Below, one piece after another: positions 1 through 64,000 of a stretch of DNA of 64,000 nt (positions within the stretch are counted from its first letter, which is position 1; each line of letters starts with the position of its first letter). The stretch is from the IMG/VR virus record IMGVR_UViG_3300035698_007508, positions 32,001 through 96,000 of that record. One strand, given 5' to 3'. Under the pieces are notes generated by a model. It did not search any database. It worked only from the letters and a program-made list of their open reading frames with translations, and had not been told where the DNA came from. Position numbers and translations under genes: made by a program. The stretch is from a virus.

Positions 1-2106
1 AACGCCAAGGCCAGTGTACCGGTCCAGGTGGGCGACAAGCTGTCACCGCGCTGGGGATTGAAGGGTGTTGTGGCCAAGATCATACCTATGGATCAGATGC
101 CGCGGCACGCCGGTACCAATGCGCCGTACGATCTGCTACTCAACCCCATGACCATTCTATCACGCGTTGCAGCGGGAGCCCTTGTCGAAATGCAGCTTGG
201 TAAGCTGGCCAAGCTGCGCGGCAAGGGCTTCAAACTCCCGCAGATGCCGCCGGAAGAGGGCTGGTCCGCCTGGGCGCAACGTCAGCTACTTGAGGCAGGC
301 GTGGACGAGAAGGATCAGATATTCGATCCCGAGCTGGGTCGAGCACTGAACAAGCCCGTCGCTACCGGCAACATGTACTGGATGGCGTTCCATCACCTTT
401 CTGAGAAGAAGCTGAGTGAGCGTGGCTCGTCCGGCCTGGGCTACACACAGGATGAACTGCCGGCCCGCGGTGGGTCTGAGACGCAACAGGCCAAGAAGAT
501 GAGTCAGATGGACATCACGCAGCTTCTGGCGCACGGTGCTACCGACGTGGTCAAGGATGGGCAGATCATCCGCGGCGCCCGGAACGAAGACTACTGGAAG
601 GCGCTCAAGCTGGGCCGCCCGCTACCGACTCCCGACGTACCGTTTGTGTACAAGAAGTTCCTGAACCTGTTGAACGCCAGCGGCATCAACATCGAGCAGA
701 AGGGCGATACGTTGCGGTTGCTGCCTATGCTTGACGAGGACGTTGATCAATTGAGCCACGGTGCAATCACGACCAGCGCGAGGGTGGACGACAAGATGGA
801 GCCCATCAAGGGTGGGCTGTTTGATCCCGGGCGTACGGGCGGTGCAATGGGTAAGTTCTGGTCGCACATTGACCTGGTCGAGCCAATGCCCAACCCTGTC
901 TTCGAAGAGCCGATCCGGCGCCTGTTAGGCCTGCGCAAGCAGGACTTCACCGATATCCTGGCCGGGCGTCAGGAACTCAACGGCCAATCAGGCGGCAAGG
1001 CTATACGTGATGCACTAGCCGGTATCGATATCGACGCGCAGATCAAGGAGCACCGGGGTAACATCCGTAAGTACCGCGGCGCCAACCGGGACAACTCGAT
1101 CAAGATCCTGGGATACCTGGACGCCGCCAAGAAGCAGGCCATCCACCCATCCAAGTGGATGTTGACCAAGCTTCCGGTACTGCCGCCCGTGTTCCGCCCT
1201 GTATCCCGTCTGGGCGATATCACGATCGAAGCTGACCTGAACGAGCTGTATCGCGATGCGATCGAGGTCAACAACGCTATCGGCACATTGCGTAAGGATC
1301 TACCCGAGTCGGAACTACAGGACGAGAAGGAAGCGCTGTACCGTGCAGTGAAGGCCGTGACAGGGCTTGGCGATCCAATCACACCCGAGGGACGGTCCCG
1401 CCGCCTTAAGGGCGCGCTCAAGAACGTCATCGGTGATTCACCAAAAAGCGGATTTTTTCAAAGTAGAGTTATCTCCAAGCCTGTTGACCTGGTTGGGCGT
1501 GCAGTCGTAACGCCGGATCCGACGTTGGACATGGATAGTGTAGGATTGCCCGAAGACTCTGCCTGGGACCTGTATCACGACTTTGTCGTCCGGCGGCTGG
1601 TGCGCCAGAACGTACCGTCGCACCGCGCACTCAAGATGATTGAGGATCGTGAGGCCCCAGCCAAGGATGCATTGAACCTGGAAATGCAGTCACGGCCTAT
1701 CATCATGGACCGTGCGCCGACCTGGCATCGATTCAATCTACTGGCGTTCCGGCCACATCTGGTCGAGGGTAAGACCATGCACGTGAGCCCGTTGATCACC
1801 AAGGGCTTCAACATGGATTTTGACGGTGACGCCGTGAACTTCCATGTACCGGTGTCAGACAAGGCTGTGGAGCAGACATACAGCAAAATGCTACCGAGCA
1901 AGAACCTGTTCAGTCTGACCGACTTGAAGTCGCCCCGCCACACCCCGCAGCAGGAAATGGCGCTTGGCCTGTACCTGCTGACCCGTGCCAAGACCGCTCG
2001 GGAGTCCAAGACTTTCGCTACGGTAGCCCAGGCGCGCCGGGCGTATAGGGCCGGAGAGATTGGCGCCAACGATCCGATCAACATATTGGAGTTGAAAGAT
2101 GCCTAA
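1..2106 (+). CDS. rpoBC: Phage multi-subunit RNA polymerase, fused beta C-terminal region + beta' N-terminal region (5'-truncated)
   Basis: Frame is open from base 1. Beta motifs: GDKLSPRWGLKG (cf. GDKMAGRHGNKG), LLNPMTILSR, HHLSEKK, GINIE. Then beta' motifs: GGLFD..HIDL, KLPVLPPVFRP, DLNELYR, KPVDLVGRAV, DRAPTWHR, and the catalytic NMDFDGD at 1810-1830. Confidence 0.95.
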   Translation, partial: NAKASVPVQVGDKLSPRWGLKGVVAKIIPMDQMPRHAGTNAPYDLLLNPMTILSRVAAGALVEMQLGKLAKLRGKGFKLPQMPPEEGWSAWAQRQLLEAGVDEKDQIFDPELGRALNKPVATGNMYWMAFHHLSEKKLSERGSSGLGYTQDELPARGGSETQQAKKMSQMDITQLLAHGATDVVKDGQIIRGARNEDYWKALKLGRPLPTPDVPFVYKKFLNLLNASGINIEQKGDTLRLLPMLDEDVDQLSHGAITTSARVDDKMEPIKGGLFDPGRTGGAMGKFWSHIDLVEPMPNPVFEEPIRRLLGLRKQDFTDILAGRQELNGQSGGKAIRDALAGIDIDAQIKEHRGNIRKYRGANRDNSIKILGYLDAAKKQAIHPSKWMLTKLPVLPPVFRPVSRLGDITIEADLNELYRDAIEVNNAIGTLRKDLPESELQDEKEALYRAVKAVTGLGDPITPEGRSRRLKGALKNVIGDSPKSGFFQSRVISKPVDLVGRAVVTPDPTLDMDSVGLPEDSAWDLYHDFVVRRLVRQNVPSHRALKMIEDREAPAKDALNLEMQSRPIIMDRAPTWHRFNLLAFRPHLVEGKTMHVSPLITKGFNMDFDGDAVNFHVPVSDKAVEQTYSKMLPSKNLFSLTDLKSPRHTPQQEMALGLYLLTRAKTARESKTFATVAQARRAYRAGEIGANDPINILELKDA

Positions 2107-2923
2107 GCTGTGGGCGTGCAAAGATGGGTCCGTACTGATTGGTAGTGTCGAGGCGCAGGCCGCCGGCGGGCTCAGCTATGTACCGGATAGTTGCGCCACA
2201 GTTAACGTGTACGTACAGGCGTTTTACGACGACTACAGACACACGCATAGGTGTGACGATGCTTGCTTCGGCATTTATCTGCACACAGATAGGACAGTGC
2301 GGTTCCTAGGCTACGCGCAGTTGGATAACTGGATCGATGGCGGCTCCCGCTATAGTCCGTGGTGGTACATCGACTGGTCTACGGTTGACTACAACTGTCC
2401 GTGTGTCCAGTTCGAGGCACGCTGTGCAGAGAATGATCCTATAGACGATTGCGGCGGTGTACACGGTACCGGCAGTATTAGACCCGCAACGGAGTGTCAT
2501 GACGGTGTTGTCACCCTGTGCGTACGTAGCACAGCGGGCCCTAACTGTACCGCTTTGGGGTGCAATGTGATCATAGCCAATACGTGGTATCACATATGGG
2601 ACATCGCGGCCTTGACGCCGTGTGTTGGCGGCGCGTCGGTGGCCGCAATCGGACCTGCACGCGTGGAGCCTGCTGATCTACTGTGGGATGCTGCTCATCT
2701 GGCGCACGGGTTCGAATTGCGCGGTACAGATGGCGAAGCGTGGCTGCTGGCGGCCACCGACACTGACATAGAACGTGAAGCGCGCAGGGCGCACGCGGAT
2801 GAACGCGTGGCAATCTGTAAAGAGTGTCCACATTTCACGTCGGATTCCTGCGGTATCTGGAATGCGGACATGGCCGCGATACGCTATGGGCTAGATATAT
2901 GTCCGTTACGTAAATGGTGGTAA
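2099..2923 (+). CDS. Cys-rich hypothetical protein with C-terminal RxxICxxCP...CPxxKW motif (DUF6171-like)
   Basis: 274-aa ORF overlapping the RNAP stop by 8 nt; about 17 Cys; ends RVAICKECPHF..CG..CPLRKWW. Confidence 0.6.
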   Translation: MPKLWACKDGSVLIGSVEAQAAGGLSYVPDSCATVNVYVQAFYDDYRHTHRCDDACFGIYLHTDRTVRFLGYAQLDNWIDGGSRYSPWWYIDWSTVDYNCPCVQFEARCAENDPIDDCGGVHGTGSIRPATECHDGVVTLCVRSTAGPNCTALGCNVIIANTWYHIWDIAALTPCVGGASVAAIGPARVEPADLLWDAAHLAHGFELRGTDGEAWLLAATDTDIEREARRAHADERVAICKECPHFTSDSCGIWNADMAAIRYGLDICPLRKWW

Positions 2924-2986
2924 AATGAGTTGCATACATCGTGGCGACTGTAGTACCGTAATATGCACATCTTGGAAGGAGACAAC

Positions 2987-3607
2987 ATGACACAGAGACT
3001 TGACTACGTGAAGTTACAGGCCGTTATGGACGGTTTTCAGAAGAAGGCGTTCGTCGCTATGCCCGGCGGGGCCGATCCAGCCGCAGGCGGGATGCAGTCA
3101 CAAGCACAGGCCGCACCACCCGGTGGCGCACCTATGGACCCGGCCGCGATGGGCGGAATGCCGATGGACCCGATGGCGGGCGGCGGTATGCCGATGGACC
3201 CGGCGGCAATGGGCATGGGCCCAATGCCCGGCTCGGTTACGATGTCCATCCCTGAACTCATTGAGTTCATTGCCGTCGTGAAGGGTGACGGAGCTGCGGC
3301 TGCGGGCGAGAAGCCTAAGAAGAAGGACGACGAAGCAGCACCGGCGGCCGGCGCACCGGCCGAGGCCGATCCGATGGCGTCGCTGAACCAGAAACTTGAC
3401 CAGCTCTTGGCGGCCGCCGGCGGCGGTATGCCGATGGACCCGATGGCAGGCGGTGGCGGTATGCCACCAATGGCCGACGGCGGTGGTATGCCGATGGACC
3501 CGATGGCGGGCGGCGGTATGCCAGCTGATCCGATGGCGGGCGGCGGTATGCCAGCTGATCCGATGGCTGGCGGAGCGCCGATGGGCGGAGCGCCGCCACC
3601 TATGTAA
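2987..3607 (+). CDS. Low-complexity Gly/Met/Pro/Ala-rich protein, putative internal head protein
   Basis: SD GGAAGGAG before ATG 2987 (preferred over 2963); leader ending FQKKA; GGMPMDPMAG repeats. Confidence 0.75.
   Translation: MTQRLDYVKLQAVMDGFQKKAFVAMPGGADPAAGGMQSQAQAAPPGGAPMDPAAMGGMPMDPMAGGGMPMDPAAMGMGPMPGSVTMSIPELIEFIAVVKGDGAAAAGEKPKKKDDEAAPAAGAPAEADPMASLNQKLDQLLAAAGGGMPMDPMAGGGGMPPMADGGGMPMDPMAGGGMPADPMAGGGMPADPMAGGAPMGGAPPPM
3421..3570 (+). repeat. Five tandem ~30-nt coding repeats (GGMP[M/A]DPMAG); two more at 3151-3210
   Basis: Units at 3511-3540 and 3541-3570 differ at one base (cggcggtatgccagctgatccgatggc[g/t]gg); in frame with the CDS; no spacers. Confidence 0.9.
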
Positions 3608-3615
3608 GGACTAAC

Positions 3616-3873
3616 ATGGCAAATGGACGACCTGGACGGGTACGCGTGTTGCAGGGGGTCAAGCAGGTTCTGCTGGACACGCACGAAGCTACCGTCATCG
3701 AATTCCGGGACCAGTTTGGGGATCTGAACGCGTTGATCTCACGTCATTTCAACGATGACATGTGGATCTTCACGACCAAGGCCGATCCGGACTGGCACAC
3801 GCACTTGGTGCGGTTGGGCTATGCGCCAGCTGATATGAACGTACATCAACTCGTACAGAACTTGAAAGGCTGA
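3616..3873 (+). CDS. Hypothetical protein
   Basis: 85-aa ORF, AAGGA SD, tightly packed between neighbours. Confidence 0.7.
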   Translation: MANGRPGRVRVLQGVKQVLLDTHEATVIEFRDQFGDLNALISRHFNDDMWIFTTKADPDWHTHLVRLGYAPADMNVHQLVQNLKG

Positions 3874-3874
3874 C

Positions 3875-4279
3875 ATGAATGATACACCCGCATTGAGCTA
3901 CGTTCCGCCTTGGGTCCGCGACCTAATGGTAGGCCTTTGTACCGCCGCCGTACTCGCATCCGTAACCCTAGTCTTACGCCTGGACAAGACCGTCGCTACG
4001 TTTGTCGAGTCGCACGTGGAGACGCATAGGCAGCTGGACAGGATGATTACGGAGTTGAAGAACAATACCGTTCAGACCGCCCGCGAAGTCAACCTACTGC
4101 ACGACGATTTCCTTGAGTTCTCGGCCGGCACTACTGCTAACCGTTACACCATCTACAACGCGTTTACGGATCAGAAGAAGAGTGCCGAGGAGCTCAGGGA
4201 AGTATGGAACGCTATTCACGAGATCAAGTTGGACGTGGTCAAAATACAGAGCGATAGCGAGCGCATTACGCACGAGTGA
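3875..4279 (+). CDS. Single-pass membrane protein with cytoplasmic coiled coil (holin-like topology)
   Basis: Hydrophobic stretch LMVGLCTAAVLASVTLVL followed by helical heptad-like sequence; function not established. Confidence 0.55.
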   Translation: MNDTPALSYVPPWVRDLMVGLCTAAVLASVTLVLRLDKTVATFVESHVETHRQLDRMITELKNNTVQTAREVNLLHDDFLEFSAGTTANRYTIYNAFTDQKKSAEELREVWNAIHEIKLDVVKIQSDSERITHE

Positions 4280-4282
4280 CGT

Positions 4283-7243
4283 ATGCAGACAACCATCGGA
4301 CAGGTACTTGTAAACGACGCGCTTCCCGAGGAAATGCGGAATTACGGTCGGATATTGACCAGCAACGAAGCTGATGACTTGTTGGGCGCGGTTGCGCGTG
4401 ACCACCCCGAGGACTACCGTGATATCTCCCATGCACTGGTACAATTGGGCCGCAACGCCGCGTTCGAAGAGTCAGCAACGCTGTCCCTGTCTGACATGCA
4501 GGTCCCGTTTGACCGTAAAGAGCTGTTCGATCATGTACGCACTCAGACCCGTAAGATCATGGCGTCCAAGGATATGACTGACGATCAGAAACAGCAAGCG
4601 CTGGTTAGCGTATACGGGCAAGTCCAGAAATTCTTCGTCGATAACACGTACAAGGATATGGCGGCCAAGGACAACCCATTCGCGCTACAGGTACTGTCTA
4701 AGGCCCGCGGTAACCCGTCCCAGCTTGCAGCACTCATGACTACGCCTGGTACGTATACCGATGCATATGGCAACGTGATTCCCGTTTTCGTCCGCCATTC
4801 CTACGCCGAGGGCCTGAGCCCTCACGAGTACTGGGCGGGTACGTACGGCGCTAGGCAGGGTGTGATATGTTTGCATCCCGATACGGAGGTATTATTAGCC
4901 GATTTTACGGTCAGGAGGTTATCCGAGATCCGCGTTGGCGACACAGTATTAACAGATACTAATGAAGGCTTGGTACCTACTGCAGTACGTGCTGTGCACA
5001 ATAACGGGCTACAGCCTATGTATGAATTTACGTTCCGTAAGAATGCGAGCCAGTCTTACGTGCATGTCACGTGTACTGACCAACACAAATTCAAGGCGCG
5101 TTTGTGGAAGTCGGGCGCACGAGGCACGCCGCGAAAACTGCTTGAACCGCAGCTACGTCCTTTGTCAGACGCACGGTACCAGCGCAGGAAATGGAATAAT
5201 AATTACGTGGCAGTGCCAGCTGGAGGCGCGTGCGTTGGAGGTAAGCACGAACCGTTGGCATTACTATTGGGTTTGATGCTGGGTGACGGGTGTACAACCA
5301 AGTCTACACGTGGGCGATATAGTATCAGCTGCGCTGATCAGATTCTGATACGCGATGTACACGATTATATGGCAGAGCACGGTGTAGAACTGGTTAAAGT
5401 CGGTGGTGACAATTATAACTGGGTATTGAAACAGGCTTCAGCTGTATTCAATACCACACATACCAGCTTGACGAGCTATATGGGCGGAAAGTATGCACAC
5501 CAGAAAACATTACCGGTAGATATATATACGTGGGATACACACAGTATAGGCGCATTGGTAGGCGGATTGATAAGCGCTGACGGTAGCTTTACGCGCAGCG
5601 AAACAAGTAAGTGGATGTGTATACAGTGCACATCCAGAGATATGATCGCAGAACTGCATCGCGTACTGGAACTCAGACTAGGCGTATGGTGTAACCCTAT
5701 TTACCGTGTGGATAAAGCTGACAAACAGCACGCAGTACACGATCAATACGGTTTCACGATCACGCACCCCGATTCACTATGCAAACTTAGAGCGTGTATC
5801 ACGCTTGTAGGTATAAAGCGTGAACAGTTTGCAGCGTGGGATCTCAAGCCAGGTACGCGCTATAGTCCGCACGGTTTTCGTATACAGGGGCGTAGACTTG
5901 TCGGTATGCAGCCTGCACTAGATCTAGAAGTTGAGCACGTTTCTCATACATTTGTACTGGCGAACGGACTTATATCGTCTAATAGTACGAAATTTGCCAC
6001 CCGTGACGCTGGCGATCTAGGTAAGCAGTTCAACCAGGCGGCCATGCGTATGGTCGTGACCGCGAATGACTGCGACACGGCGAGCGGTATACCGGTCTCC
6101 ACCGACGACAAGGATACGATTGGTGGGGTACTGGCGCGTAAGGCCGGCAAGTACCCACCCGGCACCGTAGTTTCCAAAGAGGTACTTGAGGATCTGCAGG
6201 ACCTGGACAGTATCGTGGTGCGGTCTCCGCTCACCTGCGGCTTGTCCCAGGGCGTGTGCAAGCAGTGCGTCGGGCTCCGTGAGAATGGGGCCTTCCCGAA
6301 CACGGGCGATCATGTAGGTATCAACGCGGCCAGTGCGCTGGCCGAACGTATCGCCCAAGGAAGCTTAAATGTGAAACATTCTGGCGGCATGTCCAAGGGC
6401 GATACGGGCGAGAAAGTTTACGCTGGCTTCGATGTGATCAATCAGCTGTTCCAGGCACCCAAGACGTTTCCGAACCGCGCCGCCATCGCCACGATGGACG
6501 GCCGTGTTGATCGTATCGAGCCCGCCGCACAGGGCGGTCAGAACATCTATATCGACGACGAGCTCCATTACGCGTTGCCTGACGCCAAGGTAACCGTGCA
6601 GGTAGGGGACCGGGTCGAGGCTGGTGACCAGCTGTCCAGCGGTATTCTTAATCCCCGAGAGGTCGTGCAGTATAAAGGTATCGGCGAGGGCCGGCGTTAC
6701 TTCACGGAACGGGCGGCCCAGGCATTCCGTGAGAGCGGGTACAGCATCAATCGCCGCAATCTCGAAATCCTGGTTCGCGGTATGATGGATCACGCGGTGG
6801 TAGATGATCCCGACGGTTCTGGCGATTACCTACCAGGCGACATCGTGTCCTACAACGCTCTGGCCCGCGGGTACCGGCCACGCAAGGACGCGCAGCAGTT
6901 GGACACGGACAAGGCTATCGGACAGTACCTGGAACAGCCGATCCTGCACCACACGATCGGGACGCGCATCACCCGCGCTATGGCCAAGCAGTTACGTGAC
7001 TTCGGACACACACGTGTACTGGCGCACCCGTCGGTACCATCGTTTTCCCCGACGATGGTAGGCCTGCGTGCCGTACCGCAGCAGGAGTCAGACTGGATGG
7101 CACAGATGGGCTCCAGCCATTTGCAGAAGAATTTGCTCAAGAACGTACAGCGTAATGCTGAGTCTCAGACGCACGGCCTACACCCGGTACCGGCGTTGGC
7201 TAAAGGTGTGGACTTCGGAGATACAGAGGAGGTCGGGTACTGA
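4283..7243 (+). CDS. rpoC: Phage RNA polymerase beta' C-terminal subunit, intein-containing
   Basis: TTIGQVLVN start (cf. TTVGR); SKARGNPSQL; YAEGLSPHEYW..YGARQGV bridge helix; NDCD and CGLSQGVCKQC Zn ligands; trigger loop AQGSLNVKH; INRRNLEILVR. Confidence 0.93.
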   Translation: MQTTIGQVLVNDALPEEMRNYGRILTSNEADDLLGAVARDHPEDYRDISHALVQLGRNAAFEESATLSLSDMQVPFDRKELFDHVRTQTRKIMASKDMTDDQKQQALVSVYGQVQKFFVDNTYKDMAAKDNPFALQVLSKARGNPSQLAALMTTPGTYTDAYGNVIPVFVRHSYAEGLSPHEYWAGTYGARQGVICLHPDTEVLLADFTVRRLSEIRVGDTVLTDTNEGLVPTAVRAVHNNGLQPMYEFTFRKNASQSYVHVTCTDQHKFKARLWKSGARGTPRKLLEPQLRPLSDARYQRRKWNNNYVAVPAGGACVGGKHEPLALLLGLMLGDGCTTKSTRGRYSISCADQILIRDVHDYMAEHGVELVKVGGDNYNWVLKQASAVFNTTHTSLTSYMGGKYAHQKTLPVDIYTWDTHSIGALVGGLISADGSFTRSETSKWMCIQCTSRDMIAELHRVLELRLGVWCNPIYRVDKADKQHAVHDQYGFTITHPDSLCKLRACITLVGIKREQFAAWDLKPGTRYSPHGFRIQGRRLVGMQPALDLEVEHVSHTFVLANGLISSNSTKFATRDAGDLGKQFNQAAMRMVVTANDCDTASGIPVSTDDKDTIGGVLARKAGKYPPGTVVSKEVLEDLQDLDSIVVRSPLTCGLSQGVCKQCVGLRENGAFPNTGDHVGINAASALAERIAQGSLNVKHSGGMSKGDTGEKVYAGFDVINQLFQAPKTFPNRAAIATMDGRVDRIEPAAQGGQNIYIDDELHYALPDAKVTVQVGDRVEAGDQLSSGILNPREVVQYKGIGEGRRYFTERAAQAFRESGYSINRRNLEILVRGMMDHAVVDDPDGSGDYLPGDIVSYNALARGYRPRKDAQQLDTDKAIGQYLEQPILHHTIGTRITRAMAKQLRDFGHTRVLAHPSVPSFSPTMVGLRAVPQQESDWMAQMGSSHLQKNLLKNVQRNAESQTHGLHPVPALAKGVDFGDTEEVGY
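4868..5983 (+). mobile_element. Intein (372 aa) with LAGLIDADG homing endonuclease, inserted in the beta' bridge helix
   Basis: Starts CLHPDTEV; block B TDQH; LAGLIDADG motifs LLGLMLGDG and LVGGLISADG; ends HTFVLANGLISSN followed by +1 Ser. Removal restores GARQGVI-STKFAT. Visibly more AT-rich than the flanks. Confidence 0.95.
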
Positions 7244-7413
7244 TGGGTACGCTATCCAAACATTATGGGACTGGTGCAGCCACGGGGTTGACAGGTTACT
7301 TATTGACCCGTATGCTCTTACCACGGTCTGAACAGCCCGAGAACCGTTCGTTGAGTGAGGCAGATCAATTTTACGAAGTGGAGGCCGACGCAGGTTGTTG
7401 GCGTCCGCTATAG
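7243..7413 (+). CDS. Small 56-aa protein with Gly/Ala hydrophobic segment (below the ORF-track cutoff)
   Basis: TGATG overlap with the rpoC stop; GAGGAGG SD about 10 nt upstream; MGTLSKHYGTGAATGLTGYLLTRMLLPRSEQPENRSLSEADQFYEVEADAGCWRPL. Confidence 0.55.
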   Translation: MGTLSKHYGTGAATGLTGYLLTRMLLPRSEQPENRSLSEADQFYEVEADAGCWRPL

Positions 7414-7440
7414 CGGTTCGCGTAAGCGTGTAGAAAATAC

Positions 7441-7469
7441 TTGTCTACTGCGACAGAATGACCCATACT
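7441..7469 (+). promoter_or_regulatory. Candidate sigma70-type promoter TTGTCT-N17-CATACT
   Basis: In the short AT-richer intergenic gap upstream of the head-gene cluster (GAGGAG SD, ATG 7496). Confidence 0.35.
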
Positions 7470-7495
7470 GTGCGGCATAAATCGAGGAGAGTATC

Positions 7496-10348
7496 ATGAA
7501 GTTGGCTGACGTTCTGGCGACCCCGCCAAATAGCTTGATCAAGGACGCGGATATCGAGAGTCCCGACGAGGCGCAACTGGAGCGGGACTTTGCGAGCATG
7601 GCGTTCGTGTTCTTGCGTGACCGAGCCCCGGCGCTTATGCCCTATCTATTAGGGTTCGAGGTCGTAGACCGCGAAGAAGACGGTTCCCGCGCTATCGGTA
7701 TCTTTGGATTCAAGATCTCCGGCGAATACTACTACGTCCCCGCGTTCTTCGTGAACCAGCAGGTCAAAGGTATGGACCTGTTGTTCGCCAAGAAGACCAA
7801 CAGTTTCATGCCGCTGCGTGAGACCTGGATCAATCATTTGCTCGACAAGTCCACGTTACAGCTCGGCGAAGGCCGTAACGACAAGAAGCTGCGCGAAGAC
7901 TTCGAGAACCCCAATTTCGACTTCATCTCGTCACCGCCTGGTACGACCAAGCTGGCCAACGCCGGACTCGGTTACCTGTTCACAGCAGAGGAACTGGCTA
8001 AGTTGGGTCAGATTGTCACACCGGCACAGACGTCGGGTATCCCGCGTCCCCTGATGATGGCACAGCAGGCACAACCGGGCGCACAGCCGCAGCAGGACCC
8101 GAACGCCAGCGGCGCAGCTGTACAGCCACCACCAGCGTCCGGCGTCGTGCCGGTAGGTAACGTGGCCACACTTCAACAGGCTGGTCAGGTACTACCCGGG
8201 AACGTCACCGGTCAGACACCGCAGTTCCCCGGTAAGGCTGCAGGCGTTAGCGCACGCGGTAAGCGAGACGGTAGCGGTCCATACGGTGCTAGTGCGCAGC
8301 GTTCGTTGACCGGTGATAAGGGCGTACGTCAACTTGCTGGCGAAGAATGTCCGATGGCGGCCGGCGGCACCAAGGCCGATTCAGAACTCACACCGGCGGA
8401 AGCCAAGGCGCGTAAAGCGTGGAAGTCTAGCCAAAAACAGGCCGGGTGGCACGTTGGCCAGTGTCACGAAGCATGGAACGATATACAGGGCGCCGTCGCG
8501 GAAAGCATGGCCAAGGATGCCGCTTTTCAGATGGACTGGGCCGGGTTCGTCGCAGCTCTCAACAAGCAGACCCTTGACGATTGGCACAAAACGGCTGACG
8601 GTAGCCCTCTTCTTTCATACATCGCGCACCACGGTGGTCCACGGGCTGCACGTGCGCTGATGACGTCGCTGGGTAACGTGAAGTTCGCCAACGCGGCCCT
8701 TCTTTTTTACCCATCAGTCGAGTCCCTGTACGTGCACGAGTTCGACGCCAGCCTACAGCCCGAGAAGCGTGCAGCTACGATCAGCGTGGTCAGTAGCGGC
8801 GAGATGGATGGACCATGTTGCCCTGAAGACGCTTCCGACGCCGAGCGTAAACGTCTGGTACGCGATAGTTTCAGCATCATCGATCGCCGTGACTCCGAGT
8901 CCAAGTCGGAAGTGTTCGACGCTGCGTACGAGAAGCAGTACTCTAATCCGACCGAGAGCGGTACCTACGACTTGTTACTGCCAACCGGTAGTACGGCCGA
9001 GGCCTGGGTTCTACAACAGGCGGGCGGACAACCTGGTAAGGGCCTGGTAGTTGTCGAGCCGTCCAATCGTTTCTTCTTCACTGCCGATCCATCCCGCGTA
9101 TACGTACGCGGGGAACAGCGGGACGGTGATGGCCCGTACGCTAAGGCCAAGTCGCTGGGTAGCATGCAATCGGACGAGCGCTACATCCTGGTCAACGAGC
9201 GCGGCGACGCAAGCGCGCCATTCCGCGTACAAGCCGTGGTGGCCGAGAACGGTGAGCGCGTACGCATCCGTGTGAACTTTGAGACCTGTGTGGATCACGC
9301 GAAGTCACGTGCTGGTACGTTCGACGGTATCAGTGATGGTTACTATGACGATCGCACCAAGTACCTGCAGCTGTCCGACGACTCCAGTCCGAAGCTGCGT
9401 AAGGCCAATGAGAACCTGATTGTGTCCAAGGCATGGAAGGTAGTGAGCCTGGTCGACAAATACGATTACGCTCGCCCACCCAAGGCTATGGACGATCCGG
9501 AAGAGCGTTCCGCCGCACGTTCCGCCGCGGAGAATGCGTACGACGCGTTCTCACCCGGTGACCCTATTGACTTGGAAGAGGCATTCGGCAAGCACGCGAT
9601 CCATCGACTGACTGTTGAGGCTGCGGACCAGGGTAACACCTTCTATAGCTACTTCGACGGTTACACCGACGGTCCGTGGACGCAGAAGCAGGCCATGCTC
9701 AAGCTGGTTACCAAGTACGGCATGAGCGTTGACGACGCCGAGGACACGATGCTGGACGCCGTGGCGAACATGAAATCACGCAAGCTGATCAAACTGGCGC
9801 AGGGTGTCGGTATCGGCATGAACATGCCGCAACCCCCGAGCGCTACCGGCTCTGACCCGAGCACGGGAGTTCCGATCGAGGAACCGTGGACTGGTACCGA
9901 GACCGGCGAAATGCTGGGCGCACCGCCGCTGGCTGATACGATGGAGCCTGGCTACGCTGTCGGCGGGCAGACCGAGAACGAACTGTCCAGCGGTGGGCAG
10001 CAGGACGCGGGTCAGGAAGCTATGGCCCTGTCTGAACAGGCTGCCCAGACCGGTCAGAAGAACGTGTTCGATCACGCGACGATCGGTGGACTGGTACGCC
10101 TGTACGACGCTTCATCTGTGATCGATCAGTACGTACCCGAGCTGATCAAGGCGCTCGACCGCGTCGGTCGTATTCTCTTCATTTTCTACTGGAAGAACGA
10201 GGACTTCGCGGAACGTTACGGCAAGGAAGACCTGGCCGAAATGGAAGACCTGATCCGCGGTGTGTTCAAATCGTTCGGCGACTTGGTGCTCAAGTTGAAG
10301 CAGAAGTCGGTCGGTTCCGACGACAGCAAGGACGTGTTGGCGATATGA
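7496..10348 (+). CDS. Large multi-domain hypothetical protein, putative processed head/inner-body protein
   Basis: 950-aa ORF with strong SD; globular-looking N- and C-terminal blocks separated by Q/P/A-rich linkers bounded by K-x-A motifs. Confidence 0.75.
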   Translation: MKLADVLATPPNSLIKDADIESPDEAQLERDFASMAFVFLRDRAPALMPYLLGFEVVDREEDGSRAIGIFGFKISGEYYYVPAFFVNQQVKGMDLLFAKKTNSFMPLRETWINHLLDKSTLQLGEGRNDKKLREDFENPNFDFISSPPGTTKLANAGLGYLFTAEELAKLGQIVTPAQTSGIPRPLMMAQQAQPGAQPQQDPNASGAAVQPPPASGVVPVGNVATLQQAGQVLPGNVTGQTPQFPGKAAGVSARGKRDGSGPYGASAQRSLTGDKGVRQLAGEECPMAAGGTKADSELTPAEAKARKAWKSSQKQAGWHVGQCHEAWNDIQGAVAESMAKDAAFQMDWAGFVAALNKQTLDDWHKTADGSPLLSYIAHHGGPRAARALMTSLGNVKFANAALLFYPSVESLYVHEFDASLQPEKRAATISVVSSGEMDGPCCPEDASDAERKRLVRDSFSIIDRRDSESKSEVFDAAYEKQYSNPTESGTYDLLLPTGSTAEAWVLQQAGGQPGKGLVVVEPSNRFFFTADPSRVYVRGEQRDGDGPYAKAKSLGSMQSDERYILVNERGDASAPFRVQAVVAENGERVRIRVNFETCVDHAKSRAGTFDGISDGYYDDRTKYLQLSDDSSPKLRKANENLIVSKAWKVVSLVDKYDYARPPKAMDDPEERSAARSAAENAYDAFSPGDPIDLEEAFGKHAIHRLTVEAADQGNTFYSYFDGYTDGPWTQKQAMLKLVTKYGMSVDDAEDTMLDAVANMKSRKLIKLAQGVGIGMNMPQPPSATGSDPSTGVPIEEPWTGTETGEMLGAPPLADTMEPGYAVGGQTENELSSGGQQDAGQEAMALSEQAAQTGQKNVFDHATIGGLVRLYDASSVIDQYVPELIKALDRVGRILFIFYWKNEDFAERYGKEDLAEMEDLIRGVFKSFGDLVLKLKQKSVGSDDSKDVLAI

Positions 10349-11364
10349 TCTTGGGCAACCGCGATATCCGGACCCCGTTCATCAGCGAGGGCGATGATCC
10401 GCTGAACGTGGTATGCGACTGGCCGCACCAGGTCGCCGTAGCCATGCGGGATCAGAATATCAAGTATCGTCGGTTACCTAAGGTACTGAGAGACACGCCT
10501 GAGTGTAAGTTGATTTGTACGCATGCCGAGTTCTTGACCGCGTTCGCGCAGTCAGAGGCTGCGGCGCGGAAGAAGTACAACCTACACCACATCGCTGACG
10601 GTTGGTTTACGCGTCGTGGTGAGTCGCTGGGTAGGGATTATGTGGATCCTATGTTGCTCGGCGGCGCGCCTCACGGGGTGACCGCGGCGCTATGCGGGGA
10701 AGAGGTATTGATGCAGAAGTGCCCGATAGAACTGATTGAGATCTATGAGAAGCTGTTCTACCATTGCCGCGCCGCAGACGGCACGATGGTGGCTTCGCCA
10801 ATCCGTAAACGTATCTTGGCACTCAATGGCCAACCTACGTTGACGCCCCGTGCGACAGCGCAGGACAAATGGAAAGCCGTGGCGGCGATTTTCGACTATT
10901 CAACGCTCGTCGAGTACTGGGGCTTCTGGGAGATTGACACGGCCGGCTCGTTACCGGACGCTGTACGGTTCATGCGCCAGAAACGTTATGGACAAGAGCA
11001 TATGTTTGAGCGTATTATGACGGGGCAAATTGATGATGAACAGACACTTGCAATGGTAAGCCAGAGTATGGAGCACGAAAAGCAACAGTTTGAGATGGGC
11101 GCTGGTGCCAGCGAGAACGTGTGGGCACAGCTATTCGGTCGTGTATTGCAACTGGTGGCGCCGGAACTAGCTCCGCTGCCACAGTCCGAAGCGCAGATGC
11201 AGTCCCAGAGTGCTGCACTGACCCGCAAACTGGAGGCGCAGCGCAACGTGCATACCATCGATGTAGAGGACGCTGGTCCTGCTGCTGGCCGTGACGCACG
11301 CAATCAACAGATTCAGCAACACTTAGAGGCTGAAGCAGCAAGACAGGAGGCACCGGTACAATGA
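10345..11364 (+). CDS. Hypothetical protein
   Basis: 339-aa ORF with ATGA overlaps at both ends. Confidence 0.75.
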   Translation: MILGNRDIRTPFISEGDDPLNVVCDWPHQVAVAMRDQNIKYRRLPKVLRDTPECKLICTHAEFLTAFAQSEAAARKKYNLHHIADGWFTRRGESLGRDYVDPMLLGGAPHGVTAALCGEEVLMQKCPIELIEIYEKLFYHCRAADGTMVASPIRKRILALNGQPTLTPRATAQDKWKAVAAIFDYSTLVEYWGFWEIDTAGSLPDAVRFMRQKRYGQEHMFERIMTGQIDDEQTLAMVSQSMEHEKQQFEMGAGASENVWAQLFGRVLQLVAPELAPLPQSEAQMQSQSAALTRKLEAQRNVHTIDVEDAGPAAGRDARNQQIQQHLEAEAARQEAPVQ

Positions 11365-12839
11365 TCGATCCAGTACTGAAGGATAAGCTGATGGGAGCAC
11401 TCCAAACCAGCGTTGATCATATCAACGGTGGTATGCAGGCTCAGGAAGCGGTGGTTAAGGCAGCCACCGCCGCAGACTTTAACGTCGAACAGTCCCGCCG
11501 GTTGTGCGAGCTGTTCAACACCGCCCGTACCCTATATCATTTCGAGCGGAACCCCGGCCAGAAGGAGGCGTCATTCGAGCTGATCGACGCCGACGCAGTG
11601 CTTGGTGATATCTTCACCGCACCCGGGACCGCGCCGAAGATTGCGCAGGATGCAGTTCCCGACTATACTGAGTACGATAGTCCTGAACTGATGGTACGGG
11701 ACGGCATGGTAGTCGAGGCCGCCGCCGAACTTTGGCCCAAAGCGGCCGAAGCGCTCCCGAGCCTGGATATGCAAGCCCGCCGGGCATATCGCATCATAGA
11801 TACGCAGCGTGGACTGGCCGACCAGACGCAGTCCGAGTGTAGGCAGGCCGAGATTCACATATCGCAGTCATTGAGTAAACTTGCGGCGGCCATCGGGCAA
11901 GACTTCAGCTTGAACGGTCCGGCACGCTATGCGCGATTCCTACGGGCCCGTGACGGCCAGGAGGATCAGCCCGTAGTGGCTAAGCTGGCAGAGTTCCTAC
12001 CGGCCTACGTCAAGGTCAGTGCAGGCGATCTGGCGGCCTGTGGCCGTATCGTCGAGGACCGCGACCTACAGCCGTGGTTCGCACACATCGATTTTGCGCG
12101 TCAGATGGAGCATCAGGCTACTGCCTCGTTGGCCATTGCACGCACTGTGGCGAAGGAAGCACAAGCCTTCGAGGATGCCTTCGTCGGCATGGTCGGCGGA
12201 CAGCGACATGAACCAGATGTAATTGAGACCCTTCTCGCCCCTTTTGTGGAAAAACGTAGCGCCGAAGGCGCCGGCACGTACAGCATACCGACGCTGGACG
12301 TGGGTGCTGCGTTTGGACTGACACCGGAGCGCACGACGCCTGCGAGCCTGCGTGGCGAGGGTAACAAGAACCTCGGTACCCGCACCGTAGAGCGTCAGCC
12401 GGGCTTGGCCGGTAAGCTGCTTGGCGGCACCGGTGGTATCGTCGGCGAGGCCACGAAGGATTACGTGACGTCCGGGATCAAGACGTTGGGACAACGCGGC
12501 GTGGCCGAGAACCGTACGATCACGGACCGGTTAAAGAATCAGCAACGCGAAGTACTGCTACAGGACCTGCTGGCCACCGATCCGTTTATCAGCGAAGCCG
12601 ATCCACAATCTGTGGCTAATGGGTACCTGACGATCATGCAGGTAGCGCCCGAGGTGTCCACCAACAAGGAAGTGGTCCGTGCGGTGTTGCGGCAGCTGAT
12701 ACACACCGGCGCGCTTAGCACGTTCGACGCGTCGTCGCTGGCCGACCTTGAGAAGACTATTCGCGAAACAGCTGGTACACTACCAGTGCGGCAAACTGTG
12801 GGGGCAATTGGCCGGGACCGCAGTAGTAGACGAAGATGA
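11361..12839 (+). CDS. Hypothetical helical protein, putative head-associated
   Basis: 492-aa ORF, ATGA-coupled; K-x-A motifs confined to the N-terminal ~300 aa. Confidence 0.75.
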   Translation: MIDPVLKDKLMGALQTSVDHINGGMQAQEAVVKAATAADFNVEQSRRLCELFNTARTLYHFERNPGQKEASFELIDADAVLGDIFTAPGTAPKIAQDAVPDYTEYDSPELMVRDGMVVEAAAELWPKAAEALPSLDMQARRAYRIIDTQRGLADQTQSECRQAEIHISQSLSKLAAAIGQDFSLNGPARYARFLRARDGQEDQPVVAKLAEFLPAYVKVSAGDLAACGRIVEDRDLQPWFAHIDFARQMEHQATASLAIARTVAKEAQAFEDAFVGMVGGQRHEPDVIETLLAPFVEKRSAEGAGTYSIPTLDVGAAFGLTPERTTPASLRGEGNKNLGTRTVERQPGLAGKLLGGTGGIVGEATKDYVTSGIKTLGQRGVAENRTITDRLKNQQREVLLQDLLATDPFISEADPQSVANGYLTIMQVAPEVSTNKEVVRAVLRQLIHTGALSTFDASSLADLEKTIRETAGTLPVRQTVGAIGRDRSSRRR

Positions 12840-13189
12840 AGATCCGGACATACAAGAAGTTGGAAGGCGGTATCTACCGCGTATCCATGTACACACAGGA
12901 CTGGTCAGAACTGGATCAACAGCTGATGGCCAAGTTTGACGAGCCTGAGATCGATCTAGGCGGTACGTTTACCGGCGCGCCGTCGCTCGATTTCGACCTG
13001 GACAACGACTTGGTACGGATCATGAGCGAATCACCGTTCTCCGTCGCTTTCGATATCGATGATTACGCGGACGCGCACGACCGCGCCGAACTCTGGGCCG
13101 ATACGATTCAGGCTCGGATCACGAGCGCCGTTTTCGCGCTCCGGTTGAATGCGGACGGATACACCGGCGAAGAGGTCACGGAGGTCTGA
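12836..13189 (+). CDS. Hypothetical acidic protein
   Basis: 117-aa ORF, ATGA-coupled. Confidence 0.75.
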   Translation: MKIRTYKKLEGGIYRVSMYTQDWSELDQQLMAKFDEPEIDLGGTFTGAPSLDFDLDNDLVRIMSESPFSVAFDIDDYADAHDRAELWADTIQARITSAVFALRLNADGYTGEEVTEV

Positions 13190-13190
13190 T

Positions 13191-14246
13191 ATGGACAAAG
13201 AAGCACAATGGGCACAGAACGCATTGGAAGCCGTACGACGTGCCGGATCGCGTGGAGCTGATGCGGTACGCAGTATTCCACAGGTTCGGCAGTTACAAAG
13301 GTCGTTAAAGGACAATCCGCAGCTCAAACAGATGCTGGTCAACAGTTTGATAGGCGCCGGCGCCGGCGCTGGTACGCTCGGCCTGGCTCGTGCGTTCACA
13401 CCGCATGACGAGGAAGAGGATAAGGGAAAGGGCGTCGTGAGTCAGGCGCTACTCGGGGCGTTACTCGGCGGCACGGCAGGTGCGGGCTTTACCGGTATGA
13501 AGCAGTTGTTCAAGCAGCCACCCGCGCCGCCGCCAGCCGCTGCAAGTATGGGCAAGCGAATAGGTAACGCGGCCAGCAACTCCGGTACTGCCACAATAGG
13601 CGCTGGACTACAAAACCCGGGCGCTATCGCCGGCGGAGCACTGGCAGGCGCGACGCACTTCGGCTTTACTAGCATGATGGGGCAACGTGGTTTCCGTACC
13701 GCGCATCCGGTAGTCGATCGCCTACGTGAACTGCGTGCGTCGTCAATGGCACAGAAAGATATGGCACTAGTGTCGGAGATTGATAATATATTGAATAAGT
13801 TTGACAACACTGTAGCCATGCGTCCTGGTCGCTTTCCCACGTTTCGGAAGGCTGTAGGGCACGGCGGCGGGTTACGCGGTAAATTGAATCGGTTGCGTAA
13901 GCCGGCTCCGGGCGCAGTGACACGTAGGCCCACATTCGTTTCCGTGCCCGGTGTACCTCCGAAGGCACGTGGTTGGTTCGGGCGACTGGGTCAGTCGTCT
14001 ACCGGATCCAAAGCTATACGCGACGTCAAGGGCGCAGTGAGGGGTAGGTCTGTATTGAAGCGTGGATTGCGTCGTAGGTCGTTGACTGGGTTACTCGCCA
14101 GTATGATGGGTGGCGCGTATGTCGGCGACAAGATGCAGGACTACCTGGCAGGTCAGGATCACTATGATCCGAACTGGCGTCCGCCGAGTCATACACAGAA
14201 GATCATCCAGCCGTGGACAGACCTAGCAGCGGGAGCTGACAAATGA
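13191..14246 (+). CDS. Glycine-zipper, Arg/Lys-rich protein, putative internal/ejection protein
   Basis: GGAGGT SD then ATG 13191 (MDKEA...); segments LIGAGAGAGTLGL, ALLGALLGGTAGAG, IAGGALAGA and a very basic C-terminal third. Confidence 0.7.
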   Translation: MDKEAQWAQNALEAVRRAGSRGADAVRSIPQVRQLQRSLKDNPQLKQMLVNSLIGAGAGAGTLGLARAFTPHDEEEDKGKGVVSQALLGALLGGTAGAGFTGMKQLFKQPPAPPPAAASMGKRIGNAASNSGTATIGAGLQNPGAIAGGALAGATHFGFTSMMGQRGFRTAHPVVDRLRELRASSMAQKDMALVSEIDNILNKFDNTVAMRPGRFPTFRKAVGHGGGLRGKLNRLRKPAPGAVTRRPTFVSVPGVPPKARGWFGRLGQSSTGSKAIRDVKGAVRGRSVLKRGLRRRSLTGLLASMMGGAYVGDKMQDYLAGQDHYDPNWRPPSHTQKIIQPWTDLAAGADK

Positions 14247-15703
14247 TTGATCGACACGAAGAAGAAGGCCTACGTAAACTCACGTTCTCGGATCAGTTCC
14301 GGCCTGAAGTAGAGGTTGGGCTGCAGCTGGTGGAAGATCCCGCTGTGTTCGCCAAGACAGCGAGTGTCACGTTCGACTGCACGGCGGAAGCCCTGAAACC
14401 GGACAAAGATCATGTGGGTATCCACGCTGTGGCGCTGGGCGATTTCGAGCACTACGGTATGAACCGCAACGGTGACGGTTTTCCCAAGAAAGCATGTCAG
14501 ACCCGGCACGAGACGTTTGTTACGCACGGGCACATGTTCATCGGACACAACAACCGGGACCGTGACCAGGCCGTAGGACAGATCGTCAAGTCCGGTTACA
14601 ACGAGCCTATGGGTCGTATCCAGCTCTTCCTACACGCACACAAGGACAAGTCCCAGGCACAACTGCACAAGTTGGCAACGACCGGCGAACACAGTTTCAG
14701 CATGGCCTGCCGTGTACCATTCGACCGTTGCGACATATGCAATACCTTGCGCAAGTCAGCAGCAGACCCTAACCAGTGCGCGCACATCCGCGACAGCTTG
14801 GGCGAGACGTTTGAGGATGGTAAGGTGGCCTGCACGCAGAACGACTTCCCGACCTGGTTCGACATGAGCTGGGTTGACCGACCGGCGGACCGTATCGCCT
14901 GGAACCTCAAGGTCGCCATGGCACATGGCCGGCAGGATGCTGTCAAACAAGCAGAGTCCAGCGGGTTGTGGGTCCCAGACGAGCTGGAGTGCAATGTGCC
15001 CGGTTACCAGCGTAAACTGGCGACGGTACAGAAGCTGGCCACGCTGGAAGAGAAGTATGCGGCCCTGGCCGCTAGTCAGACGCCACCTCGTGGCTATGAC
15101 CGGTACCTTTGGGACTTACGTAAGGCTGCTGCTTTCGACCTGTCGGATGCGCAGTTGGATCGGCTACGGACGTTCAATCCGGAGCAGGTCTTCGCGAAGT
15201 TGGCCGCGGCTGGGGTTGTGTTGAGCGCACCTGCGTTCTTCAAGTTTGCCCTGGGCCTGGGTTACGGCGAGCTGGCATCAGAAATGCCGAGTATACTGGA
15301 CAATGTACGTGTTGGACTGTTCGGTAGACTGTACAAACAAGGTGGATACCAACGGACGTGTCGGAATACGTATTTCGACGTTGACACCCGTGCGCTCGAA
15401 GCGTATGGTTGGGGCCACAATTCAGAACTGACACAGTTTGTCAGCGAGAAAGTGGCAAGTGCCGGCGCTTTTGTCGGCCACAGCGTAGAGGCGCGGATTA
15501 TTGATGCGACGATTTGTGGTAGACAACCGGAAGTAGGTATGCCAATATCTGTGAAAGTTGCTTCGGGGACTACGGTCCACCGCGGCGCTGAAATTTACGC
15601 GGCGTACAAACTGAGCGCATTAAGCGCGATGGAAGTCTGCCATAAGCAGGCAAACGCGGACGCGCTGTTGGCTTTAGCGGCAGTCCAGAACCTGGTGAAG
15701 TGA
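14243..15703 (+). CDS. Prohead (capsid maturation) protease, HK97/assemblin-like, with Zn-ribbon insert and long C-terminal extension
   Basis: NRNGDGF; His in MFIGHN; Ser in SFSMAC; CDIC..CAH; FDMSWVDRPAD. Lies upstream of scaffold, decoration and capsid genes. Confidence 0.8.
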   Translation: MIDRHEEEGLRKLTFSDQFRPEVEVGLQLVEDPAVFAKTASVTFDCTAEALKPDKDHVGIHAVALGDFEHYGMNRNGDGFPKKACQTRHETFVTHGHMFIGHNNRDRDQAVGQIVKSGYNEPMGRIQLFLHAHKDKSQAQLHKLATTGEHSFSMACRVPFDRCDICNTLRKSAADPNQCAHIRDSLGETFEDGKVACTQNDFPTWFDMSWVDRPADRIAWNLKVAMAHGRQDAVKQAESSGLWVPDELECNVPGYQRKLATVQKLATLEEKYAALAASQTPPRGYDRYLWDLRKAAAFDLSDAQLDRLRTFNPEQVFAKLAAAGVVLSAPAFFKFALGLGYGELASEMPSILDNVRVGLFGRLYKQGGYQRTCRNTYFDVDTRALEAYGWGHNSELTQFVSEKVASAGAFVGHSVEARIIDATICGRQPEVGMPISVKVASGTTVHRGAEIYAAYKLSALSAMEVCHKQANADALLALAAVQNLVK

Positions 15704-15722
15704 AACATAAAGGAGAGTAATC

Positions 15723-17075
15723 ATGGCAACGATGGAACAGATCCTTGCTGAGACCACAGCAATCATGCAACAGAAACAGGCGTCCTTTAAGAAGGGTGCT
15801 ATGTCTGGACAGGATCCAAGCTCAATGCCCGGAAGCGACAAGGACAAGCCGATCCCCGAGGGGAGCGAGAAGCCCGACAGCGAAGTGAATGATGGTACCA
15901 TGGGTCCCACCAGCTCACGTTCGACCGAAGGCGCGGGCGACGATAGTCCCGTAACTCGTGGCGACGCCGTTGATTCCGAGCAGTCGGTCAAGGAACCTAC
16001 CAAGAAACCCGCAATCACCGCTGACGCGAATGCCAAGACGGCCGATGAACATTGTGCGAAACTCGCCAATGACCTGATCGGCAGCATTCACGAGTGGCAG
16101 CAACAGAAGCAGGCCGCAGAAGCTGCATCCGCAACCAAGCCAGCAGCCAAGCCGGCCGAGAAGGGCGCTGGAGCAGCACCTGCAGTTAAGCCCGCAGTTA
16201 AGCCCGTAGCCAAGGTTGACGACAGTACGCCCAAGGAAGCGGCCGGATTCAATATGGACCTGACGCAGGACGTACTCGCCAAGATGGCCGCGATCGCGCT
16301 GTCATATGACGAGGGTGTTACGTTTATGGAAGGTATGCTCCAGAAGTATGCCGGTCAGCAGTACGCGCAGCAGGCCATTCAGTTCCTGACAGATCAGAAT
16401 GAGCAGGCCGAGAAGGAAGCAGCAACTGATCAGGGCTACCAGGATGGTATGCGCATGATCCAGAAGCAGTCTTTCCAACGGGGCCAGCAGTCCATCCTCA
16501 CAGCACTCGCTCAGGCCAAGCAGGCCAACGCGAAGGGTGTGAAGGGTGCGGCACCGACGTTCGATCTCGAAGCACTGGCCAAGCTTGGTCAGGCAATGGC
16601 TGACGGTTCCATCGCTGATGTGATGGGTGCAATGCCCGAAGGCGGCGCAGGCATGGGTGGCGACGTCCCCGGTGCTGAAGCGGCTATGGGCGCCATGGGC
16701 GGCGGAATGGGCGGCGAAATGGGCGGCGAAATGGGTGGAGCACCGATGGAAGGCGCACCTGATGGTATGCCAGCCGAAGGTGGCGAAGAAGAGTTCACCG
16801 TCGAAGATCTTGCAGCTGCGCTTGACATTCTCGTATCCCAGGGTGCTATCGGCGAAGAAGAAGCCCAGCAGATCATGGAATACGTAGGCGCATCCGAAGG
16901 CGGCGCTGAAGGCGCGCCAGCCGAGGGTGCGCCGGCAGAGGGCGGCGAAGCGCCGGCAGAGGCCGCACCGGCAGAGGGCGGCGAAGCACCAGCGAAAGCA
17001 CCGGCGAAAGCACCAGCGAAAGCACCACCGGCGAAAGAGGAGCCCCCAGCTGACGGCGGCGAGAAAGTTGAATAA
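15723..17075 (+). CDS. Putative capsid scaffolding protein (low complexity)
   Basis: Position between protease and capsid genes; Ala/Glu/Gly/Pro-rich and disordered-looking; many K-x-A motifs. Confidence 0.6.
   Translation: MATMEQILAETTAIMQQKQASFKKGAMSGQDPSSMPGSDKDKPIPEGSEKPDSEVNDGTMGPTSSRSTEGAGDDSPVTRGDAVDSEQSVKEPTKKPAITADANAKTADEHCAKLANDLIGSIHEWQQQKQAAEAASATKPAAKPAEKGAGAAPAVKPAVKPVAKVDDSTPKEAAGFNMDLTQDVLAKMAAIALSYDEGVTFMEGMLQKYAGQQYAQQAIQFLTDQNEQAEKEAATDQGYQDGMRMIQKQSFQRGQQSILTALAQAKQANAKGVKGAAPTFDLEALAKLGQAMADGSIADVMGAMPEGGAGMGGDVPGAEAAMGAMGGGMGGEMGGEMGGAPMEGAPDGMPAEGGEEEFTVEDLAAALDILVSQGAIGEEEAQQIMEYVGASEGGAEGAPAEGAPAEGGEAPAEAAPAEGGEAPAKAPAKAPAKAPPAKEEPPADGGEKVE
16986..17036 (+). repeat. 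12-nt tandem repeat GCACC(A/G)GCGAAA encoding (APAK)n
   Basis: Four units, the last with an extra Pro codon; near-identical array at 19571-19630. Confidence 0.9.
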
Positions 17076-17090
17076 CAGTCAACTTTCTTG

Positions 17091-17119
17091 TTGCGCCACC
17101 CTATACGGAGGTGTACTAT
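17091..17119 (+). promoter_or_regulatory. Candidate sigma70-type promoter TTGCGC-N17-TACTAT
   Basis: Just after the scaffold stop and upstream of the decoration/capsid genes. Overlaps the SD and ATG at 17118; if real, GTG 17139 would be the start codon. Confidence 0.35.
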
Positions 17120-17540
17120 GAAATCTGAGGATAGGAACGTGAAAACCACTGCAGACGCACAGACAGTTAAACTGGCGCATGCTGAGACCCTGCTGAAGCA
17201 AGCGGCTGAGTACGTATCGACAGCACAGCCACAGTTGGACAAGTATGCAGAGTTCACAGATCGCTTCGAGAAGCGCGCCCAGCAGGTTGCTGGCGTCCTT
17301 GTCGATCGCGGGATCATCCCGGCGGCACAGTCGGCCCTCCTGTTGCAGAAGTTTGCAGCAGACCCGACGAAGGCCCTTGACATGATCGCGCAGTTGGCCC
17401 GTCTCGTCGGCCCAGATCAGCTGGGCAAGAGCGCGGGTATCCGAGTACCGCAGGGTCGGAAACTCGGACCGTTCGAGGCGCTTGTCATGAACGGCGATTC
17501 GGCGAACACGCATTTCGAAAGTTCTGCGATGGTGGACTAA
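17118..17540 (+). CDS. Small helical head-associated protein
   Basis: GGAGGT SD 6 nt before ATG 17118; 6 of 10 Lys are in K-x-A motifs. Confidence 0.7.
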   Translation: MKSEDRNVKTTADAQTVKLAHAETLLKQAAEYVSTAQPQLDKYAEFTDRFEKRAQQVAGVLVDRGIIPAAQSALLLQKFAADPTKALDMIAQLARLVGPDQLGKSAGIRVPQGRKLGPFEALVMNGDSANTHFESSAMVD

Positions 17541-17572
17541 ACTGAAACAAGAAAGAAAATAAGGAGACAACA

Positions 17573-18106
17573 ATGTTGCTCAACGTGAAAAAGGGACCGT
17601 ATCCCTCGCTGACCCAGATGGACAAGGAACTGCTGCTTTCCGCCGATGAAACCGGCACAGTAGAGCGCGGTATCTGCCTCTATCAGGACACGAGTGATGA
17701 ATGGAAGATTGCCGGGGCCGCACAGGCCGGTAACGCGACAACGCCTGGCGCACTGATCTACTTCGCGCTTCAAGCCGAAGATGATCTGACGGCGCAGATG
17801 GCTGGTGGCGTACCTATCAGTGATAGCGTACAGCCAAAGATCGCCGCAATCTCATGCTCGCCTACGATCGAGATCGAGACGGACATGTTTACCGGAGTGC
17901 TCACCAGCGGGCAGAATCTGTCCGTCGGCGCGGATGGTAAGTTGGTCGCACATACGACCAATGCGACGATCATCGCACGAGTGACCAAGGCTGCGTACAC
18001 CCGCTGGGTGAACAACGCTTCGGCTGTGGCTGGCTGGCGCACGGGTAACAACGTGACTGCGATTCGCGCAATCACGATGTATGCACCGCAAGTGGCAACC
18101 GCGTAA
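17573..18106 (+). CDS. Head decoration/cement protein (putative)
   Basis: 177 aa, beta-rich, directly upstream of the capsid gene; RGICLYQD..WKIAG and SGQNLSVGADGKLVA resemble beta-tulip cement proteins; strong AAGGAG SD. Confidence 0.6.
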   Translation: MLLNVKKGPYPSLTQMDKELLLSADETGTVERGICLYQDTSDEWKIAGAAQAGNATTPGALIYFALQAEDDLTAQMAGGVPISDSVQPKIAAISCSPTIEIETDMFTGVLTSGQNLSVGADGKLVAHTTNATIIARVTKAAYTRWVNNASAVAGWRTGNNVTAIRAITMYAPQVATA

Positions 18107-18150
18107 CCTGACTGGAAAGTCTTTCGGACCTCAAACAAGGAGATAAGGCA

Positions 18151-19122
18151 ATGGAAGCTACCGCACAAGACACCACTCAGAATGTACCTACCGACGTAAT
18201 GAATCGTCGCGTCCTGGATTTCCTGGACCGTGGCGAGACCGTTAAGGTCGCGCAGGCTGCATCTGATTACACCCGTATCCAACTCCGTGAAGATTCCTTC
18301 GCTATGAAGATCATCACGCCGGAGAAGGCTACGGACGACATGCTGGACCGAGACCTGGATGAGCGCCTGCGCATCATCGAGGAATTGGAGCCAGATTCAC
18401 CCGCCGCCAAGTGGGTTCCTCTGCAGGACACCCCGGACGGTGAGTACATCTACGGGTCACGGTACGTCGTGCCTTTCGCTCGTATTCTCACGCCTAAGTT
18501 CGTGAAGGATATCGACGAGTTGCGCACATACCGTCAGGACGTTCGCAAGATCCTGACCCAGAACTCCATCAAAGACGGCCTGGCCGAATACGATGGCAAG
18601 TTCATCGAGACCTGCGTGGCGATCGCTGAGGATACCTCTGGCAGCGTCCCGGGTGCACAGTCCTTCACCGGTAAGGTGCAGTGGACCGCGTACTCTGGCG
18701 GCCTGACGAAGAACAACCTCGTCGAAGCGTTCAAGATGCTCCCCCGCGGCAACAGCAACGGCAAGTTCCGCCTTCGCAACTACATCATGCTGATGAACGA
18801 TGTGACGGCCCAGGACTTGAAGAAGCTGGACGTTGGAGAGATCGGTGACGAGAACGTGAGCCGCATGTGGCGTGAAGGTCTGACGACTGACACAACCATG
18901 GGGCTGAAGGCCATCTTCACGATCAAGGACGACCTCGTCCCTGACAACCGTGTATGGTTCTTCCCCGAACCCGGATTCCTGGGCAAGGCGTACTACCTGA
19001 CCGACTGGACCATGTATATGAAGAAGGAAGCGTTCTTTATAGAGATGTTCAGCTACTGGCTGGGCGGCATGGCCATCGGTAACGTAGCCGGTGTCTGCGT
19101 GGCTGACTTCGATTATTCGTAA
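18151..19122 (+). CDS. Major capsid protein (HK97 fold, putative)
   Basis: 323 aa; strongest RBS context and most biased codons; followed by a strong terminator; protease-scaffold-decoration-MCP synteny; HK97-like layout (LREDSFAMKII, backbone helix KILTQNSIKDGLAEYDGKFI). Confidence 0.75.
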   Translation: MEATAQDTTQNVPTDVMNRRVLDFLDRGETVKVAQAASDYTRIQLREDSFAMKIITPEKATDDMLDRDLDERLRIIEELEPDSPAAKWVPLQDTPDGEYIYGSRYVVPFARILTPKFVKDIDELRTYRQDVRKILTQNSIKDGLAEYDGKFIETCVAIAEDTSGSVPGAQSFTGKVQWTAYSGGLTKNNLVEAFKMLPRGNSNGKFRLRNYIMLMNDVTAQDLKKLDVGEIGDENVSRMWREGLTTDTTMGLKAIFTIKDDLVPDNRVWFFPEPGFLGKAYYLTDWTMYMKKEAFFIEMFSYWLGGMAIGNVAGVCVADFDYS

Positions 19123-19146
19123 GTCGGACACTTGGATTGAACTCAG

Positions 19147-19178
19147 AGGGCCGGACTGGCAACGGTCCGGCCCTTTTT
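19147..19178 (+). terminator. Intrinsic terminator after the capsid gene
   Basis: AGGGCCGGACTG-GCAA-CGGTCCGGCCCT: 12-bp stem (one G-U), GNRA loop, then TTTT. Confidence 0.9.
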
Positions 19179-19237
19179 CTCGTAGAGTTTAATGAGTAAG
19201 TCGCACGGCCTATCGGCCGCAGCATAGGAGAACAATC

Positions 19238-19813
19238 ATGGATAGGTTTTTAGACGGATTCGCGGCCGAGGCCGCGGCGCACGGTATCGCCGCGCATGAC
19301 TTGGAGCAGCTACTCAAGACCGCGGACATCATCGCGATGCGCCTGTCGAGCCCTGACTTTGCTGCTGCCATGGACGCCGAGTTTGCCAAGGCTGGTCAGA
19401 GCGTCAAAAGTGCGCAAAGCGGCGCCGCATTCACAGCGGGGCGGACTATTGCGAATTTACGGGGCACGGTAACAGCGCCATACCAGGCTGTAGGCCGCGG
19501 TTTCGGCGCTTTGCGACGCGCACGTAACAATTTCTTAACGGGTGTGACTGGGTGGGCACCAGCCGGTGCAGCACCAGCGCAAGCACCGGCGAAAGCACCA
19601 GCGAAAGCACCGGCGAAAGCACCGGCGAACACGCCGTTTCAACAGCTCGACCAGGACGCGTACATGCGGTTGCCCCCGGCAGGCCAAGCTGATTACCAGC
19701 GCCGCCTCGCAATTGACCGGGCCGGACGAGCCACGTGGCGCAACATGCATCAGACACCCGGCGCAAGCCGCCACAGCCGTTCGACGTTAGCGTCGTCGGG
19801 ATATGGCTGGTAA
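19238..19813 (+). CDS. Hypothetical Ala-rich protein with APAK repeat
   Basis: AGGAG SD; leader with LLKTA and VKSA motifs; basic C-terminus. Confidence 0.7.
   Translation: MDRFLDGFAAEAAAHGIAAHDLEQLLKTADIIAMRLSSPDFAAAMDAEFAKAGQSVKSAQSGAAFTAGRTIANLRGTVTAPYQAVGRGFGALRRARNNFLTGVTGWAPAGAAPAQAPAKAPAKAPAKAPANTPFQQLDQDAYMRLPPAGQADYQRRLAIDRAGRATWRNMHQTPGASRHSRSTLASSGYGW
19571..19630 (+). repeat. Five 12-nt units encoding APAQ-APAK-APAK-APAK-APAN
   Basis: 19581-19611 is identical to 16996-17026. Confidence 0.9.
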
Positions 19814-19827
19814 AGATAGGGGATACC

Positions 19828-20265
19828 ATGCCGGCACCTACTGGCAATACCGGTTTTCTGTCAGAAATGGACATCCGGATCTGGTTACGGGACCATGATC
19901 CGGCGTCCAACCTTCTGATTCAGGACTGGGAGTTTGGACAGGAAGAGATCCGGACTGCTTGTACGCTGGCCGTAGACTACTGGAACGAAGTGTCGCCCAG
20001 CATGGGCCATTACTGGTACACGCTGTACACGTTCCCGTTCCGCTACCATCTGCTGATGGCGACGTGCGCTAACCTACTGTTTATCGCCGCTAACCTGTAC
20101 CGCCGCAATCGCTTGCCCTATCAGATCCCGGGTGGGTCCGTTGACGATCAGGCTAAGGCACCTGACTACGATACCGCTGGCGATAAGCTGTGGCAGCAGT
20201 ACAGGCAGTGGGTGGCGAGTAAGAAACGTGAGTTAAACACCGGGATGGGCTGGGGACGTATATGA
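19828..20265 (+). CDS. Head-tail adaptor/neck protein (putative)
   Basis: 145 aa, helical, in the neck position after the capsid gene; start chosen at ATG 19828 after AGGGG. Confidence 0.55.
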   Translation: MPAPTGNTGFLSEMDIRIWLRDHDPASNLLIQDWEFGQEEIRTACTLAVDYWNEVSPSMGHYWYTLYTFPFRYHLLMATCANLLFIAANLYRRNRLPYQIPGGSVDDQAKAPDYDTAGDKLWQQYRQWVASKKRELNTGMGWGRI

Positions 20266-21041
20266 CCCAGGTGTTTGACACATTCGATGTATTACCGCAT
20301 TATGCTACCGGCTTCGTATTCAGCTGGACCATCAACCCGGCCCTGACCGCGGACCCGCCGTGGGTGTGCGAGGTTCAGCGTGCCGAGACACCGGACGGGC
20401 CCTGGGTGGCCATGTCTCCGGAGATCGAGGATCAGTACCACTGGGCGGCGGACGGTAAGATGGTGGCGCCCAAGGATCCCGTACTGTATTTCCGGGTCCG
20501 GGCTGTGATCGGCGGCACCACCTACTTCTCCCACGTACGCCAGCCCTACGGTGATCTCAATCGCCGTGAATTCTTGATCGTCCAGCATATGCAGCGCCAG
20601 GAGCTACGCCAGATGCAGGGTATGTCCGGTGTTTGTGGACTTATATGGGTCAAATCGATCTTCGGCGCCAAGTGCACAGAGTGTACAGACTTCGTCGGCG
20701 GGAACCCCACCAACTCCAATTGCAGCACTTGCTTCGGCACCGGCCGGGTCCCGGGCTACCACGGCCCGTATCCTACGTGGTTGACATTCAGCCCGGCTCA
20801 ACGCAAGAAGCACCTGCCCAACGATAAGAAGGGCGTGCATGAGGACTACACTTTCACCGTGCGTATGGTCGGCACGCCCCGCGTCAAGAAGGATGATATT
20901 CTGGTGGACATCGCCACGGACAAGCGGTATTATGTCGACACGATCGTGAACGTTGCTGAGATGCGTCGGATTCCGATCGTACAGCAGATAGTGGCGAACG
21001 AGATACCCGTATCCTCGCCACTGTATCGACTAGGAGAGTAG
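20262..21041 (+). CDS. Head-closure/neck protein with Zn finger (putative)
   Basis: FN3-like N-terminus; CTEC...CSTCFGTG; C-terminal KKDDILVD..KRYYV typical of head-closure beta-barrels. Confidence 0.5.
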   Translation: MTQVFDTFDVLPHYATGFVFSWTINPALTADPPWVCEVQRAETPDGPWVAMSPEIEDQYHWAADGKMVAPKDPVLYFRVRAVIGGTTYFSHVRQPYGDLNRREFLIVQHMQRQELRQMQGMSGVCGLIWVKSIFGAKCTECTDFVGGNPTNSNCSTCFGTGRVPGYHGPYPTWLTFSPAQRKKHLPNDKKGVHEDYTFTVRMVGTPRVKKDDILVDIATDKRYYVDTIVNVAEMRRIPIVQQIVANEIPVSSPLYRLGE

Positions 21042-21707
21042 ATGAGCGGCCCCGAGTACACAAAAGGCGTTGACAGATCGGTTATCGGCTGGGAAAGTAC
21101 TATCGGCATGGTACGGAAGAATCCGACTATGCTGTACGGGATCTTCACCGAACTCGTACGTAACATTTTCTCTGACGACATCGTCGGAGCAGCTGCGCCG
21201 CACTGGAATGCGGACAAAGCAAAGACTCAGGTTTGGATCGACCAGGAACAGGTGTGGGAAGATGAGTCCCCCGCTTTCAGGCCGGCGATATACGTCAGCT
21301 TGAGCGCGCTTAAATTCACCACCGACGCTGGTAACGCTCGTGGTCTCCAAGGTCTGGAATTAGCTGAAGCCGAATATGAGTACCAGTTACGCTGCACAGG
21401 GCAAGTTACCTGGCATCACATAGGTAATACGAAAGGCGAAGGATTACTTCTGGCGGAAACGACCTGCGATCTGATAGGCGCATTTGCGGACCCGATACGG
21501 CGTGAATTTTGTTTTGACAAGTTCAACGTAATAGGGTTCAATCCTACAAGCGTAGAGAAAGAAGCCAGAGAAGTCTTCCGAAGCACGGTCACGGCAGCGT
21601 TCGAATTTCAGGAGTGTTGGACACTCAAGTTGGAATCGGCGAAAATCAAACGGATCACGTTTGACGCTGGACAGCGCGTTTTGGATCTGATAGGTTCTGG
21701 AGCATGA
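21042..21707 (+). CDS. Tail terminator/completion protein (putative)
   Basis: 221 aa immediately upstream of the sheath; RPAIYVSL motif and alpha/beta pattern. Confidence 0.45.
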   Translation: MSGPEYTKGVDRSVIGWESTIGMVRKNPTMLYGIFTELVRNIFSDDIVGAAAPHWNADKAKTQVWIDQEQVWEDESPAFRPAIYVSLSALKFTTDAGNARGLQGLELAEAEYEYQLRCTGQVTWHHIGNTKGEGLLLAETTCDLIGAFADPIRREFCFDKFNVIGFNPTSVEKEAREVFRSTVTAAFEFQECWTLKLESAKIKRITFDAGQRVLDLIGSGA

Positions 21708-21738
21708 ACTGGGATAACAGAAAGTAAGGAGTCTGGTA

Positions 21739-24700
21739 ATGGCCTACATTCAACCACAAGTACAGGTGTTTCAAGAGTTTCAGCAGCTTCCACAGAGCGT
21801 GGTAGCCAACCTGAACGCCTTCGTTCACGGCCCGAACTACCGGCTACTGCGCTACGCAGAGGCTAGTGAGAAGGCGCTGATTGGTCTGGGAAGTTATGAT
21901 CCCGACGCCAATGCGACGTTTGCCTTCCCTAACCAGCCCGCTGGTTCGACTGTCGATCTTGATTACGTCAAGCTATACATGGAAGATGTGTGGGCCCGCT
22001 ATGCCACGATCTCCGGTGCTTCGACGACCCGGCTGGCAGCGGTCAGTTCCGCCGCACTGAACAAGTTGCGTGCTATTCCCCGCGTCGAGGACGCTGAGGA
22101 ACCGACCACGACCGACGGTGTGACAATGCAAGCGTCCGGGTATGTTTATGACAGCCCCGCACTCCCCGAAACCTTCTACCTGACCCCATCTGGCGGCGCG
22201 GTAGGTGGTGCCTGGACTCGGCTCAATGCCAGTCCTGTGGCGGTCGCCGTAGCCGACGCGTGGGACGGTGATGACGCTGTATTCGGGTACCGCAGCGAGT
22301 CCGAAGGCCAGGCCGGCACGATTAGTGTACCGACGGCCGATACTCCGCTGGTGAGCGGTGTTAAGGTCCAAGGCCCGTACGGCGTTGTACTGGATATGAA
22401 TCTCGGTGGCCGTCTGGCCGGTCTGATCGCATACACCGGACAGCCCACGAACGCGCAGACCGTTTCGATCGGTGGCGAGACCCTTACCTTTAAGACAGTG
22501 CCTGTGAGCCTGACCAACGACGTCCTGATCGGCGCCGATGCCCAGGCGACATACGACAACCTTAAGACCAAGGTTGAAACACTGGAGCCCACGGGCGTGT
22601 ACGAAGTGGTACATGCATCCGTGGATAGCGACAACGGTAACCTGTGGGTGATTGGCGGCGCTATGCTCGTCATGCCTACGGCTACGGTTGCAAATGCAAC
22701 GGTATACGCCGCATTCGCATTTGCCGGCGTGCGCCAGCCTACAGTACTGACGTTCCGTAATACGCTGGGTACCGCAAGCTTCACCATGACTGTCGATCCG
22801 GACACGCTGGGTGACTCGATTGACCGTGCCATTGATGATGCTACGCCTTTGCGTGTTAACTACACGCTTGGGTCCGACATGGTCGCAGGCCTGAATACGA
22901 CGTCCCGTGTTTGTTCTATCGAGTTCGAGGCCGGCGTGACCACGCTTGGTGAACTTCGCGCAGAGTTGGTCGGCGATTCCGATATCGCCGCTGCTTTTGA
23001 CATCGGTGAACTGGATGCCAACGACACAGACGAAGTCGTGGATCTCGTTATTGACGAGACTGAGGCACCCGTGACCGCCGACATTGACGTAATGATGGTG
23101 CGCGATGCGTACCGTATCAAGGTCTTCCCGAACGAGGTGACGTGGGCTACCGGTAACGGTTACGCACACTCTAATCACTTCAAGAGTCGTGGCGTGCAGG
23201 TCGGTGACCGTCTACGTTACAGTGTGGTTGGTGCAGACAGCGTGACCTATGAAGGCTCAACACAGGTAGCAGCGCTCGAAGCTGATACACTGGCGGCTAA
23301 GATCAACGCACCTACGTTCGACGTGAATAACGGCGCCACGCAGACCGGTACGCAACTGGTTCCGCACACCGGTGCCAACATCATCGTCAAGGGTGCCGAC
23401 AATCAGATCGCCTGCGAAGGTTCCGAGACGCGGGTTTACGCCCTGTCTGACACGAACCTGTATTTTGGCGGTGACTACTCCGGCGGTGTACTGAGTGATA
23501 TCTTCACGATCACGATCACCGCAGCCGGGGCCCCTGGTACCGCACGTTGCACTGTTACGAACCAGAGCGGTACGTACACGCGTACGCTGGTTCCGATCAG
23601 CACGATCAATTGGGATCACGCGGATTCCGCCGCTATGGGTATGGTCGACCTCGGTAATAACCTGTGGGCAGTATTGCATGAGGACGCAGCTTCAGTCGAG
23701 TTCCAGACGGGTGATACCTACACGTTTGACACCGCACTGGCTTCACCCTGGGCAGCAATTTCGTCAGCACGTATCGCGGCCTCCGGCGCCTACACAGGCC
23801 CGGTTGACACGACGTACCTGGTGAAGGTTGTACGCGGTGGTGTATTCGACCGTACTCACAACGTGATCGACGGACTCCACAATCCTAACGCATTGGTCAT
23901 CGATTACGGCGGACACCTACTGTCACGCGCCCAGGACGGCGATACAGTGACGGCCGGTGGGGTTGTTTTCGAGTTTGATGACGACGCTTCCGTGACCGGT
24001 AGTAATACGCGGGTTGATATCAGCGGTTCAAGCGCGATCGACACCGACTGGGCACTCCTGGTCGCGGCCGTGAACGCCAGCGCCGGTGCTGTATACGCCA
24101 GCCAAGACACTACCGCCGACACAGTAACCATCCGCGGTTCCTACAACGCCGTCGATGGTAGCTCTATGAGCGCGCCGGGTGACGCTGGTGTTGAGTATCG
24201 CGTGTACGGACTGCAGCTGGTTTCACAGCTGGACTACGACGCGGGCGAATGGGCACTGGGCGATATCGACGACGAGTACATCCTGCGCTGCACGGCGGCT
24301 GGCACGGTGTTGAACGCGCAGTTCACGCTGGAGTCACTCCAGGGTGACGCGCAGACACTGGTCGAGTTCGCTGGTACTGGTTCGAGCCACGCAGTGACGG
24401 CCGGCACCGCTGGCCTGTCCTTGTATTTCGACAACGAGAGCGAGACCCCGACTGTGAACGTCGGCGATTACTGGGTTGTGCGTGTGAACGCTACCCGCCC
24501 CCGCGTACAGATCACGGATACGGCCGGCGTTGACCAAGGCACCTACAAAGTCGTGGACAACGGTGTTGACTTCGACGTGGGTCTGTGGGGCGTACAGGCG
24601 AGCTTCGCCAGCAATCCGAACACTGAGGGTGGCTTCGCTACCAACGGCGGGCTGGTGACTGGTGACATCTTCTATATCGATGCTGACGCTGCGAGCGACG

Positions 24701-26352
24701 GCCCGATCAAGACTCTGGTACTTGCGGACGATCTGCCTGCGGCAGTGACCACAGGTCTAGCAATTGACGACAGCGGTGCAGTGGCCACGTACTCGGCCAA
24801 TTACTCACCAAGTCTGTTCACGGCTAACCTGTACTTAGTACAGAGTGCCGCCGAGGTCAGCTCTAAGAAGCTGCAGTCGCCACCTAACTACAACTGGGAA
24901 GCAGCACTGACCGGTGTATCCGTCAATCAGGATATCGCCGTGCAGGACGCATCCTGGACGGAACTGGATGGCTCGATGCCTTACCTGCCGGTCTATGCTG
25001 GTAGCATGTACGTGGAATACCGTGCACTGCTGGCCGACTACGCAGACGGCATCTACTCACTCAGCGACATCGGTGACGTTGTTACCGAGCTGGGCGTGGT
25101 CCACCCTGACAACCCGCTGGCACAGGGCGTGTATAATGCGCTGCTGAACTCGGGTGATCAGTCGGTCTACTTCATGGCTACCCCGTCAGACGATCTGGCT
25201 GGTTACAGCGCAGTGCTGGACCAGGCATCCAAGACGGACGTGGTTTACGGTTTCGCGCCGCTGACGCAGGATATGAACATCCTGGCAGCAGTGGAGGCAC
25301 ACATCAACGACCTGTCGGGCGCCGAGAACAAGCGCTGGCGTATCGGCTTTGTCGGTACCGCGCTGCCGGCCGACACCGTGGTCTACGATGCATCGACCTT
25401 CACACCGGCGGGCACCGCATGGCTCGCAACCGTAACGGATAACCCGGCTGTCGCCGGCACGCAGAACACCGTGGTCCAACTGACCAACGGTTCGCCGAAT
25501 TGCGTAGCCGATGTCAAGGCAGGGGACGAGATCCGTGTAAACTTCGCGACCGACGCATGGGGTGACGAGACCTACGAGAGCTACACTGTGGCAAGCGTTG
25601 TCTCCAACACCAAGGTGATCCTGACCTCCGGGCCGGCGGCACCTATCACGATTGCCGCCAAGGTGGAAGTGGTACATCCGAACAGCACAGCGCAGATCGC
25701 TACAGCCGTAGCGGCACGCTCCAGCTACTTCGGTAATCGCCGCATCTACCACGTGTTCCCGAGCGTCGGGTACATGGACGGTGTTATGCAGACTTCCGAA
25801 TTCATGGCCGCAGCGATGGCCGGACTGGTAAGTTCAGTACCGCCGCAGCAGGGCCTGACCAACATCTCGGTCAACGGATTCACCGATCTGCCGTCCGTAT
25901 ACGGTACGTACACTCGTGCACAGCTGAACGAGATGGCTGCTGGTGGTACGTTCATACTGATGCAGGATATGGCCGGTGGTGAAGTCTATGTACGTCACCA
26001 GATCTCTTCCGCTACCACGGACGGGAACCTGTTGACGACTGAGCTCAATGTAACCAAGAATCTCGACTCAATCAGTTACTACTTCGCTGGCGTGCTGCAG
26101 CCGTTTATCGGCCGTTACAACATCACGCCGGAGTTGCTGGTCGTGCTGAGAACGCAGGTGAAAAACGGCTTGAACTACATGGCAAGCGACCAGACAGGCG
26201 CAGGATTGCTCGGCCCGATGATCATCGGTGGCGAGAATACTGCAATCCGCAGTCTCGAACAGCATCCTACGCTGCAAGATCACGTCGTTATCGTCGTCGA
26301 TATACAGCTACCGCTGCCGATGAATGTGATTCAGCTACGCCTGGTTGTGTAA
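21739..26352 (+). CDS. Contractile tail sheath protein, very large (1537 aa)
   Basis: N-terminal MAYIQPQVQVFQE; C-terminal sheath core (AAAMAGLVSSVPPQQGLTN, YTRAQLNEM..GG, VRHQIS, ELNVTKNLDSI); followed by a tube-sized gene. Confidence 0.85.
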   Translation: MAYIQPQVQVFQEFQQLPQSVVANLNAFVHGPNYRLLRYAEASEKALIGLGSYDPDANATFAFPNQPAGSTVDLDYVKLYMEDVWARYATISGASTTRLAAVSSAALNKLRAIPRVEDAEEPTTTDGVTMQASGYVYDSPALPETFYLTPSGGAVGGAWTRLNASPVAVAVADAWDGDDAVFGYRSESEGQAGTISVPTADTPLVSGVKVQGPYGVVLDMNLGGRLAGLIAYTGQPTNAQTVSIGGETLTFKTVPVSLTNDVLIGADAQATYDNLKTKVETLEPTGVYEVVHASVDSDNGNLWVIGGAMLVMPTATVANATVYAAFAFAGVRQPTVLTFRNTLGTASFTMTVDPDTLGDSIDRAIDDATPLRVNYTLGSDMVAGLNTTSRVCSIEFEAGVTTLGELRAELVGDSDIAAAFDIGELDANDTDEVVDLVIDETEAPVTADIDVMMVRDAYRIKVFPNEVTWATGNGYAHSNHFKSRGVQVGDRLRYSVVGADSVTYEGSTQVAALEADTLAAKINAPTFDVNNGATQTGTQLVPHTGANIIVKGADNQIACEGSETRVYALSDTNLYFGGDYSGGVLSDIFTITITAAGAPGTARCTVTNQSGTYTRTLVPISTINWDHADSAAMGMVDLGNNLWAVLHEDAASVEFQTGDTYTFDTALASPWAAISSARIAASGAYTGPVDTTYLVKVVRGGVFDRTHNVIDGLHNPNALVIDYGGHLLSRAQDGDTVTAGGVVFEFDDDASVTGSNTRVDISGSSAIDTDWALLVAAVNASAGAVYASQDTTADTVTIRGSYNAVDGSSMSAPGDAGVEYRVYGLQLVSQLDYDAGEWALGDIDDEYILRCTAAGTVLNAQFTLESLQGDAQTLVEFAGTGSSHAVTAGTAGLSLYFDNESETPTVNVGDYWVVRVNATRPRVQITDTAGVDQGTYKVVDNGVDFDVGLWGVQASFASNPNTEGGFATNGGLVTGDIFYIDADAASDGPIKTLVLADDLPAAVTTGLAIDDSGAVATYSANYSPSLFTANLYLVQSAAEVSSKKLQSPPNYNWEAALTGVSVNQDIAVQDASWTELDGSMPYLPVYAGSMYVEYRALLADYADGIYSLSDIGDVVTELGVVHPDNPLAQGVYNALLNSGDQSVYFMATPSDDLAGYSAVLDQASKTDVVYGFAPLTQDMNILAAVEAHINDLSGAENKRWRIGFVGTALPADTVVYDASTFTPAGTAWLATVTDNPAVAGTQNTVVQLTNGSPNCVADVKAGDEIRVNFATDAWGDETYESYTVASVVSNTKVILTSGPAAPITIAAKVEVVHPNSTAQIATAVAARSSYFGNRRIYHVFPSVGYMDGVMQTSEFMAAAMAGLVSSVPPQQGLTNISVNGFTDLPSVYGTYTRAQLNEMAAGGTFILMQDMAGGEVYVRHQISSATTDGNLLTTELNVTKNLDSISYYFAGVLQPFIGRYNITPELLVVLRTQVKNGLNYMASDQTGAGLLGPMIIGGENTAIRSLEQHPTLQDHVVIVVDIQLPLPMNVIQLRLVV

Positions 26353-26376
26353 TAGCGGTCAAACAGGAGAAGGACA

Positions 26377-26871
26377 ATGGCAGGAGTCAATGATATATTT
26401 GGGTACAAGCGTAACACAAAGCCCCAATCCGTGTTTTCGACGGAAGAGTCTATGTTGACATTCGGCGGTGTGGATGTTGGCGAGGCCGCAGTAGGATACC
26501 TGGTACAGCAATGGCAGACCAATTACCAGCAGCAGGTGCAGGAGATCTTTGAGATCGGTACAAACGCACTGTACTGGGTGAAGGGTCGTCCGGTTGGGCA
26601 AGGCACGATTGGGCGCATCATAGGTGAACACAGCGCGCAGGCCCCGGGCGGCGGGGGAAAATTCTTCCCTAAAAAAGCATACGACCTTTGCAAGGGCGGT
26701 GCTATGATCGAGATCACGGCGAAATCTGGGATGTGTGATAAAGCCGGAGCGGAACTCCACATCACAATGGACGGTGTGGTCGTGACCAGCATCGGCTTCG
26801 CAATGCGCGTACAGGACGTGATGATTAACGAGAACCTCGGCTGGCGTTTCGCTTCGCTTGAGGTAGGCTAA
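26377..26871 (+). CDS. Tail tube protein
   Basis: 164 aa directly after the sheath; LVQQWQTNYQQQVQEIFEIG..GRPVGQGTIGRI; beta-sandwich pattern. Confidence 0.75.
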   Translation: MAGVNDIFGYKRNTKPQSVFSTEESMLTFGGVDVGEAAVGYLVQQWQTNYQQQVQEIFEIGTNALYWVKGRPVGQGTIGRIIGEHSAQAPGGGGKFFPKKAYDLCKGGAMIEITAKSGMCDKAGAELHITMDGVVVTSIGFAMRVQDVMINENLGWRFASLEVG

Positions 26872-26939
26872 GAGTTACACATACGACGCTGGGGCCGAAC
26901 GCCGAAGGCTGCATTGCAGCCAGTGCTTACACAATCTCT

Positions 26940-26985
26940 ACCCCGGTCTAGGCGGATTACTTCGTCTTGGCCGGGGTTTCGTTTT
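26940..26985 (+). terminator. Intrinsic terminator after the tube gene
   Basis: CCCCGGTC-T-AGGCGGA-TTAC-TTCGTCT-T-GGCCGGGG then TTTCGTTTT; 15-bp stem whose G-U pairs favour the + strand RNA. Confidence 0.75.
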
Positions 26986-26996
26986 AGGAGCCTATT

Positions 26997-29396
26997 ATGC
27001 CGCAACAGACCGGTCACGAAATGGACACGGTGCTGGGTCTACAGCTACCACCGGGTCAGCGAGGTTACGACGAAACAGCGAATATCGCCGGCCAAGCACA
27101 GAGCCAGGCGCAGAACCCGTACAACACGCAGTTTTTCTCGGGCGTGGTTATCCGCGCCAGCACCGGTGCGTACGATACCATCGTACGCACATCGTTACAC
27201 CCCAAACTACCGTGCCTACAGTGCGCCAGTTCTCTTGGCAGCATGGCCGGCTTCGGCGTAACCGACGACCACCTGATCAGCGAAGGTGAGCAGGTATTGG
27301 TATTCGTGCGCGATCCCCGCTGTAAGTTCGGGATCATCATCTGTGTGATCCCGCCTATGTATATCGGCGGCACCACCGAACGTATGCAGGTAGGCATGCT
27401 GGAGCCAGAATCCGGCGCCGCCCAGTTCACAGAGCAGGCACACATCGAGCCGCACAAGTCCCCGTCCGAGCTGCACACGCTCTCCTCCGGCGGCGGACGC
27501 GCTACAGACGTGTTCCCGGGCAATCAGGCATGGCATAACGAGCTGGGTATCGGTATTGCCATCCGTAACCTGATGGCACATCTGAAGGCATCGGACCGCG
27601 CCAAGATCGAGACGTTCATACTGGACGATCTGGTACGTGTGGTCAGTGGGCAGTATCAGCACTTCCATGCGCTAGGTGCCACGCATATCCACAATTCGAA
27701 AGGTAACTGCACGATGGAGCTGTCGGGCTCGCAGCATCAGTGCGAATTGCAGGGCTACTCCACCTACGACACTCCGTTCACCAAGCGCGTAGATGTCGAC
27801 AATACTGGCGCCAAACAGACCGCGTGGGACCTCAAACAGCCAGATCAGACGATGATACGGCGGCTGTCGTACTTCCTGGGCCATTTGCCCGGTATCCTAC
27901 AATTCTTCATCACAGCCCCGGAACAGGGCTCGCCCATGCGCTACGAGACCAAGGCCAAGGACGCTGGCCTGTTCCACCTGGGCATCGAGGATAATGGCCG
28001 TATGATCGTCCGCAGCGCGTCTGACATTGTACTGGAGCGTACGGACCATATACAGGCACCCAAGAAGCTGCACGAGGCCTGGGACCCCGCAGGGAGCCGG
28101 CATCCGGGGCCTGGGCCGAAGAAGCCGTGGGAATGGGGTGACGAGGACTTGCGTGCGCGTCCGTTACAGCAGCGTGACGCATCCAAGGCGTGGTTGCGGG
28201 CGATGTATGCTGGATTCATGGGTAGTCCCGACGACTGGTACACGCCAGAGGAATCAGAACTTACGCCGTCGCGGAAATACGACCGCGTATCAGGTAGCGA
28301 AGAAGACTACGACCTCAAGGAACACACCCGTAAGACCTGTAGCGTGACGCTGCGTAAAGACGGCGGAATTACCATGCGTGAGCATGCCGGCGCCGAGGTT
28401 TCGCTGATTGATGGCCGCGTAATAATCACCGCCCCCAAGGGCGTGGAGATCCGATCTGGCAAGAGCATCGTCAACCTGGCCCAGGAAGACGTCGTGATCA
28501 AGGGCAAGGATAGCGTCGATATCTCAGCCACCGACCACGACGTACGCATCAAGGCGCAGCGTAATCTACACGCGTGGTCCGGTCAGAACATGCTGCTGGA
28601 GTGCGATGCCGATGGCGAGATGTCTCCGGACGATAAACCGCCGTCCGTGGTCGGCGAAGACTTCCAGGCCCGTGGTCTGGTACTGAAAGCTACCAAGAGT
28701 CGTGTCCTGGCCTGGGGTAAGACGGTGCACCTGGCCGCTATTCGCGATGTGTTTGTCGAGACTATAGAACGGGCTGCGGGTAATATCACCATGGCAACGC
28801 GTTACCTCCAGATGGCGTGTCGAGCGTGTGTTATAGCCAGCAGTCCCGATACCGGATTGGCGTTGACCAAGAATCAGGCATTACTATTTGGTAACACTAC
28901 ATCGCTCGTAGGTAAGTCAAGTGCGAACGTGGTCAGTGGTGACAAGGCTATGGTACCGCTGCACTGGGCTGATATAGGGTTTACGCCACATGCGCAGGTC
29001 GTGCCGACGCTGCAACGCATACAAGACTACCGTACAGATTATAGCTGGCTCGCACCGTTTGAGCCGGAAGTGCGTGATTCATGGATGTTCTCATTCCGTA
29101 ACGCTCGTCAGGCCGGTACCGAGAGTACCGCGCAGGAAGAGTTCCGGGTTTACGAGTCACTGTGGGCGTATCAGTCACGGAATGGCGGTACGGCTGTAAA
29201 ACCGTGGAAAGAAGAGCCAGTCAACGAAACGTTTCCTTGGCCTGCCAAGGAACATTACGAAGGTGAGCCGTACTTTGAGCTCGATGAAGAGCTGAACGTG
29301 GCGGACACGAAAACGGGAATGCCCAAGGCGATGGCGAAGCGCGCAGGTAAAGGCGCTACGATGACGCCCAGGGATTTCCACAAATACATAGGTTAG
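26997..29396 (+). CDS. Baseplate central spike (gp5/gpV/VgrG-C-like)
   Basis: OB-fold-like N-terminus (FSGVVIRAS..EGEQVLVFV..GIII) and beta-helix-like run (SVTLRKDGGITMRE..VIITAPKGVEIRSGKSIVNLAQEDVVIKGKDSVDISA). Confidence 0.65.
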   Translation: MPQQTGHEMDTVLGLQLPPGQRGYDETANIAGQAQSQAQNPYNTQFFSGVVIRASTGAYDTIVRTSLHPKLPCLQCASSLGSMAGFGVTDDHLISEGEQVLVFVRDPRCKFGIIICVIPPMYIGGTTERMQVGMLEPESGAAQFTEQAHIEPHKSPSELHTLSSGGGRATDVFPGNQAWHNELGIGIAIRNLMAHLKASDRAKIETFILDDLVRVVSGQYQHFHALGATHIHNSKGNCTMELSGSQHQCELQGYSTYDTPFTKRVDVDNTGAKQTAWDLKQPDQTMIRRLSYFLGHLPGILQFFITAPEQGSPMRYETKAKDAGLFHLGIEDNGRMIVRSASDIVLERTDHIQAPKKLHEAWDPAGSRHPGPGPKKPWEWGDEDLRARPLQQRDASKAWLRAMYAGFMGSPDDWYTPEESELTPSRKYDRVSGSEEDYDLKEHTRKTCSVTLRKDGGITMREHAGAEVSLIDGRVIITAPKGVEIRSGKSIVNLAQEDVVIKGKDSVDISATDHDVRIKAQRNLHAWSGQNMLLECDADGEMSPDDKPPSVVGEDFQARGLVLKATKSRVLAWGKTVHLAAIRDVFVETIERAAGNITMATRYLQMACRACVIASSPDTGLALTKNQALLFGNTTSLVGKSSANVVSGDKAMVPLHWADIGFTPHAQVVPTLQRIQDYRTDYSWLAPFEPEVRDSWMFSFRNARQAGTESTAQEEFRVYESLWAYQSRNGGTAVKPWKEEPVNETFPWPAKEHYEGEPYFELDEELNVADTKTGMPKAMAKRAGKGATMTPRDFHKYIG

Positions 29397-29404
29397 GAGA
29401 CATC

Positions 29405-30205
29405 ATGGACGAACAGAAAAAGACAATCGAACACCCACGCGGGTTGCAGCAGAAGCTGCGGGAACACATGAAGGAGACAGGCCAACTGTCATCGTCTGAC
29501 GTGGCCGCATTCCAGCGTGGTGAGGATTCAGGCGACGAGAAGCCACGTGTACAGGGTGCGATGCAGGAAGCGACTGTGATCACGGAACCGACGGTGGACA
29601 AGACCGACCCGCTTATCAAGGCCGCCGAGGGCGAGACCGATACGGAGCAGGTCGCTAAGGCTGCGGAAGAGACCGCTATCCAAGATCTCAATCCCATGGA
29701 ACGTGTGGCGCAACGTCGGAACAAGATTATCGTCACACCCCAGGACAAGGAGGCATTTATATCAGCCGTGATCAATAACACACGAATGGAGCTGACCTTC
29801 CCGATCTTGGGCGGTAAAGCCGCGGTACGCGTGCGTTCCCGCAAGGTACCCGAGACCCGGGCCATCATAGCCCGTGAGCGTTTTGAGCTGGACACCGGTA
29901 TGATGCAGACCCGTATGGATTACACGTTGCGGCTCCGTTCCATGATTATGGCCGCGCAGATCGCTGAGTTCCGTGGCGAGCAGTATCCAGAGCTGGCTAA
30001 ACCGTTGATGCCCGTAGCGCAGGCCGAGAGTGCGACTACTCCGCCGGGCTGGGTGAACTGGATTGATCATTGGGCAGAAGTGGGCGATGGTACACACGCG
30101 TTACTCTGGAACTGTGTACAGACTTTCGAGGACAAGTATTGGCGCATGGTGGAAGATGCACAAACCGCGGATTTTTGGCTGCCCGCAGCATTTACCTCCG
30201 AGTAG
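29405..30205 (+). CDS. Tail assembly chaperone (G-like, putative)
   Basis: Acidic helical 266 aa upstream of a tape-measure-like gene; carries a -1 frameshift signal near its end. Confidence 0.6.
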   Translation: MDEQKKTIEHPRGLQQKLREHMKETGQLSSSDVAAFQRGEDSGDEKPRVQGAMQEATVITEPTVDKTDPLIKAAEGETDTEQVAKAAEETAIQDLNPMERVAQRRNKIIVTPQDKEAFISAVINNTRMELTFPILGGKAAVRVRSRKVPETRAIIARERFELDTGMMQTRMDYTLRLRSMIMAAQIAEFRGEQYPELAKPLMPVAQAESATTPPGWVNWIDHWAEVGDGTHALLWNCVQTFEDKYWRMVEDAQTADFWLPAAFTSE

Positions 30206-30600
30206 CCGAGCTGCTGCGGGCTGCGCATCCGCCAATTGAAATGAATTTGCACCGGCATTCCGGTGTCGCCCTAAGGCTAAGGGCCGATGTACTGGACTCA
30301 ACCACTAGGTTGGGTGCACGTTTGCAGTATATGCAGGCGTGGGCATCAGTACATGCCCACCCGAAGGCTGACATCGAAAGCGCAGGTGACACGCTGCGCT
30401 CAATGTACTATGATGCATTGAATGAGTTACCGTATTTGACCGGCGGTAAGTCGGGCGACGAGGTACAACAGGACGAGCGGATGGCAGCCGTACAGCGATA
30501 TCAAGAGCACCGTGACAGAATAATTCAGCCTGGGAGCAAACCAGCGCCGAAGCTTGAGCGCCCAAAATCGGCCAAGAAACATAGGCAGATACCGGTATGA
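30070..30600 (+). CDS. -1 frame extension of the tail chaperone (GT-like; coding from about 30175)
   Basis: No SD before its internal ATG (30241); stop overlaps the tape-measure ATG (ATGA). Confidence 0.6.
   Translation: MGRSGRWYTRVTLELCTDFRGQVLAHGGRCTNRGFLAARSIYLRVAELLRAAHPPIEMNLHRHSGVALRLRADVLDSTTRLGARLQYMQAWASVHAHPKADIESAGDTLRSMYYDALNELPYLTGGKSGDEVQQDERMAAVQRYQEHRDRIIQPGSKPAPKLERPKSAKKHRQIPV
30169..30221 (+). promoter_or_regulatory. Programmed -1 ribosomal frameshift signal
   Basis: Heptamer G GAT TTT (30169-30175) in the zero frame, 5-nt spacer, perfect 10-bp stem GCCCGCAGCA (30181-30190)/TGCTGCGGGC (30212-30221); the -1 frame stays open to 30600. Confidence 0.75.
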
Positions 30601-33600
30601 TACCAACAATCTATGGCATGATGGATATGAGCCAGTACACTGACTTAGTGAGCGGCCAGCAAACGCCGTACGCTGGTCCCGCACAAGCCGCGGGAGCGTT
30701 ACCGTCTCCACAGGCATTCAGGGCCATGCAGCAGCCTCCCCAGCCGTTCAACAACCAATGGGGTAATATGTTGTACCAGGCGAGCGCCCCGCTTATCGCA
30801 CACGCACTGGGATACGATAACGCCGTGTTTGCGCCGCAGATGGGCGGCGGTATCAGTGGTTTTAACGCGGAGTATAGCGCTGGCTTCACAACACCGTACA
30901 GGCGGGTCGGCCAGCAGCGTGCAGCGCAGCAGACGGCTATGCAGTTCGGCAATGACTTCGCGGCGGTCGCGAATCGGTTAGGCTTCCGGCCTAAGGATAT
31001 GTCGGCGGGTGAGTTCCAGGAAGCGATCTCTAACTTCGCGGGCGGGACATGGGGACAGGTAGCTGCGGAGTTCGCGGTTCAGTCGCCGATGGTGCAGAGC
31101 CTAATGGGTGGTAATCCCATCGAAGCCTATAACCTAATGGCCCGAGCGGGAGCCGGCGCCATCTCACCCGCGGGCTCTGTACTCGATATCGTGAGCCCTA
31201 CAGGCGAACTCAATGCCGCGTTACCGTTGCAAATGGAAGAACACCGCTGGGAATTGTACAGCAAGCTGTCCGACGCTGTGTACGGCTACGACCAGGCGTA
31301 CGAGGATCCTAAGACTGGCGAGATCAAAACAAGGCGTGCCAAGGGGACGACGCCTAACATGGGGTTCACCAAGGGCTTTCGTACTGAAGACGTGATAGGC
31401 GGCTTGCACGAATACATGACCAAGCGTGATTTCGGGTACATGACCGAAGACGGGCCCAGGATGTACCGCAGTATCAAGCAAGATCCGGACGCGACCCCGG
31501 AGGAGAATAGTGCGCGGTTGGTTGACCAACAGGCCGAGATGACCTCGGAACACCTTGACATGCTAGGCGCGGCCCGAGACGCGTTCGGATCCGAGAGCGT
31601 GGCCCAGCTGACGGCCAACCTTGAAAAGTTCACGCGGGGCGGGGTTAACCGGATTGATCCAAAGCGGCTGAAAGAGACGATCGACAATATGACCGCTACG
31701 GCTATGGCGCTGGGTATCGAGGGTACCACGTTCCTGGAGACCGCACTTGAGGTACAGACTATGTTGAGCGGAAGCGTAGGTCTAGCATTAGGCGGCAGCG
31801 CCGGGGCGATGCGCACAGCGTCCGGGCGGACGATCGGTGGTTGGGGCGCCACAAGCGTAACACAGGGTTTTATGAACCAGGTTGGCGCTATGGCATCGCT
31901 GCGTGGTGACATGACACGCAACGGACTGCTGGATGCTGCGGCTGACCAACAGGCGTTATTTAATCTCGGTATGTCTTCGGTGCAGGGTAAGGATATCCAA
32001 TTGATCGAGTGGATGCGTGAGAATGGTATGGTGGACGAGAGCGCGTACGCCGCACATCGTGAAGCCATTCAGTTCGCCGACAAGTCCGCGCAAGATGCGG
32101 CGGCGGGAGCGATTTTCAGAGCCAGCCCGTTCGGATCATTGCAGGACGCCCGCGCAGCTATGCGCGATCCGGGCTTCGCGATCGCGATCGGCCAGGATAT
32201 GGAAAAGTCCGGCGCCGGTAGTTGGAACATTAAACAGGCATTGGATACCGCACAGCAGCGCGAAATGCCCGAACGTACCCGTCAAATGACGGTACAGCGC
32301 GAACGTAATCAGGTAGAGCAGTTGCTCCGACTTACCGGTATACGCATGCCGCGTGATGGCGCGGCGGTTGAAGCACGTGTTGAAGCCATGGCTGAAGCCA
32401 TACTGGACGCTGGTGGTACTGAGGCCGATGCTAATTTGCTCAAGGAACAGTTCAAGAGCCAGGGTATGTCCGGTGTACGGGCGTTGATGGCTGGTGAGGA
32501 GTATGCAGAATATCGCGGTGCGGCCGAGCAGGCTGGGCAGCACGCGTATGACATGGCAACGTTAGACTACTTGAACGAGCGCGTAGGGGATCGGTCCCGT
32601 GGTTCCCAGGCCAGCGAGATCCTGGCGCAGTTGCCGCAGCTGCGCAAGTTACTCGGCACGAACATAACAACGGACCAGAGGCGGGCCGCCGCGGACGTTA
32701 CGAGCAAGCTTAAAACCGGCGATATTGCGGGCGCGCAGGCCGCGCTGGACATAATGAAGGCTGGACCCGGACTTACTGATACGCAGTCGCGATCGGTAGC
32801 TGATGCAAACCAGCGAGGCCGTGAGCGTTATGCGCAAATGGCTAACGCCGTAGACGATACTGGAGCAGTATATAATTTACAGACAGTGCGTGACGAGATC
32901 GAAGACCGGAACCTGTACGCAGCACAGGCCATGGAAGAGTACATGGCGGTTGCTAAGTTCGATAGTGTGGATCAGGAGACCAAAGCTAAGATTGCGGCAC
33001 AGATTGACTCCAAAGATTATGAGCAGGCACGGCACACAATCAACGCTCAGCGCGAAAACTTGACCGAGGGCGAAATACAACAGCTCAACGAGTCCATCAT
33101 GGGTATTGTGACGCCAGAGGCCACTATTGAGCAGATTTCAGCTGCGACGGGGTGGACTGAGACCCGGCCAGAATTCGGTATAAGCGAGGAAGAGGTCAGG
33201 CGACTCGGTGGTCAGAATTTATTGGCCAAGACGCAGGCTGGCGCCAAGGCCGGTGTTCCTGGTAGATATGACACGTCGGAGACACAACGTAAGGCCGACC
33301 AGCTATTAGCCGGTGTGGCGAAGCAGGCGGACAAGCTGGCGCCGTTACTAAGTGATAGGCGGGACGCGACCGACAAGTATCGCCGCAACCTGGGTCAGAG
33401 GATCGTCGATTGGGGCGCGGGTCGCAACGATACTACGGTACTGGACATAATGTATATGCGCGCTCCCGATGAATTGACAGACGAGCAGCGAGCCGTTATG
33501 TCGGACGCGGATTTGGCTAAACATCAGAAATTGGTCGATGAGTACCAAGAGGCTGACGACAAGTTCGGTGATTTGGATCTCGATACGCTATCAGGTATGA

Positions 33601-34040
33601 CTGATACGCAAATTAAAGAGCAGTACGGGGACGACGCCGACAAGATAAAGGCGTTGAAGTTCGCTACCGAACACGGCCCGATAGCCAAAATGATCAAACT
33701 GCAGAAGGCTGCTAAGACTGATTCGATCGCAGACAAGCCAGCTATTGACGTCGAGAGCACGGCGATAACTGCGTCAGAGCGTAGCTTAGGCGCCGCCACG
33801 CAGGGTGAAGATCCGTTCCTTGCATCCGTGGGCGGCGCGATTGGCGCAGTACGTGGTTTCCTCGGTACCGGCGAAGAGCCGTACGTTAAGCGCGCCGACA
33901 GGGCTGACGACGAGAAGGATGTCAAGCGTCCCAAGCAGCCAGAGAAGATGGAGATGTCCGGGACGGTCACTATGATCAATAAGGCTGGCACACCTATCGG
34001 CACAATGGACGTCGGTGGTGCGGCGGCGAGTAGGGGATAA
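30597..34040 (+). CDS. Tape measure protein (putative)
   Basis: 1147 aa, Ala/Gln/Glu-rich and helical; follows the frameshifted chaperone and precedes baseplate genes. Confidence 0.6.
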   Translation: MIPTIYGMMDMSQYTDLVSGQQTPYAGPAQAAGALPSPQAFRAMQQPPQPFNNQWGNMLYQASAPLIAHALGYDNAVFAPQMGGGISGFNAEYSAGFTTPYRRVGQQRAAQQTAMQFGNDFAAVANRLGFRPKDMSAGEFQEAISNFAGGTWGQVAAEFAVQSPMVQSLMGGNPIEAYNLMARAGAGAISPAGSVLDIVSPTGELNAALPLQMEEHRWELYSKLSDAVYGYDQAYEDPKTGEIKTRRAKGTTPNMGFTKGFRTEDVIGGLHEYMTKRDFGYMTEDGPRMYRSIKQDPDATPEENSARLVDQQAEMTSEHLDMLGAARDAFGSESVAQLTANLEKFTRGGVNRIDPKRLKETIDNMTATAMALGIEGTTFLETALEVQTMLSGSVGLALGGSAGAMRTASGRTIGGWGATSVTQGFMNQVGAMASLRGDMTRNGLLDAAADQQALFNLGMSSVQGKDIQLIEWMRENGMVDESAYAAHREAIQFADKSAQDAAAGAIFRASPFGSLQDARAAMRDPGFAIAIGQDMEKSGAGSWNIKQALDTAQQREMPERTRQMTVQRERNQVEQLLRLTGIRMPRDGAAVEARVEAMAEAILDAGGTEADANLLKEQFKSQGMSGVRALMAGEEYAEYRGAAEQAGQHAYDMATLDYLNERVGDRSRGSQASEILAQLPQLRKLLGTNITTDQRRAAADVTSKLKTGDIAGAQAALDIMKAGPGLTDTQSRSVADANQRGRERYAQMANAVDDTGAVYNLQTVRDEIEDRNLYAAQAMEEYMAVAKFDSVDQETKAKIAAQIDSKDYEQARHTINAQRENLTEGEIQQLNESIMGIVTPEATIEQISAATGWTETRPEFGISEEEVRRLGGQNLLAKTQAGAKAGVPGRYDTSETQRKADQLLAGVAKQADKLAPLLSDRRDATDKYRRNLGQRIVDWGAGRNDTTVLDIMYMRAPDELTDEQRAVMSDADLAKHQKLVDEYQEADDKFGDLDLDTLSGMTDTQIKEQYGDDADKIKALKFATEHGPIAKMIKLQKAAKTDSIADKPAIDVESTAITASERSLGAATQGEDPFLASVGGAIGAVRGFLGTGEEPYVKRADRADDEKDVKRPKQPEKMEMSGTVTMINKAGTPIGTMDVGGAAASRG

Positions 34041-34042
34041 GC

Positions 34043-34582
34043 ATGTCTGAAATATTTGGAAATGAATCTGGATCCCGAGGTTGTTTTAGGGTGTTCCTAT
34101 TGAAGGCTGACGCATCGCGTGGCGCTATATTAGAGATGCCGAGCGGTGAGTACCCCAAGCGAAATAACTACGCTGATCCGTTTCTTGTCGTAGGTTTCTC
34201 AGCTGCGCAAGCCGAGGCTGTCAGCTTTACCAAGGTGTTCGGTGGACGAGTTTATACTTACGCATTCGGACACGATCCGAATGCTAGTTGGTTAAATGTT
34301 GATATACTTGGTTTCCTGACCGGAAAAGGTATCGTAGCGCAGAAAGGTACGTCCGGGGGTACTGACACTTCTGGCGACGTGATGCAATCATTGATGTACA
34401 ACGCGTACGCTAATGATCGTGTATCTGTGTCGCTTCAGTACGCGAAACTAGGATTAGGGTCGGGGGCTAACGCGACCCCCATGCGCGGCTTTGTGGTCGG
34501 TATCTCGACGCAGACCGCGGACCCCATGCACAGTTTACAGCGTTTCACCGTGCGACTCGCACTTGTGGAGGCTCAAGGATGA
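34043..34582 (+). CDS. Tail tube initiator-like protein (putative)
   Basis: 179 aa right after the tape measure; tube-like beta pattern (FTKVFGGRVYTYAFG). Confidence 0.4.
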   Translation: MSEIFGNESGSRGCFRVFLLKADASRGAILEMPSGEYPKRNNYADPFLVVGFSAAQAEAVSFTKVFGGRVYTYAFGHDPNASWLNVDILGFLTGKGIVAQKGTSGGTDTSGDVMQSLMYNAYANDRVSVSLQYAKLGLGSGANATPMRGFVVGISTQTADPMHSLQRFTVRLALVEAQG

Positions 34583-35442
34583 TCAATCACGCACGCACAC
34601 TGTTACTCAATCAGAACGACCTGGCAGGTGGATTGCAATCGGGTACACCCGGCGCCGAGCTGGTGGACCCTGACTTCCAGCCGCAGACTCTCCCACAGAT
34701 CCTGGTGGACGTCCGTACCGCTATGCTGCCGGTGGGTTACACAGCTTACCAGCGCAACATGACGTTGGCCTATGTCATGCGGTTACTGCACGCCCCGGAA
34801 CTGGAGCCGTTCACATTGGCGCCCGATACCCGTATAACGTACGACCTGGACGGCGATACAGCGTCACGGTTACGCGATAGTGCGATTACCCTACACACAT
34901 GGCAAGCTCAGGCGTGTGATGTGGAGCTGCGTTACGCGATCTCCGCAACCGAGCGATGGACGAGCCTTGGTACGATCATGACCTGGACTATCGCCCATAC
35001 AGATGACAGTCCTGATCGTGTGACTGTCCAGTGTAATGATGCAGAACCGATATCGGTACCCGCGATGTTCAGCAATAACTATACCGCTACCATTGAACTG
35101 ATACCCGGCTACTTGACGTGTAAGCTGTACTCACCGACCAACCAACTGTCGGGTACGTTCAAGTTCGATCTCGTATTCTATGCCCCAGTGGCAGTCGATA
35201 TGCCGGCGTTACTGGAGAAGTATCAGCATCTGGACTTGCGTCAAACTTCGGCACGCATCATCTTCGATACGTACACCCCGTACGAACAGCAGCTTATCGA
35301 GCTACAGCGCATCTGGCAGTATTCGCCGGAAATGACGCTACGGGTAGGTGCTTACACATTGGGGCTCGTATACCAACTCGAACGGCTGAGACTCGGACTC
35401 GGGCTGCCGGTCACACGTTCAACACTACAGCGGGTGTCGTAA
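34579..35442 (+). CDS. Hypothetical baseplate-region protein
   Basis: 287 aa, coupled by ATGA and TAATG overlaps. Confidence 0.7.
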   Translation: MINHARTLLLNQNDLAGGLQSGTPGAELVDPDFQPQTLPQILVDVRTAMLPVGYTAYQRNMTLAYVMRLLHAPELEPFTLAPDTRITYDLDGDTASRLRDSAITLHTWQAQACDVELRYAISATERWTSLGTIMTWTIAHTDDSPDRVTVQCNDAEPISVPAMFSNNYTATIELIPGYLTCKLYSPTNQLSGTFKFDLVFYAPVAVDMPALLEKYQHLDLRQTSARIIFDTYTPYEQQLIELQRIWQYSPEMTLRVGAYTLGLVYQLERLRLGLGLPVTRSTLQRVS

Positions 35443-37010
35443 TGTCGATGGAGCAATATGCATACGCGGTCGTAAAAGGCTACGTGAAAGTTGGTGGTAA
35501 TATCCATCCGGTGTCGTCTTTTCAACTATCGCTGACACATAATGGGATACCATCACTACGTCTGACCATTGATCCGGTACACACCGGGGTGGGTAACGTG
35601 GTGTCAAGCCTGGACGGCGACGCTGCACCAGCTGTGATCTCGCAGTTCATCAGTAAGTTCGATGCACTCAACGCGCTGACCACGAAGAAGACCGGGCGCG
35701 AAGCCACCTTTACGTTTAGCATGACGAGCAAGGACGACAACCAGGAACTGAAGTTGGAAGACTGGCTACTTGTGGCTGTAGGATACGCCGGTATCAGCGC
35801 GTCGGGTGCGTTACAAATGAACCTGGATATCCAGCACCCGGTGCGTAAGTTGGCCGAGGGTAACATTCATCTGATAGGTAGCCATGTTGACCAGAAGTGG
35901 GGGACGGACGTCTTGGCTAACGCTCCTAATGTACTGGCCGGTATCGTAATTGCGTTGCGTGAGTATGCGAGTATGGAACCGACGAATCCAGCACCGCTGT
36001 TTTTCGATGAGCTGCGAGATCGTACACTGGGCCTTATCGACGCGTTGGAGACACATTTGAAATGGGAGGACGGCCCGGGCTGGCCAAACATGCCGTTTGA
36101 TATACTGCAGGCCTCTATACCGCACACGCTACAGGCTTACGTGGCGAACATCCAGGGCCGCGTACCGTGGGGCTGGATGATGCAGGACGTACTGTCCGAC
36201 TGGTACGCGTCGACACGGTGTACGTATTGGAAGGATAGTTTGACATTAACACCGTATACGCCGTGGGAGAAACCGCAAATCACCATAACGGATGCGGATG
36301 TAAGTGACTTCTCGATACCAGCGGTAGACCCACGTCCGATCGCCGGCGTTATCAACCTGTACGACGGTACACTGCTGACAGGCTATACCGCGCTGGCGTG
36401 GCGTGACGCCATATCCAAGATCTTCAGCGATGGGCAGTCCTACATCGAACCGGACCTGCCCGGCACCGTTGACCATCTACGGCTACCGGAGTGGGTACAC
36501 GGACTTGTCGGCATAAATCATAGCGTCGGGGCTGGTACTTCAGCGTTCAGCGGACAAAATGGGATGAATATGCCACTGAACTCGCCTGACGCGCTCGGTG
36601 GACACGGTCCTGCTGATCCTGTCAGTATCGAGTTCTTGACCGAAATCCGGACTGCGCTTGAGTATTTCTGTAAGCAGACGTTCTGCCTTGGCTTTAAGCA
36701 GATGACTCAAGTATCTTTGCGGTGTCGATTGATGTTGAACGCGGCGGGCGGCGTGGATGGCCATATCGCACCCGGGTACGTGTGTGAGTTTAAGTCAGAT
36801 CCCAAGGCCGCAACAGAGGCAGGCTTGAAGTCCGGTGGTGGCGGTGGTACACTATTGAAGTTCTTTGTGACTAATGTGTCGCACGAGGTTGACTGTGTTA
36901 ACCATACCGCCGTGACAAATGTGAGTGGACGTTATTTGCATCGGGATGCCGGGCCAGACCTGGTGGCGATCAAGGGCGGGATAGCGCCGAATTACCTGTA
37001 TTCAGCATAG
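35442..37010 (+). CDS. Baseplate hub protein (gp27/gpD-like, putative)
   Basis: N-terminal VSSFQLSLTHNGIPSLRLTI and C-terminal IAPGYVCEF...FFVTNVSHEV resemble hub proteins. Confidence 0.55.
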   Translation: MSMEQYAYAVVKGYVKVGGNIHPVSSFQLSLTHNGIPSLRLTIDPVHTGVGNVVSSLDGDAAPAVISQFISKFDALNALTTKKTGREATFTFSMTSKDDNQELKLEDWLLVAVGYAGISASGALQMNLDIQHPVRKLAEGNIHLIGSHVDQKWGTDVLANAPNVLAGIVIALREYASMEPTNPAPLFFDELRDRTLGLIDALETHLKWEDGPGWPNMPFDILQASIPHTLQAYVANIQGRVPWGWMMQDVLSDWYASTRCTYWKDSLTLTPYTPWEKPQITITDADVSDFSIPAVDPRPIAGVINLYDGTLLTGYTALAWRDAISKIFSDGQSYIEPDLPGTVDHLRLPEWVHGLVGINHSVGAGTSAFSGQNGMNMPLNSPDALGGHGPADPVSIEFLTEIRTALEYFCKQTFCLGFKQMTQVSLRCRLMLNAAGGVDGHIAPGYVCEFKSDPKAATEAGLKSGGGGGTLLKFFVTNVSHEVDCVNHTAVTNVSGRYLHRDAGPDLVAIKGGIAPNYLYSA

Positions 37011-37015
37011 GAGCA

Positions 37016-37720
37016 ATGATGAACTACCCAGAGTATGACAGCTGGCAGGCGGACCCCACCCCCGAGAACCTCGGTGCGGTCATGCGCGCAGTTGATCCCG
37101 TGCTCGTCAGCGAGGTCCAGCGTTATGCTGGGCCCAAAGACATTTTACACGTCAAGGCTAAAGGCCTGGCGATCAAGGCCATCCGGTCTTACGACGCGAC
37201 CAAGGGCGCCAACCTCCGGTCATGGGTCACGACCCAGTTGCAGCCATTGTCCCGCTACGGCCAGCAGCTGCAGCCTGTGCGCGTGCCGGAAGCAGTACGG
37301 CGTCAGGCTGCGGAAGCGCACACCCAGTCAGAGCGCTTGCACGACGACCTGGGCCGTATGCCTACCGATACGGAGCTGGCGGACCACATGGGCCTGTCGG
37401 TCGCCAAGATCCAGAAGCTACGCAGCCGGGTGCGCGCAACCATGTCTGAATCGCAGATGACCGCGCCGAAGGGCGGCGTACCGGGCGCCATGCCGGCAAC
37501 TCAGTTCCCATCCGGAGCCGACTATGCGTTCGAGGCTGTGTACCAGGACTTGGGGCCGCGTGAGAAGGTCATTGTCGACTGGAAGACAGGCTCCCACGGT
37601 AAAGAGCAGTTGAGCAACCAAGAGATCGCACAGCGGCTGGGCGTTTCACCCGCCCTGATTACGCAGATCACCGGCCGACTGGTGGCGCAAATTCAGGAGG
37701 TAGCGAGCCATGGCGTTTAG
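37016..37720 (+). CDS. Phage RNA polymerase sigma factor (sigma70 family, group 3/FliA-like domain set)
   Basis: Region 2 KAIRSYDATKGANLRSWV; region 3 LGRMPTDTELADHMGLS; region 4 HTH LGPREKVI..LSNQEIAQRLGVSPALITQI. Confidence 0.88.
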   Translation: MMNYPEYDSWQADPTPENLGAVMRAVDPVLVSEVQRYAGPKDILHVKAKGLAIKAIRSYDATKGANLRSWVTTQLQPLSRYGQQLQPVRVPEAVRRQAAEAHTQSERLHDDLGRMPTDTELADHMGLSVAKIQKLRSRVRATMSESQMTAPKGGVPGAMPATQFPSGADYAFEAVYQDLGPREKVIVDWKTGSHGKEQLSNQEIAQRLGVSPALITQITGRLVAQIQEVASHGV

Positions 37721-38102
37721 CGAAGCTGTTGGATTTGTAAAGGGCTACTTGGAGAAACACGAGGAGCAGTTGCGTACTGGTACGCGTCTGGAGTGGGCGA
37801 TGAACGCTGACGTCGCGGACATCGATACCCAGTTCTCCAGTACGGCGGAGAACGGGGAGTGGGCCGGGATGTATGCGCAATCCCGGCCAGACGTGAACAA
37901 GCTTATCGGTGTGCGTACCAAGATTGCATGGTTGGCCGGAGCACGCCGTGATATGCGTACCCAGTTCGCGTGCGGCAGGCTCTGTCGGTTACGCACACAG
38001 CAGGACCACGATCGCATAGCCCTGTCCCAGTACACCTGGGCCGCTAAAGGGCTGCAACGCTTATTGGGTATTGTCAACATCGAGCGGAGCCAGAAAATAT
38101 GA
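37710..38102 (+). CDS. Hypothetical protein
   Basis: 130 aa, overlapping both neighbours; GGAGG SD. Confidence 0.7.
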   Translation: MAFSEAVGFVKGYLEKHEEQLRTGTRLEWAMNADVADIDTQFSSTAENGEWAGMYAQSRPDVNKLIGVRTKIAWLAGARRDMRTQFACGRLCRLRTQQDHDRIALSQYTWAAKGLQRLLGIVNIERSQKI

Positions 38103-38593
38103 TGAGGGCTTACACAGCAGATTACGCAGATCGTCAGATCGACCTGGAGTTTATGCAGTCGATCTTACGGCCCACCGGTACCACGGCGCTGGACCTGTCG
38201 TTTACGGCCCAGGACGCTCGGGCTGTCACCGGTATGCAGAAATTGGCGCAACGGTACACCATCTTACTGCTCACGCAGCTTACGGACGTGCAATTCGCCA
38301 CGGATCAGGGAACTACGTTTTGGCAGGATATGCTACGTGGTGCGGCTCAGAACAGCGGGCAGGTTGCGATGGCGTTCAACTTCGCCAGTATTGACGCCGT
38401 GACGCAGATGCAGGTTGAGGATGGCGACGACACGTTCGGGCCCATCCCGGACGATGAACGGATTCAGACAGCAACGCTATTAGATTTCGATGTTAATGTG
38501 GTTACCGCGACGTTGTACCTACGCGTATTGTTGCGTAGCCGCACGGGTGACGCGTACACATACGTACTGCCTACCACGGTAGCGAGGAGATAA
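38099..38593 (+). CDS. Baseplate wedge subunit gp25/gpW-like
   Basis: VTGMQKLAQRYTILLLTQL...DQGT and DDERIQTATL..LYLRVLL; directly upstream of a J-like gene. Confidence 0.7.
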   Translation: MMRAYTADYADRQIDLEFMQSILRPTGTTALDLSFTAQDARAVTGMQKLAQRYTILLLTQLTDVQFATDQGTTFWQDMLRGAAQNSGQVAMAFNFASIDAVTQMQVEDGDDTFGPIPDDERIQTATLLDFDVNVVTATLYLRVLLRSRTGDAYTYVLPTTVARR

Positions 38594-38595
38594 TT

Positions 38596-40251
38596 ATGAC
38601 TACAACACTTAACAATGTGACCCAAGCCACGTTTGAGCAGGCCGAGGCCACTGTGATCGCACTTATGCGTGAGGCATACCCGGCCTTGGACTTACGCCGT
38701 GGCACCGTCCTACGTGAGTTGCTGGTACGTCCGGCCAGCGAATTCTACGCATTGGAGGATGACCGTTATAACCATCTGCAGTTGACACGTTCGTTGGCGG
38801 AGATTGCGGCCAACCCCGGTGAGGCCACTTCGGACGACGTAAACCACGTACTGGCCAATTTCAATATGACCATGCGGGTGGGCTCCACCGCACATGGTAC
38901 GCTGCTGGTCAGGGTCCAGTACGACCGGGGTTACTACATACCTGCTACGTTCCTGGTCGAAGTATCAGGCGGTATCCAGTACAAGGTGGAGCAGGCGTAC
39001 AACGTCAGTTCGGATACCAGTGTGGCCGCGGGCCATATTCAGCTGCAGGGGCCCACGACCGACCAGTCTTACTACTTCCTACTGCCTGTCGTGGCTGTTG
39101 CGGTAGGCGCGACTGCTAGCATTACGGCCGGTACCGCGGTGGATGCGGTCACGGCCTTTCACGGTTTCATCGCTGCTGAGGCATATACTGACTTTACGGG
39201 CGGCACCGATCCAGAGACCGTGAACCAGCTGATCACGCGTATGCCGGCCGCCATTTCCAACCGAAGCTTGGATAGCCGTAATGCGATCGAGGCTATCTTG
39301 CGCAGTCCGGAAGGCGGCGGATTCGACGACACGTTGCAGGAACTGTCTGTACAGGGTTATGGTGATCCAGGCCAGCTGCGTGATAAACACAACGCGCAAG
39401 GCGTGGCTATGGGCGGTAAGGCCGATATCTATGTCCGGACGTTCCGGCAGCCCGCGACGGTTGTACTGGAGAAGACAGGTACGCGTATCGCGTCAAATAC
39501 GTACCAGTTCACGCTCGGCCGTGACGAGGCGCCCGGGTTCTATGCTGTACGCATGGTGACTGATGCCGGAGTAGCTGCGTCGCCGTTTCTGGATTTCCAG
39601 ACGTTGCCGGCGGTGGGCTCTTACGCGCTTCTCGACACCCGTGGCAGCTCTGGCCTGTCTGCCACCATTCATGATATCGACGCGACCAACTCGATCGTAG
39701 AGACGGCCGGCACTGTCTTCCAAACCAGTACCATTACTGTGAGTCACGTCGCTACCGGCACCGAGGATATGCATGACTTCCGAGTCGAGCTCTACGTAGC
39801 GCCGGAACTGGCTGCGATTCAGGACTACGTGGATCTTGATACCGTACGCAGTGTGAAGGCCGACCATCTAGTCCGGTGCCCGTTTATCTGTCTGGTAGGT
39901 GTGCGCGCTACCGTGACAGCTGCACCAGGCGCTGCGTTAGACCTCACAGCCATGCGGACAGCGGTTGCCGACTACATCAACAGTCGTAGCTTCGTAAACG
40001 AGTTGACCGAGAGTGAGATCCTAGGCGTGCTACACACGTTCCAGATTGCCCGAGTGGATACCAGCGACGATACCCAGCGGGGTTTCGAGCTGCAAGGCGT
40101 CATCCGTGATGCCACGGGTACGGTACACACGCTGGGCGGCCACACATTGGATATCGAAGCTTATGCCGATGCTCAGAACCTCATCTTACCCGCGACTTGT
40201 GTATTCGCCGCACACGCGGAAGACATCATCATCAACGTGAGTAGCACATGA
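38596..40251 (+). CDS. Baseplate J-like protein (gp6/gpJ/gp47)
   Basis: LDLRRGTVLRELLVRP; GSTAHGTLLV; GGTDPETVNQLITR; GGKADIYV. Confidence 0.8.
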   Translation: MTTTLNNVTQATFEQAEATVIALMREAYPALDLRRGTVLRELLVRPASEFYALEDDRYNHLQLTRSLAEIAANPGEATSDDVNHVLANFNMTMRVGSTAHGTLLVRVQYDRGYYIPATFLVEVSGGIQYKVEQAYNVSSDTSVAAGHIQLQGPTTDQSYYFLLPVVAVAVGATASITAGTAVDAVTAFHGFIAAEAYTDFTGGTDPETVNQLITRMPAAISNRSLDSRNAIEAILRSPEGGGFDDTLQELSVQGYGDPGQLRDKHNAQGVAMGGKADIYVRTFRQPATVVLEKTGTRIASNTYQFTLGRDEAPGFYAVRMVTDAGVAASPFLDFQTLPAVGSYALLDTRGSSGLSATIHDIDATNSIVETAGTVFQTSTITVSHVATGTEDMHDFRVELYVAPELAAIQDYVDLDTVRSVKADHLVRCPFICLVGVRATVTAAPGAALDLTAMRTAVADYINSRSFVNELTESEILGVLHTFQIARVDTSDDTQRGFELQGVIRDATGTVHTLGGHTLDIEAYADAQNLILPATCVFAAHAEDIIINVSST

Positions 40252-41897
40252 ACCAAACACCGTCATTGCCCATAGCAGACCTGGCCCCAGCCGGCGACAA
40301 AGCGTTCGACTGGTTGGGTAAACTGTGGACATCTATCTTCGACGACAGCGACCTGATCCGTAACTGGACGACGGCGCAGGCCCTGCTATCGACACAGCTG
40401 TATCTCAACTTCCTGGAGACACTCCAGCTGCCCGACCGTACCAAATCGCCTGTGTTCCACCGGGACCGCTGGCGTATGCTGACGATCAAACAGTCCGAGC
40501 AGAACACCGGACCCGCTGTGGCTCTACGCCTGGGTAGCACGTACACGCCCGTGGTAGGCCCACAGGTCAGCGCGCCGTTCACGCCCGGGACTACGCCGCA
40601 GATCGGCGGCCACGCCGCTATTACAGGCCTCACGGCCTACCCGCTGGATACAGATATCACACAAGTTTCTACGGTCATTGTCGACGATATCGTGACACCG
40701 ACCAAGGTACTGGTCAGCGGCGTGGACTTCCGTATCGAAAATGGTACGATCCTGTTCTACAACTACAATGACCCGTTCACGCTGGGATTTCCATCCCGTG
40801 CGATCCACACTGCCGCAGGTGATGACGTGGAGATCGCTTTGTGGGCCGGTGACGCGCTCGTAGACCGCGACTACGTGTACAAGCACCTTGGGTACGTCCT
40901 GGGCCTGCGGGATGTGTCCAGCGAGTTCTACAGCACGTATCTGAATGCACTGTGGGACGTGTATAATAACGGCGCCAGTATCGCATTGTTCCGCAGCGGT
41001 GTGGCGGCGTTACTCGATGAGCCCTACATTCAGGAGCAGTGCGAGATAGTGCAGCAGGTGCTGACCAGTCCCCGCCGCCAGGTCATCACGGACAAACACG
41101 TATATAAAATTCCGCAATCTGCGACTTTAAGGGCCCAAATAGTCCGCGGCGCCGTACTACATACCGGTGAATTGCTGACCGAAACACTACACATTTGGGA
41201 CAATTTGGATCCAACCCGACTGTCGGCCGACGCCCAGGACGCGGCGCAGCTCCGGGCAGATGTACCGGCCTTCTTCCTACCCTCTGGCTTCTTCCGTGCC
41301 GAGCTCAAGCACGGCCTGGGTGTGACCTGGGAGCTCACACCACTCACGTATAGTGGTCAGGACACTAATGGCAATCCGAAGCTGCGATTCACTGTTTACG
41401 GAGCAGATTACGACATCGAGGCGTTTTGGTCCGACTTCGATGCGTACTGCGAAACACATAACATATCAGGTCAGACTTGCTTTACGGATGAGCTGCATGG
41501 TACATTGACTCCGGTAGTTGGGGCAGAATGGGGAACGGTATCCCCGTTCGAGTACTTCCTGTCCAATTACTTGAAAGCGAATCTGCTGATTGTGGCGGTC
41601 GATTCGGATAAGCTGAGTGCACAGGGTCGTCAGACACTGCATCTGCTGGGTAACCTGCAGAACGGGATACCGGCACACACTTGCTTTTTCGTGGTGGACC
41701 ATCAGAGCGTCGGACCAGACCCTTACGACCTGGCTGAGCAGACAGAAGATAGTGTGCTGCCGATACTGGCAATGCCGCTGTACGAAATGGCCGGCACAGG
41801 AGTGTACGTTAAGACTAACCTGCGGTACGGTGATGCGAGACCACGCATCGCCTGGGTACCAAAATGTCGGAGAGAAACGGATGAAGCGAATACATGA
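40248..41897 (+). CDS. Baseplate wedge protein (gp7/gpI-like, putative)
   Basis: Follows J; YKHLGYVLGL...YLNALWDVYNNGASIALFRSGVAALL pattern. Confidence 0.5.
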   Translation: MNQTPSLPIADLAPAGDKAFDWLGKLWTSIFDDSDLIRNWTTAQALLSTQLYLNFLETLQLPDRTKSPVFHRDRWRMLTIKQSEQNTGPAVALRLGSTYTPVVGPQVSAPFTPGTTPQIGGHAAITGLTAYPLDTDITQVSTVIVDDIVTPTKVLVSGVDFRIENGTILFYNYNDPFTLGFPSRAIHTAAGDDVEIALWAGDALVDRDYVYKHLGYVLGLRDVSSEFYSTYLNALWDVYNNGASIALFRSGVAALLDEPYIQEQCEIVQQVLTSPRRQVITDKHVYKIPQSATLRAQIVRGAVLHTGELLTETLHIWDNLDPTRLSADAQDAAQLRADVPAFFLPSGFFRAELKHGLGVTWELTPLTYSGQDTNGNPKLRFTVYGADYDIEAFWSDFDAYCETHNISGQTCFTDELHGTLTPVVGAEWGTVSPFEYFLSNYLKANLLIVAVDSDKLSAQGRQTLHLLGNLQNGIPAHTCFFVVDHQSVGPDPYDLAEQTEDSVLPILAMPLYEMAGTGVYVKTNLRYGDARPRIAWVPKCRRETDEANT

Positions 41898-42519
41898 TAT
41901 CGGTCCCGGGTGCACGGGACGCATTGAAGTGAAGTTGGTGGATGCACACGGCAACTTTCGACCGTTTCTACGACGTTCGAATACCATTGCGTACTCCGCT
42001 GCGGACCTGATGGCTCGTGCGTTAGGCGGAGACGACACGTACCTACCGCGACACATCGGCTTCATCTACGGGACCGGGGCATCGCCGCTTATGGATGACC
42101 CGGATCTACTGCCGGCCGCAACACGCCGGAACCATGACTGGGCCAAGATTGCGAGTGACGTAGCTGCGATCGGTGGCAACATCGCCATCTGCCCATACGC
42201 CATGGCGCCATCGCTGTCACTAGACGGTAACTCCGGGCTATACACGGCCAACGCTGTGACGTTCACCGGTCACACAGGACTCGTGCGGGAGTACGGCTTC
42301 TCGACGACAGGTGCGACGTACGCTGCTGACATAGACACTGTTACGGCCAGTGACCCCGACGCACTCTATTTCTACCAGGCGGTACTGCTGAACAGGTGGC
42401 AGTCGGGCACCGCCATCACGTATACGCCGTTTGCGCGTGCTGCCCTCGGATCGGCACCTTTTACGCCGAAGCCAGACAACTTCGAGCTGGCAGTCTATTG
42501 GACCATCACGTTCAAGTAA
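41881..42519 (+). CDS. Baseplate/tail-fibre attachment protein (putative)
   Basis: GGAGAG SD, ATG 41881; NTIAYSAADLMARALGG..HIGFIYGTG and terminal KPDNFELAVYWTITF resemble fibre-proximal domains. Confidence 0.5.
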   Translation: MKRIHDIGPGCTGRIEVKLVDAHGNFRPFLRRSNTIAYSAADLMARALGGDDTYLPRHIGFIYGTGASPLMDDPDLLPAATRRNHDWAKIASDVAAIGGNIAICPYAMAPSLSLDGNSGLYTANAVTFTGHTGLVREYGFSTTGATYAADIDTVTASDPDALYFYQAVLLNRWQSGTAITYTPFARAALGSAPFTPKPDNFELAVYWTITFK

Positions 42520-42528
42520 GGAGTCATC

Positions 42529-45500
42529 ATGTCATTGTGGGTACAAGTAATCGGATTTGCGAATGGCGAGTACGTTGAGGAGGATACGCTCAACCGGCCT
42601 GTGATTCAGCTGCGTGAGCGTACGGATTTCTTGTACGGCCGCATGCAGGACCTGGCAGGTGCGGGCAATTTCGAAGCACTGCGCCTTGTGGACGTCTCGC
42701 TGGCCAGCGATCAGGACGCGCCGGCAGTCAAGGATATCGTGTACCTGGACCCGGCGACGCGTCTATACACGAAGGCTGTGGCACGGGCCACGATCGAGAG
42801 CAACGTGTTTCAATTGGCAAATGACTCGGCATACGCCGTAGGCATACTGGTCAGTAAGTCCGGGGACCGCGGTACGGTGCTCGTGTCAGGTAAGCTGGCG
42901 CTGACCGATACGGGGCCCTGGGATCTGTCTACGCTGGTAGAGGATGGCGAAGAGTTTCGTCCCGGCCCGTACTACCTGTCCGCACAGACGCCCGGCAAGA
43001 TGACTGCGTACCCTAGCGGTATGGCCATTTACATCGGGTACTTCACAGACGCGGCGGCCACGCCCGGCTCGGGCGGTGTCGCACTAATTAGCCCGCAGTA
43101 CAAGGATGTGGGCGAGGCTCACTTGCATCGTGCATTCGCGCTCGCAGGGCAGCCTGCGGGTACACAGGTGATCACCGGCAGCATCCCGAACGCACAGCAT
43201 ACGCTGGTCGGCCATGACCCGCGCAGTACGAGCCAGAGCGTACACAGCGCGCATACAGGCGCTGACGCTGCTACCGTGCTATTCGACGGTCTGTTCAATT
43301 TCACGCTCGCCAACTACATCGGCCTGCTCGTCACGAACGTGACCACTGCCGAATCCAGCCGCGTAACGGACAATGACACCGACGAGGTCGAGACCGCTGA
43401 CGATATCCTGTGGGATACTGGCGATGACTGGTACATGAGCCCACGTGTGCGTCTGAGCATTCTCGGACCGTTCACCGGCAACGACAGCACGAGCTACACG
43501 CTGACCCTCACCGATTCTACCGGGTTGGCGGTTGCCGGCTCCAACGCGCCTGGAAACGGCACGTACGGCTTTGCGGACGCATACCTTAAGTGGGTATCCA
43601 GTGACCCTACCGAGGGCGATGGTATCGTACGCCTGGTCGGCTACGAAGTACCCGTACCGTTTGGTACCAAGGGTTGCCGTGCGGTCCTGGAGAACGCACT
43701 GGAGGACAGCGGCGTTGCCGATGAGCTGTGGAATTGGTGTGAGGCAGCTACGGAGGACCTGTCGCGGCGTCAGTGGACCGTTACGGTGCCCGATGACACG
43801 CGGGGCTGGCGCGCACGTAAGTTCCGCCAGTTTGCCGCCAATAACCAGGCTGTGAACGGTGGCTTTTCGCTCGTAACCTTTGGGACGTACGCCAACACGG
43901 GCGACCGTCTGGAGGAGGAACTCATGATCGTTGCCTCACGGCTGTACAAGCTGGTATACGCCAGCAACCCCGTAGACGGCGACACGATCACAGTGGGCGA
44001 CGCTACCTATGAGTTTGACGATGATGGTACAGTCAGTGACGCGAACCATATCCAGGTCGTGATTGACTATGCCAGTGCGGATGATACCTACGCTGCGCTG
44101 CGCGACGCTATGCTGGCGTACGGCGCCGAAGGTACGCACGTAGCCACGGATGAAGATACCAACGCGCTGTTCATCGCGGTACTGCCGGCCGAGACTGTTG
44201 CCCTATCCGGTGGTTTCACCGGCACGACCCTGACGCTGCTTGCGGCCGGTACAGCGACTGATATCAGCGCCGGAACCCCGATGCTACTGGTGTACGACAC
44301 CGACAACGTATCACAGGTTCCGGGCGCGCTTGGCTACTGGAATAACGTTCAGTACTTCGTACCGGTCACACTCAAGAACGGCGTCAAACTCATGTTCACC
44401 CCGTTCGACCAGTCTGGTACGGACGTTACGAGTTCGGCGGTTGCCGGTGGCGACTATTGGACCGTGGAACTCGTCGACGAAGCGCCTGGCGCACTGTTCG
44501 AGTACGCGCTGGACATGGACAGTGCGCTGCGTCAGTACTACCCGCCTGTCCCTCTGGCAGCGGCTGCCATGGTCGTCAACGGCGTCGAGATGGAGAGCTA
44601 TGCCACGCATCCGGCCAACCCGGCTTGGCGTCCGGCCTACGGCGGCCTGTATTGGTACGACGACACATACGGCCGCGTACCGTGGCCTGTGGATTGGGTC
44701 TCAAGCGCCGTACCCGGCATCTACCCGACGTTGACTACACTGTACATGGTGCACATGCGCGTACAGGACACGTCGGTTGTCACGAGTTTGCAGCCAGCCC
44801 CGGGCTCACCCATCAGGGTCACACGCTGCGGTACGACTGATCCGGCTACTACAGGCGATCTGATGCTGGATGTTGAACTTACGCTGTCCGAGGAGAACGC
44901 CGGGCTGGATGATTATCTGGTACTTAAGCGTGTACAGGGTACGAAGCTGTTGAAGGGCCCCGTGGTCTCCAAGATCCGCCAAGGTGCGGGTATCGCCATC
45001 AGCTCACCGCCAGGCGTGCCTGAGGGTGCTGGCGAAGTCACGATCAGTCTATCAGACGCGCAGGACTACGCTGGTGACTTCGGAAAGCTGGCGTACCGCA
45101 ATGCCAAGCAGGAACTGATCGGTATGTTCCCGTACACCCGCTTACTGGGCTGGACCACCGGCAACCAGAACGTACCTTCCGGCCTTGTTGCCCAGTTCCA
45201 GGTGCCGTACACGGTACAAGGTGAATACCAAGTGTTCGTGTACATGACCGTCTTCGGTGAAGAGGACATTCCGTTAGTAATCGGCGCAACCAATGCTGTC
45301 AAGTACGTGGGCCTGACGTTCGGTTACTCGGTGCTGCGTGACTATAACCCGTACACCGCGCCGGACAATGATACGTACGGTACGATGCTGGACAACGTCA
45401 TCACGCCTGCCAACGGCGCGGCTCAAGTAGAGATACCGTTGGGTATAACTGGCGGTACCGCGTACGTAGACGCTGATGGTGGCAGCAGCACGAAGGTATA

Positions 45501-45771
45501 CGGCGCGTACGATCCGATGGTGGTACACAACAACCCTAATGAGCCCGACGTGGCGGGGCGTATCGTGCGTATCCTGGATACGGCGTTCCCCAGCGTGGGC
45601 GATCTCAAGGGTAGTGTAGTCACGGATGCACCGCTGTCCAACGTGACGGTGCAGGCTGGCAGCATGGTCGGTATCGAGATACAACGTGCGGGCGTTGCCA
45701 GTGCCGCTTCCGAATACACAGGCGCGTTCGGCATCATGCAACTACGGTGGCGCCTAACCCGTGTTGACTAG
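42529..45771 (+). CDS. Large multi-domain tail fibre/baseplate protein
   Basis: N-terminal LNRPVIQLRERTDFL fibre-anchor motif; cement-like domain; shares a DGDTxTxG..EFD module with the sheath. Confidence 0.55.
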   Translation: MSLWVQVIGFANGEYVEEDTLNRPVIQLRERTDFLYGRMQDLAGAGNFEALRLVDVSLASDQDAPAVKDIVYLDPATRLYTKAVARATIESNVFQLANDSAYAVGILVSKSGDRGTVLVSGKLALTDTGPWDLSTLVEDGEEFRPGPYYLSAQTPGKMTAYPSGMAIYIGYFTDAAATPGSGGVALISPQYKDVGEAHLHRAFALAGQPAGTQVITGSIPNAQHTLVGHDPRSTSQSVHSAHTGADAATVLFDGLFNFTLANYIGLLVTNVTTAESSRVTDNDTDEVETADDILWDTGDDWYMSPRVRLSILGPFTGNDSTSYTLTLTDSTGLAVAGSNAPGNGTYGFADAYLKWVSSDPTEGDGIVRLVGYEVPVPFGTKGCRAVLENALEDSGVADELWNWCEAATEDLSRRQWTVTVPDDTRGWRARKFRQFAANNQAVNGGFSLVTFGTYANTGDRLEEELMIVASRLYKLVYASNPVDGDTITVGDATYEFDDDGTVSDANHIQVVIDYASADDTYAALRDAMLAYGAEGTHVATDEDTNALFIAVLPAETVALSGGFTGTTLTLLAAGTATDISAGTPMLLVYDTDNVSQVPGALGYWNNVQYFVPVTLKNGVKLMFTPFDQSGTDVTSSAVAGGDYWTVELVDEAPGALFEYALDMDSALRQYYPPVPLAAAAMVVNGVEMESYATHPANPAWRPAYGGLYWYDDTYGRVPWPVDWVSSAVPGIYPTLTTLYMVHMRVQDTSVVTSLQPAPGSPIRVTRCGTTDPATTGDLMLDVELTLSEENAGLDDYLVLKRVQGTKLLKGPVVSKIRQGAGIAISSPPGVPEGAGEVTISLSDAQDYAGDFGKLAYRNAKQELIGMFPYTRLLGWTTGNQNVPSGLVAQFQVPYTVQGEYQVFVYMTVFGEEDIPLVIGATNAVKYVGLTFGYSVLRDYNPYTAPDNDTYGTMLDNVITPANGAAQVEIPLGITGGTAYVDADGGSSTKVYGAYDPMVVHNNPNEPDVAGRIVRILDTAFPSVGDLKGSVVTDAPLSNVTVQAGSMVGIEIQRAGVASAASEYTGAFGIMQLRWRLTRVD

Positions 45772-45779
45772 GAGACATT

Positions 45780-46673
45780 ATGGACACGGTTTACCAGGAA
45801 TGGTTGAATCAGAATGCGTATCGTGCGTACCCGCTACGTGAGGACACGTCGCGGGTATCGACAGATGTCATGCAGATCACGCTACCTACGTACCTGTTGG
45901 TCGACTTCATAATCACGGTGCCTGGCGACAGCACTTTTGAGCTGACACTCGGTAAGCTGGCGTTCGTCGGCGGGTTCCTGACGTGCCTGTTCGTTGACGA
46001 CGATGGCGTGACTGTGTGTACGTTGGCCGTGGATACGAGCAGCCACACGGCCTACCAGGCGTACGAGCTCGTAGGGCAGGGGGCGTATGAGGATTGCCGC
46101 GGTAAGGCCGTCCTGGGTGACCTGGCGAAACTCAGGAACGATGTACCCGACGGCGCCTATACGTATAACGACACCGTGCTGGAGGCCAGCGTCGTGCGGC
46201 CTGATATCCGGGGTGTGCGCTCGTTACAGACGGCCAGCGGTGATGTATTGTCCGAGCGTATTTTCGGGCATGTACGCCTGATCGAAGGCGCCAATATCCG
46301 GCTCACGTACCTACCGGATCAGAATGGTATCCGCATCGACGCCATCGACGGCGCAGGCTTTAACGAAACGTGCGAATGCGACGAACAATACCAGCTCCCG
46401 GACTGCGTGCGACGCGTTGGCGGTATCAATGCTGAGGACGTACAGATTGTCGGCGATGGTAAGTGCGTGGATGTCTCGGTGTCTGGTAATACGATCACGA
46501 TCTCTGATACGTGCTCGGAGCCGTGTTGCGGTTGCCCCGAACTGGAGTTCATCACGACTCACCTCGACTTGCTGCAGTCCACCCTAACCCGCGTAGAGGA
46601 GTATGCCGATGTGTTACGCAACCGCACGCTCGAATTGATCACGAGTATGCTGGCAGCAACACGAGGTGGTTAA
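45780..46673 (+). CDS. Tail/baseplate paralog family member 1
   Basis: YQEWLNQNAYRAYPLRED N-terminal motif; Cys-rich C-terminus and coiled coil. Confidence 0.7.
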   Translation: MDTVYQEWLNQNAYRAYPLREDTSRVSTDVMQITLPTYLLVDFIITVPGDSTFELTLGKLAFVGGFLTCLFVDDDGVTVCTLAVDTSSHTAYQAYELVGQGAYEDCRGKAVLGDLAKLRNDVPDGAYTYNDTVLEASVVRPDIRGVRSLQTASGDVLSERIFGHVRLIEGANIRLTYLPDQNGIRIDAIDGAGFNETCECDEQYQLPDCVRRVGGINAEDVQIVGDGKCVDVSVSGNTITISDTCSEPCCGCPELEFITTHLDLLQSTLTRVEEYADVLRNRTLELITSMLAATRGG

Positions 46674-48001
46674 TGTCGAAATTAGGTCTTGAATTCCTAA
46701 CATCCAACGCAGGTACAGCATTCCCGTTCGCGGAAAACGCAACGGGTGTGGCGTATTCTGCCGATATGGTAGCGTATGCTGAGGACACCGTGTTCTTGGG
46801 GGCCGGTCGTATACCCGCAGAAGCTTTCGTCGATGCCGTCCTGATAACGCCGCCGGATGTGACTGGCGTGTACCTGTACAGTATCGCGCCCACAGGTGCT
46901 GGTGGCGCACCCTATACGTTTCGATTTGACAACCAAGACGGTGCGGAGCTGCTGACTACCACGCTCGCTGCGTTACCCGACCTGGTGAACGGGCACGGGC
47001 TCGTGACGTTCGAAGGCGAAGAGTGCGTGATCAGGCTTGTAGTGGGTCAGGCGTTCAACGATTACTTGGCCGGTATGACGCGCATCACTGCATTCGTGAC
47101 GCGGTTACCATTCGAAGCCGCCACGGTTGAGACCCGTCCGGCGCGGCTGCAGTCGGTCCAGATCTATGCAGCCCCGGACGTCGCCAAGTACCCCGAACGC
47201 TACACTGGTGACGTACAACTCGTGGCGGGTTACAACGTCGAACTGGACGCCGAGGAAGCCGAGACAGATACCACAACACTCACGATGGTGGCACTGCCAG
47301 GTACAGGACAGGGCGTAGCGCCTTGTGAGGTGCACCAGGCGGTCACCGGCCGGACCCAGCGTATGCTGAGCCTCGTGCCCGACGCCGCAGGCAACATCCG
47401 CATTGTAGGGGATGACTGCTACGAGATCGTGCCGATCCCGGGCCTGAACACGATTCGCATTGAGGGTAACTGTTACGCATGCTGTCAGTGCGAGGACTAT
47501 GTAGCTACGGCGCGTGCGGTACAGCAGCTGATGGAGCGTACCGACGCCATGCGGCTCGAATTGATTGATATCCACGAAGAGTACTCGGAGCGCCTGGTCC
47601 ACTACGAGACGGTGCACATCCCGACGCTCCAGACCCTGTATGTGCATACACACGGTGTGCGCGGTATCGCCGTACCTGGCGAGATCGGCGGGGCCAGCCG
47701 GCACGGGCACTTCACGATGCAGGTTACGAACGAGAGCGCAGAAGAGGCTACGAGCGTGCGTGTCACTCTGAGCCCGGTAGGCTGTGCCATACTGGCCGGT
47801 GCCGCCAATACTAAGACCGGTGGCGAGACCATGTTGGGCTCGTGGTCGGGTACGATCGGCCCGGGCGATTACGTTAACGTCGTTATCCGGGTCCGTTCGG
47901 ACCAAACTCCGCCACAAGCTATGGAATGGCGTGTGACCTGGTCGATGTGGGATACGGCGCACGAGAAAGCAGGTACAACGCTTTTCACAGGGGCCAACTG
48001 A
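46673..48001 (+). CDS. Tail/baseplate paralog family member 2
   Basis: TAATG-coupled start at 46673; LEFLTSNAGTAFPFAEN; CYACCQC and coiled coil. Confidence 0.7.
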   Translation: MSKLGLEFLTSNAGTAFPFAENATGVAYSADMVAYAEDTVFLGAGRIPAEAFVDAVLITPPDVTGVYLYSIAPTGAGGAPYTFRFDNQDGAELLTTTLAALPDLVNGHGLVTFEGEECVIRLVVGQAFNDYLAGMTRITAFVTRLPFEAATVETRPARLQSVQIYAAPDVAKYPERYTGDVQLVAGYNVELDAEEAETDTTTLTMVALPGTGQGVAPCEVHQAVTGRTQRMLSLVPDAAGNIRIVGDDCYEIVPIPGLNTIRIEGNCYACCQCEDYVATARAVQQLMERTDAMRLELIDIHEEYSERLVHYETVHIPTLQTLYVHTHGVRGIAVPGEIGGASRHGHFTMQVTNESAEEATSVRVTLSPVGCAILAGAANTKTGGETMLGSWSGTIGPGDYVNVVIRVRSDQTPPQAMEWRVTWSMWDTAHEKAGTTLFTGAN

Positions 48002-48687
48002 TGCAATCGAACTACATAGAGTGGTGCAATGAGAACGAAGACCGCAGCTATCCTCTCGAAGAGGGTACTACGCAGCGTGCCCTGTCGGGCCGGCAGTTAC
48101 CGACCGACATCATTGCCGACATGGGTATCCTGGTACCTGCCAGCTACACTGACATCTACGTCTCGTCCGTACGCGTGACGCCCGCTCTCTATAGCGTGTG
48201 CCTGGCCAGCGGTACGGCGCCGTTGTTGGTCTGCGCTGTCCCGACCGCCGGTTACACACCGTACGAGGCCGTAGCCATGGACCCGCAAGTCGAGGACGTG
48301 ACAGGCTGGGTGGTATTCGGTAACCATAGAACCACGGTAGCGGAGCAATACAGCTTCACCGATGCCAATGCCAGCGGTCTGGCGAGTCGGGCTGTACGTG
48401 TGGTCGACTCGCTGCCGGTGCGCCGTATGCTCAAGTATGGTGGATCCACCGCGCAATACATTGATAGGCTGGTCAATCTGGTAGGTGGCAACGCGCTACG
48501 GATCTACCAAGACCCGACAGACGATTCGAACATCATACTGGAGCTGGACGCCAGCAAGTGTGACTCATTTTTAGGCCCGTGCGACGTCTACCCGGATGCC
48601 GGTGGCTGTGAGCTCCCGCCGATCCGCGACATCAACGGCGTAGCCGCCAATTCCAGTGGTGTACTGACGCTGAGGTTCACAGGATGA
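48001..48687 (+). CDS. Tail/baseplate paralog family member 3
   Basis: TGATG-coupled start at 48001; YIEWCNENEDRSYPLEE. Confidence 0.7.
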   Translation: MQSNYIEWCNENEDRSYPLEEGTTQRALSGRQLPTDIIADMGILVPASYTDIYVSSVRVTPALYSVCLASGTAPLLVCAVPTAGYTPYEAVAMDPQVEDVTGWVVFGNHRTTVAEQYSFTDANASGLASRAVRVVDSLPVRRMLKYGGSTAQYIDRLVNLVGGNALRIYQDPTDDSNIILELDASKCDSFLGPCDVYPDAGGCELPPIRDINGVAANSSGVLTLRFTG

Positions 48688-49721
48688 ACACGTACTACCA
48701 AGAATATCTCAACCAGCACGAGCATCGGAAGTACCCATTTACGGACGATGCGCACATGCTGAGTACCAGTGGGCAGCAGTTGAGCGTAGATGTTGTTATC
48801 GACGCCATGCTGTACCCGCTTGATGTGTCAGGGCCGATCCATTTGAGTCTGCTGGACATGGGTGGACGTAGCGTGCAGTTCCAAGCCGATGGCGTGCTGT
48901 GCGCTACCGGCACCTGGGAGACCGGTGATAGTACCGTGGACCTGTACGACACGACCGGGTACGAGCGGCATGTCGGTGTCCTGGTATTGGGCGCTGGGGC
49001 ACTGAATCTGACGGCCGAGACGCCTATGGAGTTCGATGCCGCGGCTACCCCGCTCGTACCTACTTGTGCGATTGAGCTGAATCAGACGGGCGTACGCGGC
49101 TTCGTGACCGATGATGCCAAGCTGACTACCGGTGTTGTGAGTCTGGAAGGCCGTAACGGTGCGGAAGTAACCTCGTACTACGACACACAAGGCCGCGCCG
49201 TCATTCGCGTTGACGTGTATGGCTGCCCGCCGCCGGCGAACGTGGATTGTGATAAACTGCCGGACATTACGACCATACGCATCGAGAACCGTGACTGCCC
49301 GCCCGTACTTGCATCGCCTGGTACCGACGGGGTAATCAACATCACCGGGGCGCCGGGATTCGGTGCTGATGCGCTGTGTAAGGCCAAACGCATACCCGCT
49401 GACGATGGGGAGACACCGGGTGAGGTCGATACCTGTGACGAAGACGGTGATGCCCCGGTTGCGTTTGTATGTCCACCCGATACCAGCTACAATGTGCCGG
49501 TGCATGGTGGTCGGATCATGTTTGTTGCGCCGGGCACACTGGCGTCAGACAACCCGATCAAGATCATGAATGAAACGACGCCCGGTGAGACACCAGAATT
49601 GTCTAGGCTCGACGGCATGCGTAATTTGGATGCCGTGCAACGCCGCGTCAAGCAGTTATGGGGGCTTGGCATCCGTGACCGCGGATTGGTCACATTCAAG
49701 TTGAAAAGGAGTAAGTCGTGA
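48684..49721 (+). CDS. Tail/baseplate paralog family member 4
   Basis: ATGA-coupled; YQEYLNQHEHRKYPFTDD. Confidence 0.7.
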   Translation: MNTYYQEYLNQHEHRKYPFTDDAHMLSTSGQQLSVDVVIDAMLYPLDVSGPIHLSLLDMGGRSVQFQADGVLCATGTWETGDSTVDLYDTTGYERHVGVLVLGAGALNLTAETPMEFDAAATPLVPTCAIELNQTGVRGFVTDDAKLTTGVVSLEGRNGAEVTSYYDTQGRAVIRVDVYGCPPPANVDCDKLPDITTIRIENRDCPPVLASPGTDGVINITGAPGFGADALCKAKRIPADDGETPGEVDTCDEDGDAPVAFVCPPDTSYNVPVHGGRIMFVAPGTLASDNPIKIMNETTPGETPELSRLDGMRNLDAVQRRVKQLWGLGIRDRGLVTFKLKRSKS

Positions 49722-50527
49722 CACCTACCATTCAATGGTTGAACGCGAACCGTTACCGTAATTACCCGTTCCGGGAGGACTGGGTGACGACTATGACCGG
49801 TACGGTCGCTGTGCGTGAGCTCCCCAGCGCTGTGTTTCTCGACCTGCAGTACGTCGTGTACGTGCCCATTGTACCCGACTGGGCACGCCTGTGTTGTAGC
49901 ACGATACAGGCAGACTCGGCATTCAACACACTGACATTCAGCTTCAGGTTGAGTACGGGAACCTTCGGAAGTATTGTCGTTCCGCGTACAGTTACCACGT
50001 CGCCCATGACGCTGATAAGCCAAGGCATTCGGCTGCAAGTGGTCTTCGGGTCTGACGGTATCAACGAGCTCCTGGATGCAATGGAGGCCGATGGTGATAC
50101 CAGCGTACACAACATGGCCGCAAATGACCGTGACATGTTCGAGGCGTCCACGTTGATCCGACAGGACAAGCATCGTGTGACCAGCCTGGTGGGCGATACC
50201 GCCGGGTCTGTCCCGGTGTCCGGCGACGTGTACTGGCAGGAAGGGTACAATACACGTGTGTTCCTACAGCCTAGCCCGCGTCGTCTGACGATCCTGGCCG
50301 AACCCGGCGCCGGCCTGGGCCGCTACTGCGTACGGCGCGAACCCACGCGGGTGGGTTGTGACGAGCTGCTTTTGGCCATCAATGAAGTGTACGCTGATGG
50401 GTACGGTAAGTTCCAACTGGTGGGCACCAACGGTATCGAGATCATTCCGGAGCCGAGTCACAACCGAATCACGGTGAAGACTCACGTGGATCCTGTAGAA
50501 ATAGATTGTGAGGTGGCCGATGCCTAG
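49718..50527 (+). CDS. Tail/baseplate paralog family member 5
   Basis: GTGA-coupled with AGGAG SD; IQWLNANRYRNYPFRED. Confidence 0.7.
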   Translation: MTPTIQWLNANRYRNYPFREDWVTTMTGTVAVRELPSAVFLDLQYVVYVPIVPDWARLCCSTIQADSAFNTLTFSFRLSTGTFGSIVVPRTVTTSPMTLISQGIRLQVVFGSDGINELLDAMEADGDTSVHNMAANDRDMFEASTLIRQDKHRVTSLVGDTAGSVPVSGDVYWQEGYNTRVFLQPSPRRLTILAEPGAGLGRYCVRREPTRVGCDELLLAINEVYADGYGKFQLVGTNGIEIIPEPSHNRITVKTHVDPVEIDCEVADA

Positions 50528-51980
50528 ATCAGCATTTGTGGGTCTGCCCGATGGTTGCCCACCGTTGAGTTTCGACATCAATATCACGCCGGTGAACTTC
50601 ACAATGTGTGCGGTTCCGGACGTGACGATAGCTACCCAGTCCCCGATGACGTTCCACATAGACGTCCCGGATTTGGTGGTACCGCCATTCTGCGCCTGCA
50701 TCCCGACGCAGTTCTTCTCCCGTGACGATTTCACCATCAACATGCACACCCAGATGGTGGGCTTGTACTACACGCTGCGCCCCTTCACGGAAGACCCGGA
50801 CTGCTGCGATCCTGATTTCACGATGAAGTTCAGCCTGGTCATCCCGTGCCTTCCGCTGGACGTTGAGAGTACCGGTACGTTCCAAATCGTCAAGAATGAT
50901 GGCAACGTGAACATGTGGCTCTCCAAGCGTACAGAGACGTGCGTCCTTAAGCTGGAGTACAACTTCAATATACCGTGCCTGCCGTTCAGCATGCAGTCCA
51001 CCGGTACGATCAAGACCACCCAGGCTAAGCAAGGTGACGTGAGCCTGCGCATCACGCGCCAGGATGCGTTGACGTGCGGGTTCGAGTTCAACCTGGATAT
51101 CAAGGTACCGTGCAACCCGTTTGAACTCAAAGCCACAGGGTCCGCCAAGTTTGTGAACAACACTGACGACATAAAGGTGAGCTACTGGTTTTCCAAGGTA
51201 CCGGACACATGTATCTTGCAGATTGACGACCTGAACTTCAACTTCGACATGCAGATCCCGTGTCACGCGTTCTCGATCAGCGCCATCGGTAGCGCCGCAT
51301 TCGTGCAGAATAATGACGACATCCAGCTCAATTGTCGGTTCGAGAAGGAGCCAGAGACGTGTATACTTCAAATCGACAAGTTGAAGTTCAATTTCGATCT
51401 TAAGATTCCGTGTACCACGTTGGACATGCAGTCCACAGGTACGGCTACGATCATGGGCGAAGACATGCACGTGTCGTACTGGATGTCGCAGATACCGGAT
51501 ACGCGCATCCTCCAGGTCGACTCGCTGCGTTTCAATTATGACCTGAATATCCCCTGCATGCCGTTGAAGCGTGAGGTTACGGGTACGGCGTACATGGATA
51601 AGGACACAAAGGTCCCTGATATCGCGATGCTGCTGACCAAGCGTGAGCCGTCTTGCGTCCTTATCCTGGATTACAATGTACACATCCCGTGCTCGCCGGT
51701 CGTGATTGCGGAAGTATCGAACGACGAGCCTGCTGGCCTGAACGGTAAAAAAGAGACGGTACTGTTCACAGCGTATATGGATGAACATTGCACTATGAGG
51801 TGGGGCATCCAGCTGGCACGCGCCGGGTTTAACGGTAATCACACGTACGCACGCGCCCTCAAGTGGGAGAGTAATTGCTTGAAATGGCGCTACGGTATCA
51901 AGTACTATGTTGACGGTCGGTGTTTCTCGGTCTACCAGGATAGCGCTTGGCACGACCTGATTTGCGCCACCTACTGCTAG
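50520..51980 (+). CDS. Cys-paired beta-repeat protein, putative fibre
   Basis: GAGGTGG SD, ATG 50520; six full ~43-50-aa repeats plus a seventh partial, each starting [IV]PC. Confidence 0.7.
   Translation: MPRSAFVGLPDGCPPLSFDINITPVNFTMCAVPDVTIATQSPMTFHIDVPDLVVPPFCACIPTQFFSRDDFTINMHTQMVGLYYTLRPFTEDPDCCDPDFTMKFSLVIPCLPLDVESTGTFQIVKNDGNVNMWLSKRTETCVLKLEYNFNIPCLPFSMQSTGTIKTTQAKQGDVSLRITRQDALTCGFEFNLDIKVPCNPFELKATGSAKFVNNTDDIKVSYWFSKVPDTCILQIDDLNFNFDMQIPCHAFSISAIGSAAFVQNNDDIQLNCRFEKEPETCILQIDKLKFNFDLKIPCTTLDMQSTGTATIMGEDMHVSYWMSQIPDTRILQVDSLRFNYDLNIPCMPLKREVTGTAYMDKDTKVPDIAMLLTKREPSCVLILDYNVHIPCSPVVIAEVSNDEPAGLNGKKETVLFTAYMDEHCTMRWGIQLARAGFNGNHTYARALKWESNCLKWRYGIKYYVDGRCFSVYQDSAWHDLICATYC
50841..51692 (+). 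repeat. Protein-level tandem repeats [IV]PC..G[TS]....C.L....[FY]
   Basis: Units begin IPCLPL, IPCLPF, VPCNPF, IPCHAF, IPCTTL, IPCMPL, IPCSPV. Confidence 0.85.
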
Positions 51981-51988
51981 GAGACGAT

Positions 51989-52384
51989 ATGCAACTCACA
52001 GTCAGATACTACGGTCCGGATCGCACGGACGGATTACAGAGCTACGACCTGCGCGTAGTCGTAACGGACGCTGTCGACATGTCTGACGCGGTGTTTGTCT
52101 GGCAACGCAAGGTCCCGTCTACAACCGATGCTGGTGCTAATGCGCTTGGCGACGAGTTCGTCAGCATCGCTGATCCGGTGGATATGGAGCAGTACCCGGC
52201 CAACGCGCCAGACCTGTTCAACGACGTGCCTTACTACCGCACGAACAATGTGACATTACGCTTTCGCAGCATGGCCGAACTGGAGGACGTACGCACGCGT
52301 ATGGACGCAGACCTGGACGAGCTGGTAGATGCACTCAAGATTGCGGCGACACTCGTCGTCATGGAGGAGAAGACATATGTCTAA
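51989..52384 (+). CDS. Hypothetical protein
   Basis: AGGAG SD, ATG 51989; 131 aa. Confidence 0.7.
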   Translation: MQLTVRYYGPDRTDGLQSYDLRVVVTDAVDMSDAVFVWQRKVPSTTDAGANALGDEFVSIADPVDMEQYPANAPDLFNDVPYYRTNNVTLRFRSMAELEDVRTRMDADLDELVDALKIAATLVVMEEKTYV

Positions 52385-52697
52385 CGACACGCAGGTGTTA
52401 TCAAGGGGGATAGTACGGAAGCTACTGGCTGACCAAACCTTTTACAAGCAGTTTCCGGAGTTCCGGCAGCTTGAGAACAAGCTGCGGACTATGAACGTAG
52501 ATCTCAATACTGGCCGTGGTTGTAAGGGATGTAAGGGCAGGCGAGTCGAGAACAATTTGTTCGGCGACTTCCTGGCAATTCTACGCTCGATCGCGCCAGA
52601 CCGTCTGGCAAAACTGAAGCAGCATTTGGGTATCGGTGGGTTGATGTACAGTGTGCAGGACCCGCGTACCGGTGCTTACGAAACGAAAGTGATATAG
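52377..52697 (+). CDS. Small hypothetical protein with GCKGC motif
   Basis: GGAGGAG SD, ATG 52377; 106 aa. Confidence 0.65.
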   Translation: MSNDTQVLSRGIVRKLLADQTFYKQFPEFRQLENKLRTMNVDLNTGRGCKGCKGRRVENNLFGDFLAILRSIAPDRLAKLKQHLGIGGLMYSVQDPRTGAYETKVI

Positions 52698-52705
52698 GAG
52701 CTGCC

Positions 52706-55051
52706 ATGAGTGACCGAATACAAATGATTCCGCCGCACACCGTCCGTTCACGGGTGCAAATTCTCGCCGAGAAGCAGGACTACAACCACAAGCTGATGAA
52801 CATTCCGGCGATGTGGGCGCGCACGCGGGGCAAAGGCATCAAAGTTGCGATCCTCGACACTGGCCGCCCGAACCATGTGGACCTCAACCCGTCCGGTAGT
52901 TGGACGGCGTACCCAGGTTACACCGAGGACGCCAATGGCCACTCCACCCATTGTGGTGGTATTGTCGCCGCTATCGCCAATAACAGTATGGGCGTGGCCG
53001 GTATCGCCCCGGAAGTCGAAGATTACTACGGTGCTGTGCTGGATAGTGACGGTGCCGGCGATATCCAAGCTATCGCAGACGGTATCCGATGGGCTGTGGA
53101 CGAGCTCGGCGCTGATGTGATCAGCATGAGTCTAGGTATCTCCGCCGGCGCCTCGGTGTTAAGCCAGTGGGAAGATGCTTGCGACTACGCCGTTCGCCAG
53201 GGTGTGGCAGTCTTCGCCGCGGCCGGTAATGAGTACGGCGACGTCGGGCAGCCGGCACAGTACGACTCGGTCATTGCGATCGCTGCAGTCAACAGCCGTA
53301 GGGATCACGCGAACTTCTCCAACACGGGCCCGGAAGTTGACTTCGCGACTGGCGGTGTGGACGTATATTCGACGTATTTGAACAACTCATACGCCAAACT
53401 GAGCGGTACGTGCCTTGCTGGCGGTACTAGGGTATGGACAAACGAGGGATTGAAGTGCATCAAAGATATGGAAGAAGGAGACTTCGTATGGTCTCTTGAT
53501 GAATCTATGAACCTTGTGCCTAGGCGGTGCGTGGCAAGGATTAGCAACGGAATTAGGGAGACACACACAGTAAAGACCGGTAACCAGACAATTGATGGAG
53601 TTACGGAAAATCATCCTTTTCTTGTTGTGCGGCGTACTCCGAAAAACGACAGGGATCTGGATGGCCACGTGTGGAAATTCAGCGGGAGACGCTATGATGT
53701 TGTGGCGCGCTGGATTCCCCTGTCTGACATGGTTGAGGGGGATATGGTTGTTGTGCCAAAGTCTCTTCCAGGTGGTAATGAATTGAATGTTGTTGGTCTA
53801 GCCAGAGAATGCGGAATTGACTGCGACAGTATAGACGGGGTGGCACTGTGCCAGGTTGTGGGTGCATTTATCGGCGATGGATCATATGTCCGTGACAACA
53901 GGAGAGCAAACACCCAAGGAATCACATTGGACATCGGACTCAATGATCCGGAGTTGGCTGACAGGTACAAGGCGCTTATTGATGACTTGTTCTGCGTCGA
54001 GTCTCACAATTACGATGGTGACGTAAGAGTTTATTGTGTGGCTGCAGCCCAATTCCTCGCAGGGTTAGGACTAACAGACGGAGCACACGGGAAAAGGTTA
54101 CCACAATGGATTTGGAGTCTGAAATCCAAGTACCGTAAGGCAATGCTTGCTGGAATAATCGATAGCGATGGAACTATAGGTAAAAACGGACGAGCAGTGA
54201 TTTCGATGTGTAATTTGGAACTAATCCACGACATCAAAGCGCTCGCCCAGGGTCTGGGATTCTTGGTATCTAATGTCTTATCCAGAGAGCGAAGGAACCC
54301 ATTCCTTGATGATGTTAGTCGAGCAGGGACGGAACAAGTTGAATGGGTAAATGAGCATACAATCAGTTTGTCGAATCCAGGACGGATAGCTGAATTGCCG
54401 ATGTTATCTTCTTCAAAGAAGCGGAGGGCAATGTCTGCTAGGCATATGGATTTCCGGTGTTTTTATCGTAATTTCCATTTTCATATGGATGATGTTTGTC
54501 TGAAAAGAGTGACTGAGATTTCCTCAAAAGGGGCGGAAGAAGTATTCGACATAACTGTGGAAGGTTCGCACAACTTTATTGCTGAGGGGATTTTAGTACA
54601 CAATAGTATGGCGTGCCCGGCCGCGGCCGCCGTGGGGGCCCTGATCCTGGCTGACGCGCTACAGGGCGGTAAGAAACTATCGCCGGCTGAATTGCGCGCT
54701 AAGCTGCGCAAAATCGCGTATGACGTAGGCGCAGACGGGTTTGATGAGGTATATGGCCACGGTATCCCGATTTTCGGGTCCGGCGGTGACCCATATGACT
54801 CTGACAATGTGCCAGAAGGGCCGGTAGAGGTTCCTGACGCACCCGACACAGGTAAGAAGTTCGGTATCAGGTCTGACTGTGCTACCTGGCGACTGGCGCA
54901 GACGCTGGTATTAGGTATGGCGTATGACCTGAACTGTGGAAAGCATATTGACCAGGCGTGGGCCCGTGCTATTAAGCAGTTGGCGGGCGATATGGCTGGC
55001 CTGGATAAGTTGATTCGCGCACGTGAAGCGGTACTCGACCGCAAAAAGTAA
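52706..55051 (+). CDS. Subtilisin-family (S8) serine protease, intein-containing, no signal peptide
   Basis: Asp in VAILDTG; His in NGHSTHCGG; oxyanion Asn in AAAGNE; Ser in LSGT|SMACP once the intein is removed. Confidence 0.92.
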   Translation: MSDRIQMIPPHTVRSRVQILAEKQDYNHKLMNIPAMWARTRGKGIKVAILDTGRPNHVDLNPSGSWTAYPGYTEDANGHSTHCGGIVAAIANNSMGVAGIAPEVEDYYGAVLDSDGAGDIQAIADGIRWAVDELGADVISMSLGISAGASVLSQWEDACDYAVRQGVAVFAAAGNEYGDVGQPAQYDSVIAIAAVNSRRDHANFSNTGPEVDFATGGVDVYSTYLNNSYAKLSGTCLAGGTRVWTNEGLKCIKDMEEGDFVWSLDESMNLVPRRCVARISNGIRETHTVKTGNQTIDGVTENHPFLVVRRTPKNDRDLDGHVWKFSGRRYDVVARWIPLSDMVEGDMVVVPKSLPGGNELNVVGLARECGIDCDSIDGVALCQVVGAFIGDGSYVRDNRRANTQGITLDIGLNDPELADRYKALIDDLFCVESHNYDGDVRVYCVAAAQFLAGLGLTDGAHGKRLPQWIWSLKSKYRKAMLAGIIDSDGTIGKNGRAVISMCNLELIHDIKALAQGLGFLVSNVLSRERRNPFLDDVSRAGTEQVEWVNEHTISLSNPGRIAELPMLSSSKKRRAMSARHMDFRCFYRNFHFHMDDVCLKRVTEISSKGAEEVFDITVEGSHNFIAEGILVHNSMACPAAAAVGALILADALQGGKKLSPAELRAKLRKIAYDVGADGFDEVYGHGIPIFGSGGDPYDSDNVPEGPVEVPDAPDTGKKFGIRSDCATWRLAQTLVLGMAYDLNCGKHIDQAWARAIKQLAGDMAGLDKLIRAREAVLDRKK
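53411..54604 (+). mobile_element. Intein (398 aa) with LAGLIDADG homing endonuclease at the subtilase catalytic Ser
   Basis: Starts CLAGGTRVWT; block B TENHPF; motifs VVGAFIGDG and MLAGIIDSDG; ends FDITVEGSHNFIAEGILVHN then +1 Ser; clearly lower GC than the flanks. Confidence 0.95.
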
Positions 55052-55059
55052 AAAAAGAC

Positions 55060-55088
55060 TTGACCTACAGATTCAAACACTGCAATTT
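55060..55088 (+). promoter_or_regulatory. Candidate promoter TTGACC-N17-CAATTT with A-tract upstream
   Basis: Preceded by AAAAAGTAAAAAAAG (UP-element-like); would start a ~115-nt transcript ending at the 55167 terminator. Confidence 0.35.
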
Positions 55089-55094
55089 GTACAG

Positions 55095-55208
55095 TGGTTG
55101 GAACGATCGGCCCTGATTTTCAGGTGTCGGAACGGCGTGCGCTCCTCTGCAAGGCCGTTTAGCTCTGTGACCCGCCTGCTTCCTCCGGCAGGCGGGTCGC
55201 TCCTTTTT
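55095..55208 (+). ncRNA. Candidate small RNA with three hairpins and anti-Shine-Dalgarno loops
   Basis: Hairpins at 55107-55130, 55131-55159 (loop GCTCCTCT) and 55167-55200 (loop TTCCTCCG), then a T-tract; no ORF with an RBS. Confidence 0.35.
55167..55208 (+). terminator. Intrinsic terminator
   Basis: GTGACCCGCCTGC-TTCCTCCG-GCAGGCGGGTCGC: 13-bp stem (11 perfect core pairs), then TCCTTTTT. Confidence 0.8.
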
Positions 55209-55315
55209 GTCCCCAAAAGTATCACTATTTCTGACTAAATCAGGCCACTAAATCGGTTATAACTAACTAATAGGGAAGGACTTCCATTGCGGCACCCCGA
55301 TTTTGGGGATCGTGA

Positions 55316-55346
55316 TTGAAATCTGACCCGATTACCTGTATATAGT
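55316..55346 (+). promoter_or_regulatory. Candidate promoter TTGAAA-N17-TATATA(GT)
   Basis: Followed by a small hairpin GTGAAA-CGAGT-TTTCAC (55352-55368), a GGAGGT SD and a 5-codon ORF. Confidence 0.4.
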
Positions 55347-55415
55347 ATGACGTGAAACGAGTTTTCACTCAAATGGAGGTACTATCATGCTACCGCAGGG
55401 CTAAAAACCCGCACA

Positions 55416-55484
55416 TTGACGCACCTCAGGCACTGATTTTGTGTGAAATCGGTGCCTGCGGCTCGTGTCAAGCCGCTCTCTTTT
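55416..55484 (+). promoter_or_regulatory. Candidate attenuator-like RNA switch with mutually exclusive hairpins
   Basis: 13-bp stem 55427-55439/55446-55458. Outer stem TTGACGC/GTGTCAA competes with hairpin GCGGCT/AGCCGC (55458-55476), which is followed by TCTCTTTT. Confidence 0.35.
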
Positions 55485-55490
55485 ACCTAT

Positions 55491-55519
55491 TGGACACCCG
55501 GATCAGATCCTGGTACTAT
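55491..55519 (+). promoter_or_regulatory. Candidate promoter TGGACA-N17-TACTAT with extended -10 (TGn)
   Basis: Lies directly before GGAGG and ATG 55530; the resulting leader would be very short. Confidence 0.35.
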
Positions 55520-55529
55520 TGGAGGCATC

Positions 55530-55955
55530 ATGAATTGTAGTTTCATCAACCCAGCACCGATCGGCGTCAATCCGCCGCTCGATTCCGCCCGCAGACCCAT
55601 CTATCGGGTCACCGCGGGTGACGAAATCAGGCTCGAAACCAAGGTCCAGCTGCACAACGGTGTGGATGCGACGCCTGAGAACTCGCTCGCCAACTTCGAA
55701 CTGCACGATCAGCGCTTCGAGACCGCCGTAACATGGACGGGACAGTGGCGTAACGGTATCGAACTGCGCGATGACGGTATCACAGAGATCCTGTTACCCC
55801 AGGCGGTTGCTGATATATTGCGGCGCGGGGCGTTCGTATTCAGTATGACCATCAGCGACGTGCATGGTAATCACCGACGCACGATCATGTCCGGCTCATT
55901 ACTGGTCGAGTACCAACCGACGTCACCGCATCACAGTATTCCGTACAAAGACTAG
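55530..55955 (+). CDS. Small beta-sandwich protein (BppU N-terminal-like, putative)
   Basis: GGAGG SD, ATG 55530; GDEIRLETKV...GITEILLPQAVADILRRGAFVFSMTISD...GSLLV pattern. Confidence 0.5.
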   Translation: MNCSFINPAPIGVNPPLDSARRPIYRVTAGDEIRLETKVQLHNGVDATPENSLANFELHDQRFETAVTWTGQWRNGIELRDDGITEILLPQAVADILRRGAFVFSMTISDVHGNHRRTIMSGSLLVEYQPTSPHHSIPYKD

Positions 55956-56686
55956 CGCCGGCGCGCTGACTTGATCTGCGGTATCGGCTTGCGCGTTATC
56001 CCATGCTTGCGTTCGGCCATACGCTGGAACGTCGCGGACCGGCCACGCAGGCGCTTATACGTATCCGAACAGGTGCCGCGGTCGTGTTTTATCGCCACGG
56101 TGTCACAGATGCCCACTTTGAGCACCCCACGCGCACGTATGAAGAAGTCCAGGTGCTCTGATAGCTTCAATTCCGGATCCCACGGTACCAGGCGCAGTCG
56201 TTCGGTTCGCGCCATGAAGAAATTGGGGATCACCTCCACCACATCCATACCACAGCGTTGCTCCAGTATGGCCTTACGTAGTAGCATGTGCCGGCCACGA
56301 CTCGGGTCTAACGTGCCGTGGAAACCAAACATCTGCCTCGGCACGTTCTCTACCTGCCCACCCACTATGTCGATGTCCGGATACGTGTCCAGCAGGCCGT
56401 GCAGCGTCTCCAGCTTGGTTTGGACCGTGAAAACAAAGTCGTCGTCGAGCATGACAAGCCTAGGCGTGGTAACGAGCCGCACCAGCTCGTTACGCCCAGC
56501 GGACAGCCCACTGTCATACGGCAATGTGACGGTACGGATGCCTGGCCCGGACACGCGTATAGGCGTATGACTGTCGTCGACGATCAGAATTGGTATATCC
56601 GGGTAGTAGTACCGGATACTCTGTACCAGTCTGTCCAGGTGGTGTGGGCGTTCGAAGGCTTTGATGCAGCATGTGACATCGCTCAT
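55952..56686 (-). CDS. GT-A glycosyltransferase resembling B4GALNT1/2 (beta-1,4-GalNAc transferase) catalytic domains
   Basis: VTCCIKAFER; IVDDS; AGRN..VTTP; LDDDF; PNFFMART; WDPELK..EHLDFF. Confidence 0.85.
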   Translation of the reverse strand: MSDVTCCIKAFERPHHLDRLVQSIRYYYPDIPILIVDDSHTPIRVSGPGIRTVTLPYDSGLSAGRNELVRLVTTPRLVMLDDDFVFTVQTKLETLHGLLDTYPDIDIVGGQVENVPRQMFGFHGTLDPSRGRHMLLRKAILEQRCGMDVVEVIPNFFMARTERLRLVPWDPELKLSEHLDFFIRARGVLKVGICDTVAIKHDRGTCSDTYKRLRGRSATFQRMAERKHGITRKPIPQIKSARRR

Positions 56687-58389
56687 TTACGATACCGCGT
56701 GTGTACTTGGGGTCCTCCGCCTGTCGTACGTCTTTGCTTGATCCTGGATTCGCGGGGCGGTATATGCACGTGATTCCGGCCGCTATGCGTTTGCGATGCA
56801 CTCACTACACGCCGTGCGCGTGTAGTGTCCACACCACTCTCCGGCACGGGCGGCATACCGCACTGAGCCCGGGCCTTGTTTGCACGTTGGCGTATGCACG
56901 CATATTGTGTAACGCCCGCCGGCTTCGTGATGGTTGTCAATCCATGCTTGCGCATCATCAGCTCGGTCCCGATCAGGCCTTTACCGCCACGCAGCTTGCG
57001 ATACGCCTGGTCGGCAGTCTTAATCGCTTTGTCGTGCCCGATCACACATTTGGCCGTGTATCCTACCCGCAGTTTACCGCGTGCGCGTAGGAAAAAGTCT
57101 AGGTGTTCGGCCATTTTGAGGTCCGCGTCCCAACGGTTACGCCGTACCGCATCCGTCTTGGCTATAAAGAAGTTGAGCACGAGATCATACACCTGATAGG
57201 TGCCGTGATCCTCCCGTGGATCTGGCGTGACAGTCAACTGCGACCCGGTGACGTCAATCAGCCCTTCATAGCTGCGCAGACGCCGCGTACCGGTCGTGTC
57301 CTGAACTGCGCCACCAAGTAAGTCCAGATCTGAACCCACCAATGTGTCGTACATGTGCTGTAGATTGGTATCGGGTGTGATGATGAAGTCGTCGTCGAGC
57401 AGTAGGAAGTACGGTGTGGTTACCTTGTCCAACATGAAGTTACGCCCGGCGGCCAGTCCCGTATCGTATGGCAATGCGTGCCAATCTACGTCCGGTTGCG
57501 GGCGGGGGTGCTGGCTGTCGTCGCTCACGATGATCGCCATATCTGGGTGCGCGGCTTTTAATGACTGAATCAACCGAGCGGCCACGTGCGGCGCTTCGAA
57601 CGTCTTAATAATAGCCGTGACATTCTTTTCCCAGTGGGTATCCATGCTGGATATGATCGCGGCCGGTGGCGCGCTGGTGACCGCTCCAGTATGCTCCTGC
57701 ACTGTGGCACGTTCGGCTTTGGTCAACACGCCGGGCGGCTTACGCTCGAATGCGCTGCCGGTCTTGAGTTTGAACGTCTGGCGATGCGCGTCCACGATGG
57801 GCAGGTCCAGCCAGCGTAGTAAGGCTTGCGCTGCATCCCAGTCGAATGTACCGTAGTCAACGCTATACGTGGTGTCCGGGTATTGACTGGCGTGCGCGGC
57901 GAATGCCGTGCGTGCCGCTACCCACTCATGGCACCATTGAGCAGTCACAGTAGGATCGAGTGTACCGCGGTAGAACTTGTATTTGACGCTGGTCAGTGTC
58001 TCGTACGGATCGCGCAGGATCGTGACGATGCGGCCTTCCGGGTACATGGTGTGCAGGTAGTCCAGCATTTCCGAAGAGTTGTAACGCACTTCCTTGCAAC
58101 CCCAGTTGGTGGCCTGCTTGAACATGCTGGTGAGGTAATCACGGTGCGTCTGGAGCAGGCTCTGCTTGGTCCAGCGGTTACACCACGGGTCCCACTTGGT
58201 CACATCACCCGGCTTGTCGATACGTCCGCCCATGGCGAGCAGGTCAGCATAGGCACGCCGTGTGTTGTGCATGAAGCCGTGATGTTCGCCCGTAAGATAT
58301 GTATCCGGGCAGGTATTGATCAGGCGCTGTACCAGTGTCGTACCGGAGCGCGCAGGGCCTAACACCCATATTGGTCGTTCTACTTGCAT
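56683..58389 (-). CDS. Sulfotransferase fused to a B4GALNT-like glycosyltransferase
   Basis: 5'-PSB loop GPARSGTT, WGCKE and 3'-PB ILRDPYETLTS; then VTAIIKTF, SDDS, AGRN, LDDDF, NFFIAKT, EHLDFF. Start at ATG 58389 after a GAGGA SD. Confidence 0.85.
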   Translation of the reverse strand: MQVERPIWVLGPARSGTTLVQRLINTCPDTYLTGEHHGFMHNTRRAYADLLAMGGRIDKPGDVTKWDPWCNRWTKQSLLQTHRDYLTSMFKQATNWGCKEVRYNSSEMLDYLHTMYPEGRIVTILRDPYETLTSVKYKFYRGTLDPTVTAQWCHEWVAARTAFAAHASQYPDTTYSVDYGTFDWDAAQALLRWLDLPIVDAHRQTFKLKTGSAFERKPPGVLTKAERATVQEHTGAVTSAPPAAIISSMDTHWEKNVTAIIKTFEAPHVAARLIQSLKAAHPDMAIIVSDDSQHPRPQPDVDWHALPYDTGLAAGRNFMLDKVTTPYFLLLDDDFIITPDTNLQHMYDTLVGSDLDLLGGAVQDTTGTRRLRSYEGLIDVTGSQLTVTPDPREDHGTYQVYDLVLNFFIAKTDAVRRNRWDADLKMAEHLDFFLRARGKLRVGYTAKCVIGHDKAIKTADQAYRKLRGGKGLIGTELMMRKHGLTTITKPAGVTQYACIRQRANKARAQCGMPPVPESGVDTTRARRVVSASQTHSGRNHVHIPPRESRIKQRRTTGGGPQVHTRYRK

Positions 58390-59483
58390 GCTATCATCCT
58401 CACTACTTGCGGATTTTCGGTCGCGGTACACGCCCAATCAGCGCTTACCTGATTTGAGAGTACCGTGAACCCAGCTGCCTGTACGCGCTTGGCGAACTGC
58501 GGGGTGCGCAGGAACCGGCGATAGTGATCTGTGTGACGCGCATCATCCGGCAATTTAAGTCCATGCGCGTACAGCGGGTCCCGCACCGTACGCGCCTCGA
58601 CCAGCAGTTTTCCGCCGGGCTTGAGCAGCTTGTGGAAGCATGCCAATGCGCGGACCTCGTTACCGAGCGTCACGCTGTGAAGCGTGAATCTGGCATAGAC
58701 GGTGTCGTACGTGCCGTGCTCTTCGGGATAGTGCAGGTGCGTGAAATCATCCCAGCGCCAGATACCATCGGGCAGGTGCTCGCACAGTTTTTGAACGCCT
58801 TGCCTGGACTGCTCGATACCAACCACAGTCATACCCTTGGCCAGGAAGTAGCGAGCGTCACGTCCGTTACCCGGGCCGCACTCCAGCAACTTACCTGTAG
58901 CGTGACCAGCCTCGTAGCACCACTGCGCGAACGCCGATGGCTGCATCGGGGCAGTGTCGGTACCGTAATACGTATCCCAATAGTCGGGTGCGGGTGCCTG
59001 GTCGATACACTTAGGGCTGCTACTGTAGTTCCACTCCCGTACTGGTATGTACCATTTACTGCCGTACTGCGTTTGCAGCATGTGCAGCGGGTTACGTGGG
59101 ATCAGGAACTCACGCCCCAAGAACGTAGTTGGTATCAGATCGAACGTGTCCCACACGTACTGTAATTTCCGGCCCCTGCGGTACAATGGGAGCGTTACGT
59201 GGCCACCCGCCCGCTGGTGGAAGAACAGGTCCAGCTTTACACCAGCCATACGCATGGCCAGTACAGCTGGATTGGTATGCACGTGCTTCGTGTCTTGGTA
59301 AAAGCCGTGCGCGGTCAGGATGTCGACGAACGGGCGCTGTGCATCGCGGCGCCATAGCCCGATGTCCAGGTCGAGGTCATGGTACAACAAGTCGTTGTTA
59401 CGGTAGTAACCGAGTAGTACGCCGCACGACAACCAGAACGGGATAGCAGCCGCTGTCAGAGCGTCGTGCGCACGCAGCAACAT
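58380..59483 (-). CDS. LicD/fukutin-like nucleotidyltransferase fused to a class I SAM methyltransferase
   Basis: FWLSCGVLLGYYR..HDLDLDIG, KLDLFF, QYG..W; then LLECGPGNGRDA, YARFTLH, LKPGGKL. Start codon uncertain (ORF open to 59768). Confidence 0.8.
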   Translation of the reverse strand: MLLRAHDALTAAAIPFWLSCGVLLGYYRNNDLLYHDLDLDIGLWRRDAQRPFVDILTAHGFYQDTKHVHTNPAVLAMRMAGVKLDLFFHQRAGGHVTLPLYRRGRKLQYVWDTFDLIPTTFLGREFLIPRNPLHMLQTQYGSKWYIPVREWNYSSSPKCIDQAPAPDYWDTYYGTDTAPMQPSAFAQWCYEAGHATGKLLECGPGNGRDARYFLAKGMTVVGIEQSRQGVQKLCEHLPDGIWRWDDFTHLHYPEEHGTYDTVYARFTLHSVTLGNEVRALACFHKLLKPGGKLLVEARTVRDPLYAHGLKLPDDARHTDHYRRFLRTPQFAKRVQAAGFTVLSNQVSADWACTATENPQVVRMIACK

Positions 59484-59505
59484 GGTGTGCTTAACGTTAT
59501 ACCGG

Positions 59506-60093
59506 CTAAGTTCCTTGTGCGTTGGTCGGTCGGTGCCATTGGTGGAAGAGTCCCCTGACCCGGTCGCGATGTATCGTGGTGTGTGTGGATGCTCGTGCGT
59601 AGAAGTTGGCATCTTCAGACCCCCATTGTTGGTATTCGTCCCATGTGTTCGCTTGTTCGTACACCCGGCGTGTAACCGCCGCGATGCCTTTTCCATTATC
59701 TCGCCACCTACCAGCTGAGTGGTCAGGTTTCGTGTAAGACCAGCAGATCGGGAAGTATGCGGCGCCATTGCGCGTTGTATCCACGGCCTGCGTGATCACA
59801 TCAGAACAAAATAGCATATCAGTGTCAATGAAGAAGAGGCACGGGTAGCGCGCCAGGCACGCCGCACTGTTCAGCCCTCGCCCGCGGGAGAAGGGCTCGT
59901 TGCTCGGTAACTGCAACAGTGTGTAGTCAATGCGGGATCCGTGCAACAAACCAGGTAGCCAGCCAAGCCGATCGTCCGTACCCCAGTCGGCTACGATCAG
60001 TTCTGCCGGTACGTACGTGCTGGCCGCAAGCGACCGTACGCAGTTCGCGAATAGCGAAGACCGGTTCTTCGATGTTACGCAGAATGAAATCAC
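59506..60093 (-). CDS. Glycosyltransferase (GT2/GT7-C-like)
   Basis: ISFCVTSKNR; VADWG; SRGRGLN; FIDTD; WGSED; FHQWH. GTGA-coupled to the upstream gene. Confidence 0.85.
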   Translation of the reverse strand: MISFCVTSKNRSSLFANCVRSLAASTYVPAELIVADWGTDDRLGWLPGLLHGSRIDYTLLQLPSNEPFSRGRGLNSAACLARYPCLFFIDTDMLFCSDVITQAVDTTRNGAAYFPICWSYTKPDHSAGRWRDNGKGIAAVTRRVYEQANTWDEYQQWGSEDANFYARASTHTTIHRDRVRGLFHQWHRPTNAQGT

Positions 60094-62843
60094 GAGATCA
60101 ACCTCAGACGTTTCTCAGGCTCGTCGCGCTCTGTTCTGAGCACGCGTAACTGGCCCAAGCCTAGTACCCGAGATTCCCAGATGTCCGGACGCAGGCACCA
60201 CATATGCGGTTGTCCTTCCGCGGTGGTGAGTCGGTTGTACTGGTCTACGGTGAAGCCCCGCTCACGTAGTTCGGTAACCACCGCGTTGCGTGTGATAGTG
60301 ATTCCGTGTCTGGCCTTGAGGTACGTGTTGATCGTCGGTAACAGCCGCGTTTCAACCAGGACGACGTGCTCTGTGACGTACACTGCCGCGGTACGATCCG
60401 CGACGCGGTCAGGCAGCCCGTCTATGATCGTGTATTGCTTCTTGGTCCTGAGCACGTGTTGTAACCCCATGAAGAAGTAGTCAATGATGTTGGCGTTGTA
60501 CTCCAGGTAGTGCGGTAGTACCAACTTGTCAACGGCGTCCGTGACATCCGCTCCCATCAGGTCCGCCACGTAATGGTAGGCGGTGACGGCGGGTACCGGT
60601 GCGTCCATCAACAGATCGTAAGGGATGTCCCAACCGCGCATCAGTACGAAGCGTAGGAAGTCCGACATGGTACGTCGCATTGCTGCAATACTGGCGTGGC
60701 TGACCGCCGACAATCTTAACTCAGGTGTGTTCGTGAGCGCGATGAACGCTGTACGCGGCATGTCGCTGATGGGTGCGGCCTGTAGATTGGTGCATGTACC
60801 GATCAATGAAGTGCGAGCACCGCGTATCATTTGCTGCATGGAGCGAGGCGAGGCTGAGCAGATGTTGATAGGCAGTGGGAGTGCACCCAATCCCGAGTAG
60901 TTCCGTAAGGTATTCTGATCTACGAACGCAAACGCGTCAGGCGATCCTGATATCAACTCCGTGAACTGACTGTGGACCGGCTCCCAGATGTACTCCGCGG
61001 GGTCGGCCAGGAACAGGTGTCGCACGGGAGGTACCTGGTCGCGGCGCCTGCAACTCAGGTCCTGTAGTATACACGCCAGCATGTGCGAGATACAGGCGCT
61101 AAGCGCATTGGCGTGTACCGTTTTGGCCTGCCAGAGATTCTTGAACGTCACGATAGCATCCGACCGCTGCTGATACGCGTGAATGCCGGCGTATACCGGT
61201 GTGCACGTAGGCGGTACCAAGATCTTGGTTTGCTGCAGAATCTGTGTACCCTGGCGGGTAATCACCAGATTCGGGAGTTCCAGCTCCAGATCTGGGGATA
61301 TGCCGAACTGGCGCAGCTCGTCATTGACCGCCGGGCGGTCGTTGAATGCAGCACGGATCTCACGCCACTTGAAACCGGCTGTCTCGTAGATGCCGACGTG
61401 TGCATCGACACCTTCCGCGGCATACGCGCTGGCTACGGCCCGTTCGAGTGTTTTGGCGCTGGCGAAGTCACGGTCGATCATGGTAGCACGTACCGGATCG
61501 CAACCCTTGGCGCGCACAGCCATGCGGTAGTGCAGGACCCCGCGCCGGTTACGGACAATCTCTAACGTATCGAATCTGACGTTGCCTAGTCTGATATTCG
61601 CGTCGCAACCCCGTGTTTTGGCACCTTTGAACCCTGTATCCGTACGGTAGACTATGTACCCGTTGGCCAACGTCGCGCAGTCACCGCGGTAGGCGCGGGG
61701 TGTTACCACCAGATCCACCAGTTCGTCCGGGACGTGTCTACGGCGCAGGGCACTGGCTAGTGACGCATTACAGTGCGTCAACGGCGGAACCGTACTCAGC
61801 AGTCGTATGACACTGGTCAGCCCGTCGTGTGCGTACAGGTCATGTAATTCACGTGCTACCCAGGATTCGAGCGTCAGGGCCGCCTCACACAACCGGCGTA
61901 GCCCGGGTACGGTCGGTACCTCGCCTTGCGTGTCGATGACCCGGATCTCCGGACGGTACGCGGTACCGGTCACGACCTGGTCAGCTGTGAGGTACATGAA
62001 CGCCTTGGCGAGGGTTAGCGGTCCCCGTGGGTGCGTGATCAGGTACAGTTTTCGGAGCCCGCGGTATTCGAAGGGTAGTGGCAGATCGTCGACGGACGTG
62101 ACGGGTACGGGCGCCCCAGTGTAGTGGCGGTGGAGTGAGAATACGCCTGTCGCAAGTCGTTCGGACTGTGTGACATACAGTACAGGCTCCTCGCAGCTAC
62201 GCCGATCGACCATGTACATACCGCCTGGCGCCAGCCGGATGTATTCACGGCGCTCAGGATGCAGTAGTGGCTCGACGGCCACTCCCGTCACCTCACCCGC
62301 GTATGTATAGGCATAGAGAAGGTGCGGTTCGTGCCGGTACGCGGCGCGCTCCAGGCTACGTAGTTCCTGCGGTAGCCCATCCTGCAATAGGACGCCCAGA
62401 TCGGACGGTACGGCGCTTTGCAGTAATTTGTCCGTGTGCTGTAGGTGCGTTCGGCACATATAGCCGTCAGTCGAGGTGCCTTGCAGCGCCTGATGCGCAC
62501 GCAGAATGTAGGCCTTGATAAGCGCTTGACTCTGGCGGCGGGTAATGTATTCTTGCTGGTGACACTCGGGACAGTCGTCTGCGAAGGTCGTGCTGAATTC
62601 ACGTCCGGGGCTGAAGAGCTCTAGCGCCTGACTGAATTCCAGTTGACGGACTTGTGCCACCAACTGAACGGCATCGCCTTCGAACGCACAAACTGTACAG
62701 TAGAAGCGGTGAACGCCGGCAGGGTCAAGGACGTGAAGTGATGGTGAGACATTATGGCATAACGGGCACGGCTGGGGGTCGTCAACGCCTCCAGTTATAT
62801 CACAACCCAGTGCCTCCAAGAATGTGTCAAAACATACTCGCAT
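60090..62843 (-). CDS. Primase-like protein: N-terminal DnaG-type Zn-binding domain, remainder divergent
   Basis: CPLCH..SPSL....FYCTVCAFEGDAVQLV...FSQAL. No intact TOPRIM acidic motifs or Walker A motif were recognised downstream. Confidence 0.5.
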   Translation of the reverse strand: MRVCFDTFLEALGCDITGGVDDPQPCPLCHNVSPSLHVLDPAGVHRFYCTVCAFEGDAVQLVAQVRQLEFSQALELFSPGREFSTTFADDCPECHQQEYITRRQSQALIKAYILRAHQALQGTSTDGYMCRTHLQHTDKLLQSAVPSDLGVLLQDGLPQELRSLERAAYRHEPHLLYAYTYAGEVTGVAVEPLLHPERREYIRLAPGGMYMVDRRSCEEPVLYVTQSERLATGVFSLHRHYTGAPVPVTSVDDLPLPFEYRGLRKLYLITHPRGPLTLAKAFMYLTADQVVTGTAYRPEIRVIDTQGEVPTVPGLRRLCEAALTLESWVARELHDLYAHDGLTSVIRLLSTVPPLTHCNASLASALRRRHVPDELVDLVVTPRAYRGDCATLANGYIVYRTDTGFKGAKTRGCDANIRLGNVRFDTLEIVRNRRGVLHYRMAVRAKGCDPVRATMIDRDFASAKTLERAVASAYAAEGVDAHVGIYETAGFKWREIRAAFNDRPAVNDELRQFGISPDLELELPNLVITRQGTQILQQTKILVPPTCTPVYAGIHAYQQRSDAIVTFKNLWQAKTVHANALSACISHMLACILQDLSCRRRDQVPPVRHLFLADPAEYIWEPVHSQFTELISGSPDAFAFVDQNTLRNYSGLGALPLPINICSASPRSMQQMIRGARTSLIGTCTNLQAAPISDMPRTAFIALTNTPELRLSAVSHASIAAMRRTMSDFLRFVLMRGWDIPYDLLMDAPVPAVTAYHYVADLMGADVTDAVDKLVLPHYLEYNANIIDYFFMGLQHVLRTKKQYTIIDGLPDRVADRTAAVYVTEHVVLVETRLLPTINTYLKARHGITITRNAVVTELRERGFTVDQYNRLTTAEGQPHMWCLRPDIWESRVLGLGQLRVLRTERDEPEKRLRLIS

Positions 62844-62893
62844 TTGCGCCTCTTTCGTCGTATGCTGTTAAATATCAATAAGGAGAACATGTA

Positions 62894-64000
62894 ATGGACG
62901 TCCTTCACGACAACAGCTTTCGTACTTGGACCAAAATCGCGTCCGTAGTCGGGGAAGCCAATATCCCGGATTACGTACGACAATATACACCGCCAGATGA
63001 GCAGACTGCAAGCGCTATGTCGGACTCCGACTTTGCTGACCCGGGCAAGCGGGCCTGGCCGATCGACAGTCAGGCTGCTACGTGGCTATCTGCGGCGTAC
63101 ATGTTAGAGAAGGAAGCAGGACCTCTTGCTGCACTCATTGCACGCAGCTTTAATAGGCGAATCGTCAAACCAGTTGGGGCCAAGTTGAAGCAAACAATAC
63201 GTGACTGGCTCGCTACGCCCGCAGTTGAGCCGCCATCTGATGTACCCGTGCCTGGTACGGCGTCTGCGAAGATTGCAGAAGCCGTGCTAGCGTGGGATAT
63301 CAAAGATGACGTGCTCAAATTGGCCGAGGCGTTCGTGGCGCGTACAGGGCAGACCAAGCAGGCAAGCGCTGTTGAAGCCAACTACGGCTGGATCCTCAAG
63401 GACGCATCCGGAGCTGTCACAGCCCGTCGTTACGGCGTGTTTGATGTACTGGGCCTGGGTAAGGCTGCGACCTATTTTGACGCCAACCGCCGGCATTATC
63501 CGCTCGCTATCAGGACCGGTATCGCCCGATTCCTCATGCAGAAGGCTGCGGAGTACGCGGTCGAGTACGAACAGTTGCCGACCAGCGTGTTGCGCGAAGC
63601 CGGGTACGGTGTGCCCCGTAAGTCCGTGATCATGCGCGAACTTAACGAGCGGGCACAACTTGCCAAAGATGCCGAATGCGGGATCCTACTAGCCAACGTA
63701 AACCGATTGATCGGTACCGGCACGGATGCGGAAGTCGCTGAGAACCTGGACAAGATTGCCGAAACAATTGACGCGTTTGATCAGGCAGAAGACCTTACAC
63801 GTTACTACGGTAAGCGCATCACGCACCCGTCTGACTTCCTATGCAGCGTGACCTTCAAAGAGGCTGAGGCCTTCGTCGAGAACACGGTGACATTGCGGAA
63901 ACTATCGTTCGACGTGCGCAAGCTACATACGACACCTGCGTTCCATAAGGCGGCTCAAACCGCCATGGGCGACGACTTCGATAACGCGTTGCGGGGACTC
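62894..64000 (+). CDS. K-x-A-rich protein with two DUF6582-like motifs (3'-truncated; absent from the ORF track)
   Basis: AAGGAG SD 8 nt before ATG 62894; 369 open codons to the window end. Motifs FADPGKRAWPIDSQAATWLSAAY and RRYGVFD..GKAATYFDAN..YP...IARFLMQKAAEY. Confidence 0.8.
   Translation, partial: MDVLHDNSFRTWTKIASVVGEANIPDYVRQYTPPDEQTASAMSDSDFADPGKRAWPIDSQAATWLSAAYMLEKEAGPLAALIARSFNRRIVKPVGAKLKQTIRDWLATPAVEPPSDVPVPGTASAKIAEAVLAWDIKDDVLKLAEAFVARTGQTKQASAVEANYGWILKDASGAVTARRYGVFDVLGLGKAATYFDANRRHYPLAIRTGIARFLMQKAAEYAVEYEQLPTSVLREAGYGVPRKSVIMRELNERAQLAKDAECGILLANVNRLIGTGTDAEVAENLDKIAETIDAFDQAEDLTRYYGKRITHPSDFLCSVTFKEAEAFVENTVTLRKLSFDVRKLHTTPAFHKAAQTAMGDDFDNALRGL

What the first reader, a model, noticed from the sequence alone, without database searches (positions are those of the whole stretch)
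55952..60093. Coupled operon for building and decorating a glycan: three GT domains plus sulfo-, phospho- and methyl-transferases
Four - strand genes are packed by overlaps or near-contact: GT2/GT7-like, LicD+methyltransferase, sulfotransferase+GT, and GT. Established: LicD/fukutin enzymes transfer phospho-alcohols from CDP donors, RSGT-type enzymes use PAPS, and virion glycosylation by phage GTs has been shown in mycobacteriophages. Inference: the phage makes a sulfated, phosphodiester-bearing glycan. The target could be the virion (huge Ser/Thr-rich sheath), the host surface (superinfection exclusion) or DNA, since the operon is coupled to a primase-like gene and both terminal GTs have basic tails. 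A phage pathway combining all four chemistries would be notable.
Basis: partly seen in the sequence, partly recalled or inferred. Interest (0 to 1): 0.75.

Follow-up and report, generated by a model that had tools for sequence, protein, structure and literature searches.

The report
Phage glycan-building cassette with sulfotransferase
An uncultured large phage from salt lakes carries four tightly coupled genes with six enzyme domains that should build a sugar chain and add phosphate-linked, methyl and sulfate groups; most of this gene set recurs in many other uncultured phages, but what it decorates is still unknown.

Summary
Four minus-strand genes follow a zinc-ribbon "primase-like" gene with 4-10 nt overlaps or a 22-nt gap. 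They encode:
- a chondroitin-synthase-like GT-A (D)
- LicD fused to a SAM methyltransferase (C)
- a sulfotransferase fused to a GT (B)
- a GT (A)

New here: the GT domains of A and B are paralogs and clear homologs of human B4GALNT1 (family GT12; E 1e-34). They keep its DxD motif and most of its UDP-GalNAc-binding residues.

The LicD-(cytidylyltransferase or MT)-GT12-GT12 arrangement recurs in IMG/VR phage contigs. LicD lies beside GT12 in 17 of 46 viral loci but in only 2 of 80 bacterial loci. It also occurs as fused polypeptides. D-like GTs are common neighbours of GT12. The sulfotransferase is this phage's own addition.

These modules sit among replication genes. In 15 loci they lie between the two halves of a split DnaE gene.

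No donor-synthesis genes and no 5hmC/5hmU genes were found. All the enzymes are soluble. The sheath is not notably Ser/Thr-rich, and B's "basic tail" looks non-coding in composition.

The target is unresolved: virion about 0.4, host envelope about 0.3, DNA about 0.1.

Earlier scan notes describe comparable phage glycan islands, some with sulfotransferases, on other DNA. I rate this a new variant of a known kind.

The parts
60090..62843 (-). Gene E, 917 aa. Upstream, translationally coupled gene with an N-terminal CHC2 zinc ribbon. 'Primase-like' applies to residues 26-76 only.
   Evidence: Pfam Zn_ribbon_DnaG 23.8 bits (cut-off 24.9) and phrog_510 over residues 14-75. No PDB relative by sequence. 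Its stop overlaps D's GTG start in GTGA.
59506..60093 (-). Gene D, 195 aa. Small GT-A glycosyltransferase like the GalNAc-transferase domain of chondroitin synthase (GT7-like). Carries DTD and WGSED motifs.
   Evidence: Pfam GT2 28.8 and CHGN 27.0 bits, both above cut-off; GT7C 16.9 bits, below. PDB: CHSY3 residues 539-685, E 3.7e-7. Motifs. GT7C-type GTs are the commonest neighbours of GT12 genes in other viral loci: 12 of 149 ORFs. phmmer hits lie directly upstream of GT12 in L018, L019 and L026.
59019..59483 (-). Gene C, N-terminal LicD-type phospho-alcohol transferase domain (aa 1-155 from the ATG at 59483).
   Evidence: Pfam LicD 26.4 bits (cut-off 22.6). FKRP 6kaj E 0.013. NCBIfam Mf1 cholinephosphotransferase 2.7e-6. 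DLDLD motif. Model pLDDT mostly 85-92. tblastn finds LicD genes beside GT12 in 17 viral loci.
58383..58991 (-). Gene C, C-terminal class I SAM-dependent methyltransferase domain (aa 165-367).
   Evidence: Pfam Methyltransf_23 5e-15. ECGPGNG motif. Model pLDDT >90. VIA Z 23.9, rmsd 2.2 over 187 residues to 7bgg; Foldseek 1e-12. Homologues are often fused to an APS-kinase-like domain or to LicD.
57655..58389 (-). Gene B, N-terminal PAPS-type sulfotransferase domain (aa 1-245 from the ATG at 58389).
   Evidence: Pfam Sulfotransfer_3 1.5e-15 over model positions 1-213 of 216. 5'-PSB GPARSGTT and 3'-PB RDPYETLTS motifs. A profile of B+P0286+P0004 hits TPST (8e-16), the OLS/CurM sulfotransferase domains and Stf-like chains. 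The model is poor here, pLDDT about 40.
56905..57636 (-). Gene B, GT12-like glycosyltransferase domain (aa 252-495).
   Evidence: Human B4GALNT1 9h6j E 5.7e-29. 38% identical to A. Model pLDDT >90.
56686..56913 (-). Last 76 codons of gene B. An Arg-rich open stretch with non-coding-like composition that runs into the ATGA junction with A and holds a perfect 10-bp hairpin at 56803-56827.
   Evidence: GC1/2/3 .65/.60/.53. Codon score -0.21, lower than all 325 windows of long ORFs. pLDDT <45. RNA fold z 0.05. Hairpin coordinates.
55952..56686 (-). Gene A, 244 aa. Stand-alone GT12-like glycosyltransferase, paralog of B's GT domain.
   Evidence: B4GALNT1 9h6j E 1.7e-34 over residues 4-202. K9, R13, D81/D83, N155, H201, Y210 and R214 match B4GALNT1 K284, R288, D356/D358, N437, H483, Y501 and R505 (PMC12217166). 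Its stop overlaps by 4 nt the stop of the convergent + strand ORF 55443..55955.

Best explanation
The four genes form one co-translated cassette of soluble cytoplasmic enzymes that builds and decorates a short anionic glycan or teichoic-acid-like chain.

Proposed steps:
1. D (chondroitin-synthase/GT7-like) and the two GT12 domains (B C-terminus, and A) add beta-linked hexosamine-type sugars from UDP-sugars. UDP-GalNAc or UDP-GlcNAc are the likeliest donors.
2. The LicD domain adds a phospho-alcohol from a CDP-donor. By analogy with relatives that carry a TagD-like cytidylyltransferase between LicD and GT12, this is probably glycerol-phosphate or a similar head group.
3. The methyltransferase fused to LicD methylates that group or a sugar.
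4. The sulfotransferase fused to a GT12 domain sulfates the sugar that its partner adds, using PAPS.

All donors come from the host.

What is shown: domain identities, intact motifs, coupling, and recurrence of the module in other phages.

What is inferred: donors, order of steps and product.

The acceptor is not shown. My best guess is the phage's own virion proteins, giving a highly acidic coat that would suit a salt-lake phage. I hold the enzymology at about 0.8 and the virion target at about 0.4.
For: Domain identity:
-.
- Intact catalytic motifs.
- Confident models of C and of B's GT12 domain.

Coupling and residence in the genome:
- Junctions.
- Codon usage is like the rest of the genome (0.30-0.43 for A, B and C; 0.05 for D), so the cassette is resident and not freshly acquired.

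Functional linkage by fusion and neighbourhood:
- Among 162 GT12 homologues: 32 are GT12+GT12, 14 are GT12 with LicD, 2 LicD+MT+GT12, 2 LicD+GT12+GT12, 1 LicD+GT12+MT and 1 GT12+sulfotransferase in the opposite order.
- Pfam finds sulfotransferase families in up to 9 of 72 multidomain homologues.
- In 46 IMG/VR loci, LicD lies next to GT12 in 17 and tandem GT12 occurs in at least 14. L014 and L038 have LicD-MT-GT12-GT12 in the window's order.
- The commonest neighbours are GT7C-type GTs (12), TagD-like cytidylyltransferases (9) and NDP-sugar epimerases (6).
- In tandem viral pairs the first and second GT12 domains fall in separate well-supported clades (100 and 97 SH-aLRT), so they are two specialised enzymes.

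Soluble enzymes acting on a non-lipid or pre-made acceptor:
- No transmembrane segment (maximum KD19 1.59).
- No priming transferase and no other GT2 in the 126 kb held.

Habitat:
- Exact-match contigs in four runs labelled salt lake metagenome.

Precedent:
- Virion glycosylation in mycobacteriophages (Freeman 2023, cited in PMC12619734).
Against: - No chemistry has been measured.
- The cassette is co-oriented and coupled with a replication-type gene, not with capsid or tail genes.
- In other phages the module sits among DNA polymerase, ParB-like, DNA methylase and HNH genes. No structural family appears among the top 25 neighbour families. That placement fits early or middle expression better than virion decoration.
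- No Ser/Thr-rich acceptor tail was identified.
- No CDP-donor or PAPS synthesis gene lies in the 126 kb held, about 60% of the genome.
- The window's two GT12 domains group with mostly bacterial sequences, not with the main viral tandem clades. The cassette may therefore be an independent assembly and not a descendant of the common viral module.
- The sulfotransferase's nearest solved relatives are protein-tyrosine and polyketide sulfotransferases, so sugar sulfation is inferred only from the fusion.
Confidence: 0.4

Rival explanations
1. The cassette remodels the host cell envelope during infection. The soluble enzymes work at the cytoplasmic face on the host's lipid-linked O-antigen, capsule or teichoic-acid precursors. 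Host machinery exports the products, which changes the receptor surface. This would exclude superinfecting phages or stop progeny from sticking to debris.
For: - LicD and TagD-type enzymes and GT-A transferases are the standard tools of teichoic-acid, capsule and LPS decoration.
- Benler et al. read a licD+ispD insertion in Flandersviridae phages this way (PMC8008677).
- The prophage enzyme TarP glycosylates wall teichoic acid (described in Pyle et al.).
- In Salinibacter ruber, a salt-pond host, the variable O-antigen islands are enriched in sulfotransferases and glycosyltransferases tied to virus recognition (PMC6060240).
- The placement suggests early or middle expression.
- Closest GT12 homologues, like A, end in a basic ...RR tail that could bind membranes.
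Against: - No membrane anchor, priming enzyme, flippase or ligase.
- The LicD-GT12 arrangement is rare in bacterial genomes (2 of 80 loci) and common in viral ones (17 of 46; Fisher p 4e-7). That is odd for a module borrowed from envelope pathways.
- The host is unknown.
Confidence: 0.3
2. The cassette hypermodifies the phage's DNA with a sugar-phosphate adduct. This would be a new branch of phage DNA glycan modification that protects the genome from host nucleases.
For: - Coupling to a zinc-ribbon primase-like gene.
- In other phages the GT12 module lies among DNA polymerase, ParB-like, DNA methylase and nuclease genes. In 15 loci it lies between the halves of a split DnaE gene.
- Pyle et al. 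found DNA-glycosylating GT-A enzymes in just such neighbourhoods.
- 2 of 72 multidomain GT12 homologues carry a TET-associated glycosyltransferase domain.
- All four proteins are basic, pI 8.2-9.5.
Against: - No hydroxymethylase of the thymidylate-synthase family, no TET/JBP and no C5-methylase in the 126 kb held.
- None in 46 (ThyS) or 40 (TET) other records with the module, including 8 that are at least 90% complete. The TET search had no positive control.
- GT12, GT7-like, LicD and sulfotransferase families have no known DNA substrate.
- Frequent HNH genes nearby suggest the replication-gene location may reflect homing-endonuclease mobility, not function.
Confidence: 0.12
3. The sulfotransferase domain sulfates tyrosines of a protein, not a sugar, so the cassette couples protein glycosylation with tyrosine sulfation.
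For: The best solved relatives of the domain profile are protein-tyrosine sulfotransferases, E 8e-16 to 1e-9.
Against: - The same profile also hits polyketide (OLS/CurM) and mycobacterial Stf-like sulfotransferases, so this is family-level similarity only.
- The domain is fused to a GT12 domain in both orders in separate lineages (B, and P0004), which points to a shared sugar substrate.
- The model of this domain is too poor to inspect the acceptor site.
Confidence: 0.08

Closest known systems
Human B4GALNT1 (GM2/GD2 synthase), CAZy family GT12, PDB 9H6J (PMC12217166)
   Same: - Clear sequence homology of A (E 1.7e-34, residues 4-202) and of B's C-terminal domain (E 5.7e-29).
- GT-A fold with DDD/DxD.
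- Equivalents of K284, R288, N437, H483, Y501 and R505, which bind UDP-GalNAc.
   Different: - The phage proteins are soluble single domains.
- They lack the N-terminal anchor, the non-catalytic 'lower' domain and the disulfides.
- R457 is replaced, with an invariant Lys one position earlier.
- The acceptor cannot be a ganglioside.
[quoted passage not shown]
LicD-(cytidylyltransferase or MT)-GT12-GT12 module of uncultured phages (IMG/VR loci L005-L008, L014, L017, L033, L035, L038, L040 and others; fused forms P0135, P0190, P0157)
   Same: - Same domain set and order.
- L014 and L038 have LicD-MT-GT12-GT12.
- P0135 is 48% identical to C and carries a GT12 domain on the same chain.
- D-like GT7C genes lie directly upstream of GT12 in L018, L019 and L026.
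   Different: - None of the 46 loci has a sulfotransferase detectable with B.
- Many encode their own TagD-like cytidylyltransferase and an epimerase, which the 126 kb held here lacks.
- The window's GT12 domains fall outside the main viral tandem clades.
- As far as I could find, this module has not been described or tested.
Virion glycosylation of mycobacteriophages (Freeman et al. 2023, PMC10527164, cited)
   Same: Phage-encoded soluble glycosyltransferases (some phages also carry methyltransferases; from my own knowledge) that act in the cytoplasm on phage proteins with host sugar donors.
   Different: - There the genes lie in the structural operon next to the capsid gene, and glycans sit on C-terminal tails of capsid and tail-tube proteins.
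- Here the genes follow a replication-type gene.
- No acceptor tail was found.
- LicD and sulfotransferase chemistry is added.
licD + ispD insertion in the replication module of 'Flandersviridae' gut phages (Benler et al. 2021, PMC8008677)
   Same: A LicD-family enzyme carried by a phage, inserted among replication genes, of unknown target.
   Different: - There it is paired with a CDP-alcohol synthase and no glycosyltransferases.
- Here it is fused to a methyltransferase and embedded among three GTs and a sulfotransferase, with no donor synthase.
Phage DNA glycan hypermodification clusters (Pyle et al., bioRxiv 10.1101/2023.12.21.572611)
   Same: GT-A enzymes in phage neighbourhoods with DNA polymerase, ParB-like and methylase genes, and sequential GTs that build di- and trisaccharides.
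   Different: Those clusters depend on a 5hmC/5hmU-producing enzyme (ThyS-like, or TET plus C5-methylase). None was found here or in 8 complete relatives carrying the module.
Mammalian alpha-dystroglycan matriglycan pathway (ISPD, fukutin/FKRP, B3GALNT2, LARGE, HNK-1 sulfotransferase). An analogy from my own knowledge, apart from the FKRP match.
   Same: The same logic of HexNAc transfer, then LicD-family phospho-alditol transfer from a CDP-donor, then a two-domain GT pair, with sulfation as a modifier. C's LicD motif aligns with FKRP (6kaj, E 0.013).
   Different: Only LicD/FKRP is homologous. The other steps use other families. The order of steps and the product in the phage are unknown.

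Membership tests
CAZy GT12 (B4GALNT1-like beta-1,4-GalNAc transferases): genes A and B (C-terminal domain) | Significant sequence similarity to the B4GALNT1 catalytic domain over most of its length | tested here: met
   phmmer against the PDB: A E 1.7e-34 (residues 4-202 to chain 245-450); B E 5.7e-29.
CAZy GT12 (B4GALNT1-like beta-1,4-GalNAc transferases): genes A and B (C-terminal domain) | DxD metal/UDP motif (D356, D358) | tested here: met
   A D81-D82-D83 and B D332-D334 align with the motif. They are invariant in 50 homologues.
CAZy GT12 (B4GALNT1-like beta-1,4-GalNAc transferases): genes A and B (C-terminal domain) | GT12-specific UDP-GalNAc-binding residues K284, N437, R457, Y501 and R505 (PMC12217166) | tested here: inconclusive
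   K284 and N437 align with K9 and N155. Y210-x3-R214 is conserved at 90% or more in the family and lies where Y501/R505 should, but beyond the HMMER alignment. R457 aligns with Leu or Met, with an invariant Lys one position earlier.
CAZy GT12 (B4GALNT1-like beta-1,4-GalNAc transferases): genes A and B (C-terminal domain) | Inverting transfer of GalNAc from UDP-GalNAc | not testable with these tools
   Needs an enzyme assay.
LicD family (CDP-alcohol phosphotransferases: LicD, fukutin, FKRP): gene C N-terminal domain | Pfam LicD match above the gathering score | tested here: met
   26.4 bits against 22.6, but over only 38 residues (108-145 of the long ORF).
LicD family (CDP-alcohol phosphotransferases: LicD, fukutin, FKRP): gene C N-terminal domain | Nucleotidyltransferase-fold G-x-LLG ... 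DxDxD metal motif | tested here: met
   CGVLLGYYRNNDLLYHDLDLD read from the sequence. It aligns with FKRP 292-332.
LicD family (CDP-alcohol phosphotransferases: LicD, fukutin, FKRP): gene C N-terminal domain | Fold like solved LicD-family structures (FKRP) | tested here: inconclusive
   The model is confident for residues 1-150, but both fold searches were filled by the methyltransferase domain.
PAPS-dependent sulfotransferases (Sulfotransfer_3 / TPST-CurM-Stf clade): gene B N-terminal domain | 5'-phosphosulfate-binding loop and 3'-phosphate-binding R-x7-S motif | tested here: met
   GPARSGTT at residues 11-18 and RDPYETLTS at 126-134. R14, S15, G16, T18, R126, D127 and S134 are invariant with P0286 and P0004.
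PAPS-dependent sulfotransferases (Sulfotransfer_3 / TPST-CurM-Stf clade): gene B N-terminal domain | Profile similarity over the whole domain | tested here: met
   Pfam PF13469 1.5e-15, model positions 1-213 of 216. Profile against the PDB: TPST 8e-16, OLS sulfotransferase 1e-13, CurM sulfotransferase 2e-7.
PAPS-dependent sulfotransferases (Sulfotransfer_3 / TPST-CurM-Stf clade): gene B N-terminal domain | Sulfotransferase fold | tested here: inconclusive
   The AlphaFold2 model has pLDDT about 40 here because only two homologues were available.
GT7 / chondroitin-synthase GalNAc-transferase-like GT-A: gene D | Family profile match, a DxD motif and the WGxED motif (the motif is known to me from GT7 enzymes) | tested here: met
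   CHGN 27.0 bits (cut-off 23). CHSY3 C-terminal domain E 3.7e-7. DTD at residue 90 and WGSED at 157. Glyco_transf_7C itself is below cut-off (16.9 against 23).
Class I SAM-dependent methyltransferase: gene C C-terminal domain | Rossmann-type fold with a GxGxG SAM loop | tested here: met
   Methyltransf_23 5e-15. ECGPGNG motif. VIA Z 23.9 with rmsd 2.2 over 187 residues. The substrate class cannot be read from these matches.
Mycobacteriophage-type virion glycosylation system | GT genes inside the structural (capsid/tail) operon | tested here: not met
   The cassette lies on the opposite strand from the structural genes and is coupled to gene E. In other phages its neighbours are replication genes.
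Mycobacteriophage-type virion glycosylation system | Glycans on virion proteins | not testable with these tools
   Needs particles or co-expression plus mass spectrometry.
Phage DNA sugar hypermodification cluster (5hmC/5hmU-dependent) | A hydroxymethyl-pyrimidine-forming enzyme (ThyS-like, or TET/JBP with C5-methylase) in the genome | tested here: not met
   None in the 126 kb held, about 60% of the genome. None in 46/40 other records with the GT12 module, 8 of them at least 90% complete. The TET model had no positive control.

The most novel reading that the evidence does not exclude
The LicD-(cytidylyltransferase or MT)-GT12-GT12 set is a virus-specific, horizontally mobile module that travels inside replication genes. 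In one lineage of ~120-166 kb phages it lies between the halves of a split DnaE. It would build a teichoic-acid-like anionic polymer on a non-canonical acceptor such as phage DNA or a replication or packaging-stage component. In this salt-lake phage a sulfotransferase was recruited to raise the negative charge as an adaptation to high salt.
Probability: 0.12. Interest if true: 0.85.

Novelty: new variant of a known kind. Interest (0 to 1): 0.55.

Why it matters
Phage-made glycans are known experimentally from very few systems: T-even DNA glucosylation, mycobacteriophage virions and seroconverting prophages.

What this cassette adds:
- GT12, a family with only four characterised enzymes, all mammalian, has a large prokaryotic and viral branch. 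There were 2,920 representative clusters at E <= 1e-3.
- In viruses GT12 is wired to LicD, cytidylyltransferase, methyltransferase and, here, sulfotransferase domains as a recurrent module.

If the product coats the virion, it would be the first sulfated, phosphodiester-bearing phage glycan, and a plausible salt adaptation. If it acts on the host surface or on DNA, it would be a new exclusion or anti-restriction chemistry.

The fused enzymes (LicD-MT, sulfotransferase-GT12) are compact, soluble candidates for glyco-engineering. They also offer bacterial-expressible models of B4GALNT1-type catalysis.

Tried and rejected
- Single-protein scans of viral contigs with B, E, C, P0135 and the downstream + strand gene found no close relative of this phage. 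blastn against GenBank phages found nothing.
- I could not test whether relatives keep the cassette at this site.
- The one metagenome scan, with P0135, returned only a 2-kb fragment.
- The 50-sequence GT12 alignment was too diverse for pattern search. A 10-sequence one worked.
- The word-indexed search for sulfotransferase-domain homologues gave one hit, so that domain folded poorly.
- The fold searches of C reported only the methyltransferase half.
- The protein atlas was unavailable.
- Rfam found nothing in 55000-63200.
- Promoter- and terminator-like sites are at chance level, so transcript boundaries are unknown.
- The spacer-like tail of B has no unusual overall RNA stability, z 0.05.
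- No RNA holder was listed among public runs, so expression is untested.
- Considered and rejected: that the long ORFs of C (462 aa) and B (584 aa) are the real products.
- Considered and rejected: that the sheath is a Ser/Thr-rich acceptor.
- Considered and rejected: that the cassette is a recent bacterial import, because its GC and codon use match the genome.
- Considered and rejected: that Salinibacter phages share the cassette. They carry only a lone, divergent GT12-like domain.

Full report
**Setting.** The window is bases 32001-96000 of a 126,754-bp IMG/VR virus record that CheckV rates about 60% complete. It is a large tailed phage. It has split multisubunit RNA polymerase beta-type genes, a 1,537-aa sheath, a baseplate wedge protein and a prohead protease. 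GC is even at 55-60% across the window. Short contigs with no mismatch to the 8 kb around the finding occur in four public runs labelled salt lake metagenome. The phage therefore lives in hypersaline water. The host is unknown.

**Observation.** Five minus-strand genes run from 62843 to 55952 between two plus-strand blocks.
- E (917 aa) has only a CHC2 zinc ribbon at its N-terminus, just under Pfam's cut-off, and no solved relative.
- D (195 aa) starts at a GTG that overlaps E's stop (GTGA), with a GAGG upstream.
- C's longest ORF (462 aa) overlaps D by 263 nt. Its first 95 codons have no coding signature, and the LicD fold begins at the ATG at 59483, 22 nt after D's stop.
- B most likely starts at the ATG at 58389 (GAGG 9-12 nt upstream), overlapping C's end by 10 nt.
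- A starts in an ATGA overlap with B's stop.
- A's stop overlaps the stop of the convergent plus-strand ORF by 4 nt.

**Domains.**
- D: Pfam GT2 and CHGN, with DTD and WGSED motifs.
- C: LicD (DLDLD) plus a class I methyltransferase (ECGPGNG).
- B: Sulfotransfer_3 over the full model, with both PAPS-binding motifs (GPARSGTT, RDPYETLTS), plus GT2.
- A: GT2.

**The GT domains of A and B.** They are 38% identical paralogs. By sequence search against solved structures both are clear homologs of human B4GALNT1, the only validated human member of CAZy family GT12 (E 1.7e-34 and 5.7e-29). Using the residues named in the structure paper (PMC12217166):
- K284, R288, D356/D358, N437 and H483 align with identical residues.
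- A conserved Y-x3-R lies where Y501/R505 should be.
- R457 is not conserved, and an invariant Lys sits one position earlier.

**The other domains.**
- D is closest to the GalNAc-transferase domain of chondroitin sulfate synthase 3 (E 3.7e-7).
- A three-sequence profile of the sulfotransferase domain hits protein-tyrosine sulfotransferases, the OLS and CurM polyketide sulfotransferase domains and Stf-like proteins. This places the domain in that clade but does not give its substrate.
- The AlphaFold2 model of C is confident (pLDDT 87). Its C-terminal half is a textbook methyltransferase (Z 23.9).
- In the model of B the GT12 domain is confident, while the sulfotransferase half and the tail are not.

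**B's 76-residue 'basic tail'.** It has GC1/2/3 of .65/.60/.53 and a codon score below every one of 325 equal-length windows from long genes of this genome. It is best seen as a spacer that happens to stay open up to the ATGA junction. It should not be read as a DNA- or membrane-binding device. The short basic ends of A and D are real. The closest GT12 homologues also end in ...RR.

**How common the family is.** An exhaustive phmmer search of B against 1.84 billion representative proteins gave 2,920 hits at E <= 1e-3 and 197 at <= 1e-30, all through the GT12 domain.

| Architecture | Count |
|---|---|
| Single GT12 domain | 107 |
| GT12+GT12 tandem | 32 |
| GT12 fused to LicD, either order | 14 |
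| LicD+MT+GT12 | 2 |
| LicD+GT12+GT12 | 2 |
| LicD+GT12+MT | 1 |
| GT12+sulfotransferase, opposite order to B (P0004) | 1 |

Pfam on 72 multidomain hits adds sulfotransferase families in up to nine, plus GT25, cytidylyltransferase and TET-associated GT domains. C's best relative is P0135. It is 48% identical and carries a GT12 domain on the same chain. The window's genes are therefore pieces of a combination that evolution has fused repeatedly. That is good evidence that they act on one product.

**Where the combination lives.**
- A pattern scan of IMG/VR found 46 loci with GT12-like genes, GC 27-66%. They share nothing else with this phage.
- LicD lies next to GT12 in 17 loci, tandem GT12 occurs in at least 14 and the methyltransferase in 5. 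L014 and L038 have LicD-MT-GT12-GT12 in exactly the window's order.
- L014 is a true tailed phage with RtcB, Erf and an exonuclease upstream, and an epimerase, terminase and portal downstream.
- Among 149 immediate neighbours the commonest Pfam families are Glyco_transf_7C (12; D's type), TagD-like cytidylyltransferase (9), epimerase (6), more GT2 enzymes and methyltransferases.
- The cytidylyltransferase lies close to the GT12 gene — between LicD and GT12 in, for example, L005-L008, L030 and L040 — and 9 of the 12 loci that have it also have LicD.
- D-like genes lie directly upstream of GT12 in L018, L019 and L026.
- None of the 46 loci has a sulfotransferase detectable with B.
- In 80 bacterial loci from the genome collection (Chloroflexia, Bacillus/Paenibacillus, Sulfurovum, sponge symbionts and others), only 2 have LicD nearby and 2 have tandem GT12. 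Fisher tests give p = 4e-7 and 1e-5.

The module is therefore virus-enriched.

**Tree of 132 GT12 domains.**
- Viral and bacterial sequences are strongly clustered: 12 changes against about 41 for shuffled labels.
- The first and second domains of viral tandems form separate supported clades.
- The window's A and B sit with mostly bacterial sequences and with L018/L019/L026. They are not in the main viral tandem clades and are not resolved as sisters.

The window's cassette may be an independent assembly of the same parts.

**Target.**
- All four proteins lack transmembrane segments. The 126 kb held has no other GT2, no priming enzyme and no APS kinase, IspD, NTP-transferase, TagD-like enzyme or epimerase. 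Donors must come from the host or from the missing 40% of the genome.
- The sheath is not notably Ser/Thr-rich.
- By PHROG, the neighbours of the module in other phages are DNA polymerase, DNA methylase, ParB-like proteins, nucleases and many HNH endonucleases, not structural proteins.
- In 15 loci the glycan genes lie between the N- and C-halves of a split DnaE gene.
- This placement, and the coupling to gene E here, would fit DNA modification (compare Pyle et al.). Against that, no thymidylate-synthase-type hydroxymethylase, TET/JBP or C5-methylase is present here or in the other records, 8 of them complete. The TET search lacked a positive control.
- The HNH genes offer a non-functional reason for the location.
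- Host-envelope remodelling is supported by the usual roles of LicD and TagD chemistry, by Benler et al.'s reading of phage licD+ispD and by the sulfotransferase-rich O-antigen islands of Salinibacter. It is weakened by the rarity of the arrangement in bacteria.
- Virion decoration is supported by the all-soluble, self-contained design, by the mycobacteriophage precedent and by the appeal of an acidic coat in brine. It is weakened by the gene position.

I put the virion at about 0.4, the host envelope at about 0.3 and DNA at about 0.12, with the rest open.

**Novelty.** Earlier notes of this scan (unchecked by me) describe glycan islands in at least 11 other uncultured phage genomes, some with LicD, methyl- and sulfotransferases. 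The general kind is therefore known, and the 'four chemistries' are not unique.

What is new here:
- the GT12 identity;
- the recurrent virus-enriched LicD-GT12 module and its fusions;
- its seat among replication genes;
- the sulfotransferase-GT12 fusion in a salt-lake phage.

I rate it a new variant of a known kind, of moderate interest.

Noticed in passing
L005-L008, L013, L015, L016, L018-L020, L026, L029, L030, L042 (e.g. L015 7629-9989 and 20089-20544; L018 3326-5584 and 13255-15645): In 15 IMG/VR loci a variable 7-12 kb glycan gene island sits between the N-half (PHP + NTPase) and the C-half (finger, HHH, intein, OB) of a split DNA polymerase III alpha gene. The records are 35-166 kb, and two are complete at about 165 kb. 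The GT12 gene starts right after the N-half.
   Followed up: partly
L002 8046-8615 (NC_031927.1 166726-167295, Synechococcus phage S-CAM7 gp227): The gene annotated 'adenylylsulfate kinase' matches the methyltransferase domain of gene C, not a kinase. The label probably comes from relatives that fuse an APS-kinase-like P-loop domain to this methyltransferase (P0018 and others: 379 aa, 107 member sequences, contigs up to 210 kb). It lies in a sugar-gene cluster next to a tail-fibre gene.
   Followed up: no
window 56803-56827, minus strand: A perfect 10-bp hairpin (CACTACACGC / GCGTGTAGTG, 5-nt loop) lies inside the non-coding-like last 76 codons of gene B, about 120 nt before gene A's start. 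No T-run follows it, and the region as a whole is not unusually stable.
   Followed up: partly
window 55000-63000: Short contigs (151-447 bp, depth 2-4) with zero mismatches occur in four public runs, from four coded studies, all labelled salt lake metagenome. The phage is a low-abundance member of hypersaline communities.
   Followed up: partly
window 59506-60093 (gene D): D has a much weaker codon-usage score (0.05) than its neighbours (0.30-0.43), although its frame is still the best of the three. It may be a later addition to the cassette.
   Followed up: no
L003 5992-7110 (Salinibacter phage 10_1, gene 10_1_40) and 183 further Salinibacter ruber M8 phage records: These cultured-host phages carry a lone, divergent GT12-like domain (31-36% identity) at the N-terminus of a 372-aa hypothetical protein, with no LicD or sulfotransferase nearby.
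   Followed up: partly
window 60090-62843 (gene E): The 'primase-like' label rests on a CHC2 zinc ribbon in residues 26-76 only. The other roughly 840 residues match no Pfam, PHROG, NCBIfam or PDB entry.
   Followed up: partly
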